Source: Lama guanicoe | Taxonomy: Eukaryota | Reading direction: 5' to 3' | Length of the DNA stretch: 64,000 nt | NCBI GenBank assembly: GCA_013239625.1 | Contig: MU056262.1 | Span: 9,090,134-9,154,133, forward strand | Shown: in pieces, positions 1 through 64,000 of the stretch | Layout: each line of letters starts with the position of its first letter | How positions within the stretch are numbered: the stretch's first letter is position 1 | Program-made: the position numbers and the translations under genes | Notes under the pieces: generated by a model | The model's input: the letters and a program-made list of their open reading frames with translations, nothing else | Told to the model about the DNA's origin: nothing | The model's database searches: none

Positions 1-159
1 GTGATCTCGGTGAGCCCCACCCAGCCCACCTCAGGGTGCTCTGCTGAGTAATCATCTGTATACCTACAGGAAGAATGATAACCCTATGGTGCCAGTGCCA
101 ACCTCAGTTCCTAGCCCCTTCCCAAGAGGCCCATGTGGAAGAGGGTTGTAGGATCTTAC

Positions 160-3100
160 ACTGCAGTGCTAGGCGGTGGAGCTGGCTCAGGAAACTGAAG
201 TCGTCTGGCCCGAAGGAACTCTGGGGTGCTGGAGGCCAACTCTGGACTTGCTGCAGGGGAAGGGCAGGGATATAGAAGGCTCAGATGCTTGGCCTGACCA
301 TCTCACCCAACCTTGAAGGCCCACAGCCTCCCTGTCCTGTTCTTCAAGGGCCTCATCTAGCTCTGGCCAAGCAAGGGATCCTTCAGTTTCCTTGGCCCAA
401 AACTACCTGTGCCTAGAAACACAAGCCAGGTAATCCGCTTCTCCAAGGTCAGGGATATAGCTGTCACTTACCAACCCACCCCCTGATCCCTGCACTGGGC
501 CCCTTACCTGTCCTGCCAGGGGTATCTTCATCCCCTGAAGATCCTTCTGGCTCCTTGGCCTCAATGGCCCCCTGGGACCCCTCTGCTTCTGTCACCTCTG
601 TGTGTTCTTCAGGCTCTTCTGCTCTGGCAGATCCTTGTGCTTCTGTTGCCTCCTCCACTTCCCTCATGCTCAAGCCTTCTTTCATCCTTCCCTCTGCCTC
701 CTCACCAACTCCATTCTGTAAGGGCTCTACTCCATCTTCTCCAGAGATATTACTGCTGGTGTTTGGAAAGCCCAGAGCAAGAGCATCAACCTCCTCCACC
801 TTTCCTGCCATAAGCTGGGCTGGCTTCCCAGGACCTAAATCAAGGGGAGAGAACACGGGCTAGAGAAGCAGTAGGCCAGGGCTGTAGCTCTGAGAAAGGT
901 AAAGATGGAGTAGTAAAACCTAGTCTAGCCCATCAAGGAGAGAAGGTCAGAGGCAGCCCCAGGGTACTGGTTTGGAGTCTCCTGGTCCCAACATTGACTC
1001 TGCTCTTGGATGGAGGTGGGATCAACAGCCAGGTACCCAGTGGGGAGGGGGCACACAGATGGGCCTGAGGAGGAAAAAACCACCAATTCTTGCTCATGCT
1101 AGGTTTGGATCGAGGCCACATGCCCCACAAACTCACCACTGTTCTGCAGCCTAGGCCCACTGCTCCATGTCCTGTGACCGACAGCCCTCTCCACATCTTT
1201 AGCCCCAGAGTGAGAGGGGCAAGGCAGGGAGTGTTGCACAGTGGGGGAACGGCCAAGCAAGGGCTGGGAGAAGGGCTGCGTGTCCTCCAACACCGTGTCC
1301 GTTGGCAGAGTGGTAACAGGGGTTCTGAGGCTGTCACCTGGAGATCAAGGGCCAGTTGGCATTCAGTGTTTTGCAGGCCCACCTGCTGCTACCCAGTCAC
1401 TAGGGCCTGCGTAGTGGGCCCACAAGTTTGCCCGAGTGACCTTCAGAAAGAAGACTACCTAGTGCTCTGAGACTAATCTCCCTTCCACAGCTCTCCTTGC
1501 TTACCTTCCTGCTCCTTAGCCTGGCATTCCCAGGTTCTACAGCTTGCTCCACCCAAACTGCTCACCCATGGCTGTACTCTCCACTCTCTGGGCCTGTAAC
1601 CCTTCTCTTACTCTGGTGAACTTGACTTGTCTTCTGGAATCAGGCTCCCAGGTCAGCTCTGACTGACCAGCCACTTTCAACCTCCTAATAAGCTCCAATC
1701 ACCATACCACACCCCTTTCCTACCCTCAGTCCCATAGCTCTTCAAGGATATGAGGTCCTGGAACATACTGGAAGACTAAGACTGGGCCCCAGCAAGACAA
1801 GAGGCAACTTGTGGAAAGAAAGCAGAAACTCCTCATAGACCTACTGGCCAGGCTTGCTCACTATCTTTGACCTGAAGTAGAGAAGAACAACCCTGGACTC
1901 AGCAGCATCTCCTATCTCTTGTTGGGGGAGAGCTTTCTCCACAGGCCAGAAGAAGAGAAATCTCAACCTTACCTGGAGGAGCCAAGGCAAGGGAAGTATC
2001 TTGCATATCCTGCAAAAATGTACCCACATCTACAGCTCGGCGGGTAGGAGGTCTGCGGGCCAAACCAGGTCTCTTTACTGACTGTGGCTGGAGAGGTGTG
2101 GCAAAGGTCAGGTTGAGGGAGCTGGTGGGAGGGACAAGGCACAAAGGAAAGTTAGGTTCCTGAGGCCCAACCCTCCTCCCCCAGCCTAGGATTCCCCCAA
2201 ATGTTCTGGTGCTCTCATCTCTTATAACACAGCTGCCATGAAGTAAGCATGGAGCAGTATGGCCAAATTCCATTCTAGTCAGCACCTTCTTCCCCAAGAC
2301 TCTCCTCCACCAACCCCTAGAACCGGCAACAGCACCTGGTGATGGAAGAGGCATCAGCATTCCCATAAGGCTCTGCAAGAGGATATAAAAAGAAACCATA
2401 ATAAGTTACCCAGGCCTCTCTCAGGCCTCCTCAGCCTCTCCAAGAGGACAGGAGAAAGAGTGACCACAGGTGTTGTCCAGGACCTCACCTTGAGAGAGAG
2501 GCAGCCCCTGGTCCATTCCTTGCTGAAACACTGACAACCTCAGCCTCTGCTTCCTTCTGCCAGGAGCCAGCAGACCTGGAGCCAGAGTTGTTGAGGGTTC
2601 AACTTCAGGAAGTTGCAGCTCCAGGCTACAAGAATGGAGCTTATCTCAGACAGGCCAGGACACCCAATTCTGGCTCTTGGGGCCCCCAAAAGGCTCCCTG
2701 ACAAGAGCTCCCCAACAGCCCAGTTCAAGGGGGGAATTCACTGTGCACCTGCCCCGACTGCTTTCCTGTCTGGAAGTCTGGACCACCTGTGGTGTTGGCA
2801 CTGGCTTCACCACTGATTCTGGCAACACGATGGAAGATTCCGGAGCTGCATAAATAGCAAGGAGAGGATGCGGCTGGCAGGGCAGGCTGCCCTAAATGAG
2901 GGATACCATAGGATTGGCACCTGGTTCTGACCTGCAGGCCAGTGCTCACTCACCAGTTAATAAGATGTTCTTCAGCAGAGTCCGGGGTGTCTGTTCCTCC
3001 AGGTGTCCACCAGCTTGAATATGGGCCAATCTGTCAATAGACTTTGGGTAACAGCACCAAGCAATCAGTCTGTTCCTTTGCCTTGAGTCCCTCAAGGTGG

Positions 3101-4423
3101 GGTCCAGAGCAGAGCTAGAATTCAAGAGCCCCCTGAAGGCAACCAGAGCTCTCTAGTGGTCAGTGGGTGGGGCACTTACCCTGGCTTTATGAGAACGACG
3201 CCTGGCAGTCATCTTTGTTTGGCTCCTCAGCTTCTTAGAGGAAGGTGTTTCAAGTAGGGCTCTCTGGGCACTGTGTAAAGACCAGCAACTCTGAGAATTA
3301 TGTGGGGAGGAGGAACTAGAGATGTGTTTTCATCAAGAATCTTAGTTGAAATCCTTTACCCTCAGGGACAGGGACTTGGGAACCACATGCCCCTCCCATA
3401 GCCCTGTTTCCAGCTCTGTCAACAGAGTTGTAGGTGAAAGGAAGCCCGAACAGTATGGGAAGAGAAAGGGGCTGAGGAAGGCTTCACACAGGTGACTGTC
3501 AGAAGTAGAGGTTAACTGCACAGACAAGAGGAACAATTAGAAGAGTATTCATTCTAGACACTAAAATAACAATCCAAATATGTTTAAGTATTTTTAAACC
3601 TTTTAAGTACTTGTCAGGGTCTGATAGAAACTTCCACATGATTCACTATAGCCGTTGTCTCTCTAGTCCAATTCCCTCTCAGACTTCAGAACCACATAAA
3701 TGTTTCCAGGGCACAGCTCCCACCTCATCACTCGTAGGTCTAAAACCTATAATGAATGGCTTTCCATTGTCTATAAAGGAACTGCACTTCCCCCAGGAAG
3801 CTGGGAGATGCCATATTCCACACCTCTGTACCATGAGCTCATCAGAGCCCTCGCCCACTGCCACTCCCACCAAGTCAGGCCAAATTTCCTGCTCCCTCGC
3901 AAGGCATCTTTTCAGTTCCTGCTTCCTGACTTCCGCCCAGGCTGTGCTCTCCAGCTCCTTTCCCATCTTCCAACTTGGAACCGCCTGGGAGGCAATTCAG
4001 GGCAGATGCCTGGACCCACTCTGGAAAACTGGCGTAGAGAACAGATTCTGAGCACCCATCTTTCGCTCCAGAAGCGGACCCCCAAAGACGCCAGCATGAT
4101 TGAGCTCTGTGATCTCGATTCGCCTGGAGTCCCAAGGCTGGAGACACAAACAGCTGACCCGAGTCCAGCTAAGGGAAAGGAGCCAGTTCTCAGAGCCCCG
4201 GGCTCTGCTCCTTTCTGAGACTCAGTTTCCCTCTCCAAACAGGTTCCGCGCTGGACTCTACCGCCCAGTTCCTCTGGTTGCTCTTGTGCTGGGGCAGCGC
4301 CCTCACATACCTAGTCCGAGCACTCCGGGGTCGCCGCGGAGTGAGCGGATCCGCTGTATCCAGCACGCGCCGTAGTAGCGTGCGCGTCGTAGGCTCGCTG
4401 TCCGGGCTGTAGCTGTCCGCCAT
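160..4423 (-). CDS. CENPT: Centromere protein T, 3'-partial. Coding exons 4423-4311, 3270-3180, 3041-2954, 2845-2749, 2625-2489, 2372-2336, 2121-1973, 1337-1137, 834-508, 250-160. Histone-fold exons lie beyond the left edge.
   Basis: Spliced translation MADSYSPDSEPTTRTLLRRVLDTADPLTPRRPRSARTS-AQRALLETPSS...EEQTPRTLLKNILLTAPESS...RRKQRLRLSVFQQG...SLNLTFATPLQPQSVKRPGLARRPP...VLEDTQPFSQP...acidic EEPEE region...ASPELASSTPEFL matches CENP-T. All introns are GT-AG and phases are consistent (1331 nt in window). Synteny with THAP11/NUTF2. Confidence 0.95.
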
Positions 4424-4560
4424 CGCCTCAGCTGTCCGCCCTCCCAACCGCTGAGGGAGCCGCGGCAGCCGCCTTCCCGCCGCCTCAATCAAGCCAACTC
4501 TCGCGAGGCTGCCGCACAGCCCCACGGGAATTGCAGTTGCCGCCGGCCGCGCTCGGTGCT
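4280..4560 (-). promoter_or_regulatory. CpG-rich CENPT proximal promoter/first coding exon with a TCTCGCGAG (BANP/CGCG-type) element at 4499-4508 and a ZNF143/THAP11-like ACTGCAATTCCCG at 4525-4537 (minus)
   Basis: Sharp local CpG enrichment around the ATG at 4423; motifs read directly from the sequence. Confidence 0.7.
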
Positions 4561-4594
4561 AACCTTAGTGATTGCAAACTGGCTTTGCAAGCAG

Positions 4595-4765
4595 CCTTAT
4601 CTTGAGCCTGGGCAAATATGTGCAACCAGTCGAAGCCTCGGTTTCCTCATTTGTAAACTGAGGATGATAACCACCTAATTGGGTGGGTAGGGGGATGTAA
4701 TGATTCCATAAGATAATGTTTAACTCACGATCTGACACATAGTAAGCCAGTCCATCAGTAAACAG
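4595..4765 (+). mobile_element. MIR SINE fragment
   Basis: Core-like ctgggcaaat...gcctcggtttcctcatttgtaaactgaggatgataa...gattccataagataatg; boundaries approximate. Confidence 0.6.
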
Positions 4766-5233
4766 CACTCACTATTGTTAGAATGGCTCTTACTCCCATC
4801 TCCTTCTCCAAAGATGAGGAGAGACACATTTAGGCCACGAAAAAATAACTGCAGTCTATACGTGACCTCGTCAGATACGCATTTGCGAAAACCAATGTGT
4901 CTATAGGATCTGTATCTATCACAAGAAATCAGTTTGCAGGCTTGGAGGCTAGTGGGGTGTTTGAAACCCAGTAGAGATGTTACGATCTCCAAACATGCGC
5001 AATTTTGAGATGAATTCGGGCTCACAAAAGTTGTTAGTGCTGGAGACTCCATTATCATATTTTCACCAACTGATGGCCTCCTCCCTCTCTTTCTCAAATT
5101 TTCATGGGAACCGAATTAGAACTTGAGTTCTGAGTATTGTGTGAAGTTCTCTTTCTTGCTCCTAAATCAGGTGTAAAGTATCAGATACTGGAAAGAGGCA
5201 TGGTCTTATTTGTGCTTGTGTTGAGAAACAAAA

Positions 5234-5350
5234 GGGGAGGATATAGCTTAGTGGTAGAGTGCCTGTTCAGCATGCATGAGGTTCTGGGTTCAATCCCCAG
5301 TAACTCCACTAAAAATAAATAAACCTAGTCATCCCTCAAAATAAAATAAA
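5234..5350 (+). mobile_element. tRNA-derived SINE (camelid vic-1-like)
   Basis: GGGGAGGATATAGCTTAGTGGTAGAG (A box)...GGTTCAATCCCCAG (B box), followed by an AT-rich (AAAAT)n tail. Confidence 0.85.
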
Positions 5351-5759
5351 ATGTATTTTAAAAAATAAGTTTTAAACAAGGAAAAAAACAGAAAGTAAGA
5401 TTCTTGCTTCTTAAAATAAGAGAATTGCAGTGAAAAGTCACATTAATATTCCTTGTCATTTACAGTTGACCTCTGTGTTATCTGACTTAATTTGCTAGCC
5501 CTTTGCAGGCACCTTTCCACAGTCACTATCAACCACCTAAGTGCAATATGTATATATTTATTTATTATTTGTAATGCCTTGAACTGGATAATATGGAAAA
5601 TACACAAAAATCTTTCCAAAATAGTTTGAGAATCAGCTTACTTTTGCACAGTATTCTAATACATTTGCATAGATTGCTTTACTGTGTTTGCATAATTGAT
5701 TAAACTTTATATTTACTACTTGTCTTAAAAATACACTGGGTTCATGAAGTGATGGAGAA

Positions 5760-5950
5760 GAGTCAGAGAGATTGGCAAGGACCACACTATGTGAAGTCTC
5801 CCAGGTTTTGGAAAGGAGTTTGGACATTATCCTACATGCAACAGGCCACTGGAGGGATTTAAGCAGAGGCATTACATAATCGTATTTTCTTTGGCAGCCA
5901 TGTGAAGAACAGATTGTAGGGGAGGCAAGATTGGAAGCAAGGAGACATGT
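5760..5950 (-). mobile_element. L2 LINE fragment
   Basis: gagtttggacattatcct...ccactggagggatttaagcagagg...ggcaagattggaagcaaggaga, typical of antisense L2; boundaries approximate. Confidence 0.55.
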
Positions 5951-6640
5951 GACAAACATTCTTGCCCTTCTCCAGAGGTGACAAGATAGAAGGTAGGCAG
6001 GGCAGTGGGGGTGGGGAGAAAGCCATGCATTTGTATTCTAGATATTTTTTAGTGTGGAAGATTAAGAGTAGATTAGAAGTGATTTTATGTACTAGAAGGC
6101 AGAGTTTTACAGAGCATAATCGTCAATGTTCTGTACATAAAGAAATGATGTCAATTTGACCTTTCACCAATATTTTTTGAGTATGGTAGATTTTGAGACT
6201 AGGAGTAGAACCGTATCACTAACTGTAGGACAATGAAAATATATAACAGATGCAATGATCTTTTGCTGAATTTTATCTCTTCTGCAAACATTTTATAAAC
6301 ATTTAAACATATAACAATGTGTGTATTCATGTTTTTACAGTTGTATAAATGAATGTTCATGTGAGTTGAGGGAGTGAGGAGGTTCTTTCACCATGAACTA
6401 CACATACTAGAAATGAATTTCTGAATTTGAAGTTCAAGCTGTGGAGCTCAGCTGCATAGAAGCCAGGAGGAAAGGTTCTGTGAAATCCACACATATAATG
6501 AAGGCTCACATTGGCTGAAAACAGGAATGCAATGTAATGTTTGGGTGTTAGGACCAGAAAAATAGTTTTTTCCCCATTGTCCCGAATGTTTCTAAAATAT
6601 TTTAAGTATGGATCCGTTTACAGTAAAGAACAACAAACTG

Positions 6641-6642
6641 AA

Positions 6643-6706
<64 letters not shown>

Positions 6707-6710
6707 AAAG
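6641..6710 (+). repeat. (GAAA)n tetranucleotide microsatellite
   Basis: Near-pure run of GAAA units, about 70 bp. Confidence 0.95.
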
Positions 6711-6754
6711 TAACAGTTAACTTGAAGGGACATTGTTTTCTTTCACAATCTTTT

Positions 6755-6878
6755 GTTTTGTTTTTAGGGGGGAGGTAATTAGGTTTATTTATTGATTTTA
6801 ATGGAAGTACTGGGGATCGAATCCAGGGCCTCATGCATGCTAGGCATGCGCTCTACCACTGAGTTATAACCTCCCCCC
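6755..6878 (-). mobile_element. tRNA-derived SINE (vic-1-like) with a perfect 16-bp target-site duplication
   Basis: Reverse complement reads GGGGGGAGGTTATAACTCAGTGGTAGAGCGCATGCCTAGCATGCATGAGGCCCTGGATTCGATCCCCAG. TSD TCTTTCACAATCTTTT at 6739-6754 and 6879-6894, with TT/AAAA nick context on the minus strand. Confidence 0.92.
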
Positions 6879-7469
6879 TCTTTCACAATCTTTTAAAAAG
6901 CCCTATCTATTTCGTTTTTATACCAAATAATCAGAAATAATATGTGCTAGGCTTCGGATTCATACCTGTGGTCTGTAATTAGGAGAGAAAAAAATGAAAG
7001 ACAGGAAAAAGGGTGCAGAAGGCCTACAGGTTACTCTCCTGGACGAGTGCCTCTTTTGCCCTTTAGGGCACTTTCCCCATCGAAGTCGAGGGAGTGGAGA
7101 GGTGTCTTGTTAAAATACAAACCCTGTCCATCCTCTGAAGATCCTTCCAACAGTTCCCAGTCGCCTGCAGAATAAAATCATATATCTTTTAAATTGGGCC
7201 AGTTTGTTATCTTTGCTTCTGCTACCCTGGCTACCCTTTAGGCTCTTTAAGGACGGAGCCTGACTCTCTCCTGCCTCAGGGCCTTATGGGCTGGTTCCCA
7301 AGGCAAGAACCTACTCCTTCCTACCTAAGCTTTTTGTAGTTTTTTCTTCCTGGGTCTCCGCCTCTCATTTCCCCCTGTCTTGTTCATTCCTTTGGAGCGT
7401 TAATTTCTGTGATTTACATCCATTCGCATGCATTCACAGCTATTATCCAAAAGTGGGTTCCTCACCCCT

Positions 7470-8350
7470 CTAGGTAGTCAGGCCGGGTCGGTCTGGCTCC
7501 TGCGAGGTTCCCAACTCCCTGCACTGCGTCTCCCGGCACAGTAGGCGCCTACTGATGACTCTGTTTAGGTCAATAAGTGAGTCAACGCAAGAAGCAGCTG
7601 AGTCGGGTGAGAGTCCCCAGCGCAAACAAAGAGGCTCCTGAGGCCCTCTGTCCCCCCTCCCCCACAGGAATGCAGCGGAGTCGCCCGCTCTGGGTCGGGG
7701 ACCGCTTCCGGCGTGCAGCACAACCTCGCTCGAATTCTGTAATCCGACCTTTCCCTTAGGCGGCGCTCCAGGCCACAGCCGCCAAGTTTAGCGCAAGGCA
7801 TTTCGGGATTTGTAGTTTCTGTAGGCCTATACCCAGGGCGCTTGCGCACTGGAGAGTCGCGCGCCGCCGACCCCCATCAGGATTCCGGGTCTTTGAGAAG
7901 GGCGCTCCAAGTGACAGCAATCCAAATGAGTACGCCTCTGTAGTCCGCCGAGGATGAACCGGGTAGGGGAAGAATCCGCTCTGCGTGGGCTGCCGCGGTG
8001 CCCTGGAAAGTGGCCGGAATAAGCACGCCCCCGCTCCGGAAGTGAGCTGCTTCTGGCGCGGTGCATTGTGGGGGGCGTAGTCCTCCTTCCCAGGCGGTCC
8101 TTCGCGGCGTCCCCGGGGCCCACTCCGGAGCGCAGGCGGGCGGCTGGGCGGGCGGCGCGGCGCGGGCCGGCTGGAGGCGTATTCTGGGCACGGGGCGCTG
8201 GACCAGGCCCGGTGCGCCGGGTGGCAGTAGTGAGAGGCCGCCCAAGGCCTCGCGCGGCGCCGCCCGTCGAGGGGCGGGCGGCGGCAGAAGGACCGGGCCG
8301 TCGAAGGGCTCAAGAGGCCGGTGGGCCGGGCCGGGCCGCGCGGCGCAGCC
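7470..8350 (+). promoter_or_regulatory. THAP11 CpG-island promoter/5'UTR with two ZNF143/THAP11 (SBS/Ronin) motifs (7798-7816 and 8062-8081, both minus) and ETS/GABP CCGGAAG sites (~7705, ~8036)
   Basis: Dense CpG. Minus-strand ACTACAAATCCCGAAATGC and ACTACGCCCCCCACAATGCA. Confidence 0.8.
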
Positions 8351-8701
8351 ATGCCTGGCTTTACGTGCTGCGTGCCGGGCTGCTACAACAACTCTCACCG
8401 GGATAAGGCGTTGCACTTCTACACGTTTCCCAAGGACGCTGAGCTGCGGCGCCTCTGGCTCAAGAATGTGTCCCGTGCCGGCGTCAGTGGGTGCTTCTCC
8501 ACCTTCCAGCCCACCACGGGCCACCGTCTCTGCAGCGTCCACTTCCAGGGTGGTCGCAAAACCTACACGGTGCGCGTCCCCACCATCTTCCCGCTGCGCG
8601 GCGTCAACGAGCGCAAAGTAGCACGCAGACCCGCGGGGGCCGCAGCCGCACGCCGCAGGCAGCAGCAGCTGCAACAGCAGCAACAGCAACAACAACAACA
8701 A

Positions 8702-8736
<35 letters not shown>

Positions 8737-9283
8737 GTCGCCGTCCGCCTCCGCTGCCCAGACCGCCCAGCTGCAGCCGAACCTGGTGTCTGCCTCAGCG
8801 GCTGTACTCCTCACCCTTCAGGCCGCTGTAGACAGCAGCCAGGCTCCAGGATCCGTGCAGCCGGCGCCCACCACTCCCACGGGAGAAGACGTGAAGCCCA
8901 TCGACCTGACGGTGCAAGTCGAGTTCGCAGCCGCAGAGGGCGCAGCCGCCGCAGCCGCTGCGTCGGAGCTAGAGGCTGCTACAGCNNNNNNNNNNNNNNN
9001 NNNNNNNNNNNNNNNNNNNNNNNNNNNNNNNNNNNNNNNNNNNNNNNNNNNNNNNNNNNNNNNNNNNNNNNNNNNNNNNNNNNNNNNNNNNNNNNNNNNN
9101 NNNNNNNNNNNNNNNNNNNNNNNNNNNNNNNNNGACATCCTGGCGCTGATGGAGGTAAAGATGAAGGAGATGAAGGGCAGCATCCGTCACCTGCGTCTCA
9201 CCGAGGCCAAGCTGCGCGAAGAACTCCGGGAGAAGGATCGGCTGCTGGCCATGGCTGTCATCCGCAAGAAACACGGAATGTGA
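8351..9283 (+). CDS. THAP11: THAP domain-containing protein 11 (Ronin), intronless, 310 aa; 148 nt (8986-9133) are N
   Basis: [29 protein letters not shown]...LCSVHF...VPTIF is a C2CH THAP domain. It is followed by polyQ, polyA and a C-terminal coiled coil [49 protein letters not shown]. Start context GCAGCCATG; frame is preserved across the N-run. Confidence 0.98.
8660..8734 (+). repeat. Coding CAG/CAA repeat of THAP11: (CAG)3 CTG CAA (CAG)2 CAA CAG (CAA)6 (CAG)10 = Q3-L-Q21
   Basis: Read directly. Confidence 0.95.
8986..9133. other. N-run (148 nt) inside the THAP11 CDS
   Basis: Direct. Confidence 0.99.
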
Positions 9284-9832
9284 ACCGGTCTCTTTTCGGC
9301 CTTTGGGACTCCCGGACCCCTGCCAGCTTAGGGGGACCTCAGGCCGCGGTTGTTGAACACCCACCTAGTCCTGGGGCACTGGTTGTCAGTACTGAAGCTT
9401 AGGGCAGCTGGAATCTTTTGCTGGGGACCTGTCACCCTCTCTTGTTTCCTCCTGAAGCAAGGTCCTGAAGTCGGGGACCTCAGACTGCACTGGTGACACC
9501 AGCAATTATGACTCTGTCAACCCCCCTCCCCACCTTCACCCCCAGTTGCAGGTTCTGGTTAAGCAGGGGCTTCAGAACCACTGAACTTACCCACTTGGGA
9601 TGCAGACGGAATGCCGAAGGACTATGGGTTGGGAAGACAACACCTTGAGTTTGGCCAGCAATCAGAGACAACTCTTCTGTGTAGTGATAAGAGATCAAGT
9701 AACATCATTTCTCCCACTTTTTGTGCTTTCCCTTCCCAGATGCAGCCTGTGATTTTGATGGGGACTGGCAGATCTGTGCCTCTGCTTCCTAGGACTTCCT
9801 TCCCAGGAGGTCATGTACAAGGGGATCTAGGT

Positions 9833-9972
9833 NNNNNNNNNNNNNNNNNNNNNNNNNNNNNNNNNNNNNNNNNNNNNNNNNNNNNNNNNNNNNNNNNNNN
9901 NNNNNNNNNNNNNNNNNNNNNNNNNNNNNNNNNNNNNNNNNNNNNNNNNNNNNNNNNNNNNNNNNNNNNNNN
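9833..9972. other. N-run (140 nt) in the THAP11 3'UTR, probably covering the polyA signal
   Basis: N-run is direct. The polyA inference rests on the T-rich sequence right after it and the absence of a visible AATAAA just upstream. Confidence 0.9.
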
Positions 9973-11899
9973 AAGTAAGGTTTTTATTTGGGTTTCGCCA
10001 TTTTATTTTTGTAAGGACTCAGCTAATGATCCCTGAAACATAGGGGGGATGGGCTTCCCCATAGATTTCTACCTTCTCTGCTTTAGGTCTCAAGGACTAG
10101 GCTGATGCTTCAGTGACCAGGTTTCTCCATAAAGGGGCCCTAAGCAGATGGACCCTAGCCTCATAATGCCTTCACAGAGTTCCTGGGCCACCTCACCCCA
10201 AAGAGTTTGCAGCTTGTACCAGATGGTCCTGGTTTGTCCATGGGTTAGCTCCCTGTGTCCTTTCAACTGGGAGAAGGAGCAACTGAGAACTAAATTGAAT
10301 TGTGGCAACCCATTTCTCTGAGCGTTTTGAATTCCTCGTGAATTTTCAGTTCGAGTTGAAAATTTTGCTCACCATTTTATATCCCTTAGCATACTACAGT
10401 GTCTGGCACACATGGATATGCAGTTACTTAAATCAGTGAAGACCAGAGCTGGAACCAGCCATAGACTTTGACTTTGGTACACTTTCATTTGTGAAGGAGG
10501 TGGGTCTATAGAGGACTTTAAGAATAGGAGTTGGGATTTGTGACCGCTTGACTCATTTTCTTGGCTGTTAACATTTTTTAGATTGGATATTGTAGGGGCA
10601 AAGTGATGTTTTTATCTATAGTTCCAAGCAATTTAGTTCAAAGCCAATGGGGATAGACAAATGCCTTCAAAGCTAGCCCCATTTACTATGGGTGTTGGGG
10701 CATAAAATGGACACTTCTTGGGCTCCATAAAACATGACTACTTTCTCTGTTACTTATGGAAAAGAACCAGTCACCTGGGGCCTTCCCTGTCGTTGCAAAC
10801 TGAAATGAGTTTAAAACGTCTCTCTTGTCTGCTGTTCTCCTGGCCCCTTGACACCAACTTGAGAAACAAGTTTCTGGACTGGAGGAGGTCTGGGGCATAG
10901 GTTGTGCAGGTGAACAGTTGGGGAAGGAACTGGATCTCTCCCTTCCAGGGTTGGTTCTGGCTACTCATAGGTGGCAGAAGCACAGCAGTGCCCTTCCAGG
11001 CCAGCTGGGACTGAAGCTCTTTGCAGGCAGCTATTGGGTTAGTCTCTCATGTGTCCCCACTCCCCTTCAGTAGGAGAGAGGATTTTCCCAGGCTCAAGCC
11101 ATGCTCTTCAGTGAATCCTTTAGCTTCTGTTTGTTGAGGGGACTTACATTGTTTCTGCTTTGGCTCACTTAAACATTTCAGCCTCACTCCCAGGACAGGG
11201 TGAGGGCCAGACTCTGGCCAGGACTCTTACGTCTGGATGTTGTGACCACACAACCTATCTGGTGTTTTAGCTTCTAGGAAGAGGGAGGATAGCTCAGAGG
11301 AAAGGAGGTCCCAGATACACCACAAGCAGGGAAGTGCAGAGTCTCACTGGCTGAGTAATAACCTAGTCAGGCAAAGTAATACAGATATGGGATTTAATAA
11401 AAGCTTGGCCTGGTCTTACCAGCCATCCCCAGAAGGAGAGGGGGTGGGGGTCTGTGAAGATGTAAAACTCTTCTGGAAGAACAAGAGTACTGAGAGATCT
11501 CTGGCCTGGAGAAGCTTTGTAGCTATTAGCTTTACCTGTGGTTCCCCTGCAGTCTCCAACAGGCCTGACCTAGAGATAGGCTTTACTTCAAATGTTTGCG
11601 TTGCCTGGGAAACGACGAAAATGGGAGTTAAAGAAAGGGCAATGGGTGGGAGGGAGATTATGGACACTCTGGTCCCTTAAATCACAGGAAAGGTTTGGGA
11701 GAGCCATTTATTTCTCTTTTTTTCAATAAAAGTTGAGACTCTTAGTTGCCCCAACTGTTTATGAGAAATAAGAAACTTATCACAATGTTTTGTAGACACT
11801 GTAGAAATCTAGAGTAATCTTGTCTTCTGCAGAGCCCGACTTGAGCATTTGAGTCTCCAGCCCAAGGAAAGCCTCCCCTGCTTGAAACCAGCTTTGGGT

Positions 11900-13020
11900 C
11901 CGACTGGCACCCGGCAGGGCGCAAGAATGTTGGGACAACAGAAGTTATGGGTACCGCCCGGGCTGGCCTTAGAGCACCACCTGGAAGAGCCGAAGGGGCG
12001 GTCAGAGCACCAAAGAGGGGTGGGGGTTTGCGAGCGGAAACAGCCCAGGGGCCCAGGGAGGGGCGGCTAAGCCAGTTTGGGGCCAGGCCGAGCTCCCACG
12101 GAGGCGGGACCAACACCAAACGGCCGCGCAACCAGGGCGGAGCTGGACCAGCTGGGACCTGGCGACAACTGAGCCCTGACCCCTGCCTGGCGCCGAGCTC
12201 GGGTGTTCCAGAGGCTTCCGCTAGACCACAATTCTCAGGGGCTCGCCCCGGCAAGCTCCCTCCCCGATTTAGCCTCACCTCCCGCGCTGCAGGCCGTGTC
12301 TGGGCCTTGGCGCATAGGACGTCGGGAACTGTAGTTTTCTCCAATCAACGTATGCCAGAAAGGAGCACAAGGGGACTGCGTTTCCCAGAGTGCAGCGGGG
12401 TGGCGAGGGAAGGCAGGGGGGAAGGGACAGTCGGTCGCAGACCGCGCTGGGTTGCCGCCGCCGCTGCCGCCATCGTGCCAGCCCCTCGGGTGAGTGTCGG
12501 GGGCTAGCGCGCCTGGGCGGGGGCTGGGCCGCAGGAGGCGCTCTCCGGTCCGCCTGGAGCCTCCGCTGCGAGTTCCTGGGCGGCCCCTCCCCGCCCCCTC
12601 CCCCCAGCGGCCCGAAGCCGCGCAGGGCCCGGGCCATGTGTCGCGCGCGGCTCCGCCTCCCGCCGGTCCTCTGAGGCGGCGGCCAGGGGAACACAGAGAC
12701 AGTCAGGAGCCTATCCTGGGCGTTCCTTGCCCGTGGCGGACGCACCGGACCGCGCCGGGGCCGGGCCTTTTTCTCTAGTCTGGACCATCCAGATGGGGCT
12801 CTCCGGGCCCCGCCCCGTCTGGCCTAGACGGGCCTGCCCGAGTCCCTCAAAGTCTGCAGGCAGGCTAGCGGGCCGACCCCAGGCCTACGTCCTGCCGCCA
12901 GCCTGAAAAGGATCCGGGGATGGGCAAGCTCCACCCGGCTCACTCTGGAGTCAGCATTGGGTAAGGGCGCCCGCCTGCCGCAGCCCTACCCTCACCCGGT
13001 TCCCAGGCGTAGCTGGGCTA
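11900..13020. promoter_or_regulatory. NUTF2 CpG-island promoter (probably bidirectional) with ZNF143/THAP11 motifs at 12323-12335 (minus, ACTACAGTTCCCG) and 12375-12394 (plus, ACTGCGTTTCCCAGAGTGCA), and CCAAT at 12341
   Basis: CpG density and motifs read directly. Confidence 0.8.
12410..12489 (+). other. NUTF2: NUTF2 non-coding exon 1 (5' end approximate)
   Basis: GC-rich leader ending CCCCTCGG|GTGAGT. Joins the acceptor ttcttgcag|GTCTC at 22580, matching the NUTF2 5'UTR as recalled. Confidence 0.75.
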
Positions 13021-16000
13021 GGATGTATGTGAACGCTCCCTTGCTTGCCTGCTTCCTGAGAGTGCACGAAATCTATCTCCCACTGTGTGGAACTCATGCG
13101 TAGGTTCTCGCGTGGAGAGCAGGGTCAGGGAATCTGGGGCTGGAGGGCGGTTCAACGTGGGACTTTACCTGCGGCCAGCCTTGGAGAATCTGGCCTGATG
13201 CGACTCTTAGGCCCAGCCCTTGACCTTCCCTGTATCAGTGACCAGGCCACAGCTGTGGATGGATTGGCCGGCCCTGTAAGCGGAGGGATGACGAAAAAAA
13301 GCCAAGGAGGTGAAGTTGAATGTATGAGCCTTCAACACGTTATTACATCTCTTCAGCACAGCCTATTCCTCACTTTTGCCCCTCCTAGGGTCATCTGCCC
13401 TCCTACCAGAGGAGAATGATTCCATAAGAATAATACCGATAACGTGGGGTTTAACGGAGGGTCAAGTAGAATCCAGGTCTGAGGTCCATGAGCCTAGTGC
13501 CACAGGAGAGGCTGGACTGCAAGCGACATTGGACATGGAGCTCACTTGGACTGCTGGGCTTATATTCGGACTCTGGGGCCCTTCTGAAGCCTGGCTGGCA
13601 GAACTAGAGTTGTAGGCTGCAGAAGGTCAGGCTTTCCTCACTTATTTGCTCACTTTCCAACAGCTGAGGAACCTATGAATGTCAGGAAGCTGGTTAGGCC
13701 TTGGGAAATTGCCTTTAATGATGGCTCCAGGGACTCCATTGAATCTGGAGAAGGGGGTATCTAGCCATAGAGTAGTTTTCTGACAGGCTTTGTAAAGGCA
13801 CTTCTGACTGAGTGATGATGAATTAAAGGACGAGTTTAGAGAAGAACATGGGATTTGGGAAGAGACAGTTTGTCAAGCCTTGATTCGTATGACCCAGTGC
13901 TGCTTCTGAGCCACAGTTCTTGCAGGGACGAAAGAAGCAGCCAAGTCTCTGTACACCTGGCCTCAGCAGCAAGCTGGTCTCTTAGGAGAGCTGAATTAGG
14001 CCCATAATGCAGAAAGCTACCACCCATGAAATTTTCTTTTCCCTTGAGTATTTCTCTAGGTCATATTTACTGGTAATTGGACTCCAGCCTTGTTTTCCTG
14101 CAGTTAAATTGCATTCTCCCTGGTTCAGGAGGACAGGCAAGGGTCTGTCCAGATCTCCTAACCAGGGCCTGCCTTCTCTCTGAACGCAACTGTCTTAGTC
14201 CACATTCTAGCTCAGGAGCACATGCAACTCAGGTTCATTCAGTAGGCTCAGGAGAGGCCTAGTTTGCCAGTGAAGGCGGGCAACAAGGAGAGACTACCCA
14301 CAGGACACACATAGCATCAGTGTGGTTGGATCTCTTAGTCTATAAGCAATTATAGACTCAAGGTTGTCTGGGTTGGTTCTTTCTAGGACACTGGTTTCAG
14401 GTGAGTTAGGCTTTATGGCTATGAATTATTTTGCACATTTCAAAGCCCTGGGTGGCTTGATCACGACAGTTTTCTTAAAGGTCAAAAAGATTCTGTTCCT
14501 TCTCAGAGGTTACCCAGGAATAGGAGGAATTCAGGTCCCTCACTCTCATTCCAGTCCTGAAAGTTCATTATAACTTATGTGTCTGATGTCAGTTAGCCAT
14601 TGCTAGGCATCCTGTCTCCCAGAAGTCCTTGACCTTTGTGGAATTTGGCAGGCCATCTGCATCTCAGAGGTAAGAGCAGGACCCTGAGGTTCTCCAGAAT
14701 CAGTCTGCACGTTCTATTCATATAGGGCTGACTTAGGAGGTGGGGCCTGGCATGGGACAGTCAGGATATGGCTGCATAAGCATGGGGGCAGGGTGTGAGG
14801 ATGCTGGGTTCTCAACCAGCTCAACATTAGGTTCCTTAGTGACATGGAGCCCACCTTTTTTCTCTGAGCCATGTCTCAGTTTATTCCGCTCTCTTTGCAG
14901 TTGGTGGATTGGGATGAAATGAAAGATTTAAGTGAAAGAACTCTTAAATTTTAGAAGTGGAAGTCACCTTGTATCAAAAAAACTATTGGATTCCCCTACC
15001 AAGGCATCAGTATCTTGCTTGAAACTTTTTTCTCCTTTCTCACCAATGATCCATTTTGTTCAGCAATCATTCTTTGGGTCGTTTCTGTATGTCAGGCTCT
15101 GGACTGAGGCTAGAGATAGAATAATGAATCCTATCAAGTCCTGGTGCTGGGGAAAGGAGGTCACAGTAGTGGGGGAGACAGGAGTAATGTTGCTGTTATA
15201 TGCTGAGGGCTAAATTGAAGGGACCCACAGGGCCCTCTGCAGAAGTGGGGGCTTCTGAATGATTAGAGCACCAAAGAGGACAGGCTGTTAGTAAGCCCAC
15301 TCTCCTTTCCAGTGCCTCACAGAAACCACAGAGCAAAGTATACCTCAGGATGTTGGGCCCAGGAAGGTCTGGGGTCCCTTGAGGGATGCTGTCACTACTG
15401 CAAATTGCTATGGCTGTTCCTTTTCTCTCCCGCAGGAGTCTCTGCTGGGTATTCTCCCGATGCCTGGGAATCTCACCAGCATTTTGTGGTCTGTGGTCTT
15501 CTCATTCCCTGGCTGGATCCTAGGTTTATGGCTTCTGCCCCTTTCACTGAGACCCTCTAGGGTCACTTTAAAGTGCCCAGTGCTCCTGTAGTGATACCTA
15601 TCAGGACATCTTCCCAGAGTGAAACACAGAGGCGCCCTCTCCAGAAATGAAAGGGAATAGTCCTTTTTGGAGATAGGGGTGTGGATCCAAAAAGTTTTCC
15701 ACAGAATGGACGTTGAAAGTTGGGCAGGATTCCTCTGTCCTGGGGTTGAGCTGAACCTCCTGATGGGCCTTTTTTTAAAGTTATTTTTTTTCTGATGAGC
15801 CATTTGGGGATATTTATGAGTTTGAAGTTAGCTACCCCTTTCCCAGCTTTGAGATTTTGTGGTTCTCTTGCTTTGACCATATGTGGCAAGAATCCTTGAC
15901 TCCCTCCCTGAGGGCGGCAACAGCATGTGGGTTGTCCCTGCAGTGACTTCCAGGGCTAGAATCAGTCTGGAGTGACTAATCATTTAGGTCAGCACCCTGA

Positions 16001-17534
16001 CCACCAGGTATCTATGGTACCTTCTCCCTTCATGCCCTATCAGCTGAAATGTGTCTTCTCGGGAGAAATCTTAAGGTCTTAGTGGCCAGGAAAGAGGGAC
16101 ACAGGAGGGCCCAGTATGACCCTTCTGACTTCCCTGGGCCTTATTCTTTATTTGTTGCTGGGACCTGCTTTGTGCCAACTCCATAAGCCCCTAGGCTGGA
16201 GAGGGGGCTACCGTGGAGAAGCCTCCTTATGAGAGGGTTGTGTCCAAGGTACCTGGGAACTGAAGGCAGTTTGTCTCAGTAAACTAGGGACATTCTGGAA
16301 TGTTTATTTCTTAAAGTCTTGGTACTCCATTGGAGCCACTGGGTCTCACCATGGCAGAAACTGCTGCCCCCTAGAAGGATATATGTGTGTAGAGATCTTG
16401 CAGAGGTAGTTCAGGCCTGGGTGAATGCAAGTTCTCAGTAGTAGGGTATAAACCTGCTTTGACAGGCTGAGTATGCACTCAGAGGCTTTCTGTCCTGACA
16501 GGCATGGAGCTTGCTGATTTCAGTGGAGAACAAAAAGGCCTGGATTTTGTTCCTCACTGCCTCATTTTGCCACCTATGTGCTTTCTGCTTCCTGACATTG
16601 GCTCTTAGCTGTTCCACTCCAGGCCAGTTTTTTGGACATTTTAATGCTGGCTCTGCCCGAGGCCTTGTATAGTCTTGAATTCTTCCTTAACCTTTTGGAG
16701 TCTTGGTTTCTTCATCTACAAAGTTATGATCATCATACCAGCTTCACAGGGCTGTGAGGCTCAAATGAGGGAATACATGTAACTATTCAGCTTGCAGGAG
16801 TTTGACTTATCGTACATGAACCAGCAAATTCATGAATGGGAGCTGTCTAGGACAGGGGTCTCAGAGATCTTTGAGCCACCTGGAAAAGGGCGACTACTCA
16901 GGAACTGAGTAAATGCAGAGCAGAGAGACCAGAATGCAGGTTTCAGAGTTGAGTTTCTAGGCTAACCAGGGCAGCCTGAAGGCCCTGGAGCCCTCCCTCC
17001 AAATAGAAGAGAAGGGAAAGGCCCTTACGGTACTGAAGGCACCAGACCTTAGCTGATTTTTCTCCATACTTCGGGCAGGGAAGGGGTGGATGAGGCCATT
17101 CCTGGTCCTGGGTCGAGGCTGCTCCACAGTGTGGTGCCCCTACAGGAGGCTGAGTTACCCACCTTCTTCCTAGCTCTTGACCTAGTGTTCACCTAGGACC
17201 AGCCAATGACTCCTTATAACTGGGCCCTGCTTCATACCCTCAGTTGATTACCCTAACTTCCTCATAATTAACTGATGAGGGGACAGGGTCAGAGAGTCAT
17301 CCCTTGAGGGAGAGGAGGAGCTAGCTAGAGGCCAGGCCTTTGAGGGTGTGGTTGTGTGCCTGCTTTTCAGCCACAGTTGTCCCTCCAAAGAATTGTTCCT
17401 TAACAACTGGGACAGAACATTTGAGTGAAAGGGAGGTAGGTCACTTGGCCACTTAAATTGAACAGGGTTTGTCCAGAACTCACTCCTCCAGAGAAGAAGG
17501 GCTGGACCAGGTATCTTGGGAACAGGGATGCCCC

Positions 17535-17945
17535 AGTCAGGGAGACAGACCATAAACAAATACATAGGTGTGACAGTCTAATGCAGTGACAAGTGCTAAG
17601 ACAGTACAGGATGGTGAAGTGAGTAACTGGGTGGCTATGTTAGACTGAGTGGTCAGGGAAGATGTCTGTGAGGAGATGACATTTGAGCTGACCCTTACAA
17701 GTGACAAGGAGTCAGACACATGAAGATCTAGGGGGAAGAGTAATCTAGGTAAAAAGATCAGCAGTTGCAAAGCCCTCGGCTGGAACAGGCTCGACATCTT
17801 CCAGAAACAGGAAAATGCCCAGAGTAGCTGCAGAGAAGGGGAGGCATTGAGTAGCAGGAGATGAAGTTGAAGAGTCGGGAGGCCAGGTTACCCAGGGCCT
17901 TGAAGGCAGGATAAGTGGTTGAGACTTTGTCAGTGGGGAATGGGA
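17535..17945 (-). mobile_element. L2 LINE fragment
   Basis: gggagacagaccataaacaaa...gtggtcagggaagatgtctgtgaggagatgacatttgagctga, characteristic of antisense L2. Confidence 0.65.
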
Positions 17946-18659
17946 AGGACAGTCATTGGAGGGCCATAGGACAGGATACACAGCACCCCTCACCATGAAG
18001 AGAGAGGCAATTTGTTACTGAGGGACAGGTACCCTTCAGTGTCTTCCTGTCTAGCTGTAGCCCACCACCTTCCCCTCACTCCCTGCAGTACACGCCTGTG
18101 CTCTGGGTTTAAGCCAAGGTTGGCTGTCAATCCCACTTGTCAGAGGAGTCCTTCCCAGCCTTTGTTGGTTGGGAAGTCCTGGCAGACAGTACATGTGAGG
18201 GTAATGGCCATGTTTGGTGCTGATTTCAAGGACCTCACTACAAGCTTGGCACATCTGCTGGCATTCTCTGTGGGCCTTGGTGATGGACCCTCAAATGTAA
18301 GCATCCTTCTATGTATCAGTATGAAGTTAGTAATGTCCTCTTCCCCATCACTCTCCTGCCCCCATCCCTGCCTCAGGTCCAGCTAAGCCAGGATCTATCT
18401 CGGCTTTGCTGAGATGGTAGAATGGGGTTGTGACTTTGAAGGTTTGGGAAAACTACGAGATCATTCCCTGTGAAAATGCCTATTGTTTGGTGTGGAAATC
18501 TGCCTGGTTCCTTTGTTTGGAGGCAGAAGCACTATCAGGCCTGTCTTGCCCCATCTGAGAAAGTCAAGATTAGAGATCCAGGGCTTCAGCCCTACATACT
18601 GTTCATTTTTATCTCCAGACCAGTCGTCTCTGGGAGTCCTGGCTCTGGAGTCCTCTAAG

Positions 18660-18820
18660 CCTAGTTCGGTCTAGTTCCACTATCTGTTAGGCCTGTGACC
18701 TTGAGCAAATTAGCTGACCTTGCTGAGCCTCATTTTGCTCATCTCTAGCATGGAGTTGACTCACAGGGTGTTTAAAACAAGTGCACATAAAGCCCTTAGC
18801 ATGTTTCTACACCTAATACG
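18660..18820 (+). mobile_element. MIR SINE fragment
   Basis: ctgtgaccttgagcaaattagctgaccttgctgagcctcattttgctcatct, a MIR core-like sequence. Confidence 0.55.
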
Positions 18821-21800
18821 CATTAGGGAAAATGAGACGTTAGCAGCTGGACACAGCTGTTTCAAGTTTTGAAATACTGGAAACACTGACCCAGAATTTG
18901 GGGATAAAAATGAAGATTTTCTATTACCCAATGGGATCTTCTGGGCCAGCAATTTTAACCTGGGGTCTATGACTGACCCTCAGGGAGTGTGAGCAACTTG
19001 AAATCACTCACAAGGCTGGGTCATCTCTGCCTCTGTGCAAGTTTATTAAGAGAGGGCCACAGTTTTTGAGGCATTCTTAGAGGGTCTTTGTACCCACAGA
19101 GACCTAAGGGTCAGTGAAGGCTAATGCTCAGTGGGCGAGAGGTCACCAAGGTCATTTCTGCTCCTCAAGGAGACTGGCCTTGGTCAGCCTGCAGACTATT
19201 GGGGTGAAGCAGGAGATGGCATCGTCAGCGGCCCTCTTGGAAGAGCTGTAGGAGGAGCCATCTTCAAGGTCAGTTCCCAATCTGGTATAAGGCTGCCTCT
19301 GAGCCTTGGCATTTTGTTTCTTTCTAGGCTGTTCTTTAAATGTACTAGAAACAAGGTCAGGGCTTGCTGGCCGTCCTGGGAAACATCCTCCCATCCTCCC
19401 CTGTGTTGCATGGGGATGAGAGGGGGGCTCTGCACCCTGCTGCTTTTTCTGGACTCAGGAATGCTCCCTCCCAGCCATGAGTTGAAAGCTTTGTAGAAGA
19501 TTTGGAATTAGAAATCTTGCAGTTTGCTGGTCCATGCTCTGTGCTGGGAGATTGGAGGGGTGGAATAGGGTGTGGCAAGAACCACATTGCAACCCTCACA
19601 GCCCAGAGTTACCATGTTCGGGCAGAGGAGTGGACCCTGGGTGTGTTGATATGGATTTGCACATGGTTTTGGGGTCAACATTTGAGTCTAGGAAGGAGGA
19701 CCCAAATAGGTGGCAGCTGAACAGTGACTTGAGGGGAGAGCAGGAACTGACCAGGCAGTCAGGAACTGATGAGGGGAGAGAGGGCATCCTGGCCTAGGGA
19801 CTCACCTGTGCAAAAAACACAAGGAGCAAACGTGCAGCGAGTTCTGGTGTATTTATGTGTGGAGCTGGATGAAGGAAGGAGAGAATAGCTAAGGAGTTAG
19901 GGATAGGTGTGGATAGCCACCTGTGGAACTTTGAGGGTTTGACCTTTAACACAAGTGTTTTGTAGGGGAGAGACATGGCAGCCTTGTGGTTTAGAGCTCA
20001 GGGATGCAAAGTTGTCAGAAATAAAACACTGACCTTGACCAGACGACCCAGATCAGCATTGATGTACTGGGTCGGCTTGGGGCAAGACTCCCCACATAGC
20101 TGAACCTCAGTTTTCCCACTTGTAAAGTGGGATGACTGAAATCTGACCACATGGCGATTGTGGTCACTACATAGAGGTAAATGCATCATAGTCAAGCAGG
20201 CCTTGAACAAGGTTGGTATTGGCCTCAGCAGACCCACTTGACATCTTTAAAGCAGTTTTCAATCCACATACTTTTGAAGTTTCCTTCTCGTACTTTCTGG
20301 GGGCCCCCTGAGCAGTCCTGTTCCTCGGGACTGCCCTGCTCTACTAGACTAAAGAGCTCCTCTGTCCCTTTATTCCTCCATCCTCTTTATTCCACCACTA
20401 CTTCTGCCAAGTAGTTTTTTATTAGCAAGTTATCACGCCATTAGGAACAATGTTGAAAAAGGAAAAGACACCCCCACACTTCCTCCACCTCACCATCCCA
20501 CCATATGGTGCCACTTTTCTTGTCTCTGAATCAGCTTGTTGCCTTATTTCCCTTCACCTTCCATCTCCACCTTCCCAGTTTCCCACCCTTATCTCTTCTC
20601 GTGCCCCCAGACATTTGCTTACGCTGTTTCTTCTGATTGGCATACTCTTTCTCCAAGACTTTCCATGAAGGCTGCCCAGCCTTGCTGAGGACAGAGGGAG
20701 AGGTGGCCCTTATCCATTCCTCCAGCTTACCACCTGCCTCAGGGTTCTTGGGAGCTGGGCAAGGCGTCTTGTGGGTAAGATGTGATAGGGTCAGGCCTCA
20801 GTCAATGAGCCAAACATAGTGAATACTAGAGTGGGAGGGGCTGAGATGTGAGATGTGGGGCTGTGCCTTGCCTCCAGTAACCCATGTTTGTGTGTGGGTA
20901 CAGGCACAGTCTGATCCCTTGGAAATATGACCAAGACACAGCAGCTGAGACCAGCTGTTGACCCTGTACTTTCCCCACTTGTTGATTTGTTTCTTAGCAA
21001 AGTGTGAATTGAGACACACCTTGTCCCAAGCAGGCATGGCCGGGTCCAAGCTTTCTCCTCTGCTTGTTTTAGACTTTCCTGGACATTTCTTAGTCATCCC
21101 AGCACTGAGCTGCTATTTTTAGTGCAACTACCTCCTAGAGGACCTAAAATAAAGCTGGCTCAGCTTCCTGGCCCCTTACTGGCTGGTGTGTTGGTCACAG
21201 GCTGGGAGACTGGCTGGATTGGGGATGAGCCACTGCCCTCCTACACTGTTCTTCCCCCTGGCTTCTCTGGCCTTGGGTGAAGTCATAGAGACTGGAGTGA
21301 ACTAGCACTTACCACGTTGAGCTGAGAGCTTTACTAGGTTCCCTTCGTGAGGCTTCATAACCAGTGGCAGCATTAGGATTCCAGCCCCTTACAGAGGAGG
21401 GAGCTGAGGCCCTAAGAAAGGCAGTGACTTGCATCAGATCCCACCACTGCCAGTGATTGTCTGCCGGAGTCAAACCCACTTCCTTACTGCTTTGGTTCAG
21501 AGTCCTGTTACAAGGAGAGAGGGAATGAGCTCCTCTACAGTCAGAGGCAACTGCAGAACAACACACAGGTGTTCTGTCATGAGATCCTGCAGTGAGATGT
21601 GGGCTTCCTACATGGGAGGGGCCTAGCAAAGCCTGAACAGCTCTTTCATCTGGGACTTGGATTTTCCATCTAGCAACCTTGGGTTCCTGATATCTGTAGC
21701 TGGGAGGGGTCTCCCCTCCCCCTCAGAGACAAAAGAGGGGCAGTCCCTTATGATAGAGCCAGTGCTGGGATGGAGAGATGAAGTCATGACACATTTCCCC

Positions 21801-22608
21801 CTCACAGACTTCATTTCCCCTCCCAATATTTCTCCATTATTACCTGAGACCCTCTGAGTTCATGTCCCCAACTCTGAAGTGGGTAGGTGTAGCCCCTATC
21901 AGTGAAGAAATGAAGTGTCACCTGGCCTCAAAGAAGTAAACTGCCCCCTTTAAGACAAGGGTGCGTGGATGTCACTCGCTGTTTTTTTTGCAAATGTGGC
22001 CTTGAGAAGCCATTCTCCCCTACTCACTGGGTCTTCCACCTGCCCTTCCAGTAAAATCCTGGGGCAGTGTTGAGGGACTGAGGGCTACAATAGAAGACAC
22101 TCCACCCATAGACATCAGTAGTTCCCAGCCTACAAAGTGGGAAGAATAGCAACAACTGGCCTTGCAGGTTGTTGAGAGGATTAAATGAAAAGCTATGGGG
22201 AGCATGCTTAGCTCCTCCTTAAAAACCCATCCCGCCGTTGGGCTTGCTCTGAGCTTCCTTTGTCCTGGCTCCACCCTCAGCATCTATCCTGTGTACTCCA
22301 GGATCCTGCCAGCCCTCTGTTTCATCAACAGAGCTCCTCAAAGATGGGGCTGAGTCTAGTCCACCTCTGGGCTCCCTGCTGGTCTGTACTGAGGGGTCGC
22401 TTATTAGTTCCCTGGCCCCTCTCTGTATTCCCTGGGAGAACAGACCTCAGCAAAGGACTCCCTGCTCAGGGAGGTCTGGGAGGGGTAGGGGTCAGTGAGG
22501 AGACAGTGTGGCTGACTACCTCCTCCTTCCACAGTACCAAAATACCAACACTTTCTTCCCTGTCTGGCTGTTCTTGCAGGTCTCAACGAGGCCGGGTGAC
22601 GCTCCAGA

Positions 22609-25600
22609 ATGGGAGACAAGCCAATTTGGGAGCAGATTGGATCCAGCTTCATTCAACATTACTACCAGTTATTTGATAACGACAGAACCCAGCTAGGCGC
22701 AATTTATGTAAGTCTTCAGCTCTAGGACTCGAGGGGGACCCCAGGGGATTAATTCAGATATTGGCCAAGGCCTTCAGTTCACAGGTTCTGGCAGCCCTCA
22801 GTGGATTTGACTGTATCCTTTTATCTGAGCTTCTGTCCATGGGACAGGGGGCTTAAGACCTAGCCCAACTCCCTGCTCCACATATTCCCTTCTGTCATCT
22901 TCCACAAGAGTGTTCATCCTGGTTCCCTGGGCAGGGAGGTTCTAGGCTTGCCATTCCGTGGTCCTGGGAATGCCTCTGTTCCAGATTGGGCAGCAGCAGA
23001 CAGAGGCTAGTTCTCACGGTGCCCTCTGGAGGCAGTAGTTATGAGCATCATCATCATAGTCCTCATCTCTCCTGGAGACCCCAGGTCCAGCTTCCTTTTG
23101 GGCGACCAAAAACCCCTGAATGCTCATGGGAAACAAATGAGGTTAGCCAAAGGAGGCTGATGTGTTTTTTGAGAAACCCTTCTATGCAGGCATTGTTTGC
23201 TGCTATTTTAATGATGTTCATATACGCCAAGAATTACTTGTATTTGATCCTGCCCAAGACAGAAATGTGATTGATCAGGCATACCTAGCAGGTCTGTCCA
23301 GGATAAGAATGGTAGGAGTCATCCAGCGTAACCTTGGAGCCTGACTGGGCTGTGGACAGACTTCTCTGAGTCACCCTCCAAAAAGCCAGGGTCAGTAGAG
23401 AAATTTTGAAGAAAACAGAGGGATTTTACCAGTGGAAGACAAGCATAAGTATTTGATTATCATTATCATAGATAGGGTAATTTTAAAAACTCAAACTGAT
23501 CTGACTTTGGAATCCTGGCACTTCTGCCTCATTGATTTTAAAATCAATTAAAGCAGGCCTGACCCAAAGAAGAGTTAGCAGGGTCCTAAAAGAGTACTTT
23601 ATGTATGTCATTCTGTATAATCCTCAGTACATGTCCCCTTTAAAGATCAGGAAACTGAGAGTTGGGGGAAGAAAACAGTAACTTGTCTAAGTCATAGCTG
23701 ATAAGTAGCAGAGGCAATTTTGAGTTCTGCCCCTGAAGGCTGTGGCAGGGACGATCTGGAGGAGGGGGCGTGAAGTTAGCAAGAAACTTGTTGATGGTAG
23801 GGAAGGTCCCAGGCTAGGCCTTGAAAGGCCTTGTCAGCCTTCATCCCTCCCTGACCCCATGGGAAGGGCCTTATGGAACTCAGCCTGGGCTCTAGAGATG
23901 GTGATAAACATAGGATTTTCCAAGTAATTTCTGATGGCTTTTCTGGGACTGGTACTGACTGACTACACAGCAGGATGGCTTTTGGCTGAGCCCCAGCCAT
24001 ACATAACCAGCCTGGAGCTCATACATACTGAAGGCCACTTGACTTCTTGAATAAAAACCAGGAAATGAACTTATTCATTACTAAGTTTTTATTTTGTTAC
24101 GTAGTCTTTCAGAGCTTGGGCTCTGCGATGATAGAGTATAATTAAAGAAATTGTGAATTGTGTAAAATTTGGAAACTACCCTTGGTTCCCTTCTTTACAG
24201 ACAGGGAAACTAACACATGGACTCATTTCCCCAGGCAAGACCTTTTTCAGGGTCCTTTCAGGGCCTCAGGGATATTCCTTGTGCTCTGAGGCTCTGACCC
24301 CACGTTTCCTGGTTTTCAGATTGATGCGTCATGCCTTACGTGGGAAGGACAGCAATTCCAGGGGAAAGCTGCCATTGTGGAGAAATTGTCTGTAAGTAAG
24401 GGGCAGGGCTGGGCTGCTGGTAGCTCCTTCCCCACCTTGCTGGCCTCAGCCCACACCCACTCTTTCTCTTACAGAGCCTTCCGTTCCAGAAAATCCAGCA
24501 CAGCATCACAGCGCAGGACCATCAGCCCACACCAGATAGCTGTATCATCAGCATGGTTGTGGGCCAGCTCAAGGTAATAGTGCTGCTTGCCTATGATGTG
24601 ACCTGCTTACCAAGGGACACCCAGGCAAAGTGATGCCTAGAGCTGCGTAGCTCAGTGCAATCAATAGCCATCAGCCACATGTGGTGATTTTTAAATTACA
24701 TTAACTAAGAAGAAATAAAATTAAAATGTAGTTTCTCGGTTGCATTAGTCATATTTCAAGTGCTCATAGTCAATCACTTGTGGCTGCCTATTGGACAATG
24801 CAAACATAGAACATTTCTGTTATTGCAGCAAGTTTTCTTGGAGGGCACTGGTTTAGAGCCTTTTGGAAAAGGGACAAGAGGTTTAGGAGCAGGATGGGGC
24901 TGTGAAGCCACAGGGCCTTTGTACTGCCCCACGGTGTATGTGGGCTTTCTGCAGGCAGCTGACCCTGAATGAGCCAGCTGGATGCTAAGTAGCAGTTCCC
25001 TACTGGACTCCATACCACCACTCCCTGAGCTGGCTGCTGGCTTCTCCATCTGCTGAGCAAAGCAGATTCCTGGAACTCCTGCTTCTCTCTGCATTTTCTC
25101 TTCCCCTTCTCAAGACCTGTTCCCTTCAAAGCTTTCATCTGGTCCCTCAGCACCCCAGGAACTCCTACCTGTTAAGCTTTAGCTGACTGACCTCAGACTC
25201 TTGGTTTCTAAAAAGCCTCTCCTCCTTCTCAAAGCTGGACAAATGAGCTGCCCCTTAATCAGGTTCCAATCTCCTGGGCCTGTGTCATGCTGGGGCCCAG
25301 AATAATAGGCCCACATGCATTGTCCTTAGACTAGGCAGGGCTTCCTGAGTCCAATAGGAGGGTGGAGGGAGGTGGGGCTCCCTAGGCCTCTGCAGTAGTT
25401 TATCCAACTCTAAAGCCCCCAAAGGACTTATTTGCCTCCTTGCTGGTTATAATTACTGGAAAGACCAGTGATGGTAGGAATAGTGCTGGTTAGTGGGCCC
25501 CTGCCTCAACTAGGCCTTACCCGAGTCTTCAGCAGTTTGACTGGAGATCTCTTGCCTTTCTGTTTTCATTGCAAATGTTATATGTTACATGACAAGAAAC

Positions 25601-26201
25601 AGACCACCTGATAGTGATGCTTCATTTTTCCCCCAGAGAGCTGTCATCACAGTGTGAGCTTGGTTTTGAGCCTTTTCTCATGTACTTGGCCATAGTCAGT
25701 ATAAGCAGTAGTTTCTCCTCCTTGGACTAACTGGCATAATCAGACACTAAGACTGTTTCGTTTTTAAATACTGTAAGTTACATGGAAACACTGTGGAACT
25801 CTCAAATTGATCACTTTGCCCAAAAACGTGGGCTCAGAGGCACATATGTTCTCCGCTCTGTTGTTGTAGCTAACTGGTGAGTTGTTTTGCAGTTTGTGTA
25901 TATAGCAGTGTGAGCTGGCATCTATAGGCCTCTGTGGGCCCAGTTTAGTGTTTTATACATTATGTCCATTCATCACAAGTACCCCTTAGCTATCCTAGGA
26001 TTTGAGTCCTGGGGTCTTATCTCCTGCTACTGAATTCCCTTCCTGTTCCTTGGCCACCTTACTGAACCATTTTCTCTCTTCTCACAGGNNNNNNNNNNNN
26101 NNNNNNNNNNNNNNNNNNNNNNNNNNNNNNNNNNNNNNNNNNNNNNNNNNNNNNNNNNNNNNNNNNNNNNNNNNNNNNNNNNNNNNNNNNNNNNNNNNNN
26201 N
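22609..26201 (+). CDS. NUTF2: Nuclear transport factor 2 (127 aa expected). Exons 22609-22707, 24320-24391, 24475-24573, 26088-(26201). The last exon is N-masked after its first base and its end is inferred from the expected 114-nt length.
   Basis: [33 protein letters not shown] / [24 protein letters not shown] / [33 protein letters not shown] is NTF2. GT-AG junctions, all phase 0. Strong acceptor ctctcttctcacag|G at 26087/26088. Confidence 0.96.
23615..23735 (-). mobile_element. MIR SINE fragment
   Basis: aatcctcagtac...cccctttaaagatcaggaaactgag...aacttgtctaagtcatagctgataagtagcagag. Confidence 0.55.
24637..24852 (+). mobile_element. MER3-like hAT-Charlie DNA transposon fossil
   Basis: ctagagctgcg...tagccatcagccacatgtgg...catatttcaagtgctca...attggacaatgcaaacatagaacatttc, matching the MER3 consensus pattern. 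Confidence 0.75.
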
Positions 26202-26631
26202 NNNNNNNNNNNNNNNNNNNNNNNNNNNNNNNNNNNNNNNNNNNNNNNNNNNNNNNNNNNNNNNNNNNNNNNNNNNNNNNNNNNNNNNNNNNNNNNNNNN
26301 NNNNNNNNNNNNNNNNTGGGCGCAGTGCGCTANNNNNNNNNNNNNNNNNNNNNNNNNNNNNNNNNNNNNNNNNNNNNNNNNNNNNNNNNNNNNNNNNNNN
26401 NNNNNNNNNNNNNNNNNNNNNNNNNNNNNNNNNNNNNNNNNNNNNNNNNNNNNNNNNNNNNNNNNNNNNNNNNNNNNNNNNNNNNNNNNNNNNNNNNNNN
26501 NNNNNNNNNNNNNNNNNNNNNNNNNNNNNNNNNNNNNNNNNNNNNNNNNNNNNNNNNNNNNNNNNNNNNNNNNNNNNNNNNNNNNNNNNNNNNNNNNNNN
26601 NNNNNNNNNNNNNNNNNNNNNNNNNNNNNNN
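26089..26631. other. Two N-runs (26089-26316, 26333-26631) covering the NUTF2 last coding exon and proximal 3'UTR
   Basis: Direct. Confidence 0.99.
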
Positions 26632-27837
26632 GGGCATCAGTAACTACACTGCCCCATTGGCTCTCTTATGTCTCACTCTCCCACTTCTACTCCAACTCAG
26701 CAATACCTGTTGCAAGGAGAAAATGCTGAAACAGTACTCTCAGCTAGCTTCTCTTGTAGGGCATAGTGTTCCCCTCTCCAGCCCACCTGGTATTGGGAAA
26801 GTGAGCTGCAGACAGGGAGAATTCAGGTCTAGCCTAAAGCTTCCCTTGCAATGAAGTCTCTACAGTCACTTCTGATACCTCCTGTTACCTCTCCACTGGG
26901 AAGAGTCAGGGCGCTAATGACATGTGAGATGCTCCATAATCCTATAGAAGATGGAGAAGCCTTGGCAAAAATGACCCATTAGGTTCATGCCTCCTAGACT
27001 GAGGGCTCAGCAAGACCTAGTATGAGCAGAGGTTTGAGGGAGAGGGGCCTCTTCTATCCACAGAAGGGTCAGGATCACATCCATTGTGTCCCACAAATGC
27101 CAAGCCAGCAGAGAGCAGCTCATTTCCTGTACCACCTGCAAAGGGGAGTGCCTCAAACAGCCAGCCTCCAGTGCCCACAGAGCCAAGCCCAGTTGGGTTG
27201 GAGTATAGATTTAGAAAGAAAGCAATCTGAGTTTGAGGGATTCAGGTTCTAGGATATCTTACCCCTGAGACCTCTGCAGGGCATCTCTAGAGCTCCTATT
27301 CCCTCCCTTGCCACACACACTCATACCTTCACACTGTCTTCAAATCCTGGGAAGTCTTAGGTGTTGGAGCAATTTCTCCTCAGTTTGGGGGACAGGCTTT
27401 GCCTAGTACAAATCTAGCCCTTTAGTTCTGAGGCCTTGGTAGTGTAAAACTGGTTGTAAAGTAGCATCCACGGGCTAGAACCAAACCCAGGACTTGGGCT
27501 GGTGCCCTGTTAAAGGTTTTAGGATTGGTGAGGACACCACAGCTTTGCCTGACCTTCTACACCCACTCCCCACCCTTCTCTCCTGCACTATGAACAGAAA
27601 CCAAGGACTTCCTCAGACCGCCACAGGTTCCCTGGCTACACTGGGCACAGGGCTGGATGATGTGCTGTTTGAAAGGACAGCATACTCAGGAGATTTCAGT
27701 GGGACTGATTTCTAGGCTGCAGTATTTTTGGAGGGGTGGAGGTTGGGGAGAGAGGTAGTTGTCTGCTGCCTCTTAAACCACCTTGTATAAAATCTGCAAT
27801 GCAGCTTCTTCCATGTACCTGTGCCTGAAATGTCTGC

Positions 27838-27843
27838 AATAAA
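27838..27843 (+). terminator. Probable distal NUTF2 polyadenylation signal AATAAA
   Basis: AATAAA with upstream TGTA elements and a downstream GT/T-rich tract (tgtttgtaaactggtttctttctttct), ~500 bp before the EDC4 promoter core. Confidence 0.65.
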
Positions 27844-28149
27844 GAGATGTTTGTAAACTGGTTTCTTTCTTTCTGCCTGAGAGTGCCTGGTCGTGCAAGG
27901 GGGTGCTGGGGGACGTTGGGAAACAATGTATTTGTGGTGGGACCACCTCCCCTGCCCTTGGATTTCTGGTCCCATGACTTTGCGGGTCCTCTTAAGCCTT
28001 GGATTACACCGACCCAATTCCCAAAGGGAAACCGAAGCTTCTGCCAATTCAGCTTGTTTCTAGGGTATCTGAGGGATTCAGCCTGGGCAACCGAATTGAC
28101 CCTGTCCTAGGCCCATCATGAGTCCATCCTCTGGGAATGGACATGAGTC

Positions 28150-28760
28150 CGGCGAGGTATCCTGACTTTGGGCGGTCCAGCAAGTGGACATTTGGTTTGC
28201 CTCAACTGGGGAACTTCCCCGACTCAGCCAACCCTGGAGAGGGACCGCGGTAGGGGCGGGCTCCATCAAGAGTGAAGCGTTCGCCCCCAGCCCGGAACCT
28301 TTCTTCTCCTCCCCGCGTAGGTTCCGGGAGCCGAGGCTCAGGCGGGCCGGAAGTGGAGGCGGTTGGTGGGGTTGGCGGGGCTCGGGGACGCGGCTCGGGC
28401 GGCGGTTTGCGAGCTTCGGGTGGACAGAGTGTAGTGACCGGCGTCCGGCTTTCAGGCCCTGCCGGGGCTGTGCGCGGCTGGACGGTGCGCGGCGGCAGTG
28501 AAACGAACGCGGCGCGAACAGGGCGCCCGCGGCTGGGCCCATGGCCTCCTCCTGCGCGAGCATCGACATCGAGGACGCCACGCAGCACCTGCGGGACATA
28601 CTCAAGCTGGACCGGCCTGCGGGGGGTGAGCCAGGACAGTGGGAGTGGGTCCTTGGCGAACGAGCAGAAGGGTGGTTCGGGTTTGGACCACCCTCAAGGC
28701 TCTCGGGTCCCTCAGGACTGGTTCTGCATCATCCCGGCTGGCGAGGGCAGACAAGGGTCG
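28150..28760 (+). promoter_or_regulatory. EDC4 CpG-island promoter/5'UTR with a GC box (~28253) and ETS CCGGAAGT (28347-28354)
   Basis: CpG density and motifs read directly. Confidence 0.8.
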
Positions 28761-31700
28761 GAGCGGCAAATCCCTGAGCTTGCTTCCCAAAGGGCTCAAA
28801 CCCCTGGATGCGATTGTTCCCCATCCCGGGGTTGGGCCGTTCTGCCTCGTCCTTCAGCATCTTGGCTGAAGGTGAGGCCCCTTCTCTGAATCCGCAGAGC
28901 CTCCCAGGTGTCCTGGCCCAAAGTCTCTAATGTTCCTAGGACTGGCCCAGGTTCCCCACCCTTTTGCCATAGTTGAGAGGCCCAGTCAGGGCTGTGTATG
29001 CCGTGTTCGGTGTCTAGACCTAGGCCTTTGCGGAGGAGCCGCAGATCTCCCTTTGCAACTTGCCTTTCCTGCTTGAATACAGACTCCAGGCTTGCGATTC
29101 TGAAACCGATTTTCAGAAGGAAGGTGACCAACCCCAATTCCGTCTCCTCTCTGGGATTTAGGCAAATCACAGACTGCACAGTCCTGATTGGATTAGGCTG
29201 CAAACATCTGCAAGCCCTCATTTATTTCTATTCATTTAAACTTTACTTGGGTTTGCAGTGGTACCTCAGAGCTGCTCCTGCCCTCAAGGAGCCCCCAGGA
29301 CACAGAGAGCTAATGAGGTGTAATATAATGCTGTTGTCATTGAACAAGAGAAATTTTGGTACTGTAATGGGGATAGGGTAGGTGGGATAGGGGCTGGAGA
29401 GTGCCTGAGAACAGATCTAAGAGAAGAGACAATGTTTAGATTAGGTCTTGTAACATGAACAGGGTTTTGGGTGTCAGAAAAGACATTCTACAACAAAGAA
29501 ATAGCACTTGTGAAGGTACCAAAGTTTCCTGGTAGGTACAAGGACCTGTGAAAACTTGTAATGATTGAGAGACTGGCTGGTGATGGTGGTGTAGGTGTGC
29601 AGAAACCAGAGTGTTTCTTCAGACCCTGTTCTTAAACCTTCTGGAAGGCCCAAACTGGTTCCTTTTGGAAGCAGGCACTGCTGCCCACTCTAAGGTTTAG
29701 CTACACTCTAGTCCCTGAGAAAATCCATCTGCTGCCTGAAACCACTGAGCCGTTTTCCCTAGGCCTGGACTGTGTGCTCCTTTTACTCATGAGCTTGGCT
29801 TGGACCTCTTATACTCATTAGCTGCTGTGCATACTAACCTTGTGTAGCTTATTTGTTTGTCCTCATAGTAGCCTGCTTGGGAGGGAGAGTGGTCAGCTTA
29901 CCCCTGAGCAGCTAAGGAGATCTGTTACAAGTGAAGTGGCCTTTTGTCTTTCCTCTTAACTCCTTGTTTATTGATTGGTGCTTGATTCCCCTGTTTGCCA
30001 AGTAGCCCTTACTGGTCTCCTCTCACCAGAGGAGCATGTCAGACCCCAGACTGTTTTGTGACTCGAAACTCTGATGGTAAAGAACTGAAATGCTGTGTGT
30101 CCTGACTCCACACCCTACCCCATAATTTCTCTACACTTTATCCAACTCCTTCATGTCCATTCCTCTTGCATTTACCTGCCCAGGGTGGCTGCTTCTGAGC
30201 CATTTCTGTGTGAGGCAGTCTTCTTCCTTTCTCTCTCTCTCGCTCTCTCTTTTTTTTTTTAATGGAGGTGCTGGTGATTGAACTCAGGAACTCATGCATG
30301 CTAAGCATATGCTCTACCAGTGAGCTAAAACCCCCCCCCATACTCCTATGTCTTTTCACACTCCTGTGTCTTACCATGTCTTTCTATGCCTTAGGAGCCT
30401 ACCTTCTCTTCTCCAACCACTCCACTGCTTTGGGTCTAGGCTCTGGTGTCTCTTACCTGGATTCTTAACTATCCTGCATGCTACTTCTGAGCAGTCAACC
30501 CTCTGGCCATAGCAGACCATGTCACTTCCCCATTTAAAACTCTTGTGTGGCTCTCTACTACAGGGAAAACCTAAGCACTGCAGCCTCACACCTGAGATCT
30601 TTGCAGCCTTGTTTTCCCTCCATCCTTCCTATGTTTGTGTGTCCTAGCCACACTGGCTCTGATGGCACCTCCTCTGTGAAGTCTGACCACGCCCTCCTTC
30701 AAGTATGCAGAGTCCCCCTGTGCTAACCTGGGCCTGAATATTAATTAGCCTCAGAGGATCCTTGATGACATGTACCCCCACCCCCAGGTAGAGGAGCATC
30801 ATGCTCATCCTTTGTTGGGTCCATCATCAGTTTTTATGAAATGAGAGTTGAACAAAGGGCCCTCTTCCCCACTGGCATGCCTCACTTAGAGTGCCTCATG
30901 TTTCTTGAATGAAGCTCTTCAGGAGGAGAGGCCAGTGGGCAGGTAGAACAACTTTATCAGAGTAGCGCTTTCTGTCCCCAGGCCCCAGTGCAGAGAGCCA
31001 GCGACCATCTAATGCCTACAATGGCGATCTCAATGGGCTCCTGGTCTCAGACCCCCTCTGCTCAGGTGATGGTACTTCAACAAACAAGCCTGGTCTCCGG
31101 GCCATGCCACCTATTAACCTGCAGGAAAAGCAAGTCATGTGAGTGTCTGGGAGAGAGCAGTGGTGGTGATGGGGTCTTTGAGGCATTTGCTAACTGAAGT
31201 CATAAGACTAGGGGAGAGGGTCCAGCAGCCTCTTCTGCTTCCCCACTAGATGACCTGGGGTAGAGCATTTAATAACGCTGGGTTTGCACTAGGATGAGGG
31301 GCAAGGACAAGCTCAAGGGCTTAGCCTGGATCTGCAGTATGGGCTCCTGATTTAGCATGGAAGTAGGGCCATTCCCAAGGAGGGAGGTGAGCAAGGGGAA
31401 CTGTGGGTTTGGGGACCAGTGGGCCAGGCAGAGCTGGGCATCTGGGACTTGACACCTTCACCAGAGTGGCTGTATCCTCTCCCCCTCCTAACCCTGTGCA
31501 TTGAGATTTTGGGTGAACAAGAGTCAAATTTGTGCACCCCTGCCCCAGATGCCTCTCAGGAGACGACAGCTCCACCTGCATCGGGATTTTGGCCAAGGAG
31601 GTGGAGATTGTGGCCAGCAGTGATTCTAGCATCTCAAGCAAGGCACGGGGGAGCAACAAGGTGGGCACCAGGATGTCATGGCATGTATAATAGATGGGGG

Positions 31701-34700
31701 CACACTTGGGCTGTCCCTCCCGCACTCTATGCTGCCAGTTCCTATGGAGATTACCCTAACAGACCAGTAGTGTGCCCCAGTCTCAGGAAGCCAGGGTTGG
31801 CTGCCAAATCTCTGTGGGAATCTGGCCCCAAGATTTGTGAATGGGTGGCTGGGCTCACACATGTGGCGTCTACTGTCCCCAGGGATGCTGAGGACTACCT
31901 TAGCTCCAGGAATGCTGCCTCAGCCCCCAGCTTCTATGACCTTCTTCACCCTTGGTTCTCAGGTGAAAATCCAGCCCGTCGCCAAGTATGACTGGGAGCA
32001 GAAATACTACTATGGCAATCTGATTGCTGTGTCCAACTCCTTCTTGGCCTATGCCATTCGGGGTGAGTAGGAGCAGCGGGGAGGAGGTATTCTGCTAGAA
32101 GCCCCAGAGATGCAAATCCAGTGTCAGGCCATTCAGCTCACTCAGACCTTAGTGGTGTAATGGAAGGCTTATCTGTGCTGTCCTCACCTCTGCCAGGCCT
32201 TCTGGAGCCAAGAGAGAAAACCAAGCTTAAGACTGGTAGTGGCAGAGAGACAGGCAAGGGCAGGGCTTCTCTGCTGCTGCCTGGGCCTGGATATTTATTC
32301 ACGGTCTATGGCTCTCCTGATTCCAGCTGCCAACAACGGCTCAGCAATGGTGCGGGTGATCAGTGTCAGCACTTCGGAGCGGACCCTGCTCAAAGGTTTC
32401 ACAGGCAGTGTGGCTGATTTGGCCTTTGCACACGTCAATTCCCCACAGCTGGCCTGTCTGGATGAGGCAGGCAACCTGTTCGTATGGCGCTTAGCTTTGG
32501 TTAATGGCAAAATTCAGTATCCTTTCCCAGGGTTGGGTGGGGGACTGAAGCAAGGTGGGCAGAACTCAATCTGCCAGACACACTTCATCATCAACCTGGC
32601 TAGCCCTTAACACCCTGTTCAGAGAAGAGATCTTAGTTCATATCCGACAGCCAGAGGGCACGCCACTGAACCACTTTCGCAGGATCATCTGGTGCCCCTT
32701 CATCCCTGAAGAGAGTGAGGACTGCTGTGAGGAGGGCAGCCCAACGGTGGCCCTGTTACATGAGGACCGGGTGAGGGGGCTGGGCGTGGAGGAGAGGAAG
32801 GGATGGAACAGCCATGGTGTGGGCATGGGCTGAATACTCACCTCCTTGTACCTGCCAGGCTGAAGTATGGGACCTGGACATGCTCCGCTCCAGCCACAGC
32901 ACCTGGCCTGTGGATGTCAGCCAAATCAAGCAGGGCTTCATCGTGGTAAAAGGCCACAGCACAGTAAGCCTGCAGCTGACTGCCTTTCTGCCCTCCTGTC
33001 CCAACCCCATTATGTCCCTCTTCTATTCCCTGTAGCCACAACTGCCTAGGCAGCTTTACTAGCACTCTGCCCTTGGGAACTCTGAGCACAAAGTGACCTT
33101 TTCTTATGGAGCTTGCACCTTACCTGGCTGCACCCCATGGGTCCAGGTCTTCTCTATAGCACTCCCACTCATTCAGTCTTTCACACAAACAGGCAGATCC
33201 ACTATGGGTCAGCCTAGCTCACTACCATCCTCCCCTGAGAAAGGCTTGCTCCTACTTCTAGTCAGGTGGCAAAGCAAGCCTCTTTGGGTTCTTCCCAGTG
33301 CCTGAGTGAAGGGGCCCTCTCACCCGATGGGACTGTCCTGGCTACCGCAAGCCATGATGGCTTCGTTAAGTTTTGGCAGATCTACATTGAGGGGCAGGAT
33401 GAGCCAAGGTAAGGCACGGCCTGAGGGACTGGGCCCCACCAGGTAGGGAATCAGATCACCCACTCAGGCCCCTCATATACCTGCCTACAGGTGTTTACAC
33501 GAGTGGAAGCCTCATGATGGGCGGCCCCTCTCCTGCCTCCTGTTCTGTGACAACCACAAGAAACAGGACCCTGAGTGAGTGAGTGGGCAGGCAGGTGGAT
33601 GGTGGGCTAGACCTTAAGCTCCCAGCAGGGGCCCAGCCAGCCACTCAGTGTCTTGTTGCTTTGCAGGGTCCCTTTCTGGAGGTTCCTCATTACTGGCGCT
33701 GACCAAAATCGGGAGCTGAAGATGTGGTGCACTGTGTCCTGGACCTGCCTGCAGACCATTCGGTAAGCAGGGGCTGGGGTCTGGGCAGGGGCAGGGTTGC
33801 AGATATGGGTTCTATCTACCCTCTCAGTCTCATTCCTTATGCCTTGTTGTCCGCCAGCTTCTCCCCAGATATCTTCAACTCAGTGAGTGTGCCTCCCAGC
33901 CTCAAGGTTTGCTTGGATCTCTCAGCAGAATACCTGATTCTCAGCGATGTACAACGGAAGGTAGGTTGCACTCAGGGCACCCTGGGCAGAGCTGGTATTA
34001 TCGGGGAGGGAAGGGTATGTGTGCCCCTGAGGTCAGCTGTGAATGCACTGCCTATGCAGGTCCTCTACGTGATGGAACTGCTGCAGAATCAGGAGGAGGG
34101 CCGTGCCTGCTTCAGCTCCATCTCTGAGTTCCTGCTCACCCACCCTGTGCTGAGCTTCGGTATCCAGGTTGTAAGTCGCTGCCGGCTGAGGCACACTGAG
34201 GTGCTGCCTGCCGAGGAGGAGAATGACAGCCTAGGGGCTGGTGAGCTGCTCAGGATCAAGGATATGTGTTGGATATAGGGGAGTGCTGAGGCACAGAGCG
34301 CCAGGGCTTAGCTGTCCACACTGTCCTTGCAGATGGGACCCACGGAGCCGGTGCCATTGAGTCTGCAGCTGGTGTGCTCATCAAGCTCTTTTGTGTACAC
34401 ACTAAGTGAGTGTGTTGAGGAGGCCCACCTCTGCCCTGTCTGTGCCCTCCCCACCCTACTGACTCTACGACTCTTCTGTTCTCCCCTTGCTCTTCCTGCA
34501 GGGCATTGCAAGACGTGCAGATCCGCTTCCAGCCACAGCTGAACCCTGATGTGGTGGCCCCACTCCCCACACACCCTGCCCATGAGGACTTTGGTGAGTT
34601 GAAGGTGAGAGGGAAGCAAGTTCTCACCGGGGTCTGAGATCTGACTCAAGTGGCAGCTTTCCCCACAGCATTTGGAGAGTCTCAGCCTGAACTGGGCTCT

Positions 34701-37700
34701 GAGGGCCTAGGGTCGGCCACTCATGACTCCCAGCCTGACCTCCGACGCATTGTGGAGCTACCTGCACCTGCCGACTTCCTCAGTCTGAGCAGTGAGACCA
34801 AACCCAAGCTGATGACACCTGACGCCTTCATGACGCCCAGCGCCTCCCTGCAGCAGGTGTGCTGGTGAAGGAGTGTGGGGCTAGGGCTGGGGGACTGGGA
34901 ATGCCTCTCACAGACACGGCCCTTGTTCTCCCATCTCCCCAGATCACTGCGTCTCCCAGTAGCAGTAGTAGCAGTAGCAGCAGCAGCAGCAGCAGCAGCA
35001 GCTCCTCTCTTACAGCTGTGTCTGCCATGGGCAGTACTTCGGCTGTGGACCCCTCCTTGTCCAGGTGAAGTGAGAGTCAGAGTTAGTGGGTAACAGGGGC
35101 TGGTGCCAGGTAGTGCCAAGGTCTGGCTGCTTACACCTCAGCCTTCCTGCCACCAGGCCACCTGAGGAACTGACCTTGAGCCCCAAGCTGCAGTTGGATG
35201 GTGGTCTGACAATGAGCAGCAGCAGCAACCTGCAGGCAAGCCCACGCAGCCTCCTGCCCAGCCTGCTCCCAGGTCCGGCCGACAAATTGACTCCCAAAGG
35301 GCCTGGGCAGGTGCGTGTGTGGGTGTGTGTGAAGTGCAGGTGTATGGCAGTGGGGAGATTGGCGGCAGTCTCCTCTGCTAGCCCTGCTCTGCCTCAGGTG
35401 GCCCATGTTTACCCTGACGTCATCTCAGCCTCCAGTGTTCCCTGGAGGGCAGATCCTCAGCCTCTCCATCCTCACCTCCTCTCCTCCTGGGTGCATCGCC
35501 CTTCACTGCTGTCCCACCTCTCATCACTACAGATACTAGTGCTTTGTCTCTGTACTCCCCTTGTCCCTACTTCCCACCGCCTAAGTTCTTATCTTCGGTC
35601 TACTTCAGGTGCCAACTGCCACCTCTACACTATCCCTGGAGCTGCAGGAAGTAGAGCCCCTGGGGCTGCCTCAGGCTTCCCCTAGCCGCACCCGCTCCCC
35701 CGATGTTATCTCCTCAGCTTCCACTGCCCTGTCCCAGGATATCCCTGAGATTGCATCTGAGGCACTGTCCCGTGGCTTTGGCTCCTCTGCTTCTGAGGGT
35801 CTAGAGCCAGACAGTATGGCCTCAGCTGCCTCGGCACTACACCTTCTGTCCCCACGGCCCCGGCCGGGGCCCGAGCTTGGCCCACAGCTTAACTTGGATG
35901 GAGGCCCTGGGGATGCGGATCGGCATAGTACCCCTTCCCTCCTGGAGGCAGCCTTGACCCAGGAGGCCACAGCCCCTGACAGTCAAGTCTGGCCTACAGC
36001 ACCTGACATTACTCGTGAGACCTGTAGCAGCCTGGCAGAGAGGTGAGGAATTTAGGAGAGGGAAAGTGTGCTGATGGTAGGGTCTTCAGATAGAGTCATC
36101 CACTGCTGAGTTGGCCTGTCCCTCCAGCCCCAGGAATGGCCTCCAGGAAAAGCACAAGAGCCTGGCTTTCCACCGACCACCTTATCACCTGCTGCAGCAA
36201 CATGACAGCCAGGACGCCAGCGCCGAGCAAAGGTAGGCACCACCTCACACCATTCCTTTCACAGGGAGAGCTAGCAAGTGGGTAGGTGCCTAGCCCTCTC
36301 CCTCCCCTTCCCACAGTGACCACGATGATGAGGTGGCCAGCCTTGCCTCTGCTGCAGGGGGCTTTGGCACCAAAGTTCCCACTCCGCGTCTTCCTGCCAA
36401 GGACTGGAAGGCCAAGGGATCCCCTCGGGCCTCACCCAAGCTCAAGAGAAAGGGCAAAAAGGATGACGGGTAGGAGGGGTCCTGGGGCCAGGGAGCGGGG
36501 TGATCTCCAGGCTGCCTGCTTGACATGGCCTGAGGTGCTTCTCATGTATGGCAGGGATTCATCAGTGGGATCCCGGCTCACAGAGCACCAGGTGAGTGAG
36601 CAACTTCCTGCTTCTGGCTCCTGCCTGTGAGGGTGGAGTGGGAATCTGGGCCATCCCCAGGTCTGGTCTGGTGTGTGGGGATGAGTAGGGCAGGCATCAT
36701 GTGATGGTGGTGCTCCTGTCAGGTGGCAGAAATCCCTGAGGACTGGCCAGCGTTAATTTGGCAACAGCAGAGAGAGCTGGCGCAGCTGCGGCACAGCCAA
36801 GAGGAGCTGCTGCAGCGTCTGTGCACCCAGCTTGAAGGTCTGCAGAGCACTGTCACAGGCCATGTAGAACGTGCCCTAGAGTCACGGCATGAGCAGGAGC
36901 GTATCCTTGTGGGCAGTGGCACAGCATGGCATAGGGATGGGGCAACAGCAGCATTCTTGGCTTAGGAAGGGTTGTGGGGCTTGCTCTAGGCCTATTCCTT
37001 AGCTACAAGGCAGAGCGGCGACTAGAGCGGGCACTGGCTGAAGGGCAGCAGCGAGGTGGGCAGCTGCAGGAGCAGCTGACGCAACAGTTGTCCCAAGCTC
37101 TGTCTTCAGCTGTGGCTGGACGGCTGGAGCGCAGCATACGGGATGAGATCAAGAAGACTGTGCCTCCATGTGAGTTTTGCATGGAGACTTCTGGGTGGGC
37201 CACATGGGAGTGGGGCCCCCTTCCTGTCAAGCTTCCTTTCATGGCTCTACCTCTCTATTCTCACCCTACCTCAGGTGTCTCTCGAAGCCTGGAGCCCATG
37301 GCAGGCCAGCTGAGCAACTCGGTGGCCACAAAGCTCACAGCTGTGGAGGGTAGCATGAAAGAGACCATCTCCAAACTGCTAAAGTCCAAGGTGCTATAGG
37401 GCCTAAGATGAGGGAGGTTGGTGGTTGGTGGGCCTGGGCTTGGGCTCAGGCTTTCAACTGAGTCCCTCCCTCCATGCCCAGAACTTGACAGATGCCATTG
37501 CCCGAGCAGCTGCAGACACATTACAGGGGCCAATGCAGGCCGCCTACCGTGAAGCCTTCCAGAGCGTGGTGCTGCCCGCCTTCGAGAAGAGCTGCCAGGC
37601 CATGTTCCAGCAGATCAATGATAGCTTCCGACTGGGCACACAGGAATGTGAGTGCGGTCATATGCCCCCAGCTGGGAGGTGTGTTTCTCCCCCACCAGCC

Positions 37701-39158
37701 ATCTCATGATCCCATGGTCACTTGTCAGACTTGCAGCAGCTGGAGAGCCACATGAAGAGCCGAAAGGCACGTGAGCAGGAGGCGCGAGAGCCTGTGCTGG
37801 CCCAGCTGCGGAGCCTGGTCAGCACACTGCAGGGGGCCACTGAGCAAATGGCGGCGACCGTGTCCAGTAGTGTTCGGGCTGAGGTGCAGCACCAGCTGCA
37901 TGTGGCTGTGGGCAGGTGTGTGGGCAGGGCACTGGGCAAGGTGGTGGGTTTGTAAAGGCCCAGACCAGACTCCCTGTTTACCTCATTTCCCTTCACTTGG
38001 CTTTGCAGCCTGCAGGAGTCAATTTTAGCACAAGTACAGCGCATTGTCAAGGGTGAGGTGAGTGTGGCACTCAAGGAGCAGCAGGCCGCCGTCACCTCTA
38101 GCATCATGCAGGCTATGCGCTCAGCTGCTGGCACACCCGTCCCTGCTGCCCACCTCGACTGCCAAGCCCAGCAAGCCCATATCCTGCAGCTGCTGCAGCA
38201 GGGCCACCTCAATCAGGCCTTCCAGCAGGTAAGCCAGGCACTAGGCACAGGTCGGGTCAAGTGTCTCCTGACAAGGCCCAACCATGATACGTTCCACTCT
38301 ACCCATTAGGCTTTGGGTGGTCAGGTCCCAGCTGACTCTTCTTGGTTCTCTTTTGCCTGCTTTTCTCTCTGCCTGGATGCTGGATCCCTTTCTTCCTCCT
38401 CAGCCCGCCTTGCTTCATAGCCACCCTTCTCAAGAAACCTTTCCTAATCCCTTAGAGTAATAACAGCCCTACAGAGTCTCTCTGGGCTTCCCCCTCTGGA
38501 TCCCCTAGAACTCTTCTCTTTGGTCATCTTCCCCCAGGCCACATAGCCAACAAGCAGGCATCTCATCCTGACATTAGCTGCTCTCTACTCAGGCTCTGAC
38601 TGCTGCTGACTTGAACCTGGTGCTGTTCGTGTGTGAAACTGTAGACCCAGGCCAGGTTTTTGGGCAGCCACCTTGCCCCCTCTCCCAGCCTGTACTCCTG
38701 TCACTCATCCAGCAGCTGGCCTCTGACCTTGGCACTCGAACTGACCTCAAGCTCAGGTGAGTGGGTGTAGTCAGGGACTAGGGCTCGGATCAAGGTGGGA
38801 GAGCAGTTCAGAGACTCCTACTCCTGCCTGACACCCCTCCCTGATTTTCTCCAGCAATCCCCTTTGCCCATCTCAGGCTTTGAGGCCTCCATTGCCTCAT
38901 TGCCACCAGGGGGCGCTCCATCTGCTGGAGGCCACCTGCAGCCTGTCCCTTTCCTCCACCCCCAGCTACCTGGAAGAGGCTGTGATGCACCTGGACCACA
39001 GTGACCCCATCACTCGGGACCACATGGGCTCCGTCATGGCCCAGGTGCGCCAGAAGCTCTTCCAGTTCCTGCAGGCCGAGCCACACAACTCACTTGGCAA
39101 AGCGGCCCGGCGTCTCAGCCTCATGCTGCACGGCCTTATGACCCCTAGCCTCCCTTAG
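28541..39158 (+). CDS. EDC4: Enhancer of mRNA-decapping protein 4 (Ge-1/Hedls), 1402 aa, 29 exons: 28541-28625, 30982-31138, 31549-31660, 31963-32062, 32327-32516, 32623-32770, 32859-32963, 33299-33408, 33491-33574, 33667-33762, 33858-33960, 34060-34240, 34333-34405, 34502-34593, 34669-34856, 34943-35064, 35157-35310, 35609-36042, 36128-36232, 36317-36469, 36555-36591, 36723-36900, 37014-37169, 37275-37390, 37482-37647, 37729-37915, 38009-38228, 38593-38756, 38966-39158
   Basis: MASSCASIDIEDATQHLRDILKLDRPAG start. WD40 region (VKIQPVAKYDWEQKYYYGNLIAVS, LSPDGTVLATASHDGFVKFW, CLHEWKPHDGRPLS), Ser-rich linker and helical C-terminus ending RRLSLMLHGLMTPSLP*. Exons sum to 4209 nt with consistent phases. 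Confidence 0.97.
30245..30339 (-). mobile_element. tRNA-derived SINE (vic-1-like) in EDC4 intron 1
   Basis: Reverse complement GGGGGGGGGTTTTAGCTCACTGGTAGAGCATATGCTTAGCATGCATGAGTTCCTGAGTTCAATCACCAGCACCTCC, followed by an A-rich/(GA)n tail. Confidence 0.85.
32517..32622 (+). other. U12-type (minor spliceosome) GT-AG intron, EDC4 intron 5
   Basis: 5'ss GTATCCTTT; branch point CCTTAAC at 32605-32611, about 10 nt from the AG; weak pyrimidine tract. Confidence 0.92.
34958..35008 (+). repeat. Coding (AGY)n poly-serine tract of EDC4 (17 Ser)
   Basis: 15 AGT/AGC codons plus TCC TCT. Confidence 0.9.
36901..37013 (+). other. U12-type GT-AG intron, EDC4 intron 22
   Basis: 5'ss GTATCCTTG; branch point TTCCTTAGC at 36995-37003; purine-rich 3' end (ctacaaggcag). 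Splicing restores the reading frame HEQEQRRLER. Confidence 0.88.
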
Positions 39159-39477
39159 CTAAGCCTGCCTTACCCAGGGGTGGGATGGCACTGAAGGCCA
39201 GCAGAGAGGCCTAGGCCAAAGCAGGGTCATGTCTGCCTTTTACCTGCTCAGGCTCCCACCTCTTGGGTGTTTGACAAGGGTAGCACTGGCTATGGTCTAT
39301 AGGTTGTGGTAGCCAGCAGGTTTAGGCTGGGCCCAGGGTGGGTATTGTGCCTTCTTGGGTTCTGCCATGCCTGGAGCATGACCCCCGAGATTGTGACATC
39401 ACTTGTGTTAAATTTTCCATGTTCCTTTTTACCTCCAATTTGGATCTTTTTGTTTTTGAAAAACATTGAGAAATTCA

Positions 39478-39498
39478 ATTAAATGCTTTTGGAATAAA
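39478..39498 (+). terminator. EDC4 polyadenylation signals ATTAAA (39478-39483) and AATAAA (39493-39498)
   Basis: About 330 nt after the stop, followed by a GT-rich tract (tgtgtgcttttcatgtgtctttgg). Confidence 0.8.
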
Positions 39499-39901
39499 AT
39501 GGAGTACATGTGTGCTTTTCATGTGTCTTTGGAGTGACTTTGATAACTGCCCTCTGTTACCTGCCCCCTCCCTTCTCCCATTGTGGAGCTTGGTCTCGCC
39601 CAACCCACCCCAGGGGCCTGGACACCCACACTCATCTGCACAGCTGTCTTCCCAGGCCTCCTGTCTCCATCTTTCAGGCAAGGGCCCTGGGATCAGCTCA
39701 GCACCACCTTGTGCCCCTGGGTTCTCCTCTCTGGAGTCCCTCCCTCCATCCCTTGCCTAGCTGGGAGCTGGGGGCGGGGCCGCCAGCTGTCTTTGGAGCC
39801 CTGCCCCCAACTCCCATCCAATCACAGTCCCTTCTTTCGGGGGCTGGGCCGAAGGGCTGTACTCCAAGCTGCTAGCTCTGGCACTAGGCTCCCAGCTGGG
39901 G

Positions 39902-41294
39902 ATGATGCGCTGTTGCTGCTGCCGCTGCTGCCCCTATCGCCACTGCCAGCAACCGCCCCGTGCCCTGGGGCTGTTGCTGTTGCTGCTGCTGCCGTCCTTT
40001 GGTGAGTGCCATTGTGCTGGACCCTGCCCGGGCTGCACATTCTCTCCCCAGACTGGGTATAGATTGTGTGGGAGCTGAGGCCCAGCCTTCCTGAGTGCTG
40101 AGAGCCAGGGTGGAGAGGAGGTGAGAGGGCTCCTGGGAGGGGATAATGTGTGCCAGTGGCTTCAGGATATAAAGTGAGGGGTGTGAACTTAACCCTAGTT
40201 TTGGGGGAAGAACCCCTCATTTCTGCAGCCCTCATTCTGATAAAGGGAGACTTGGACTCTTGCAGGACTCCCAGACCAACCATGGGACCTCTGAGGTCCT
40301 CTGTTAGTGTCAGGCCTGGATCCCAGCACCCTCTATCCTTCCTTACCCATCCAAAAACACTTGTCTTTGGGGGCGAGATGGAAAAGCCAAGCAAAGCTTT
40401 TCTAGGCTGCAGAGAAACAACGCTGCTGGGAGCCCTGCCCGCCTGACCCCCTTCACTGTGACCTCCTTCATTTGGAACATTCCTACCACTCCTAGGGTCC
40501 AGGAGCTCGGAAGAAGAGCCAACCCCTAGGACATGACATCCACTTTCTCCACCCCCACCTATCCTGTCCAGTTCTGCCTAGAAGGGGGCTGAGGCAGGTG
40601 GTCCCCAGATATGCCTCTTAGTTCCCTGGGGCATCCCTTTCACGCTGAGTCACATCCCCGGAGAGCTCCCTGGTAAACAAGTCCCTGGGGGTTGCGGAGG
40701 GGAAAAGACGTTTTCGCTGGATCATTCTATCAACCATTCTCCATCCCTACCTGCAGTCCTTGTATCTCCCCTGGCAGCAGCCACTGTAGGCCCAGGCCGC
40801 TGTGACACCATATACCAGGGCTTTGCCGAATGTCTCATCCGCTTGGGGGACGGCATGGGCCGCGGAGGCGAGCTAGAGACCGTCTGCAGGTATGGGCAAG
40901 TGCGAGGGCAGTAGCCCAACCCTGCCACCCTTGGGGTCTGAACCTCTTTCTTCCCATTCCAAAGCCCCCTCACCCCACCTAATTCCCCTAACCCCACACC
41001 CTTAACAGGTCTTGGAATGACTTCCACACCTGTGCCTCTCGAGTCCTGTTGGGCTGCCCAGAAGAAGCAGCCGCTGTGTGGGAGTCACTACAGCAAGAAG
41101 CTCGCCGGGCCCCACACCCAGATAACTTGCACACCCTGTGTGGCACCCCTGTGCGTGTTCAGGAGCGAGGCGCCGGCCCCGAGACCAACCAGGAGACGCT
41201 GCGGGCAGCTGCACCCGCACTCACCCCGGCCCCCTCGCCGGTGCTGCTGACTGCTGCTCTGGCGCTCGCCTGCCTCCTGGGACCCCTGGCCTAG
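39902..41294 (+). CDS. NRN1L: Neuritin-like protein (CPG15-2), 172 aa, secreted/GPI-anchored. Exons 39902-40001, 40757-40889, 41009-41294.
   Basis: Signal peptide MMRCCCCRCCPYRHCQQPPRALGLLLLLLPSFVLVSPLAAA; neuritin domain RCDTIYQGFAECLIRLGD...CRSWNDFHTCAS...GCPEEAAAVWESLQQEAR...NLHTLCG; hydrophobic GPI tail LLTAALALACLLGPLA*. Phases are consistent. Confidence 0.95.
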
Positions 41295-41384
41295 CCAGTC
41301 CAGTCTGGTCAGGTAGCAGCGCCCTTGCCCCCAGCCCTGCTCTAGTGGCTGCAGTTGGGGCTCTGCAGAGTGTGCTTGGCTTTC

Positions 41385-41390
41385 ATTAAA
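41385..41390 (+). terminator. NRN1L polyA signal ATTAAA
   Basis: About 90 nt after the stop, followed by T-rich sequence. Confidence 0.65.
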
Positions 41391-44004
41391 GGTATTTATA
41401 TTTGTATTAATCTCCTTCCTTTCTTTTGGCTGCGACCGCTTGGCTGGGGCAGAGAATATGATCCTCAGGAAGAGATGGGTGGGGCGGTAGGCAGCCACAT
41501 GGGACTCAGTCTTACTCCTCACAAACACTCATTTCCCAGGGGTGGGGCAGAACTTTCCATCGCTAGCAGTTTCCATGAGTCCTGGTGGTGACCAGAGATG
41601 TGCAGGAATGCACATCTTTCTCTGTCCTCCTGGGTTGGCACTCCTAGCTCTGCCTGTTCCTCCTATCCTGGCCCCTGGTAGTGTCCCTCCCCTTATCCCC
41701 AGGTTCATACTATCATCCAGGCTCCTGGTCCTCTCACCTCCTCTTCCCTCTGCTGAACTACCACCTTAGCCTTCAAGACACAGTTCAGATTAAGTGCTCT
41801 TTCCTCTCCTTCTCTGGAGTCCTGGTCCATCTGAGGGTAGTCTGTCCCAGAAGGTGGGGAGACCCTGTTAGAGCCTACATTCAAGTCCCTGAGGTGAGCT
41901 GGAGCTGTAGAAATGGGTCACAATGAGGGTTCCTCTGTCCTTTGCTCTCCACAAGCTTGTTCTTTGAGCAGTATGAATTAAAAGCAATCCCAGAAGACTT
42001 TCTATGAGCATGGAATGAGTGTGTGCTGTGTACAGAGCCCCTGTTCATCCTGGTGGAGAAGAAGAGCAAAAATCAACATGGGCAAAATCCTGAGGGAAGG
42101 AGGAGGCCTCAGAGAAGATGAGACCCTCTTGATCATCCTCTACCACCACTGCTGGGACCCTCTTCCGAGCCACTATGCCACGGCTTCTGTGGGCACTGCC
42201 ATGACCTCCTAACTGGCTTCTACTCTCCCTTCTTCCTCTTTATTTTCTATTTTTGAAATTGACAAATTGATCCTGATATTAAGTTCCTTGTCATTGTCTA
42301 CAAGACCCTACATAAGCCAGCTGTGTTTGTATGTAGGACAGTTTATTCAGTCTATTCCTTCAACTCTTCTCTGTAGGAGCACAGAGGAATGATCTACCTA
42401 CTCAGTCTTTGGGGTAAGGGGAGGCTTCAGAGAAGGAGGACAGTAGGTGGTGATAGGAGGTAAGGATGCAAGACTTACAAATGGTGGAGGAGAAGTGGGG
42501 CTGAGTTGAAGAGGACTTTATGAGAGGGGCCCAAGGGATCAGCTGGGAGGGGTTGAGCTAGTATAGAACTTGGCAGGCCAGGTTTACACTAAAGCCCATG
42601 CTGGGAGGCTGTTGCTCTCAGGACATAATCAGGCCTGATAGGACCCTTTCTTAGGCTCTAGGGTGACAGGTGCCTCCAGAGACTTCCAACCATATATGTG
42701 GGAGCCATACTTCATCAGTGCTTCCCAAACACTCTGCCATTCCGGTTAGCTAAGACACCTCAGTTAACTCACTCTCTGCCCTATTGTTGCTCCTGTGCTT
42801 CATTCACCTGTACTTTTATTCCCGCTTCTCTCTCCCAACCATTCATTAACCATCTTCTCACATCACCTGAAGGAGAAAATTCAGGAAACAAACACTCACA
42901 GATCTGCCCCATTTGACCATCAGTATCTTCCAGAAGGGAAGGCCAGAGTTTTATTCCTCTAGATCTTTATATATTTATTTTCTGTACTCAGACTATCCTT
43001 CCCCATTTCTTCCTGGTGAACTCCTACTTCTTGTTTAATGTCCTCTCCTCCCTAACCTTGACTCCAAGCTGAATCAGAAGCCTCAGGTACACACAGCTCC
43101 AGGACTTTCTCCTGCCTCAGTACTGATAGCACTGGCTCACTGGCTTGTTACTGTCTGGGTCCAGGTCAGAATTCCCCACTGTGGATTCCCTGAGGGTCCT
43201 GTTTGTGTGTCTAGCACCCAAGCTAGGGCTGGATACAAAGAGTGCACTTGTGGGAGTGTGTGGAATGAAAAATAGAACTTATTTTTATAGAAACTGTTAC
43301 AGATAGCAAGAGCTTGGACTGAGAATGAGTTGGAGAACGTGTCTTCTTGGCGCGGCCCCCTTAACCTGGGCATATATTGTTGGGAGGGATGGTGCCACGG
43401 CTTCAAACGCCAAAAGTCTTCCCAGAGCCATTCTTGATGGATGGCCAGGAGCAGCCTGCTTCCAGGAGCAGGGGCCTGACTGTGTTGGCCAGCCATCAGG
43501 GAGATTACCATCCTTCTGCTGTGACCTACTTTCCCCTGGTTTTTGCTCCCTAAGTCCCTGCTCTTCCCTGGAAATGAGTGACCTGGAGTGTGTTTTGTGC
43601 ATGGGGGTGGGGACAGAATCTGCTCTCTGGCCAGGGGCTTAAGAGCTTTGTCTGTTTTATCCCAGAGCTGGAGGAGAGGGTTGGGCTGACAGCCAAATGG
43701 ACTGGGCCCTAGCTAAACACAGCTGCCCAGGCCAGAGTATCATGGTGATGGTTCTCACATTCACAGCTCTGTAGACATGGAATAGCTTATTGTTCAGGGG
43801 AGAGCCTGGGGGCTGGACGTCCTGAACCCAGTCCCTTCTGTATCAATATACCTCTCCATCTTGGGGTCTGGTGTTCTTCACCAGAGCCCAGACCAGCACC
43901 TGCCCATAGCAAGGACTCAATAAATATTTCTTGAATTAATTTGCTGAATGTCAGTAAAGTAGAGGTGTTGTGTGGATTTCTAAGCCCCATCAACCCTGGA
44001 TTCT

Positions 44005-44190
44005 ATATTATTTTCAATCCTCACAATAACCGTGGGGTCAGAATTACGATCCCCATTGTACAGATAAGAAACATGAGGCTTAAGGAGGGGAGATATCTTG
44101 CTTAAGTTCACATAACTATGGAAGTGTCAGAGTTGGGATATGATCCCAAGTTTGTTTGGCCCCTAAGTCCATTCCCTTAATCACTAGATA
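44005..44190 (-). mobile_element. MIR SINE
   Basis: aatcctcacaataacc...ccccattgtacagataagaaacatgaggctt...cttgcttaagttcaca...gagttgggatatga. Confidence 0.65.
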
Positions 44191-44869
44191 TATGGAAGTA
44201 ATTTTTAGTTTGTTTTTTTTTAAATAAAATCTTTCCTGAAACCCTACTGCATAAAACAGGTGGTGTTTTATTGGTGTTCATACATTTTTAGGGTTAAAAT
44301 ATAACATTATCTTATAGTCAGTTAAAGACAATTTCATATATGAAGTTCCCAATAAAGATTTTAATAGATGAACAGACTGAAATGAGGAAGATGGAATGGA
44401 GATTACAATCTCCTTATTTCTTGAGTCATCTATTCCCCTCCACTCTGCAATCTGGGCAAAGTAGTGAGATAATTATGAATCTAAAGCGGAATCGTTCATG
44501 GTAACAATTTTTCTTTAATCTACTTGCTTTGCAGTCTCAGGATGTATTTAAATTTAGTAACAATAACAACCCTTAAAACAGACAAAAACCGTTACGCCAA
44601 AGCTGGCCCAAACTGATATCACCGATCCTCAAGCTTCAACACATCTGACTGTCTGAATTATTTTAATTGCAGTTTTAATAGATTGGTATTTTAAACCGAT
44701 CCTTTGCGGAGTTTCAGAAACCTCTGTTGAAATGCACTACATCCCCCATTTGGCACTATAAAGCGCTCTCCCACCCTAATTTGAATCTAGAAACTTTCTC
44801 CCTACTACCCACAGTGTCTGCCTAAACCTAAGGTGGAAACATTTGGAGCAACACTGAACACTCTCTACT

Positions 44870-45400
44870 CCTGGAGAAAGCCCGGCCCCGCCCTGAAGGC
44901 GTTGATTGGCAAGCCACTCTCAGAGCGCCGCCAACCGGGCAGCCCGGATCTCCCGAGAGCCCGCCCCTGTTCCGCCCCGTGGGCGGCCCGGATTTGTTTT
45001 GGCGTCAAGCGCGCGCTGTGATGACGCCACGACGCTGACGCCTGAGGATGGCGGCGGCGGCGGCGGCCGTGGCTGCGACCCGAAGAGGGTCAGCACAGTC
45101 GCCCAGACGCCGAAGAGCCCGCCGTCCGCGCGAGGTGAGGCGGCCCTGCCCACGGCGACGGTCTGACGGGCAGGAGGGGCTGAGGAGAGGCCACGGTCAC
45201 TTTCTGGAGCACCGGGCCCGTTCCTGCCCATACTTCGGCCCGTGCCCCGTGTTCCGGGGCCTACGGGACTGAGGAGCAGGCCAGGCGATTGCAGCTCGGG
45301 GTTCCCGGTGTCCAAGGGTTAATTGGCCTCGAAACGTGCTGCTGTGCTGGATAACCCGTCTCTGAGGCCGCAAGGGCCAGGTGGACGTGGTCAGCTGTCC
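44870..45400 (+). promoter_or_regulatory. PSKH1 CpG-island promoter: inverted CCAAT (ATTGG ~44905), GC boxes (~44961, ~44972), CRE half-sites (TGACG ~45003, 45022, 45036), YY1-like GATGGCGGC (45047)
   Basis: Direct motif reading plus CpG density. Confidence 0.75.
45040..45134 (+). other. PSKH1: PSKH1 exon 1 (5'UTR, carries the uORF start at 45048); 5' end approximate
   Basis: Donor CGCGAG|GTGAGG at 45134/45135; pairs with the acceptor ctgtctgtatag|GTGTAG at 54032/54033. Confidence 0.75.
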
Positions 45401-48400
45401 TGCCTGATGTTCAGCAAGTCGGCATCGGTCAGGGTGAACTAATCCGGTTGTCCTCACTGTCTTCTCTTGTCCGGCACCTACTCTACACCCTCTATGCGAC
45501 TGAACGCCAGGGGTCAGTGGGGCAGCTGGTCGCTTCCTTGTTCAGGCGGGAAAAAAGCGGGCCTGAGTCCACCTGCTTCGCAAGCCAGTTATCCCTCTGC
45601 TTTGATAAGGGGCAGCCCAGCTCTCCACATTCACTCCCCTTCCACGAAGCGATAAATTGATCATTTCCACTTAAAAATCTGAATTAAGTCCTTCATTGTC
45701 TAAAACTGACTCCTTGCTACCTACAGGATAAAGGCCAAGCTTCATAGCAAGGCGTTCAGGGCTCTTCATAACTGGGTAGAAACATAGCCCGAAGTCAAAA
45801 CCTGGGCACTTTTGTCTCCTGTTTACATAGTTTGTTGGGGATATGTGAATTTGCCTTTAGCTCTGTGTTTTAATACCTTTTTGCTTTAGATATGCAGTTT
45901 TCTCACTTTGTAATACTCTTTTATCCCCTACCTCCACCCACCAGTATGGAAAATTTACATCTCTTCTTTAAAAAAATACCTTGGATTTCATTTCTTTGGA
46001 AAAGCCTCCCTTCACATGTAATCGCTGACTCCTTTGTACTTTTATTCTTGCTACTACTTTGGAGTATATTGTGTTATCTCACCTGATAGTGGGTCTGGGG
46101 ATTGTGTTATTTTTGTTTGCATCTGAGTGTCAGGCTCTGTGCCTGGCATAAAATAGGAGGTGAATCGGCTGGGATAGGTTGCTGGCTTAAGAATGGATAC
46201 AGGCTCAACTATATTGTTGAGTACCTGTCATGGGCCAGGACCTGAAATGAGCAGAGCAAGTGTGTATGTCCTGTTTGCACATGCACATGTATGTGTGTGG
46301 TAAGTGGTGCAGCCTTGTCAACTTTGATGGTCTAAATTCTCCTGGGGTGGTTTTTCAAAATACAAATTCAAGAGTCTCACTGTCTGAGATTTTGATTCAG
46401 AATATCTGGAATCTGGTAGAAATATGTATTTTTTTTAAAAACTCTCAGGTGACTTTACTGTGCTCCCTGGTTGAAGATCATTGCTCCAGAAAACTGTTGT
46501 GTCTTTGTCCGATGGGAAAGGCTGGCGATGCCCTGTGGCACACAGCTGTTGCAGTCTCATTGCCCATACCTTGGGAAGGCAGTATGATTTGGTGGTTAGA
46601 AGTATGGGCTTTGGAGTTAGAAAGACTTAGATTCAGTTCTTGGCTTTTATGAGATCTTGAGGTTCTTTGAGTCCTAGTTTGCTCGTCCCATGATAGGAAT
46701 AATCATGCCTACTTTATGTGGTTGCAGAGAGGAGTGAGAATGCATATAAAACACTTAGTTGGAACTCAGGAAATGGAAGCCACTGTTATTACTAATGGCC
46801 GTTCTTCCCACAGTGCATCCCTTGTCAAAAGCCTGCTCCCTCTTCAAACTGAACCTTGTGTAGGAAGCTACCTAATGTAATGTAATTTCCTTGAGGTAAT
46901 TTCTAATCATCAGGGAAAGCTCTGACAAAACTATGCTTCTACTCAGGGCAGTTGCAGTTGGCTATTCTCCTAGAAGTTATGTGGATTGCTGACTCATTGG
47001 AGGGTGGGTTTGCTGTATTCAGCAAACATTGTCCAGGTCTAATTGCCATTCCTGTGCTTGTTAGGTTGTATAAATGAGCTAGAGAAAGTGCAGCTTTCAG
47101 GAAACCTCTTTGCCTTTTACACTGAGCTAGAGCTGTGCCTCACTTGGAATGGAATATCCCTGAAGATGCTAGTGACTGTGAAATCTGAACTAGATACTGG
47201 GATTTTCTGTCACTCACAAGTTCATAGCTAAATGAGTGAGACTTTGGTTTGGCCTTCTGTTTTACTTTGTAAGTATGAGCATGTTGTGTGAGCAAATTTG
47301 ATCCTCTTCAGTGCTTCCTAGCTGTCTGATGTGAATTGGTTATAGGTGTGTTTAAGTGTTGACTCAAGCTTTCTGATAGCTGAGAACAGCTGTCTCCATT
47401 GATCCCAGGATACACAGAAAAATTTGAGAACAGCCCTGGAAGAAGGGAAACAATTCTGCTTGTTGAGAGCTGGAGAAAGACTTACTTATTTGAACTTTCT
47501 TTCCTTCCAAGAATCTTACTCAGTGAGTATTAAGCTGATTTGTGTTGGCTAGGTCATCACTGAGCTAATTCTTGGTACAACCCCCTGTTGCCATGGCGTC
47601 CCATGTGATGCTGAAGTAAAAAAGAATGTGCTGTTTTCATTTGCTGGGGGCTAATTATCTCAGTTGGACCCCTTCCAGACTGCCAGCCTTGAAGTAGCCT
47701 CACTTAGCATCATAAGAGAAATGGATCAGGGGACTCTCGGTGTAGAACCATCTGGTCTGTTAAGTTCCTTGAGAACAGAGATTATAACTGCTTTCTTTTT
47801 GTCTGTCACAGCCCCTGGCAGAGTTCCTGGCCCACAACAGGAGCTCAGTAAATTTATTTGTGGGTTGTACTTTGGGATTTTGGAAGGAGAACTTCAGGTA
47901 CATTGCCAGAGTCTGTATTTCTGATTATGGAATGGGCTGTAGGTGGGATGTCTCAGATGGAGTTGGGATCAGGATAAAATGATGAGGACACAACAAACTT
48001 TTGAACTTCTCTCCCTCTCTCAGCTCTAAGGCAGAAGTCTGTGCTTACCAAATATTACCATGTAGAGCAGTGGTGCATAGTTGGAGCTCTTGAGAAGTAA
48101 GGTCTTGAGCTACTATATTCCAAAAAGAAGTCATAACAATTTTTATTACAAAATAATATTATAAGTTAAAACATTACAGAAGTGAATAGTGCACCATGTC
48201 TTTAGACACAAACACTAATCATTTTTTTAATTGAAGTATAGTTGATTTACAATGTTGTGTACAGCAAAATGATTCCGTTATACATATGTACATTCTTTTT
48301 CATATTCCTTTCCATTATGGTTTATTATACGATACTGAATATAGTTCCCAGTGCTATACAGTGGGACCTTGTTGTTTATCTGTTTTATATGTAGTAGTTT

Positions 48401-51400
48401 GTATCTGCTAATCCCAGACTCCTAATGTATCCCTCCCCCAGCCCCCTTTCCCTTTGGTAACCATAAGTTTGTCTTCTATGTCTGTGAGTCTGTTTTGTAA
48501 ATAAATTCATTTGTATCATATTTTAGATCCCATATATAAGTGGTATTGTATGATATTTGTCTTTCTCTGAGTTACTTCATTTAGTATAATCTCTAGGTCC
48601 ATCTATGTTGCTGCAAATGATATTTCATTCTTTTTTATGGCTGAGTATTCTCTTGTATATATGATTGTATATATACCACATCTTTATCCATTCATCTGTC
48701 GATGGACACTTTGGTTGCTTTCATGTCTTGGCTGTTGTAAATAGTGCTGCTGTAATCATTGAGATGCAGGTATCTTTTCAAATTAGAGACAAACATTAAT
48801 CATTTTTAATAACTTGGTGTATATTCCTAAAATTTGGTGTAATAATTGGTGTGTATTCCTCTAGATTTTTTCTTATTGCATGTACTAGTCTATACATTTC
48901 TATACTATATATATTTTTAACTTCAAAAATGAAATATGTGGTGATGATTTAAAAATACAGCAGTGGCACAGAAGTGTGTAAAGTGAGAAGTGAAAGTCCC
49001 CCTTCCTTCCTTCCTTCCACCTGTTCCCTCCACATTCCCACACTGTAGAGGTAGTTACTGTCAACAATTTCTCTTCTACCTTACCAGGATATTTTTCTTC
49101 CATATATATGTCTATACCTTTTTTTAATCCCTCATTGGACATATGCTTCACATACTATTTTAAAATACTTGCTACATCAGAAACATGGATCCCAGGACAA
49201 AGCTACTCAATAAACTTGACTGATACTTTTCTTTGTCAGTATATATGGATTTACCTCATTCATTTCAATAGCTGTAGAGCATTCCATTACATGAATATAC
49301 CATAGTTTATTCAATTATTTCCTTACTGATGGATATTTGGATTGTTTCCACTTTCTTTTTATTATTATAAAGAATGTTTTCATGAACTTGCGTGTACAGA
49401 TATATCTTTGCATACTTGTGGAAGTGGTTTTGTAGAATTATTTCTGAAAATGAAATCGCTTTGTCTCATGTCAGTTTCCCTATTTCAGAAAGCAAAATCC
49501 CGCTGTTCCCCCTAAGGTTGCAGAGGTCCTTGTTTGAGGGTTTTGTCTAAAATGACAGACTTCTTTGCCCGTTTTCCTTACTTGCATTAGGTTGGTTAGA
49601 AGTGCTATTTTGCAGTTAATTATTTCTGGGATTCCTGAGCAATTACTGCCTACTTCATTTTGAAAGACAGTCTTTCAAAACACGGGAGCAGAATATAGAG
49701 GTCTTTGAAAACTAAAGGTTGTAAAGCTTTGCCGTAGAGAACAATCTTAGGAGGTGTTATTGGAGAGAGCCGAGTGCCTACTGGCACCCTGCCTGGCGAC
49801 ATCCACAGACTTCTGTGGCCAGGAAATTGTTTCAGGATCCATCCTGTGCCCTCTTTCCTGGGCCCCTGGCCTCCCTGCAGATGGATCTGGCAGCTTGTGG
49901 ACAGACTTGCTTTGGAGTTCCGATAACAATGTGTAATGCCCAAAAGGCCCAAGAGCTCCAGCTTCCTTTGTGTTGCTCCGATTTAACCCCCAGCCTGGCC
50001 TCTTCCTGCCACTTGAAAATTTCTGAGGTTCTGGGATTGTTGCCCTGCAGCAAAAAAGAAATTCAAGAGCTAGCCAGACCACCTTTCATTCATTGTTAAC
50101 AAACATTGAATGACTGCTCTGAGCTCAGCATTTTGCCGGGAGCTAGAGAGATCTAGAAACTTGAGAAGTGGCCCCTTCCCTCAAGAGGCTGACCGCTCTG
50201 GTGATCAAAAGCAGTCTAGATTATAGTAGTGAGCAGCGTGACCCGGACTGTGCTTGGAATGGAGGTTTCAGAAGACATGCCCTTCAGAAAAGATCCTCAG
50301 TAAAGTTTCATTAATTCACCAACTAAGTGTATGAGGAAGGATTGAGGCCTTTATCTGGTGAGGCTGAATTCTGCCAGGCTCCAGGCACTTCTGGAGCTCT
50401 GAATGGAGAACCAGGAGATTTGGGTTTGTGCTTGGCCATCACTATCCGAGTGTCTTTGAACAAGTTTCTACCTTTTTGGCCTGTTGTTTCTACAGAATGT
50501 TAGGACAGAAGTGCTGAGTGCTCACACCCCGCTGCTGCACTCTGTCTACCACATTTACCTTCTTTGAGGAGTGCTTTGGATCAGACTAGGAGTTGAGGGT
50601 GTGGAGGCTGACTCTAGAGAGCTCAGTACTTTCTGTAAGATGCGGCAGAATTGGTGTGGTGAAATGGAATGGTGATTTGTCATAGCTGGCATAGCGTGAC
50701 CCTCCTAGGAGGTCTCTTCCTGAGGCTTCCTCATTCATCCTCACCTACCCATACACCCACCCTGGTCACTCTGCTGGGACACACCCAGGAGAGCTGATGA
50801 CAGGAAAACACGTTTCCTTTCTTCCCAGAAGGAGTTTTGCCAGCTGCCTCCCTTGTCTCTATGTTTGCTTTTTTACCTAACTGATGTGGAAAGAGATTTA
50901 ACTGATATAATGGGAGTGTGGAGCAGCTATGATCACCTGGAGTTATCAGTTGTCTCTCCCTACCCCCCACCCCCCATCCCAAGCTGGCACCCTCTCTCCT
51001 CCACTCTCGGTCTGTAGTTGGGAAGGTGGAGTACCAGCTTCAGCCTGTCTTTGAAGAGTTTCTAACTGAAACAAATGTAAGAGAAACTGTGTCCCAGGTC
51101 AGAGAAGGGTAATCCTTGGTTCTCTTACTGCTGACTTGAGAACCTTGCTCAGGCTTTGTTTAAAGTGAGAGCTCAGGCCTTTTCTTTGTAAACCTTAGTT
51201 TTTCTCATCAGGACCAGACTAGGTATGCACATTGAAAGAAAAAGAGCCATTGAGTATACCTGGAGACATTTATTTTGTGGATCTAGGGTTCTGCCTTCTC
51301 ACCAGGAAGAAGTGACATCTGAGTAGCTGTGCTGGGTCACCCATGCAATTTGTCTTCTCTTTGAATCGTAGGCATTGCTTACAGTGTGGTCTTAGGGATC

Positions 51401-54038
51401 AGGGCCTTTGTTCTGCCTCAGGAAACCTGGCCCAAGAGCTGTATTTTTCCTGGGCTGCAGCCTTTTACCATATTGAGTGTTGTATTTTCCCTGAAAGAAG
51501 AGATGAGTCTGCAGAATTCCAAAGTCCACAGTTCTAATCTTTGGCCTCTGTGAAAAGGAACCTTGTTTCTAAATGCCGTTGTTTAAACATGATTTCCTAA
51601 GCTGCTGTGTGGGATCTCCTGAGCATTTGGGTGAGAACTGCGGCAAGTTCTGAAGAGCCTTGTGTTAGTGGAGGAATCTTTTCTTCTCATATAAAGAAAG
51701 ATAAACCTCATCCTGCTGAGAGTCATGTTTACATACTGATTAAAACCTAAGCCGTTAATCTTTGATCTTTTTATCTGATGGATTGGTAATCAAGGTCTTG
51801 TGTATGTTTCAGAGGTGAGCTTATTCCTTGGAAGAGTTGGCCACATTGGTCAGTTATTACCATCTTGAATTCAGGCTGTTGACTCCCTGGAATCTGAGGG
51901 TCTCTGTGTGGGTTCTCTGTGACCCTCAAGATGCCCTAGCAAAACCTCTTTGGGTCTCCCTCTGCTGCCTTTCATGGGATCTTTTGCTGGCTTTGCAAGG
52001 GGGTGGGGGTAGGAGTTGGTGTTGGTGTTGTCCCTTGGCCCCAAGTACCACCCTTGGGCAGCCATGGAATCTCTGACCAGCTCTTCTCAACCATTAGATT
52101 CTACAGTCGGCCACCCCACCACAATGCATCCAGAACTTAACTTTCCCCATTGTTTACCAAACCTGTCCCTCCTGCTGCACTACTGACCCTCTGCCCAGGA
52201 ACTTGAGCAAGGGACTGGAGTGCCGCTTTCTCCTCCCTTTCACCCCTTAGGTCATGCCTCCATTCCCTGGCAGTACATTCCCCAGCTGACCTCTCTTCAT
52301 TCCCCCCTCCTCACTCACCCTGTCAGTTTTTGACCCTCAGCCTTGTACTTCTTTCTAAACACAGAATTGCCTCTCCTTATAAACCCTTTGGTAGCTTCCT
52401 GTCACTTCCTAGGAAGGTCCTGACTCCTCACCGTAACTTTGTGCTGCTCTCCACAACCTAGTTCCTACTGACTTTCCAACACTTCAGCCCCCAGTCCTGT
52501 CTTCGTATTGCCAAACTGCCCATTTGCAGGCACAGGGTGCTCCTCTGGGCCTTTGAGTGTGTTATTGTCTCTGCCTGAAATGCCATTCCACTTTTCCCCA
52601 TCCGCTTATTCTTACTTCAAACTCAGCGTGGGAGTCCCCTCCTCCAGGAAGCTTTCCGTAATCCCTGCATCATTTTACACATTTACTCTTATTTTCTCAA
52701 GCCTAACACTTACCTTGCTATATTGCAATTACCTGTTTTTATGCTTTGCTCATCATTTAGATTATGAGTTTATTGACCATGTTTTGCCTGTTTTTTTGTG
52801 TATGTGTATGTTAAAACATAACCAGTACTGGATGTCTTATTCATTCCTGTATCCCTAGTAGATGTTCAGTAAACGTTTGATCTGAATTACTTATTTTATC
52901 CCCATTTCTGTATGTCATAATAGGAAATTCTCAGCTCTCTTCTTTCACCCTTCGGGCCCTCAGATAGAGTTAGAGAAGGGCATCCTAGATAGAAATGACC
53001 TCTGGAAAGCAGTACTTCATCATGTCACCTTGTCCAGGGCTCCACCAGCCACAAGGTATTAATAGTCAGAACATCTTTGGGAAACAAATGGGGAAGGCCC
53101 CTGGATCCTCATCCCGAAGAAGCAGCATACCCCAATCCACAGCATGAGTCTCATTTGGGTGAAGCTGCTTGTGTCCTTTCTGTGCTCAAGGCTCCCTCTG
53201 CCTCTTAAGTGAAGCCCAGGTTAGTTTGGTGGCTACCTGGTGGCAGCGTGCTAAGGCTTGTGGTCCCAAGTTCACTGGGATTGATTTTAGCCATTCTGGG
53301 ATTTGTGTGGCATTTTAGTTATCTATGTGGTAAACTGGGTAAGTGGGAGACCCTGGAAAAGGGTGTTAAACTGCCAGGGTGAAGATGATGCCTTAGCAAA
53401 GTTAATGGGAGCCATCCAGAAAGAGTGAGGTTAGGGCAAAGACCCAGGGCAGTGTGTAGTGGTGATGGTTGTTGCAGGGGGAGCATCAACCCCTGCAGGA
53501 GGCCTAGAGGGCCAGGAAGATATCCATGAGCGGGGAAACCTTGGAGAAGTGGCCTTCTGAGCCTTGGTGGGTGATAGTGTTGGAAATGCGCCTCTAACAC
53601 TCCACACCTCCATTTCAGAAAAGATGAGTTAGAGTAATAAGAGGAATGATTTTAACCTTTAAAAAATACAGGACTTCAACTAGGATAAGGGACCCTGGCA
53701 GAGTAGGGAGGAGGGTGGGGATAGTGACAGCTGAGCATGGTGCATGTTCCTGCCCCTCTTCGGAGTTGAAGAGTAGCATGAAAGTCAGATCCAGGGAGAC
53801 ATGAATCAAAAGCCTGGAGCTCAGACCCAGTCTTTCATCTAGATCCTCCATGGTACCTGGACCCTAAGCCCTCAGAGGGGAAAGCCATTCTCCCTTACAG
53901 GGAACTATGTTAGAGGCAGGTCTTCAGGCTAGGTTTATCTAGGGGTAAGGGGTTGGGGTTGAGGAGGGTGGCTGGTATCCCTTCAGAAGTGTCCCTGGCA
54001 TTGCTGAGTTGTCCTTTCTTCTGTCTGTATAGGTGTAG
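45048..54038 (+). CDS. Candidate spliced upstream ORF of PSKH1 (45048-45134 + 54033-54038): [30 protein letters not shown], 30 aa
   Basis: Strong Kozak AGGATGG; 87-nt phase-0 exon piece joined to GTG TAG. Translation is not demonstrated. Confidence 0.5.
46340..46490. mobile_element. MER5-like hAT DNA transposon fragment
   Basis: aaaatacaaattc...gagattttgattcag...tgtattttttttaaaaactctcaggtgac...ggttgaagatcattgct. Confidence 0.55.
46575..46795 (+). mobile_element. MIR SINE
   Basis: ggcagtatgatttggtggttagaagtatgggctttggagttagaaagacttagattcag...gaataatcatgcctactttatgtggttg. Confidence 0.6.
48227..48788 (-). mobile_element. 5'-truncated L1 (3'UTR end) with ~19-bp TSD
   Basis: ttttaattgaagtatagttgatttacaatgttgtg...atccattcatctgtcgatggacactttggttgctttcatgtcttggctgttgtaaatagtgctgc is an artiodactyl L1 3' end. 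TSD ACAAACA(C/T)TAATCATTTTT at 48208-48226 and 48789-48807. Confidence 0.9.
49210..49460 (-). mobile_element. Ancient L1M fragment
   Basis: cattccattacatgaatataccatagtttattcaa...ctgatggatatttggattgtttcca, characteristic of old L1 3' regions. Confidence 0.6.
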
Positions 54039-54102
54039 ATGGGGCACTGCCTGCAGAGCAGGTCCTGCCAGCCTCACTAGGAAGGATGCCTCCGTGTCCG
54101 TG

Positions 54103-55059
54103 ATGGGCTGTGGGACAAGCAAGGTCCTTCCTGAGCCGCCCAAGGATGTCCAGCTGGACCTGGTCAAGAAGGTGGAGCCCTTCAGTGGCACTAAGAGCGA
54201 TGTATACAAGCACTTCATCACAGAGGTGGACAGTGTTGGCCCCCTCAAAGCTGGTTTCCCAGCAGCCAGTCAGTGTGCAAATCCATTCCCTAGTGTGCCC
54301 CCTACTGGCCACACAGAACCTCCCTCAGAACCACCACGCAGGGCTAGGGTAGCTAAGTACAGGGCCAAGTTTGACCCACGTGTGACAGCCAAGTATGACA
54401 TCAAAGCCCTGATTGGCCGAGGCAGCTTCAGCCGAGTGGTACGTGTAGAGCACCGGGCAACCCGGCAGCCATATGCCATTAAGATGATTGAGACTAAGTA
54501 CCGGGAGGGACGGGAGGTCTGTGAATCAGAGCTGCGTGTGCTGCGCCGGGTGCGCCACGCCAACATCATCCAGCTGGTGGAGGTGTTTGAGACACAGGAG
54601 CGCGTGTACATGGTGATGGAGTTGGCCACTGGTGGAGAGCTCTTTGACCGCATCATCGCCAAGGGTTCTTTCACTGAGCGTGATGCCACGCGGGTACTGC
54701 AGATGGTACTGGATGGCGTCCGATATCTGCATGCACTGGGCATCACACACCGAGACCTCAAGCCTGAGAATCTGCTCTACTACCACCCAGGCACTGACTC
54801 CAAGATCATCATCACCGACTTTGGTCTGGCCAGTGCCCGCAAGAAGGGTGATGACTGCCTGATGAAGACCACCTGTGGCACACCTGAGTACATTGCCCCT
54901 GAGGTCCTGGTCCGCAAGCCCTACACCAACTCAGTTGACATGTGGGCCCTGGGTGTTATTGCCTACATCCTGCTCAGTGGCACCATGCCCTTTGAGGATG
55001 ACAACCGCACCCGGCTGTACCGGCAGATCCTCAGGGGCAAGTACAGTTACTCGGGGGAG
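54103..55059 (+). CDS. PSKH1: Serine/threonine-protein kinase H1, coding exon 2 (319 codons). The final exon lies beyond the right edge.
   Basis: MGCGTSKVLPEPPKDVQLDLVKKVEPF dual-acylation N-terminus. Kinase motifs GRGSFSRV, YAIK, HRDLKPEN, DFG, CGTPEYIAPE, DMWALG. Donor GAG|GTGAGT at 55059/55060. Confidence 0.97.
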
Positions 55060-55214
55060 GTGAGTCTGCCCGTCCCAGGATGCTGAGAGGCCCCTGTGTG
55101 TGTGTGTGGTGTGGGGGGTTCTATCCTGCAGCCTTCAATCAGGGGGATGTGCTCTGAAGGCCATGTTCTTGGGACCAGGCAGATAATGTAAAAATGATGA
55201 AGTGAGACTAGTAG

Positions 55215-55705
55215 AGTATCTTAGTTTGGGTTCTCTCAAAAGTGAAGCCTGAGACAAGGACTCGGGACTAGATAGTTTAATTATGATTCCAGTAAGCATA
55301 AGTGAAGAGTGGGGAAAGTGAGACAGAAAAGGAGAAAGACAATAAGGGGTATAAGAAGGAGTGGACTGCCACTGTGGGCCACTGGAACTCAGTCCCACTG
55401 GGGACCCTGTGAATAATCATGTGAAACATACCTCAGAATCATACCACTGAGAGGCAGGAAAGTGGGTGGGCTTAATCTGGCTCTGGTATGAGTTGAGAAT
55501 TTCTTTGAGGTGAGCGGGGTCATTAAATCCCTGGCACTTTTGGGCTGTGCTGAATGCCACCTAGTGCTGGAGAAAGTCCTCAGGCAAAGAGGCAGAGAGA
55601 TGCAGCAGTGTGAAGCTGTCTGCTCGCACAGGAGCACTACAACTGCAGGCGAGCTCAGAGGTGGGCTGAGAGGAAGTGGGGACAGGGAGCCCACAACATC
55701 TCCTC
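55215..55705 (-). mobile_element. ERVL-class solo LTR (LTR16/LTR33-like), degenerate
   Basis: tatcttagtttgggttctctcaaaagtgaagcctgagacaaggactcggg...tagtttaatt resembles the reverse-complement end of old ERVL LTRs; subfamily uncertain. Confidence 0.5.
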
Positions 55706-58700
55706 ATGAGTGCTAGGGCAGGCTAGTGACGATGCCCTGTCTAAAGGAACAGTTGCTTCTCATCTCTGCCCAGTTTTGACACAGCAGAGAGGACTCCATG
55801 CACCCAGACATTCCAGTTTTTTAAAAAGAAGCCAGAAAATCTGATACTAAAATATTGGAATATAATTCACATACTTAAGCAATATCTTGTACTTAACCCA
55901 ACAAAATGCTTACCTGCGGGCCTAATTCAACCGGCAGGCCATCAGTTTGTGTCTTTGGATCCATTGATAGCCCTGATGCCTGAAAAGATCTGTTAGGTTT
56001 CAGCACTGCTGGGAGCCAAAGGAAGGTACAGAAAAAGTAAGAACTGGTTGGTTCTTAGCCAGGATGCTGACTGGGTTGGAGATGAGGCTAACTACAGAAA
56101 TGGTAAGCACTGCAAGCTGGAATATAGTGGTGTGCTTGGGGAGGTTGTGAAGAAAGAATGGGTGACAGCTTTATGTGGGAGGTGAGGTGAGCTTTGCAGG
56201 ATGACAGGATTCTGCCAAGACAGCAAGGGCCCCTCCCCAAGTGCCCCCTGCAGAGTGCTCCCCACAGTGTTCCTCTCAGGCCTGCTGTCCTTGCCTCCTG
56301 AACAGCCCATGCAGAGGAGAAGGAGCTTTGGGACTAGCTTACTTCTGCAACCCAGCTTTCCTCCCAGGGATTTTTGGGCTGGGCCCTCCCTGGCCTCAGC
56401 CAACTGGTCCAGAGCAGTGTTTCCTACAGCAAAGTCTCATGAAGGCAAAGTACCTTTAGTGCTTGAGATCCTGTGCACCATCATCCTCCCTGTCAGTTTC
56501 AGGGCATGGTTATGTGGTCAGCCAAGGACTTCCCTCCCGTGGGGAAGGGGGCTGGCATCATGTGCCAGGTCATGCGCCTCAGGATGGTGTGAAGAAGGGA
56601 GGAAGCCTTCCTCTCCAGGCCAGCTCTGTGCTGAGACTACAGGTGAAGGAGAACCTGGGACATTCTCCAGCTCTCCCCTAAAGGTTTTTATGTTTTCTTC
56701 CTTGCTCCAAATGGGATTCAATAAAACAAACACTGACTGGCTTAGATACCTGGGCTGTAATGGGATGGTCACAGAGGACACTGTCCTTCTCACCCTCTGG
56801 GCTGGGTTTCATCATGGTCAGAATTCACCTCACAGGCAGTTTTGTGCCAGGGCCCTGTGTGACTTGCCCTTGGAGCTATGTGTGGTGTAGCTTAGCTGTG
56901 GGAGGGAGGGAGGGAGGGAAGTTTCCCAAGAGATGCTGACAAAGGAAGACTCTTTCCAAAAGTCTGTAGATTGGCTCACGAGTTCCCGATTCTGGCAATT
57001 GTTGATGAGGCAGTTTATCTAATTGGAACTTGTAGAGTCTTGCTAACTGGTTATTGATTATCTGAGGGTGAGAGAAAGACAAATGAATGGGATAGGGAAT
57101 GGACTCAGGCTTCTTGCTCCTATTGTGGCCACAGACTGGGTCCTGAGATTCTGCTTCCTCCTCTGCTAGAATCATGTGGCATGAGTCTGGGGCTCCCAGT
57201 GTAGGGGATGGGCACTGCCCAGCCCAGCGTTTGGAGCCCACTACCCTTCACTTGAAGTTGAAAACCTCAGTTCCCAGTCCCAGAGTCAAATCCCTGACCA
57301 GCACTGACGGCACCTGTCTGTTACCAGGAGCTTGGTTGACCCCAAGAGCAGATTCTACCACCATCTGCAGAGAGCTCTGATTGGGAAGAGTTTATTTGGG
57401 GTGTTTCCTGGGTGAGGAGATATCATCATTAAATCAGGCTCTTTGAGCTGGAGACCAGGTGTCTGTCTTTCTGTTTTGCTGGTCATTGTCTACCTGTAAG
57501 TGCACCTGAGGAAATGCAGAGAGACATGAAGGCCTATTCCCAATCCCCATGAAACTTGAGATTGTCTGGGAGAAAGGACTAGGAATAGAAAATGGCCACA
57601 GAATGAACCCTTGTTGGCAGGCACATGCCAGCTCAGGCCTGGGTGATCTGGAACATGGGCCATGGGGCTTGGGGCAGGTGGCTGGACTGGCCCCCCTTCT
57701 TAGGGTTGGGCTCTGTCCCTCCCTCATCCAGCAATCTGTCTTCTACTGTGTGATGGTCATTTACCCTTATGAAAGCCATCTAAGTGAGCAAGGCCCTGCC
57801 AGAAAACCTATCTGAGAGCATGCTGGATTGCGGGGGCTGTTTCTGTCTAGTTTCTTGCGCAAAGTTTGTGCCAGCTTTGAGCTCATCAAGGTTTGGAGGT
57901 ATGCATTCTTTACCAATAGTAAGTCCTCTGGCACTCAGTGCCTTTCTCATAGGCACCTTGCCCGCTTATAGTGGTGTCTCATATACACCAGGCCCTATCC
58001 AGCGTGCTTATTTCTCAAGGGTTCTGTCCATGTAGCCTTCTATGATTTCTGTGGACTTGAATGGAAGGCTTCCTGGAGGGGGTGGGCTTTGAGAAGGAGA
58101 AGGCTCAGAGAAGGCAACATCGCTAACTGTGCTCCAGAATAAACAGATTGTTTGGGAGTAATGGAACAGAGGTTAATGAGGTTGGACCAGGCCTGGTGTT
58201 TGCTTCTGGGAGCTCTGTGGTGCCAGGGATTATTTGGGAAATCAAAGCATTAGGTGGGAGGGAGCCCTCTGGGTTCTTGATAGTGAAGGGGAAATGTAGC
58301 AGGAACTGTTGCGGAAGACTAGCGGGGGAAGGCTAACTGGGGGCTGTTGGAGTAATCCAATTTTAGGATGGAGGAGCCTGGTATCCTGGGGATGTTTGGG
58401 GCAGATGGGGAATTCCAGAGACTGAGCTCCACATGGTACATGTGAGCCACAGCTGAGGGAGAGACAGGGTGGGGCACAGAACGCTCTTGCAGCTCTGCAG
58501 GAGGAGCATCAGCTTATGAGGCAGATTGGGAGAGGACTTCAGGCTGCCCTCTGACCCAGAGAGTGTGTACGTCCTGCCTGATGTCCCTGCATGGGGACCA
58601 GCGGTGGAGGGAAGCACAGAAGTGGGCCCTCCTTCAGCACCTGCCCTATAAGCACAACGTTCTAGATACTCTAACCCCTAGCTCTGGCCCCACACTCCAC

Positions 58701-58864
58701 CCCATTCCCTACATACTGTAGGCCTGAGATGTTTGCTCCTTTCACTCCCCACTCTATGCTTTTGCTCAGGCTTTTCCCTCTGTTCCCAATGTCAGCCTTA
58801 GAAATTTGACCAGCTCTAAACCATCCAATTCAGTATTGCTTCCATTAAACATAATGCCAACCAC

Positions 58865-59085
58865 TGCCATTGTGTAGTTCTACTGAGTACCAGGCACAGG
58901 TCTGAGGGTTCTACATCCAACATGTCTAATCTCTACAATAATCTTCCCAGTGGGTGTAATCCCCCCATTTTACAGATGAGTAAACTGAGGCCAGTGAGGT
59001 TAAGTAACTTGTCCAGGGTCTCATAGAGAGGGAGGCAGGCCTGGGATTTGAATTCAGGCCATCTTGGCTTCAGAGTTCTTGGCCT
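58865..59085 (-). mobile_element. MIR SINE
   Basis: ctactgagtaccaggcac...cccattttacagatgagtaaactgaggccagtgaggttaagtaacttgtccagggtc...gggatttgaattcaggc. Confidence 0.75.
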
Positions 59086-62000
59086 TTCCATCCCCACAGT
59101 CTACTTTCCCTGACACACATTCCTCACTGTGTTGCTGGGGTCTGTTTCAGCACTTTGCCAGGCTATTGTCTGTGGACATAACTCTCCTCCCCAGCCTGTA
59201 AGTTCCTTGAGGACAGCATGTGTATCAATACATATACTCCCAGTACTTTCTCCTCCTTTTCCTAATTGAAGCACCAGTGGTTATTGGTGATGCCCTGGGA
59301 AGGACCCAGAAGTGAATAGCTGTCAAGCAGACAGGGCTGCTCCTGCTGGCTGGGAATGTTCTCTTCTGGGAGCTGGACTCCAAGAAGTGGGACGCCTGCT
59401 AGAGATGTACTTAGGGGCTGCTGGCCAGGCCTAGTTAGAAGGAAATGCAGGAATCTTGGAAGAGAAGAGAGTGCTGGAAAGGAGAAGGCTGTGACAAATG
59501 ATTTTGAGAGGAGAAATCTGAAATTTTACCCAGTGACCAGAGGTGCTGGAGGGGAGAGAGCCAAGCTAGGGTCGTATTGGAAGTGATGGGGAGACACATG
59601 TTGGCCAGATGTGAGGAAGGCCTGTGTGAGTGTGAGAACAATTTGTAGACACAGAGTCATCTTGAAAGAGGGCGCTTCCTGTCATAGGAGGCCCTGGGAG
59701 GTCTAGAGCAGCTGCTTCTAGAGGAATGACACAGGAGGTGAGTCACCATCTTTGTACCCTACTAGAGGACTGTTATGGTCCCATCAACTTGGAAATTCTG
59801 TGATTCACTTGACATGAAATGTGACGTTGTGGGCCTAATGTCATTGCTTTTGTCAAGAGTTCTATTCCTAGAGGCAGGATGGATGAAGGGGCCCTTGTGG
59901 GATTGATGACAGAGTGATGCCATCAGTAGCTTTGCTGTCTGCCACGTTTAGCAATCTTTAATTGTCACCCTCCTCTGCTTGAGTAGTCTCTGAGCTGTGG
60001 GCGAGCCCAGGTGACTGTACCAGGAACAAGTGGGCTTGGGCAAAGGTTCTCACCAAACCTTATTCAGGAGAGTAAGTGCTGCTGGGCAGGGTACAGAATC
60101 CTGGTGGGAGAAGAAGCCAACCTGCAGGGCTGGTCTGCCACTTCCCGGAGGATTGGGTTGGTGGGAGGTGGCTTTCCAGGAGTGGCTCTCCAGGCTGCAA
60201 GCTGACCATCCATCCATTTGGGCCAAGGGGCACTTGCTTGGGGCAGTGAGTTACACTGTCTGGTAGTTCTGATAGCCCTGCGATAGGATGATTGCCCAGA
60301 GCCAGAGTTGACATTCACATTCCCATCCCAGCTCTTCCCCAGTCCGTAAAGTGACTCTGACACTTGTTGAAGATAAAATGAGGTGCAGCGAGTGTAGTGT
60401 GTCCCATTGCTCTCCAGGTGAAGGGGGCCAGCACCTGTGGGGACTGGACGTGCAACCTTGTTCATGTACTCTGACAGGAGCAGCTGGGTGAGCAGGGATA
60501 GGACCTTGCCCCAGAGCCATGGGGACGAATACCCCATGGGTGTGGGAGAGCTGGAGACCGGATGTGTGCAGGCAGCAGAGTGGAATGCAGGGAGGCGGGT
60601 GGCATGTTTCCAGGCTCGTGCTTGGCTTCTGCCGGATGCCTTTAATTGTCTCATGTTCCCACCTCCAGTGTGGATGGGGGCTGTGGTGGACCATCAGCTC
60701 ACCACTCTTCTCTTGCTGCCCACCCCCAGCAAGTCAGAGGATGGCTTTCCCGTATCTGTGTCAATAGCTGACAGCACAAGAAAACAGACTGATTTTAGAA
60801 TTCTTTCCTATGAAGCTCTTCCTCCTTGCCTGTCTGCTGGTGGCTGCTAGGTGTCAAGTGCTGGATGGTAATGCTGGTTCTATGTGAGGATCCCAGGTGG
60901 CCAAGTAGATGCCCCCATAACTTGTCCAGGAAGGTTCCCTCTGGAACGGCCATTCTACCTCACCAAAGCTGGTACCCAGTGGATGTTCAACAAATAAGTC
61001 TCCCTCATTTACTGAGGGAGCAGACACCCTCAGTCCAGATCCCTGACTGGTCACTGGGAGGTAGCATGGTTTGGTCCACTGGGTATGGGCAGTGGACCCT
61101 CACTGGTCACTGTGGTTGGAGACCTCTTGGAGGAAGGTGGGGTAGCTCTCTCTTTGTCGGGGCAGGAGGCAGGCTCTGAGTGGAGAGGGGCAGCAGCCCC
61201 CTCATGTGCCACCCTTGGGTCACCTCTTGGCTTCCTGGAGCCCTGTCCTATAGGCATCCCTCTGCTGTTGCTGTCCTGGTTGCAGAAACAGATGTCCACC
61301 TCCCCACATTGCTGCATTTAGCCATTTTTATCAAAGCACCTTGCTCTGACTACCTACGGCATCTCGTTGACACAGGGTCAGAGCCTCCTTTCATCACTGC
61401 TATTTCCCAGCTCTGCTGAGGCCTCTCCAACAAAGTGGTGTATCGTGGGTTGTATTCAGGCGGCTCCCAGTGTCCCATCCGTCCCCTCCCTCTCGTACTC
61501 TTCTCATTGTCTGTCTCCACCTGGGTAGGTCTGCCCTTTCAGAGTTGCTTTTGCTTCTGTTGCGTCTAGGCCTTCAAGTTCCTCTGGGAGCTGCTGGGGC
61601 TGCTGTTTCTCCCACATTCCGACCTCTTTAAATCTGCTGCTGGCCTTCCACATTATCCCCCTCCTGTCCCCACTGAGATGGTTGAGGGTGACCTGATCCA
61701 ACCACACCCCACCAGGTGTGCCTCTCTAGCCTCCTTCACACAAGGTCACCCTTCTTGTGCGTGTCTTCCTGGCCTCGGTTTCTCTGCCTCCCAGTGCAAG
61801 TGTAGTGCCCAGACCTGACTGTTGCTCCTGCATGGTTTGGCTGGCTTGGGGCACAAGGCTGAGTCACCTTCATTTCTTCATTCATCTTGCCATCCCATGG
61901 AGACCAAGTGCCTGTCCTGAGCTGAGTCCTGTACCAAGGGTTCCAGGAACACAGACCTCTGGGGACAGAGGCCACAGTATGGGTGACCTGCTAACAGCCA

Positions 62001-64000
62001 CCAGGGATGCAAATTGTCTCAGAAATTAGAATGAGAGAAAGTTTAAAAAAAAAAGAGCCAGGTTGAGCCCTGGAAATCACCTCACTTCAGCAGAACCCTT
62101 GAATGGAGACAGAAAAGAACACCATGCAGCTGGCTCTGAAATCCAGAACCTTCTAGGGCTGCTCCAGGACATTGTTAAAGCAGACATTACTTGGTTGCTG
62201 GCATAGGTTGCCAACATCTCTGATTCCAAAGCAAGCACACAGCATCCTTCCTGACTCTTGAGTTGTAACCCACTCCCTCATGTCCTTGTCCTTCACTTTG
62301 TGGGCTCTGGGCAGGGACAGGTGGGGTGCAAGATTTCATTTGGTTATTCACCTCAAGTTTTAGAATACAGGTCTACTAACCTTTAAGTTGTCGCACCTTT
62401 TCTCATTTTTATCTTCATTCTCTGCCTCTTTTACAAACTATTATCTTCCTTCTTTTTCTCCTCTCATGCTCTCTCCCCCAACATCCTTTTCTTTTCTGCT
62501 GCTCAGACCCCCACCCATCCCCTGCCAGGTCCCAGGGTGGTGGATTCTGTCTGGTGTTAGAAGTCCAGACACCAGGAGGGTGAGTATCTTAACCAGAGGA
62601 GGGGATGCTGGCTCCACCAGCACACAGTGTCTAATTCTGCTTATTTTTTCAAAGCACTTTTCCTCATGGTCAACATCAGAGTGTGCTGTTCTTGTCATAC
62701 TGATCATTCTGCTCTCCCGAGTAAACATGAAGCTCCATTTCCCAGAATTTCCTCTGTGCCCTTTTCTCTGCTCTCATTTAGGCCCACGTAAGTACAGGAA
62801 GGAAGCCTGTGAGGGTGGGAATGCTGGGTCTGAGAACACATCTTGAGACAAAGCTGAGGGAAGAACTGAGTCATGGGAGCAGAGTCCAGGCTTTTTTCCT
62901 CCCTTCCTTCTTCCAGCAGCTCTTTGCTGTGGCTTCCTTCTCTGCCAGAGAACCTTCGCCAGAATCATCATGGGCTGGAAAAGAATCCATAGAGGTCAAG
63001 AGGTCAAGTCAGCTGAAATGTTACGTGCTCCTCACATGCAGCCAAGTGAGGAAGAAAGATGGGGAACCATCTTTTTAGAATCCAGGACTTTAGAAACTAG
63101 AAGAGACTTAGAATTCATTGCATTAATATTAAAAGTGAGGAGGCTGTGATTTCTCTATGGTCAACAGAGAAGGTAGACCTAGAATGCAGGTCATTGGGCT
63201 TGCAGCCCAACACTTACTCTGTCACCCAGATGCCATCCAGAAGAAACACAATGCCTTTTTCTCCCCTCATTTGCAAGTGGTCAGGCCTGTCTAGGGCAAG
63301 CCCTGTGAGCTGAGTTTGCTGTTAGAAGGAGGCAGCTTCCTCCTCCCTCTGCAGCCTAGGCCAAGAGAGTTGGTTCCAGCCTTTGTTCCCTTAGCCCTTG
63401 GACTCAAGGCAGGACAATGGTAGTGACTTGAGTAATGTTATTGCCAGGCCCTTATGCCATTAGAGCAAGTAAATGGGGCTGGGGCAGAAGGAAGTGTGTC
63501 CTCTGAGCTGGAATGGAAAGCCCCTTCTGGTCTGGTGCCTCCCTCTGAAGGGGGAGTTAGATTCTGCTGCGGAGGAATGACTAGTCCCACAGAAGCAGAG
63601 GGATAAAGAGGGTGAAGTTGATAAGAAAGTGCTCATGGTGGAGGTTCTTCCTCTACCCTGTTGGCCTCTCTGCTGTTACAGCATCAGAACTACATACCCA
63701 AAATGCAAGGACTCTAGGGGTTACAGGCTAGGGAGAAAGGCAGCCAGTTTGATGGTCAGAAACAGTGGGGAGGTGATACCCTTTCTCCCATAGCCTCTCT
63801 TGTCCTCCTCTTGGGGCAGAACCCAGCTGCTTACTCACACAGCTCAGAGATTTGTGGCCAGGAGGGTATGGGCTGTCACCCTGGTTGTTGCAGCTGTCCT
63901 CTGATCACACAGCAGAGGGAGACCTGAGTGTCTGGAGGCAAGCAGTCTGACATTTTAACATTCCCTTCCATGTTCCATGCCAGCCCAGAAACAGGTGGAA

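What the first reader, a model, noticed from the sequence alone, without database searches (positions are those of the whole stretch)
45048..54038. Intron-split, Arg-rich 30-aa uORF heading the PSKH1 mRNA (candidate micropeptide or stalling peptide)
Seen: an optimal-Kozak ATG (A at -3, G at +4) near the 5' end of exon 1 opens 29 codons that run exactly to the phase-0 donor. After the 8.9-kb intron is removed, they meet GTG TAG at the very start of exon 2, giving [30 protein letters not shown]. The six-frame track cannot see this ORF because it exists only after splicing. From memory (unverified), the human leader encodes a similar polyAla peptide ending RRRRARRPREV*, which would mean frame, stop and basic tail are conserved while the Ala run varies in triplets. 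Inference: most scanning ribosomes should start here rather than at the kinase ATG. A polybasic tail next to the stop could slow termination or act as a nucleolar/nuclear micropeptide, so PSKH1 may be functionally bicistronic or translationally gated.
Basis: partly seen in the sequence, partly recalled or inferred. Interest (0 to 1): 0.75.

Follow-up and report, generated by a model that had tools for sequence, protein, structure and literature searches.

The report
PSKH1 leader uORF at YY1 motif
The short upstream reading frame at the head of the PSKH1 kinase gene is really in the sequence, but its start codon is the core of a common promoter motif and its odd peptide looks like a by-product of GC-rich DNA, so it is most likely an ordinary translation damper, not a new micropeptide.

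Summary
The letters are as described. ATG 45048 has A at -3 and G at +4. It opens 29 codons up to a GT at 45135, and an AG at 54031-2 is followed by GTG TAG. Exon 2 encodes PSKH1.

The frame is not more than chance gives. In DNA of this composition, 28 codons stay open after an ATG 62% of the time. The Ala run is a (GGC)6 microsatellite, so triplet-only length changes there would not show coding constraint.

The ATG lies in ATGGCGGC, the core of the YY1/TISU promoter-proximal element. In that published class the ATG is invariant and needed for transcription. In 36% of genes that carry it, it is not the main start codon.

Runs of 20 Arg codons do not stall ribosomes in human cells, which weakens the stalling idea.

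Not tested:
- Conservation: no mammalian DNA is on hand.
- Translation of the frame.

No paper in the searchable library links PSKH1 with a uORF.

The scan noted the two downstream uORFs on this same window (s1-861856), and a repeat-encoded uORF elsewhere in this genome (s1-858892).

Verdict: a probable ordinary uORF, a new member of a known kind, of low interest.

The parts
44700..45599 (.). CpG island, taken to be the PSKH1 promoter and first exon. It is the only one between 30000 and 54000.
   Evidence: 300-bp windows, GC up to 0.72, CpG o/e up to 1.05.
44905..44909 (+). ATTGG (inverted CCAAT). Further upstream-type motifs are TGACG half-sites at 45022-45026 and 45036-45040. The motif names are recalled, not tested.
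   Evidence: Read.
45044..45055 (+). YY1/TISU-type element GAGGATGGCGGC. The ATG and the GCGGC 3' flank are exact. The 5' flank is AGG against the published AAS.
   Evidence: (ATGGCGGC: 3 matches in the window against 0.64 expected; 1 of 100 shuffles reached 3). Motif description in PMC2518114.
45048..45134 (+). uORF1, exon-1 part: ATG plus 28 codons, ending in phase 0 at the donor.
45050..45067 (+). Perfect (GGC)6 microsatellite. Read in the uORF frame as GCG/GCC, it gives the Ala run.
   Evidence: period 3, 6.0 copies, 100% matches.
45030..45100 (+). Predicted long hairpin that encloses the uAUG.
   Evidence: -44.5 kcal/mol, z -2.35; 6 of 200 shuffles fold at least as well.
45135..54032 (+). 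Inferred intron 1 (8898 nt), GT...AG.
   Evidence: Signals only, no RNA evidence.
54033..54038 (+). Last sense codon (GTG) and TAG stop of uORF1 at the start of exon 2.
54039..54080 (+). uORF2: 13 codons plus TAG. Its ATG abuts the uORF1 stop and is in the same frame. Context: T at -3, G at +4.
54086..54103 (+). uORF3: 5 codons plus TGA. The TGA shares its A with the main ATG. Context: A at -3, C at +4.
54103..55059 (+). PSKH1 coding part of exon 2 (319 codons; G at -3 and G at +4), followed by a GT donor at 55060.
   Evidence: (96-98% identity to named mammalian serine/threonine-protein kinase H1). (CaMK-group kinases are nearest in the PDB).

Best explanation
The ATG at 45048 is the invariant core of a YY1/TISU-type promoter-proximal element in the CpG-island promoter of PSKH1.

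Transcripts that start upstream of it carry it as the first AUG. After intron 1 is removed, it opens a 30-codon uORF that ends 6 nt into exon 2.

With two further small uORFs in exon 2 (13 and 5 codons, the last overlapping the kinase AUG by one base), it acts in cis as an ordinary translational damper. The kinase AUG is reached by leaky scanning, by reinitiation over the 64-nt gap, or from transcripts that start downstream of the motif.

The peptide (an Ala run, then an Arg-rich tail) is a by-product of a (GGC)6 repeat and CpG-rich DNA and has no function of its own.

Shown: the sequence anatomy, the gene identity, the motif match and the chance levels. Inferred: transcription from upstream of the ATG, the splice, translation, and the damping.
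For: - Anatomy.
- PSKH1 identity.
- No in-frame N-terminal extension: all 10 homologues fetched, out of the 120 listed, begin at the same MGCGTSK start.
- Only CpG island upstream of exon 2.
- ATGGCGGC is enriched in the window: 3 matches against 0.64 expected.
- PMC2518114 (section 3 parts 1 and 3 read, plus passages):
  - the motif sits at +5 to +30 from the TSS and its ATG is invariant;
  - 64% of the genes start their ORF there, and 36% do not, with a median 5'UTR of 192 nt;
  - motif positions 5-11, including the A of the ATG, are needed for transcription and YY1 binding;
  - TSSs lie both upstream and downstream of the motif.
- PMC3491394 (abstract and passages): there is a class of YY1 sites lying over translational start sites.
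- The open frame is expected by chance (0.62).
- The Ala run is a microsatellite.
- A second ATGGCGGC in a GC-rich region at 12466-12473 (-) also opens an MAAAAAA... frame. Such openings therefore come with the motif.
Against: - The TSS is unknown. If nearly all transcripts start downstream of 45048, the uORF hardly exists.
- The 5' flank departs from the published TISU flank: AGG, not AAS. The paper reports that flank mutations increase leakage.
- Arg content is somewhat above the model (9 of 29; 2.1% of simulated open frames). If that conservation is real at the amino-acid level, the by-product reading would be weakened.
- No YY1 binding data and no ribosome data were available.
Confidence: 0.6

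Rival explanations
1. DNA-level element only. The ATGGCGGC is a YY1 site, and most PSKH1 transcripts start at or downstream of it. The uORF would then be absent from the bulk of the mRNA, and the first AUGs met would be the two small uORFs in exon 2.
For: - In PSMD8 and WBP11, TSSs lie both upstream and downstream of the motif (PMC2518114).
- Positions 5-11 of the motif are needed for transcription.
- TGACG half-sites, which are usually upstream elements (recalled), sit only 8-26 nt before the ATG.
Against: - In the published class the motif is restricted to +5 to +30 downstream of database TSSs, so some transcripts should contain it.
- The donor at 45135 needs an exon upstream of it. The island's GC and CpG peak (45000-45199) spans the ATG.
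Confidence: 0.2
2. Working peptide. The 30-aa product acts either in cis, by slowing termination or elongation through its basic tail and so gating the kinase ORF, or in trans as a nuclear or nucleolar micropeptide.
For: - Strong start context.
- Arg content above the simple model (2.1%).
- The whole peptide would still be in the exit tunnel at termination (established knowledge of tunnel length).
Against: - Twenty CGA or CGG codons do not stall ribosomes in HEK293T. The authors conclude that neither poly-Lys nor poly-Arg stalls appreciably (PMC5316413).
- The open frame is expected by chance, and the Ala run is a microsatellite.
- No paper in the searchable library links PSKH1 with a uORF or with relevant ribosome profiling.
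- A preprint seen only in a search listing (10.1101/2025.07.07.663426) reports in its title that translation of uORFs, rather than their products, matters for cell proliferation.
Confidence: 0.08
3. The exon model is wrong or variable. Exon 1 may use another donor or acceptor, or the island may drive another transcript, so the 30-codon frame is not the main product. For example, the AG inside the TAG at 54037-8 used as acceptor would drop the stop and fuse uORF1 in frame with uORF2, giving 42 codons.
For:
- uORF1 and uORF2 are in the same frame, separated by one TAG whose AG lies 6 nt after the predicted acceptor.
Against: - Both predicted signals are close to consensus. There is an AG-free pyrimidine tract of about 22 nt before 54031-2.
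- The first AG after the tract is normally the one used (established knowledge).
- It is the only CpG island upstream of exon 2.
Confidence: 0.07

Closest known systems
TISU / downstream YY1 elements whose ATG is not the main start codon (the 36% class of Elfakess & Dikstein 2008, PMC2518114; example WBP11)
   Same: - The ATGGCGGC core with the invariant ATG.
- One orientation, in a CpG-island promoter close to the expected TSS.
- The main ORF starts far downstream. The leader here is at least 157 nt from the uATG to the main ATG after splicing, against the class median of 192 nt.
- The ATG opens only a short frame.
   Different: - The 5' flank is AGG, not AAS.
- The distance to the TSS is unknown.
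- The frame is 30 codons long and crosses an 8.9-kb intron.
- YY1 binding was not tested.
Ordinary multi-uORF leaders that work by leaky scanning and reinitiation (GCN4 and ATF4 are the textbook cases; recalled)
   Same: Several short uORFs in series. The last one overlaps the main AUG, and the gaps between them are short (0, 47 and 64 nt after the uORF1 stop).
   Different: There is no evidence of stress-dependent control. uORF3 overlaps the main AUG by one base only, not by a long out-of-frame overlap.
Peptide-dependent stalling uORFs (fungal arginine attenuator peptide, AMD1 MAGDIS, cytomegalovirus gp48 uORF2; recalled)
   Same: A short uORF whose product would lie wholly in the exit tunnel at termination.
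   Different: There is no known stalling motif, no conservation evidence and no ligand. Arg runs do not stall ribosomes in human cells (PMC5316413).
GGC-repeat uORFs such as uN2C of NOTCH2NLC (PMC8186563, abstract in search listing)
   Same: A GGC microsatellite embedded in a uORF in a 5' leader and translated as a homopolymer.
   Different: The repeat is read here as Ala, not Gly. It has only six units, and nothing suggests expansion.

Membership tests
uORF (upstream open reading frame of an mRNA leader) | The AUG lies in the transcribed leader, upstream of the main AUG. | tested here: inconclusive
   The ATG is upstream of the main ATG in the inferred spliced leader.
uORF (upstream open reading frame of an mRNA leader) | An in-frame stop lies before, or overlaps, the main ORF, and the frame is not the main frame. 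| tested here: met
   TAG at 54036-8. The main ATG at 54103 is 70 nt after 54033, so it is in another frame. This holds only if the predicted splice is right.
uORF (upstream open reading frame of an mRNA leader) | Ribosome initiation or occupancy at the AUG. | not testable with these tools
   No Ribo-seq data are on hand. No paper holds both PSKH1 and relevant ribosome profiling (the one paper found is about miR-155).
TISU element | Sequence: core AAGATGGC with an invariant ATG, a 5' flank AAS and a 3' flank GCGGC (PMC2518114). | tested here: inconclusive
   The window has AGGATGGCGGC. The ATG and GCGGC are exact, and -3 A and -1 G fit. -2 is G, not A. The paper reports that flank mutations lower fidelity.
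TISU element | Located +5 to +30 from the TSS, in one orientation. | not testable with these tools
   The orientation fits the gene.
TISU element | Its ATG starts the main ORF after a very short 5'UTR (the 64% class). | tested here: not met
   The main ORF starts at 54103 in another frame, and 10 of 10 fetched homologues begin MGCGTSK. The element therefore belongs, at most, to the 36% class whose ATG is not the main start.
YY1 binding site | Motif AANATGGN(C/G) (as quoted in PMC3491394) and binding of YY1. | tested here: inconclusive
   The sequence AGGATGGCG has one mismatch, at position 2. Binding is not testable here.
Conserved-peptide or stalling uORF | The peptide sequence is conserved across species beyond the nucleotide level. 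| not testable with these tools
Conserved-peptide or stalling uORF | Sequence-dependent ribosome arrest. | not testable with these tools
   Literature only: 20 Arg codons do not stall ribosomes in HEK293T.
GGC-repeat polyGly uORF (uN2C type) | The GGC repeat is read in the Gly frame inside a uORF. | tested here: not met
   The (GGC)6 repeat at 45050-45067 is read as GCG/GCC, which is Ala, in the uORF frame.

The most novel reading that the evidence does not exclude
PSKH1 is headed by a cap-proximal, TISU-driven uORF that nearly every ribosome must translate. The Arg-rich product, still inside the exit tunnel when the ribosome stops 6 nt past the exon junction, slows termination or recycling. 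It thereby sets how many ribosomes go on through the abutting in-frame uORF2 and the overlapping uORF3 to the kinase AUG. One 12-nt element would then couple YY1-dependent transcription to peptide-dependent translational gating of an understudied kinase.
Probability: 0.06. Interest if true: 0.55.

Novelty: new member of a known kind. Interest (0 to 1): 0.22.

Why it matters
PSKH1 is a little-studied kinase, and nothing in the searchable literature describes how its long, three-uORF leader affects its output. Knowing that the first uATG is also the core of a YY1-type promoter element matters for experiment design. Any ATG mutation in a DNA reporter would change transcription as well as translation. 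Beyond that, the case is one more example of a common arrangement.

Tried and rejected
RNA evidence:
- The look-up of sequencing runs on exon 2 listed 24 runs. None is on record as RNA except one raw single-cell run.
No TSS, junction or near-relative comparison could be made.

N-terminal extension:
- I asked whether predicted PSKH1 isoforms of other species carry a leader-derived N-terminal extension that would reveal the leader's frame. All 10 proteins fetched, out of the 120 listed, start at MGCGTSK. Their length differences are internal or C-terminal. The other 110 were not looked at.

Known RNA elements:
- Rfam at E up to 1 gave one chance-level match on the exon-2 leader (Xist_exon4, 14.3 bits against a gathering score of 100).
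- It gave nothing on the promoter and exon-1 part.
- The exon-2 leader shows no unusual folding (z +0.28).

Solved structures and families:
- The PDB holds no PSKH1 chain. CaMK1D is nearest.
- NCBIfam gave only generic kinase matches below cut-off.

Papers:
- PSKH1 with 'uORF': 0 papers.
- PSKH1 with 'upstream open reading': 0 papers.
- PSKH1 with 'UTR': 30 papers hold both terms and 27 were listed. By title and abstract they are mostly microRNA/3'UTR, variant or methylation studies, and none concerns the leader.
- PSKH1 with 'ribosome profiling': 1 paper, not relevant.
- One search was wasted because it did not force PSKH1.
-, on uORFs and 5'UTR introns, found 0 papers.
- The two papers that first described the human gene were not readable. 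The NAR 2002 paper is not held. The Genomics 2000 paper was not tried.
- Supplementary tables are closed. Ribo-seq ORF catalogues and TISU gene lists may name a PSKH1 uORF, and I could not see them.

Rejected ideas:
- An N-terminally extended kinase: the frame is wrong.
- Triplet-only indels in the Ala run as a test of coding: a GGC microsatellite slips in threes anyway.

Not done:
- The joined exon1-exon2 model was never built, typed or searched. The exons were handled apart.
- There was no protein search with the uORF peptide.
- There was no structure prediction.
Full report
**What is in the sequence.**
- The ATG is at 45048-45050, with A at -3 and G at +4.
- From it, 29 codons run open to 45134. 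They begin [19 protein letters not shown] and go on into an Arg-rich tail: 9 Arg and 10 Ala of 29.
- The next two bases are the GT of a consensus-like donor.
- At the other end, a pyrimidine tract with no AG for about 22 nt leads to the AG at 54031-2. Exon 2 opens with GTG TAG at 54033-54038. The implied intron is 8898 nt.
- I did not build, type or search the joined model. The exons were handled apart.

**The rest of the leader.**
- The uORF1 stop is followed at once, and in the same frame, by a second ATG at 54039. This uORF2 has 13 codons and a TAG at 54078-80, with T at -3 and G at +4.
- A third ATG at 54086 opens uORF3: 5 codons, A at -3 and C at +4. Its TGA shares its A with the main ATG at 54103.
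- The main ATG has G at -3 and G at +4. It lies 64 nt after the uORF1 stop, in another frame.
- This part had been noted on the same window by the scan (s1-861856). I checked its coordinates and nothing more.

**Gene and exon model.**
- The 319 codons from 54103 to 55059 are 96-98% identical to proteins that NCBI and UniRef name serine/threonine-protein kinase H1 in many mammals. This covers the top 17 of the 120 listed rows. In all, 1141 proteins had E of 1e-50 or better among 4859 candidates, and 3141 sample-only candidates were left out.
- The PDB holds only CaMK-group relatives.
- The 10 homologues that I fetched all begin at MGCGTSK. None of the 10 has an upstream ATG annotated as an in-frame extension.
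- Between 30000 and 54000 the only CpG island is 44700-45599 (detail). That makes it the natural PSKH1 promoter and first exon.
That fits the gene order I recall for this region. I did not test it.

**Is it more than chance?** No, as far as the open frame goes.
In it, 62% of ATGs are followed by 28 open codons.
- Nine or more Arg occur in 2.1% of such open frames. Nine or more Ala occur in 0.6%.
- The Ala run is a perfect (GGC)6 microsatellite at 45050-45067.
A trinucleotide repeat changes length in threes whether or not it is translated. Triplet-only variation of the Ala run therefore cannot show coding constraint.

**What the ATG is part of.**
- The ATG sits in GAGGATGGCGGC (45044-45055).
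- ATGGCGGC occurs three times in the window against 0.64 expected, and 1 of 100 shuffles reached 3.
  - One copy is here.
  - One is inside a coding-looking exon at 37848.
  - One is in a GC-rich region at 12466-12473 on the minus strand. It also opens an MAAAAAA... frame.
- This is the core of the element that Elfakess and Dikstein called TISU (PMC2518114; abstract, section 3 parts 1 and 3, and passages read). They report:
  - a motif restricted to +5 to +30 from the TSS;
  - a core AAGATGGC with an invariant ATG;
  - a 5' flank AAS and a 3' flank GCGGC;
  - about 4% of human promoters carry it;
  - it is a YY1 site.
- In 64% of the genes with the motif, the main ORF starts at its ATG after a median 12-nt leader. 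In 36% it does not, and their median leader is 192 nt.
- Motif positions 5-11, including the A of the ATG, are needed for transcription and YY1 binding. The first four positions are not.
- In PSMD8 and WBP11 the TSSs lie both upstream and downstream of the motif.
- Whitfield et al. (PMC3491394; abstract and passages) also describe a class of YY1 sites lying over translational start sites.
- Here the ATG and the 3' flank match exactly. The 5' flank is AGG, not AAS. PSKH1 is not named in the TISU paper's main text.

**Most likely mechanism.**
- The ATG is kept in the DNA because it is the core of a YY1-type promoter element.
- Transcripts that start upstream of it carry it as a strong first AUG. 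They translate a 30-codon frame that ends 6 nt into exon 2.
- Ribosomes then either leave or resume scanning. With no gap to uAUG2, 47 nt to uAUG3 and 64 nt to the kinase AUG, some reinitiate at the kinase AUG.
- Ribosomes that leak past the first AUG, and transcripts that start downstream of it, meet uORF2 and uORF3 instead.
- The net effect is damping of PSKH1 synthesis. Every step after the sequence anatomy is inference.
- The folded part of exon 1 (45020-45104 only) forms a long hairpin around the uAUG: -44.5 kcal/mol, z -2.35, with 6 of 200 shuffles folding at least as well. This might add to the damping. The fold lacks the last 30 nt of the exon, and the TSS is unknown.

**The peptide claims.**
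- In HEK293T reporters, 20 CGA or CGG codons were 'impervious to stalling'. The authors conclude that neither poly-Lys nor poly-Arg, at lengths beyond any in the genome, stalls translation appreciably (PMC5316413, passages).
- That speaks against arrest by a tail with 7 Arg in its last 10 residues. It does not address termination as such.
- Nothing here supports or excludes a nuclear or nucleolar micropeptide.
- A GGC repeat translated inside a uORF is a known arrangement (uN2C of NOTCH2NLC, PMC8186563, abstract in listing). There it is read as Gly and matters only when expanded.

**What I could not do.**
There is therefore no TSS, no junction evidence and no comparison with the two near relatives whose runs hold 69% of the exon-2 words.
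- From then on I worked beside that part and sent none of its letters to any search.
- No mammalian DNA or transcript collection is available, and human letters are barred.
- Supplements are closed. Ribo-seq ORF catalogues and TISU gene lists may name this uORF.
- The NAR 2002 paper on PSKH1 is not held.

**Novelty and verdict.**
- In the searchable library no paper holds PSKH1 together with 'uORF' (0) or 'upstream open reading' (0).
- The 27 listed PSKH1+UTR papers do not concern the leader, judging by title and abstract.
- The one PSKH1+ribosome-profiling paper is about miR-155.
- The case itself therefore seems undescribed in main texts. The kind, a YY1/TISU-type ATG opening a short upstream frame ahead of a long leader, was described in 2008.
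- I rate it a new member of a known kind, of low interest.
- The useful practical point is that mutating this ATG in a DNA reporter would confound transcription with translation.

Noticed in passing
window 54031-54041: The AG inside the uORF1 stop codon (54037-8) lies 6 nt after the predicted acceptor AG. If it were used as the acceptor, the stop would be dropped and uORF1 would run in frame into uORF2, giving 42 codons that end at 54078-80. uORF1 and uORF2 are in the same frame, so readthrough of the TAG would have the same effect.
   Followed up: no
window 12360-12473 (- strand): A second ATGGCGGC in a GC-rich stretch opens MAAAAAATQRGLRPT... on the minus strand, and the frame reads on to a TGA near 12364. 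ATTGG and ACTACA...TCCC-like motifs (names recalled) lie just downstream of it on that strand. It may therefore belong to a plus-strand or bidirectional promoter. The gene was not identified.
   Followed up: partly
window 37848-37855 (+): The third ATGGCGGC lies inside what reads as a coding exon (...EQMAATVSS...). I take it from recall to be EDC4, but that was not tested. It shows that the octamer also occurs outside promoters.
   Followed up: no
window 45021-45038 (+): A tiny frame ATG + 4 codons + TGA (MTPRR*) lies 27 nt before the uATG. It overlaps two TGACG half-sites. It would be a further uORF only if transcription starts upstream of 45021.
   Followed up: no
runs X1-X14 (organisms A and B) against X15-X18 (organism C): All 14 holders labelled organism A or B hold the same 0.69 of the sampled exon-2 words, while the four of organism C hold 1.00. 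That pattern suggests fixed differences between close relatives rather than patchy coverage.
   Followed up: no
window 45020-45104 (+): The 5' part of exon 1 folds into a long hairpin around the uAUG: -44.5 kcal/mol, z -2.35, with 6 of 200 shuffles folding at least as well. Much of the stem comes from the GGC repeat pairing with GCC/GCU-rich sequence.
   Followed up: partly
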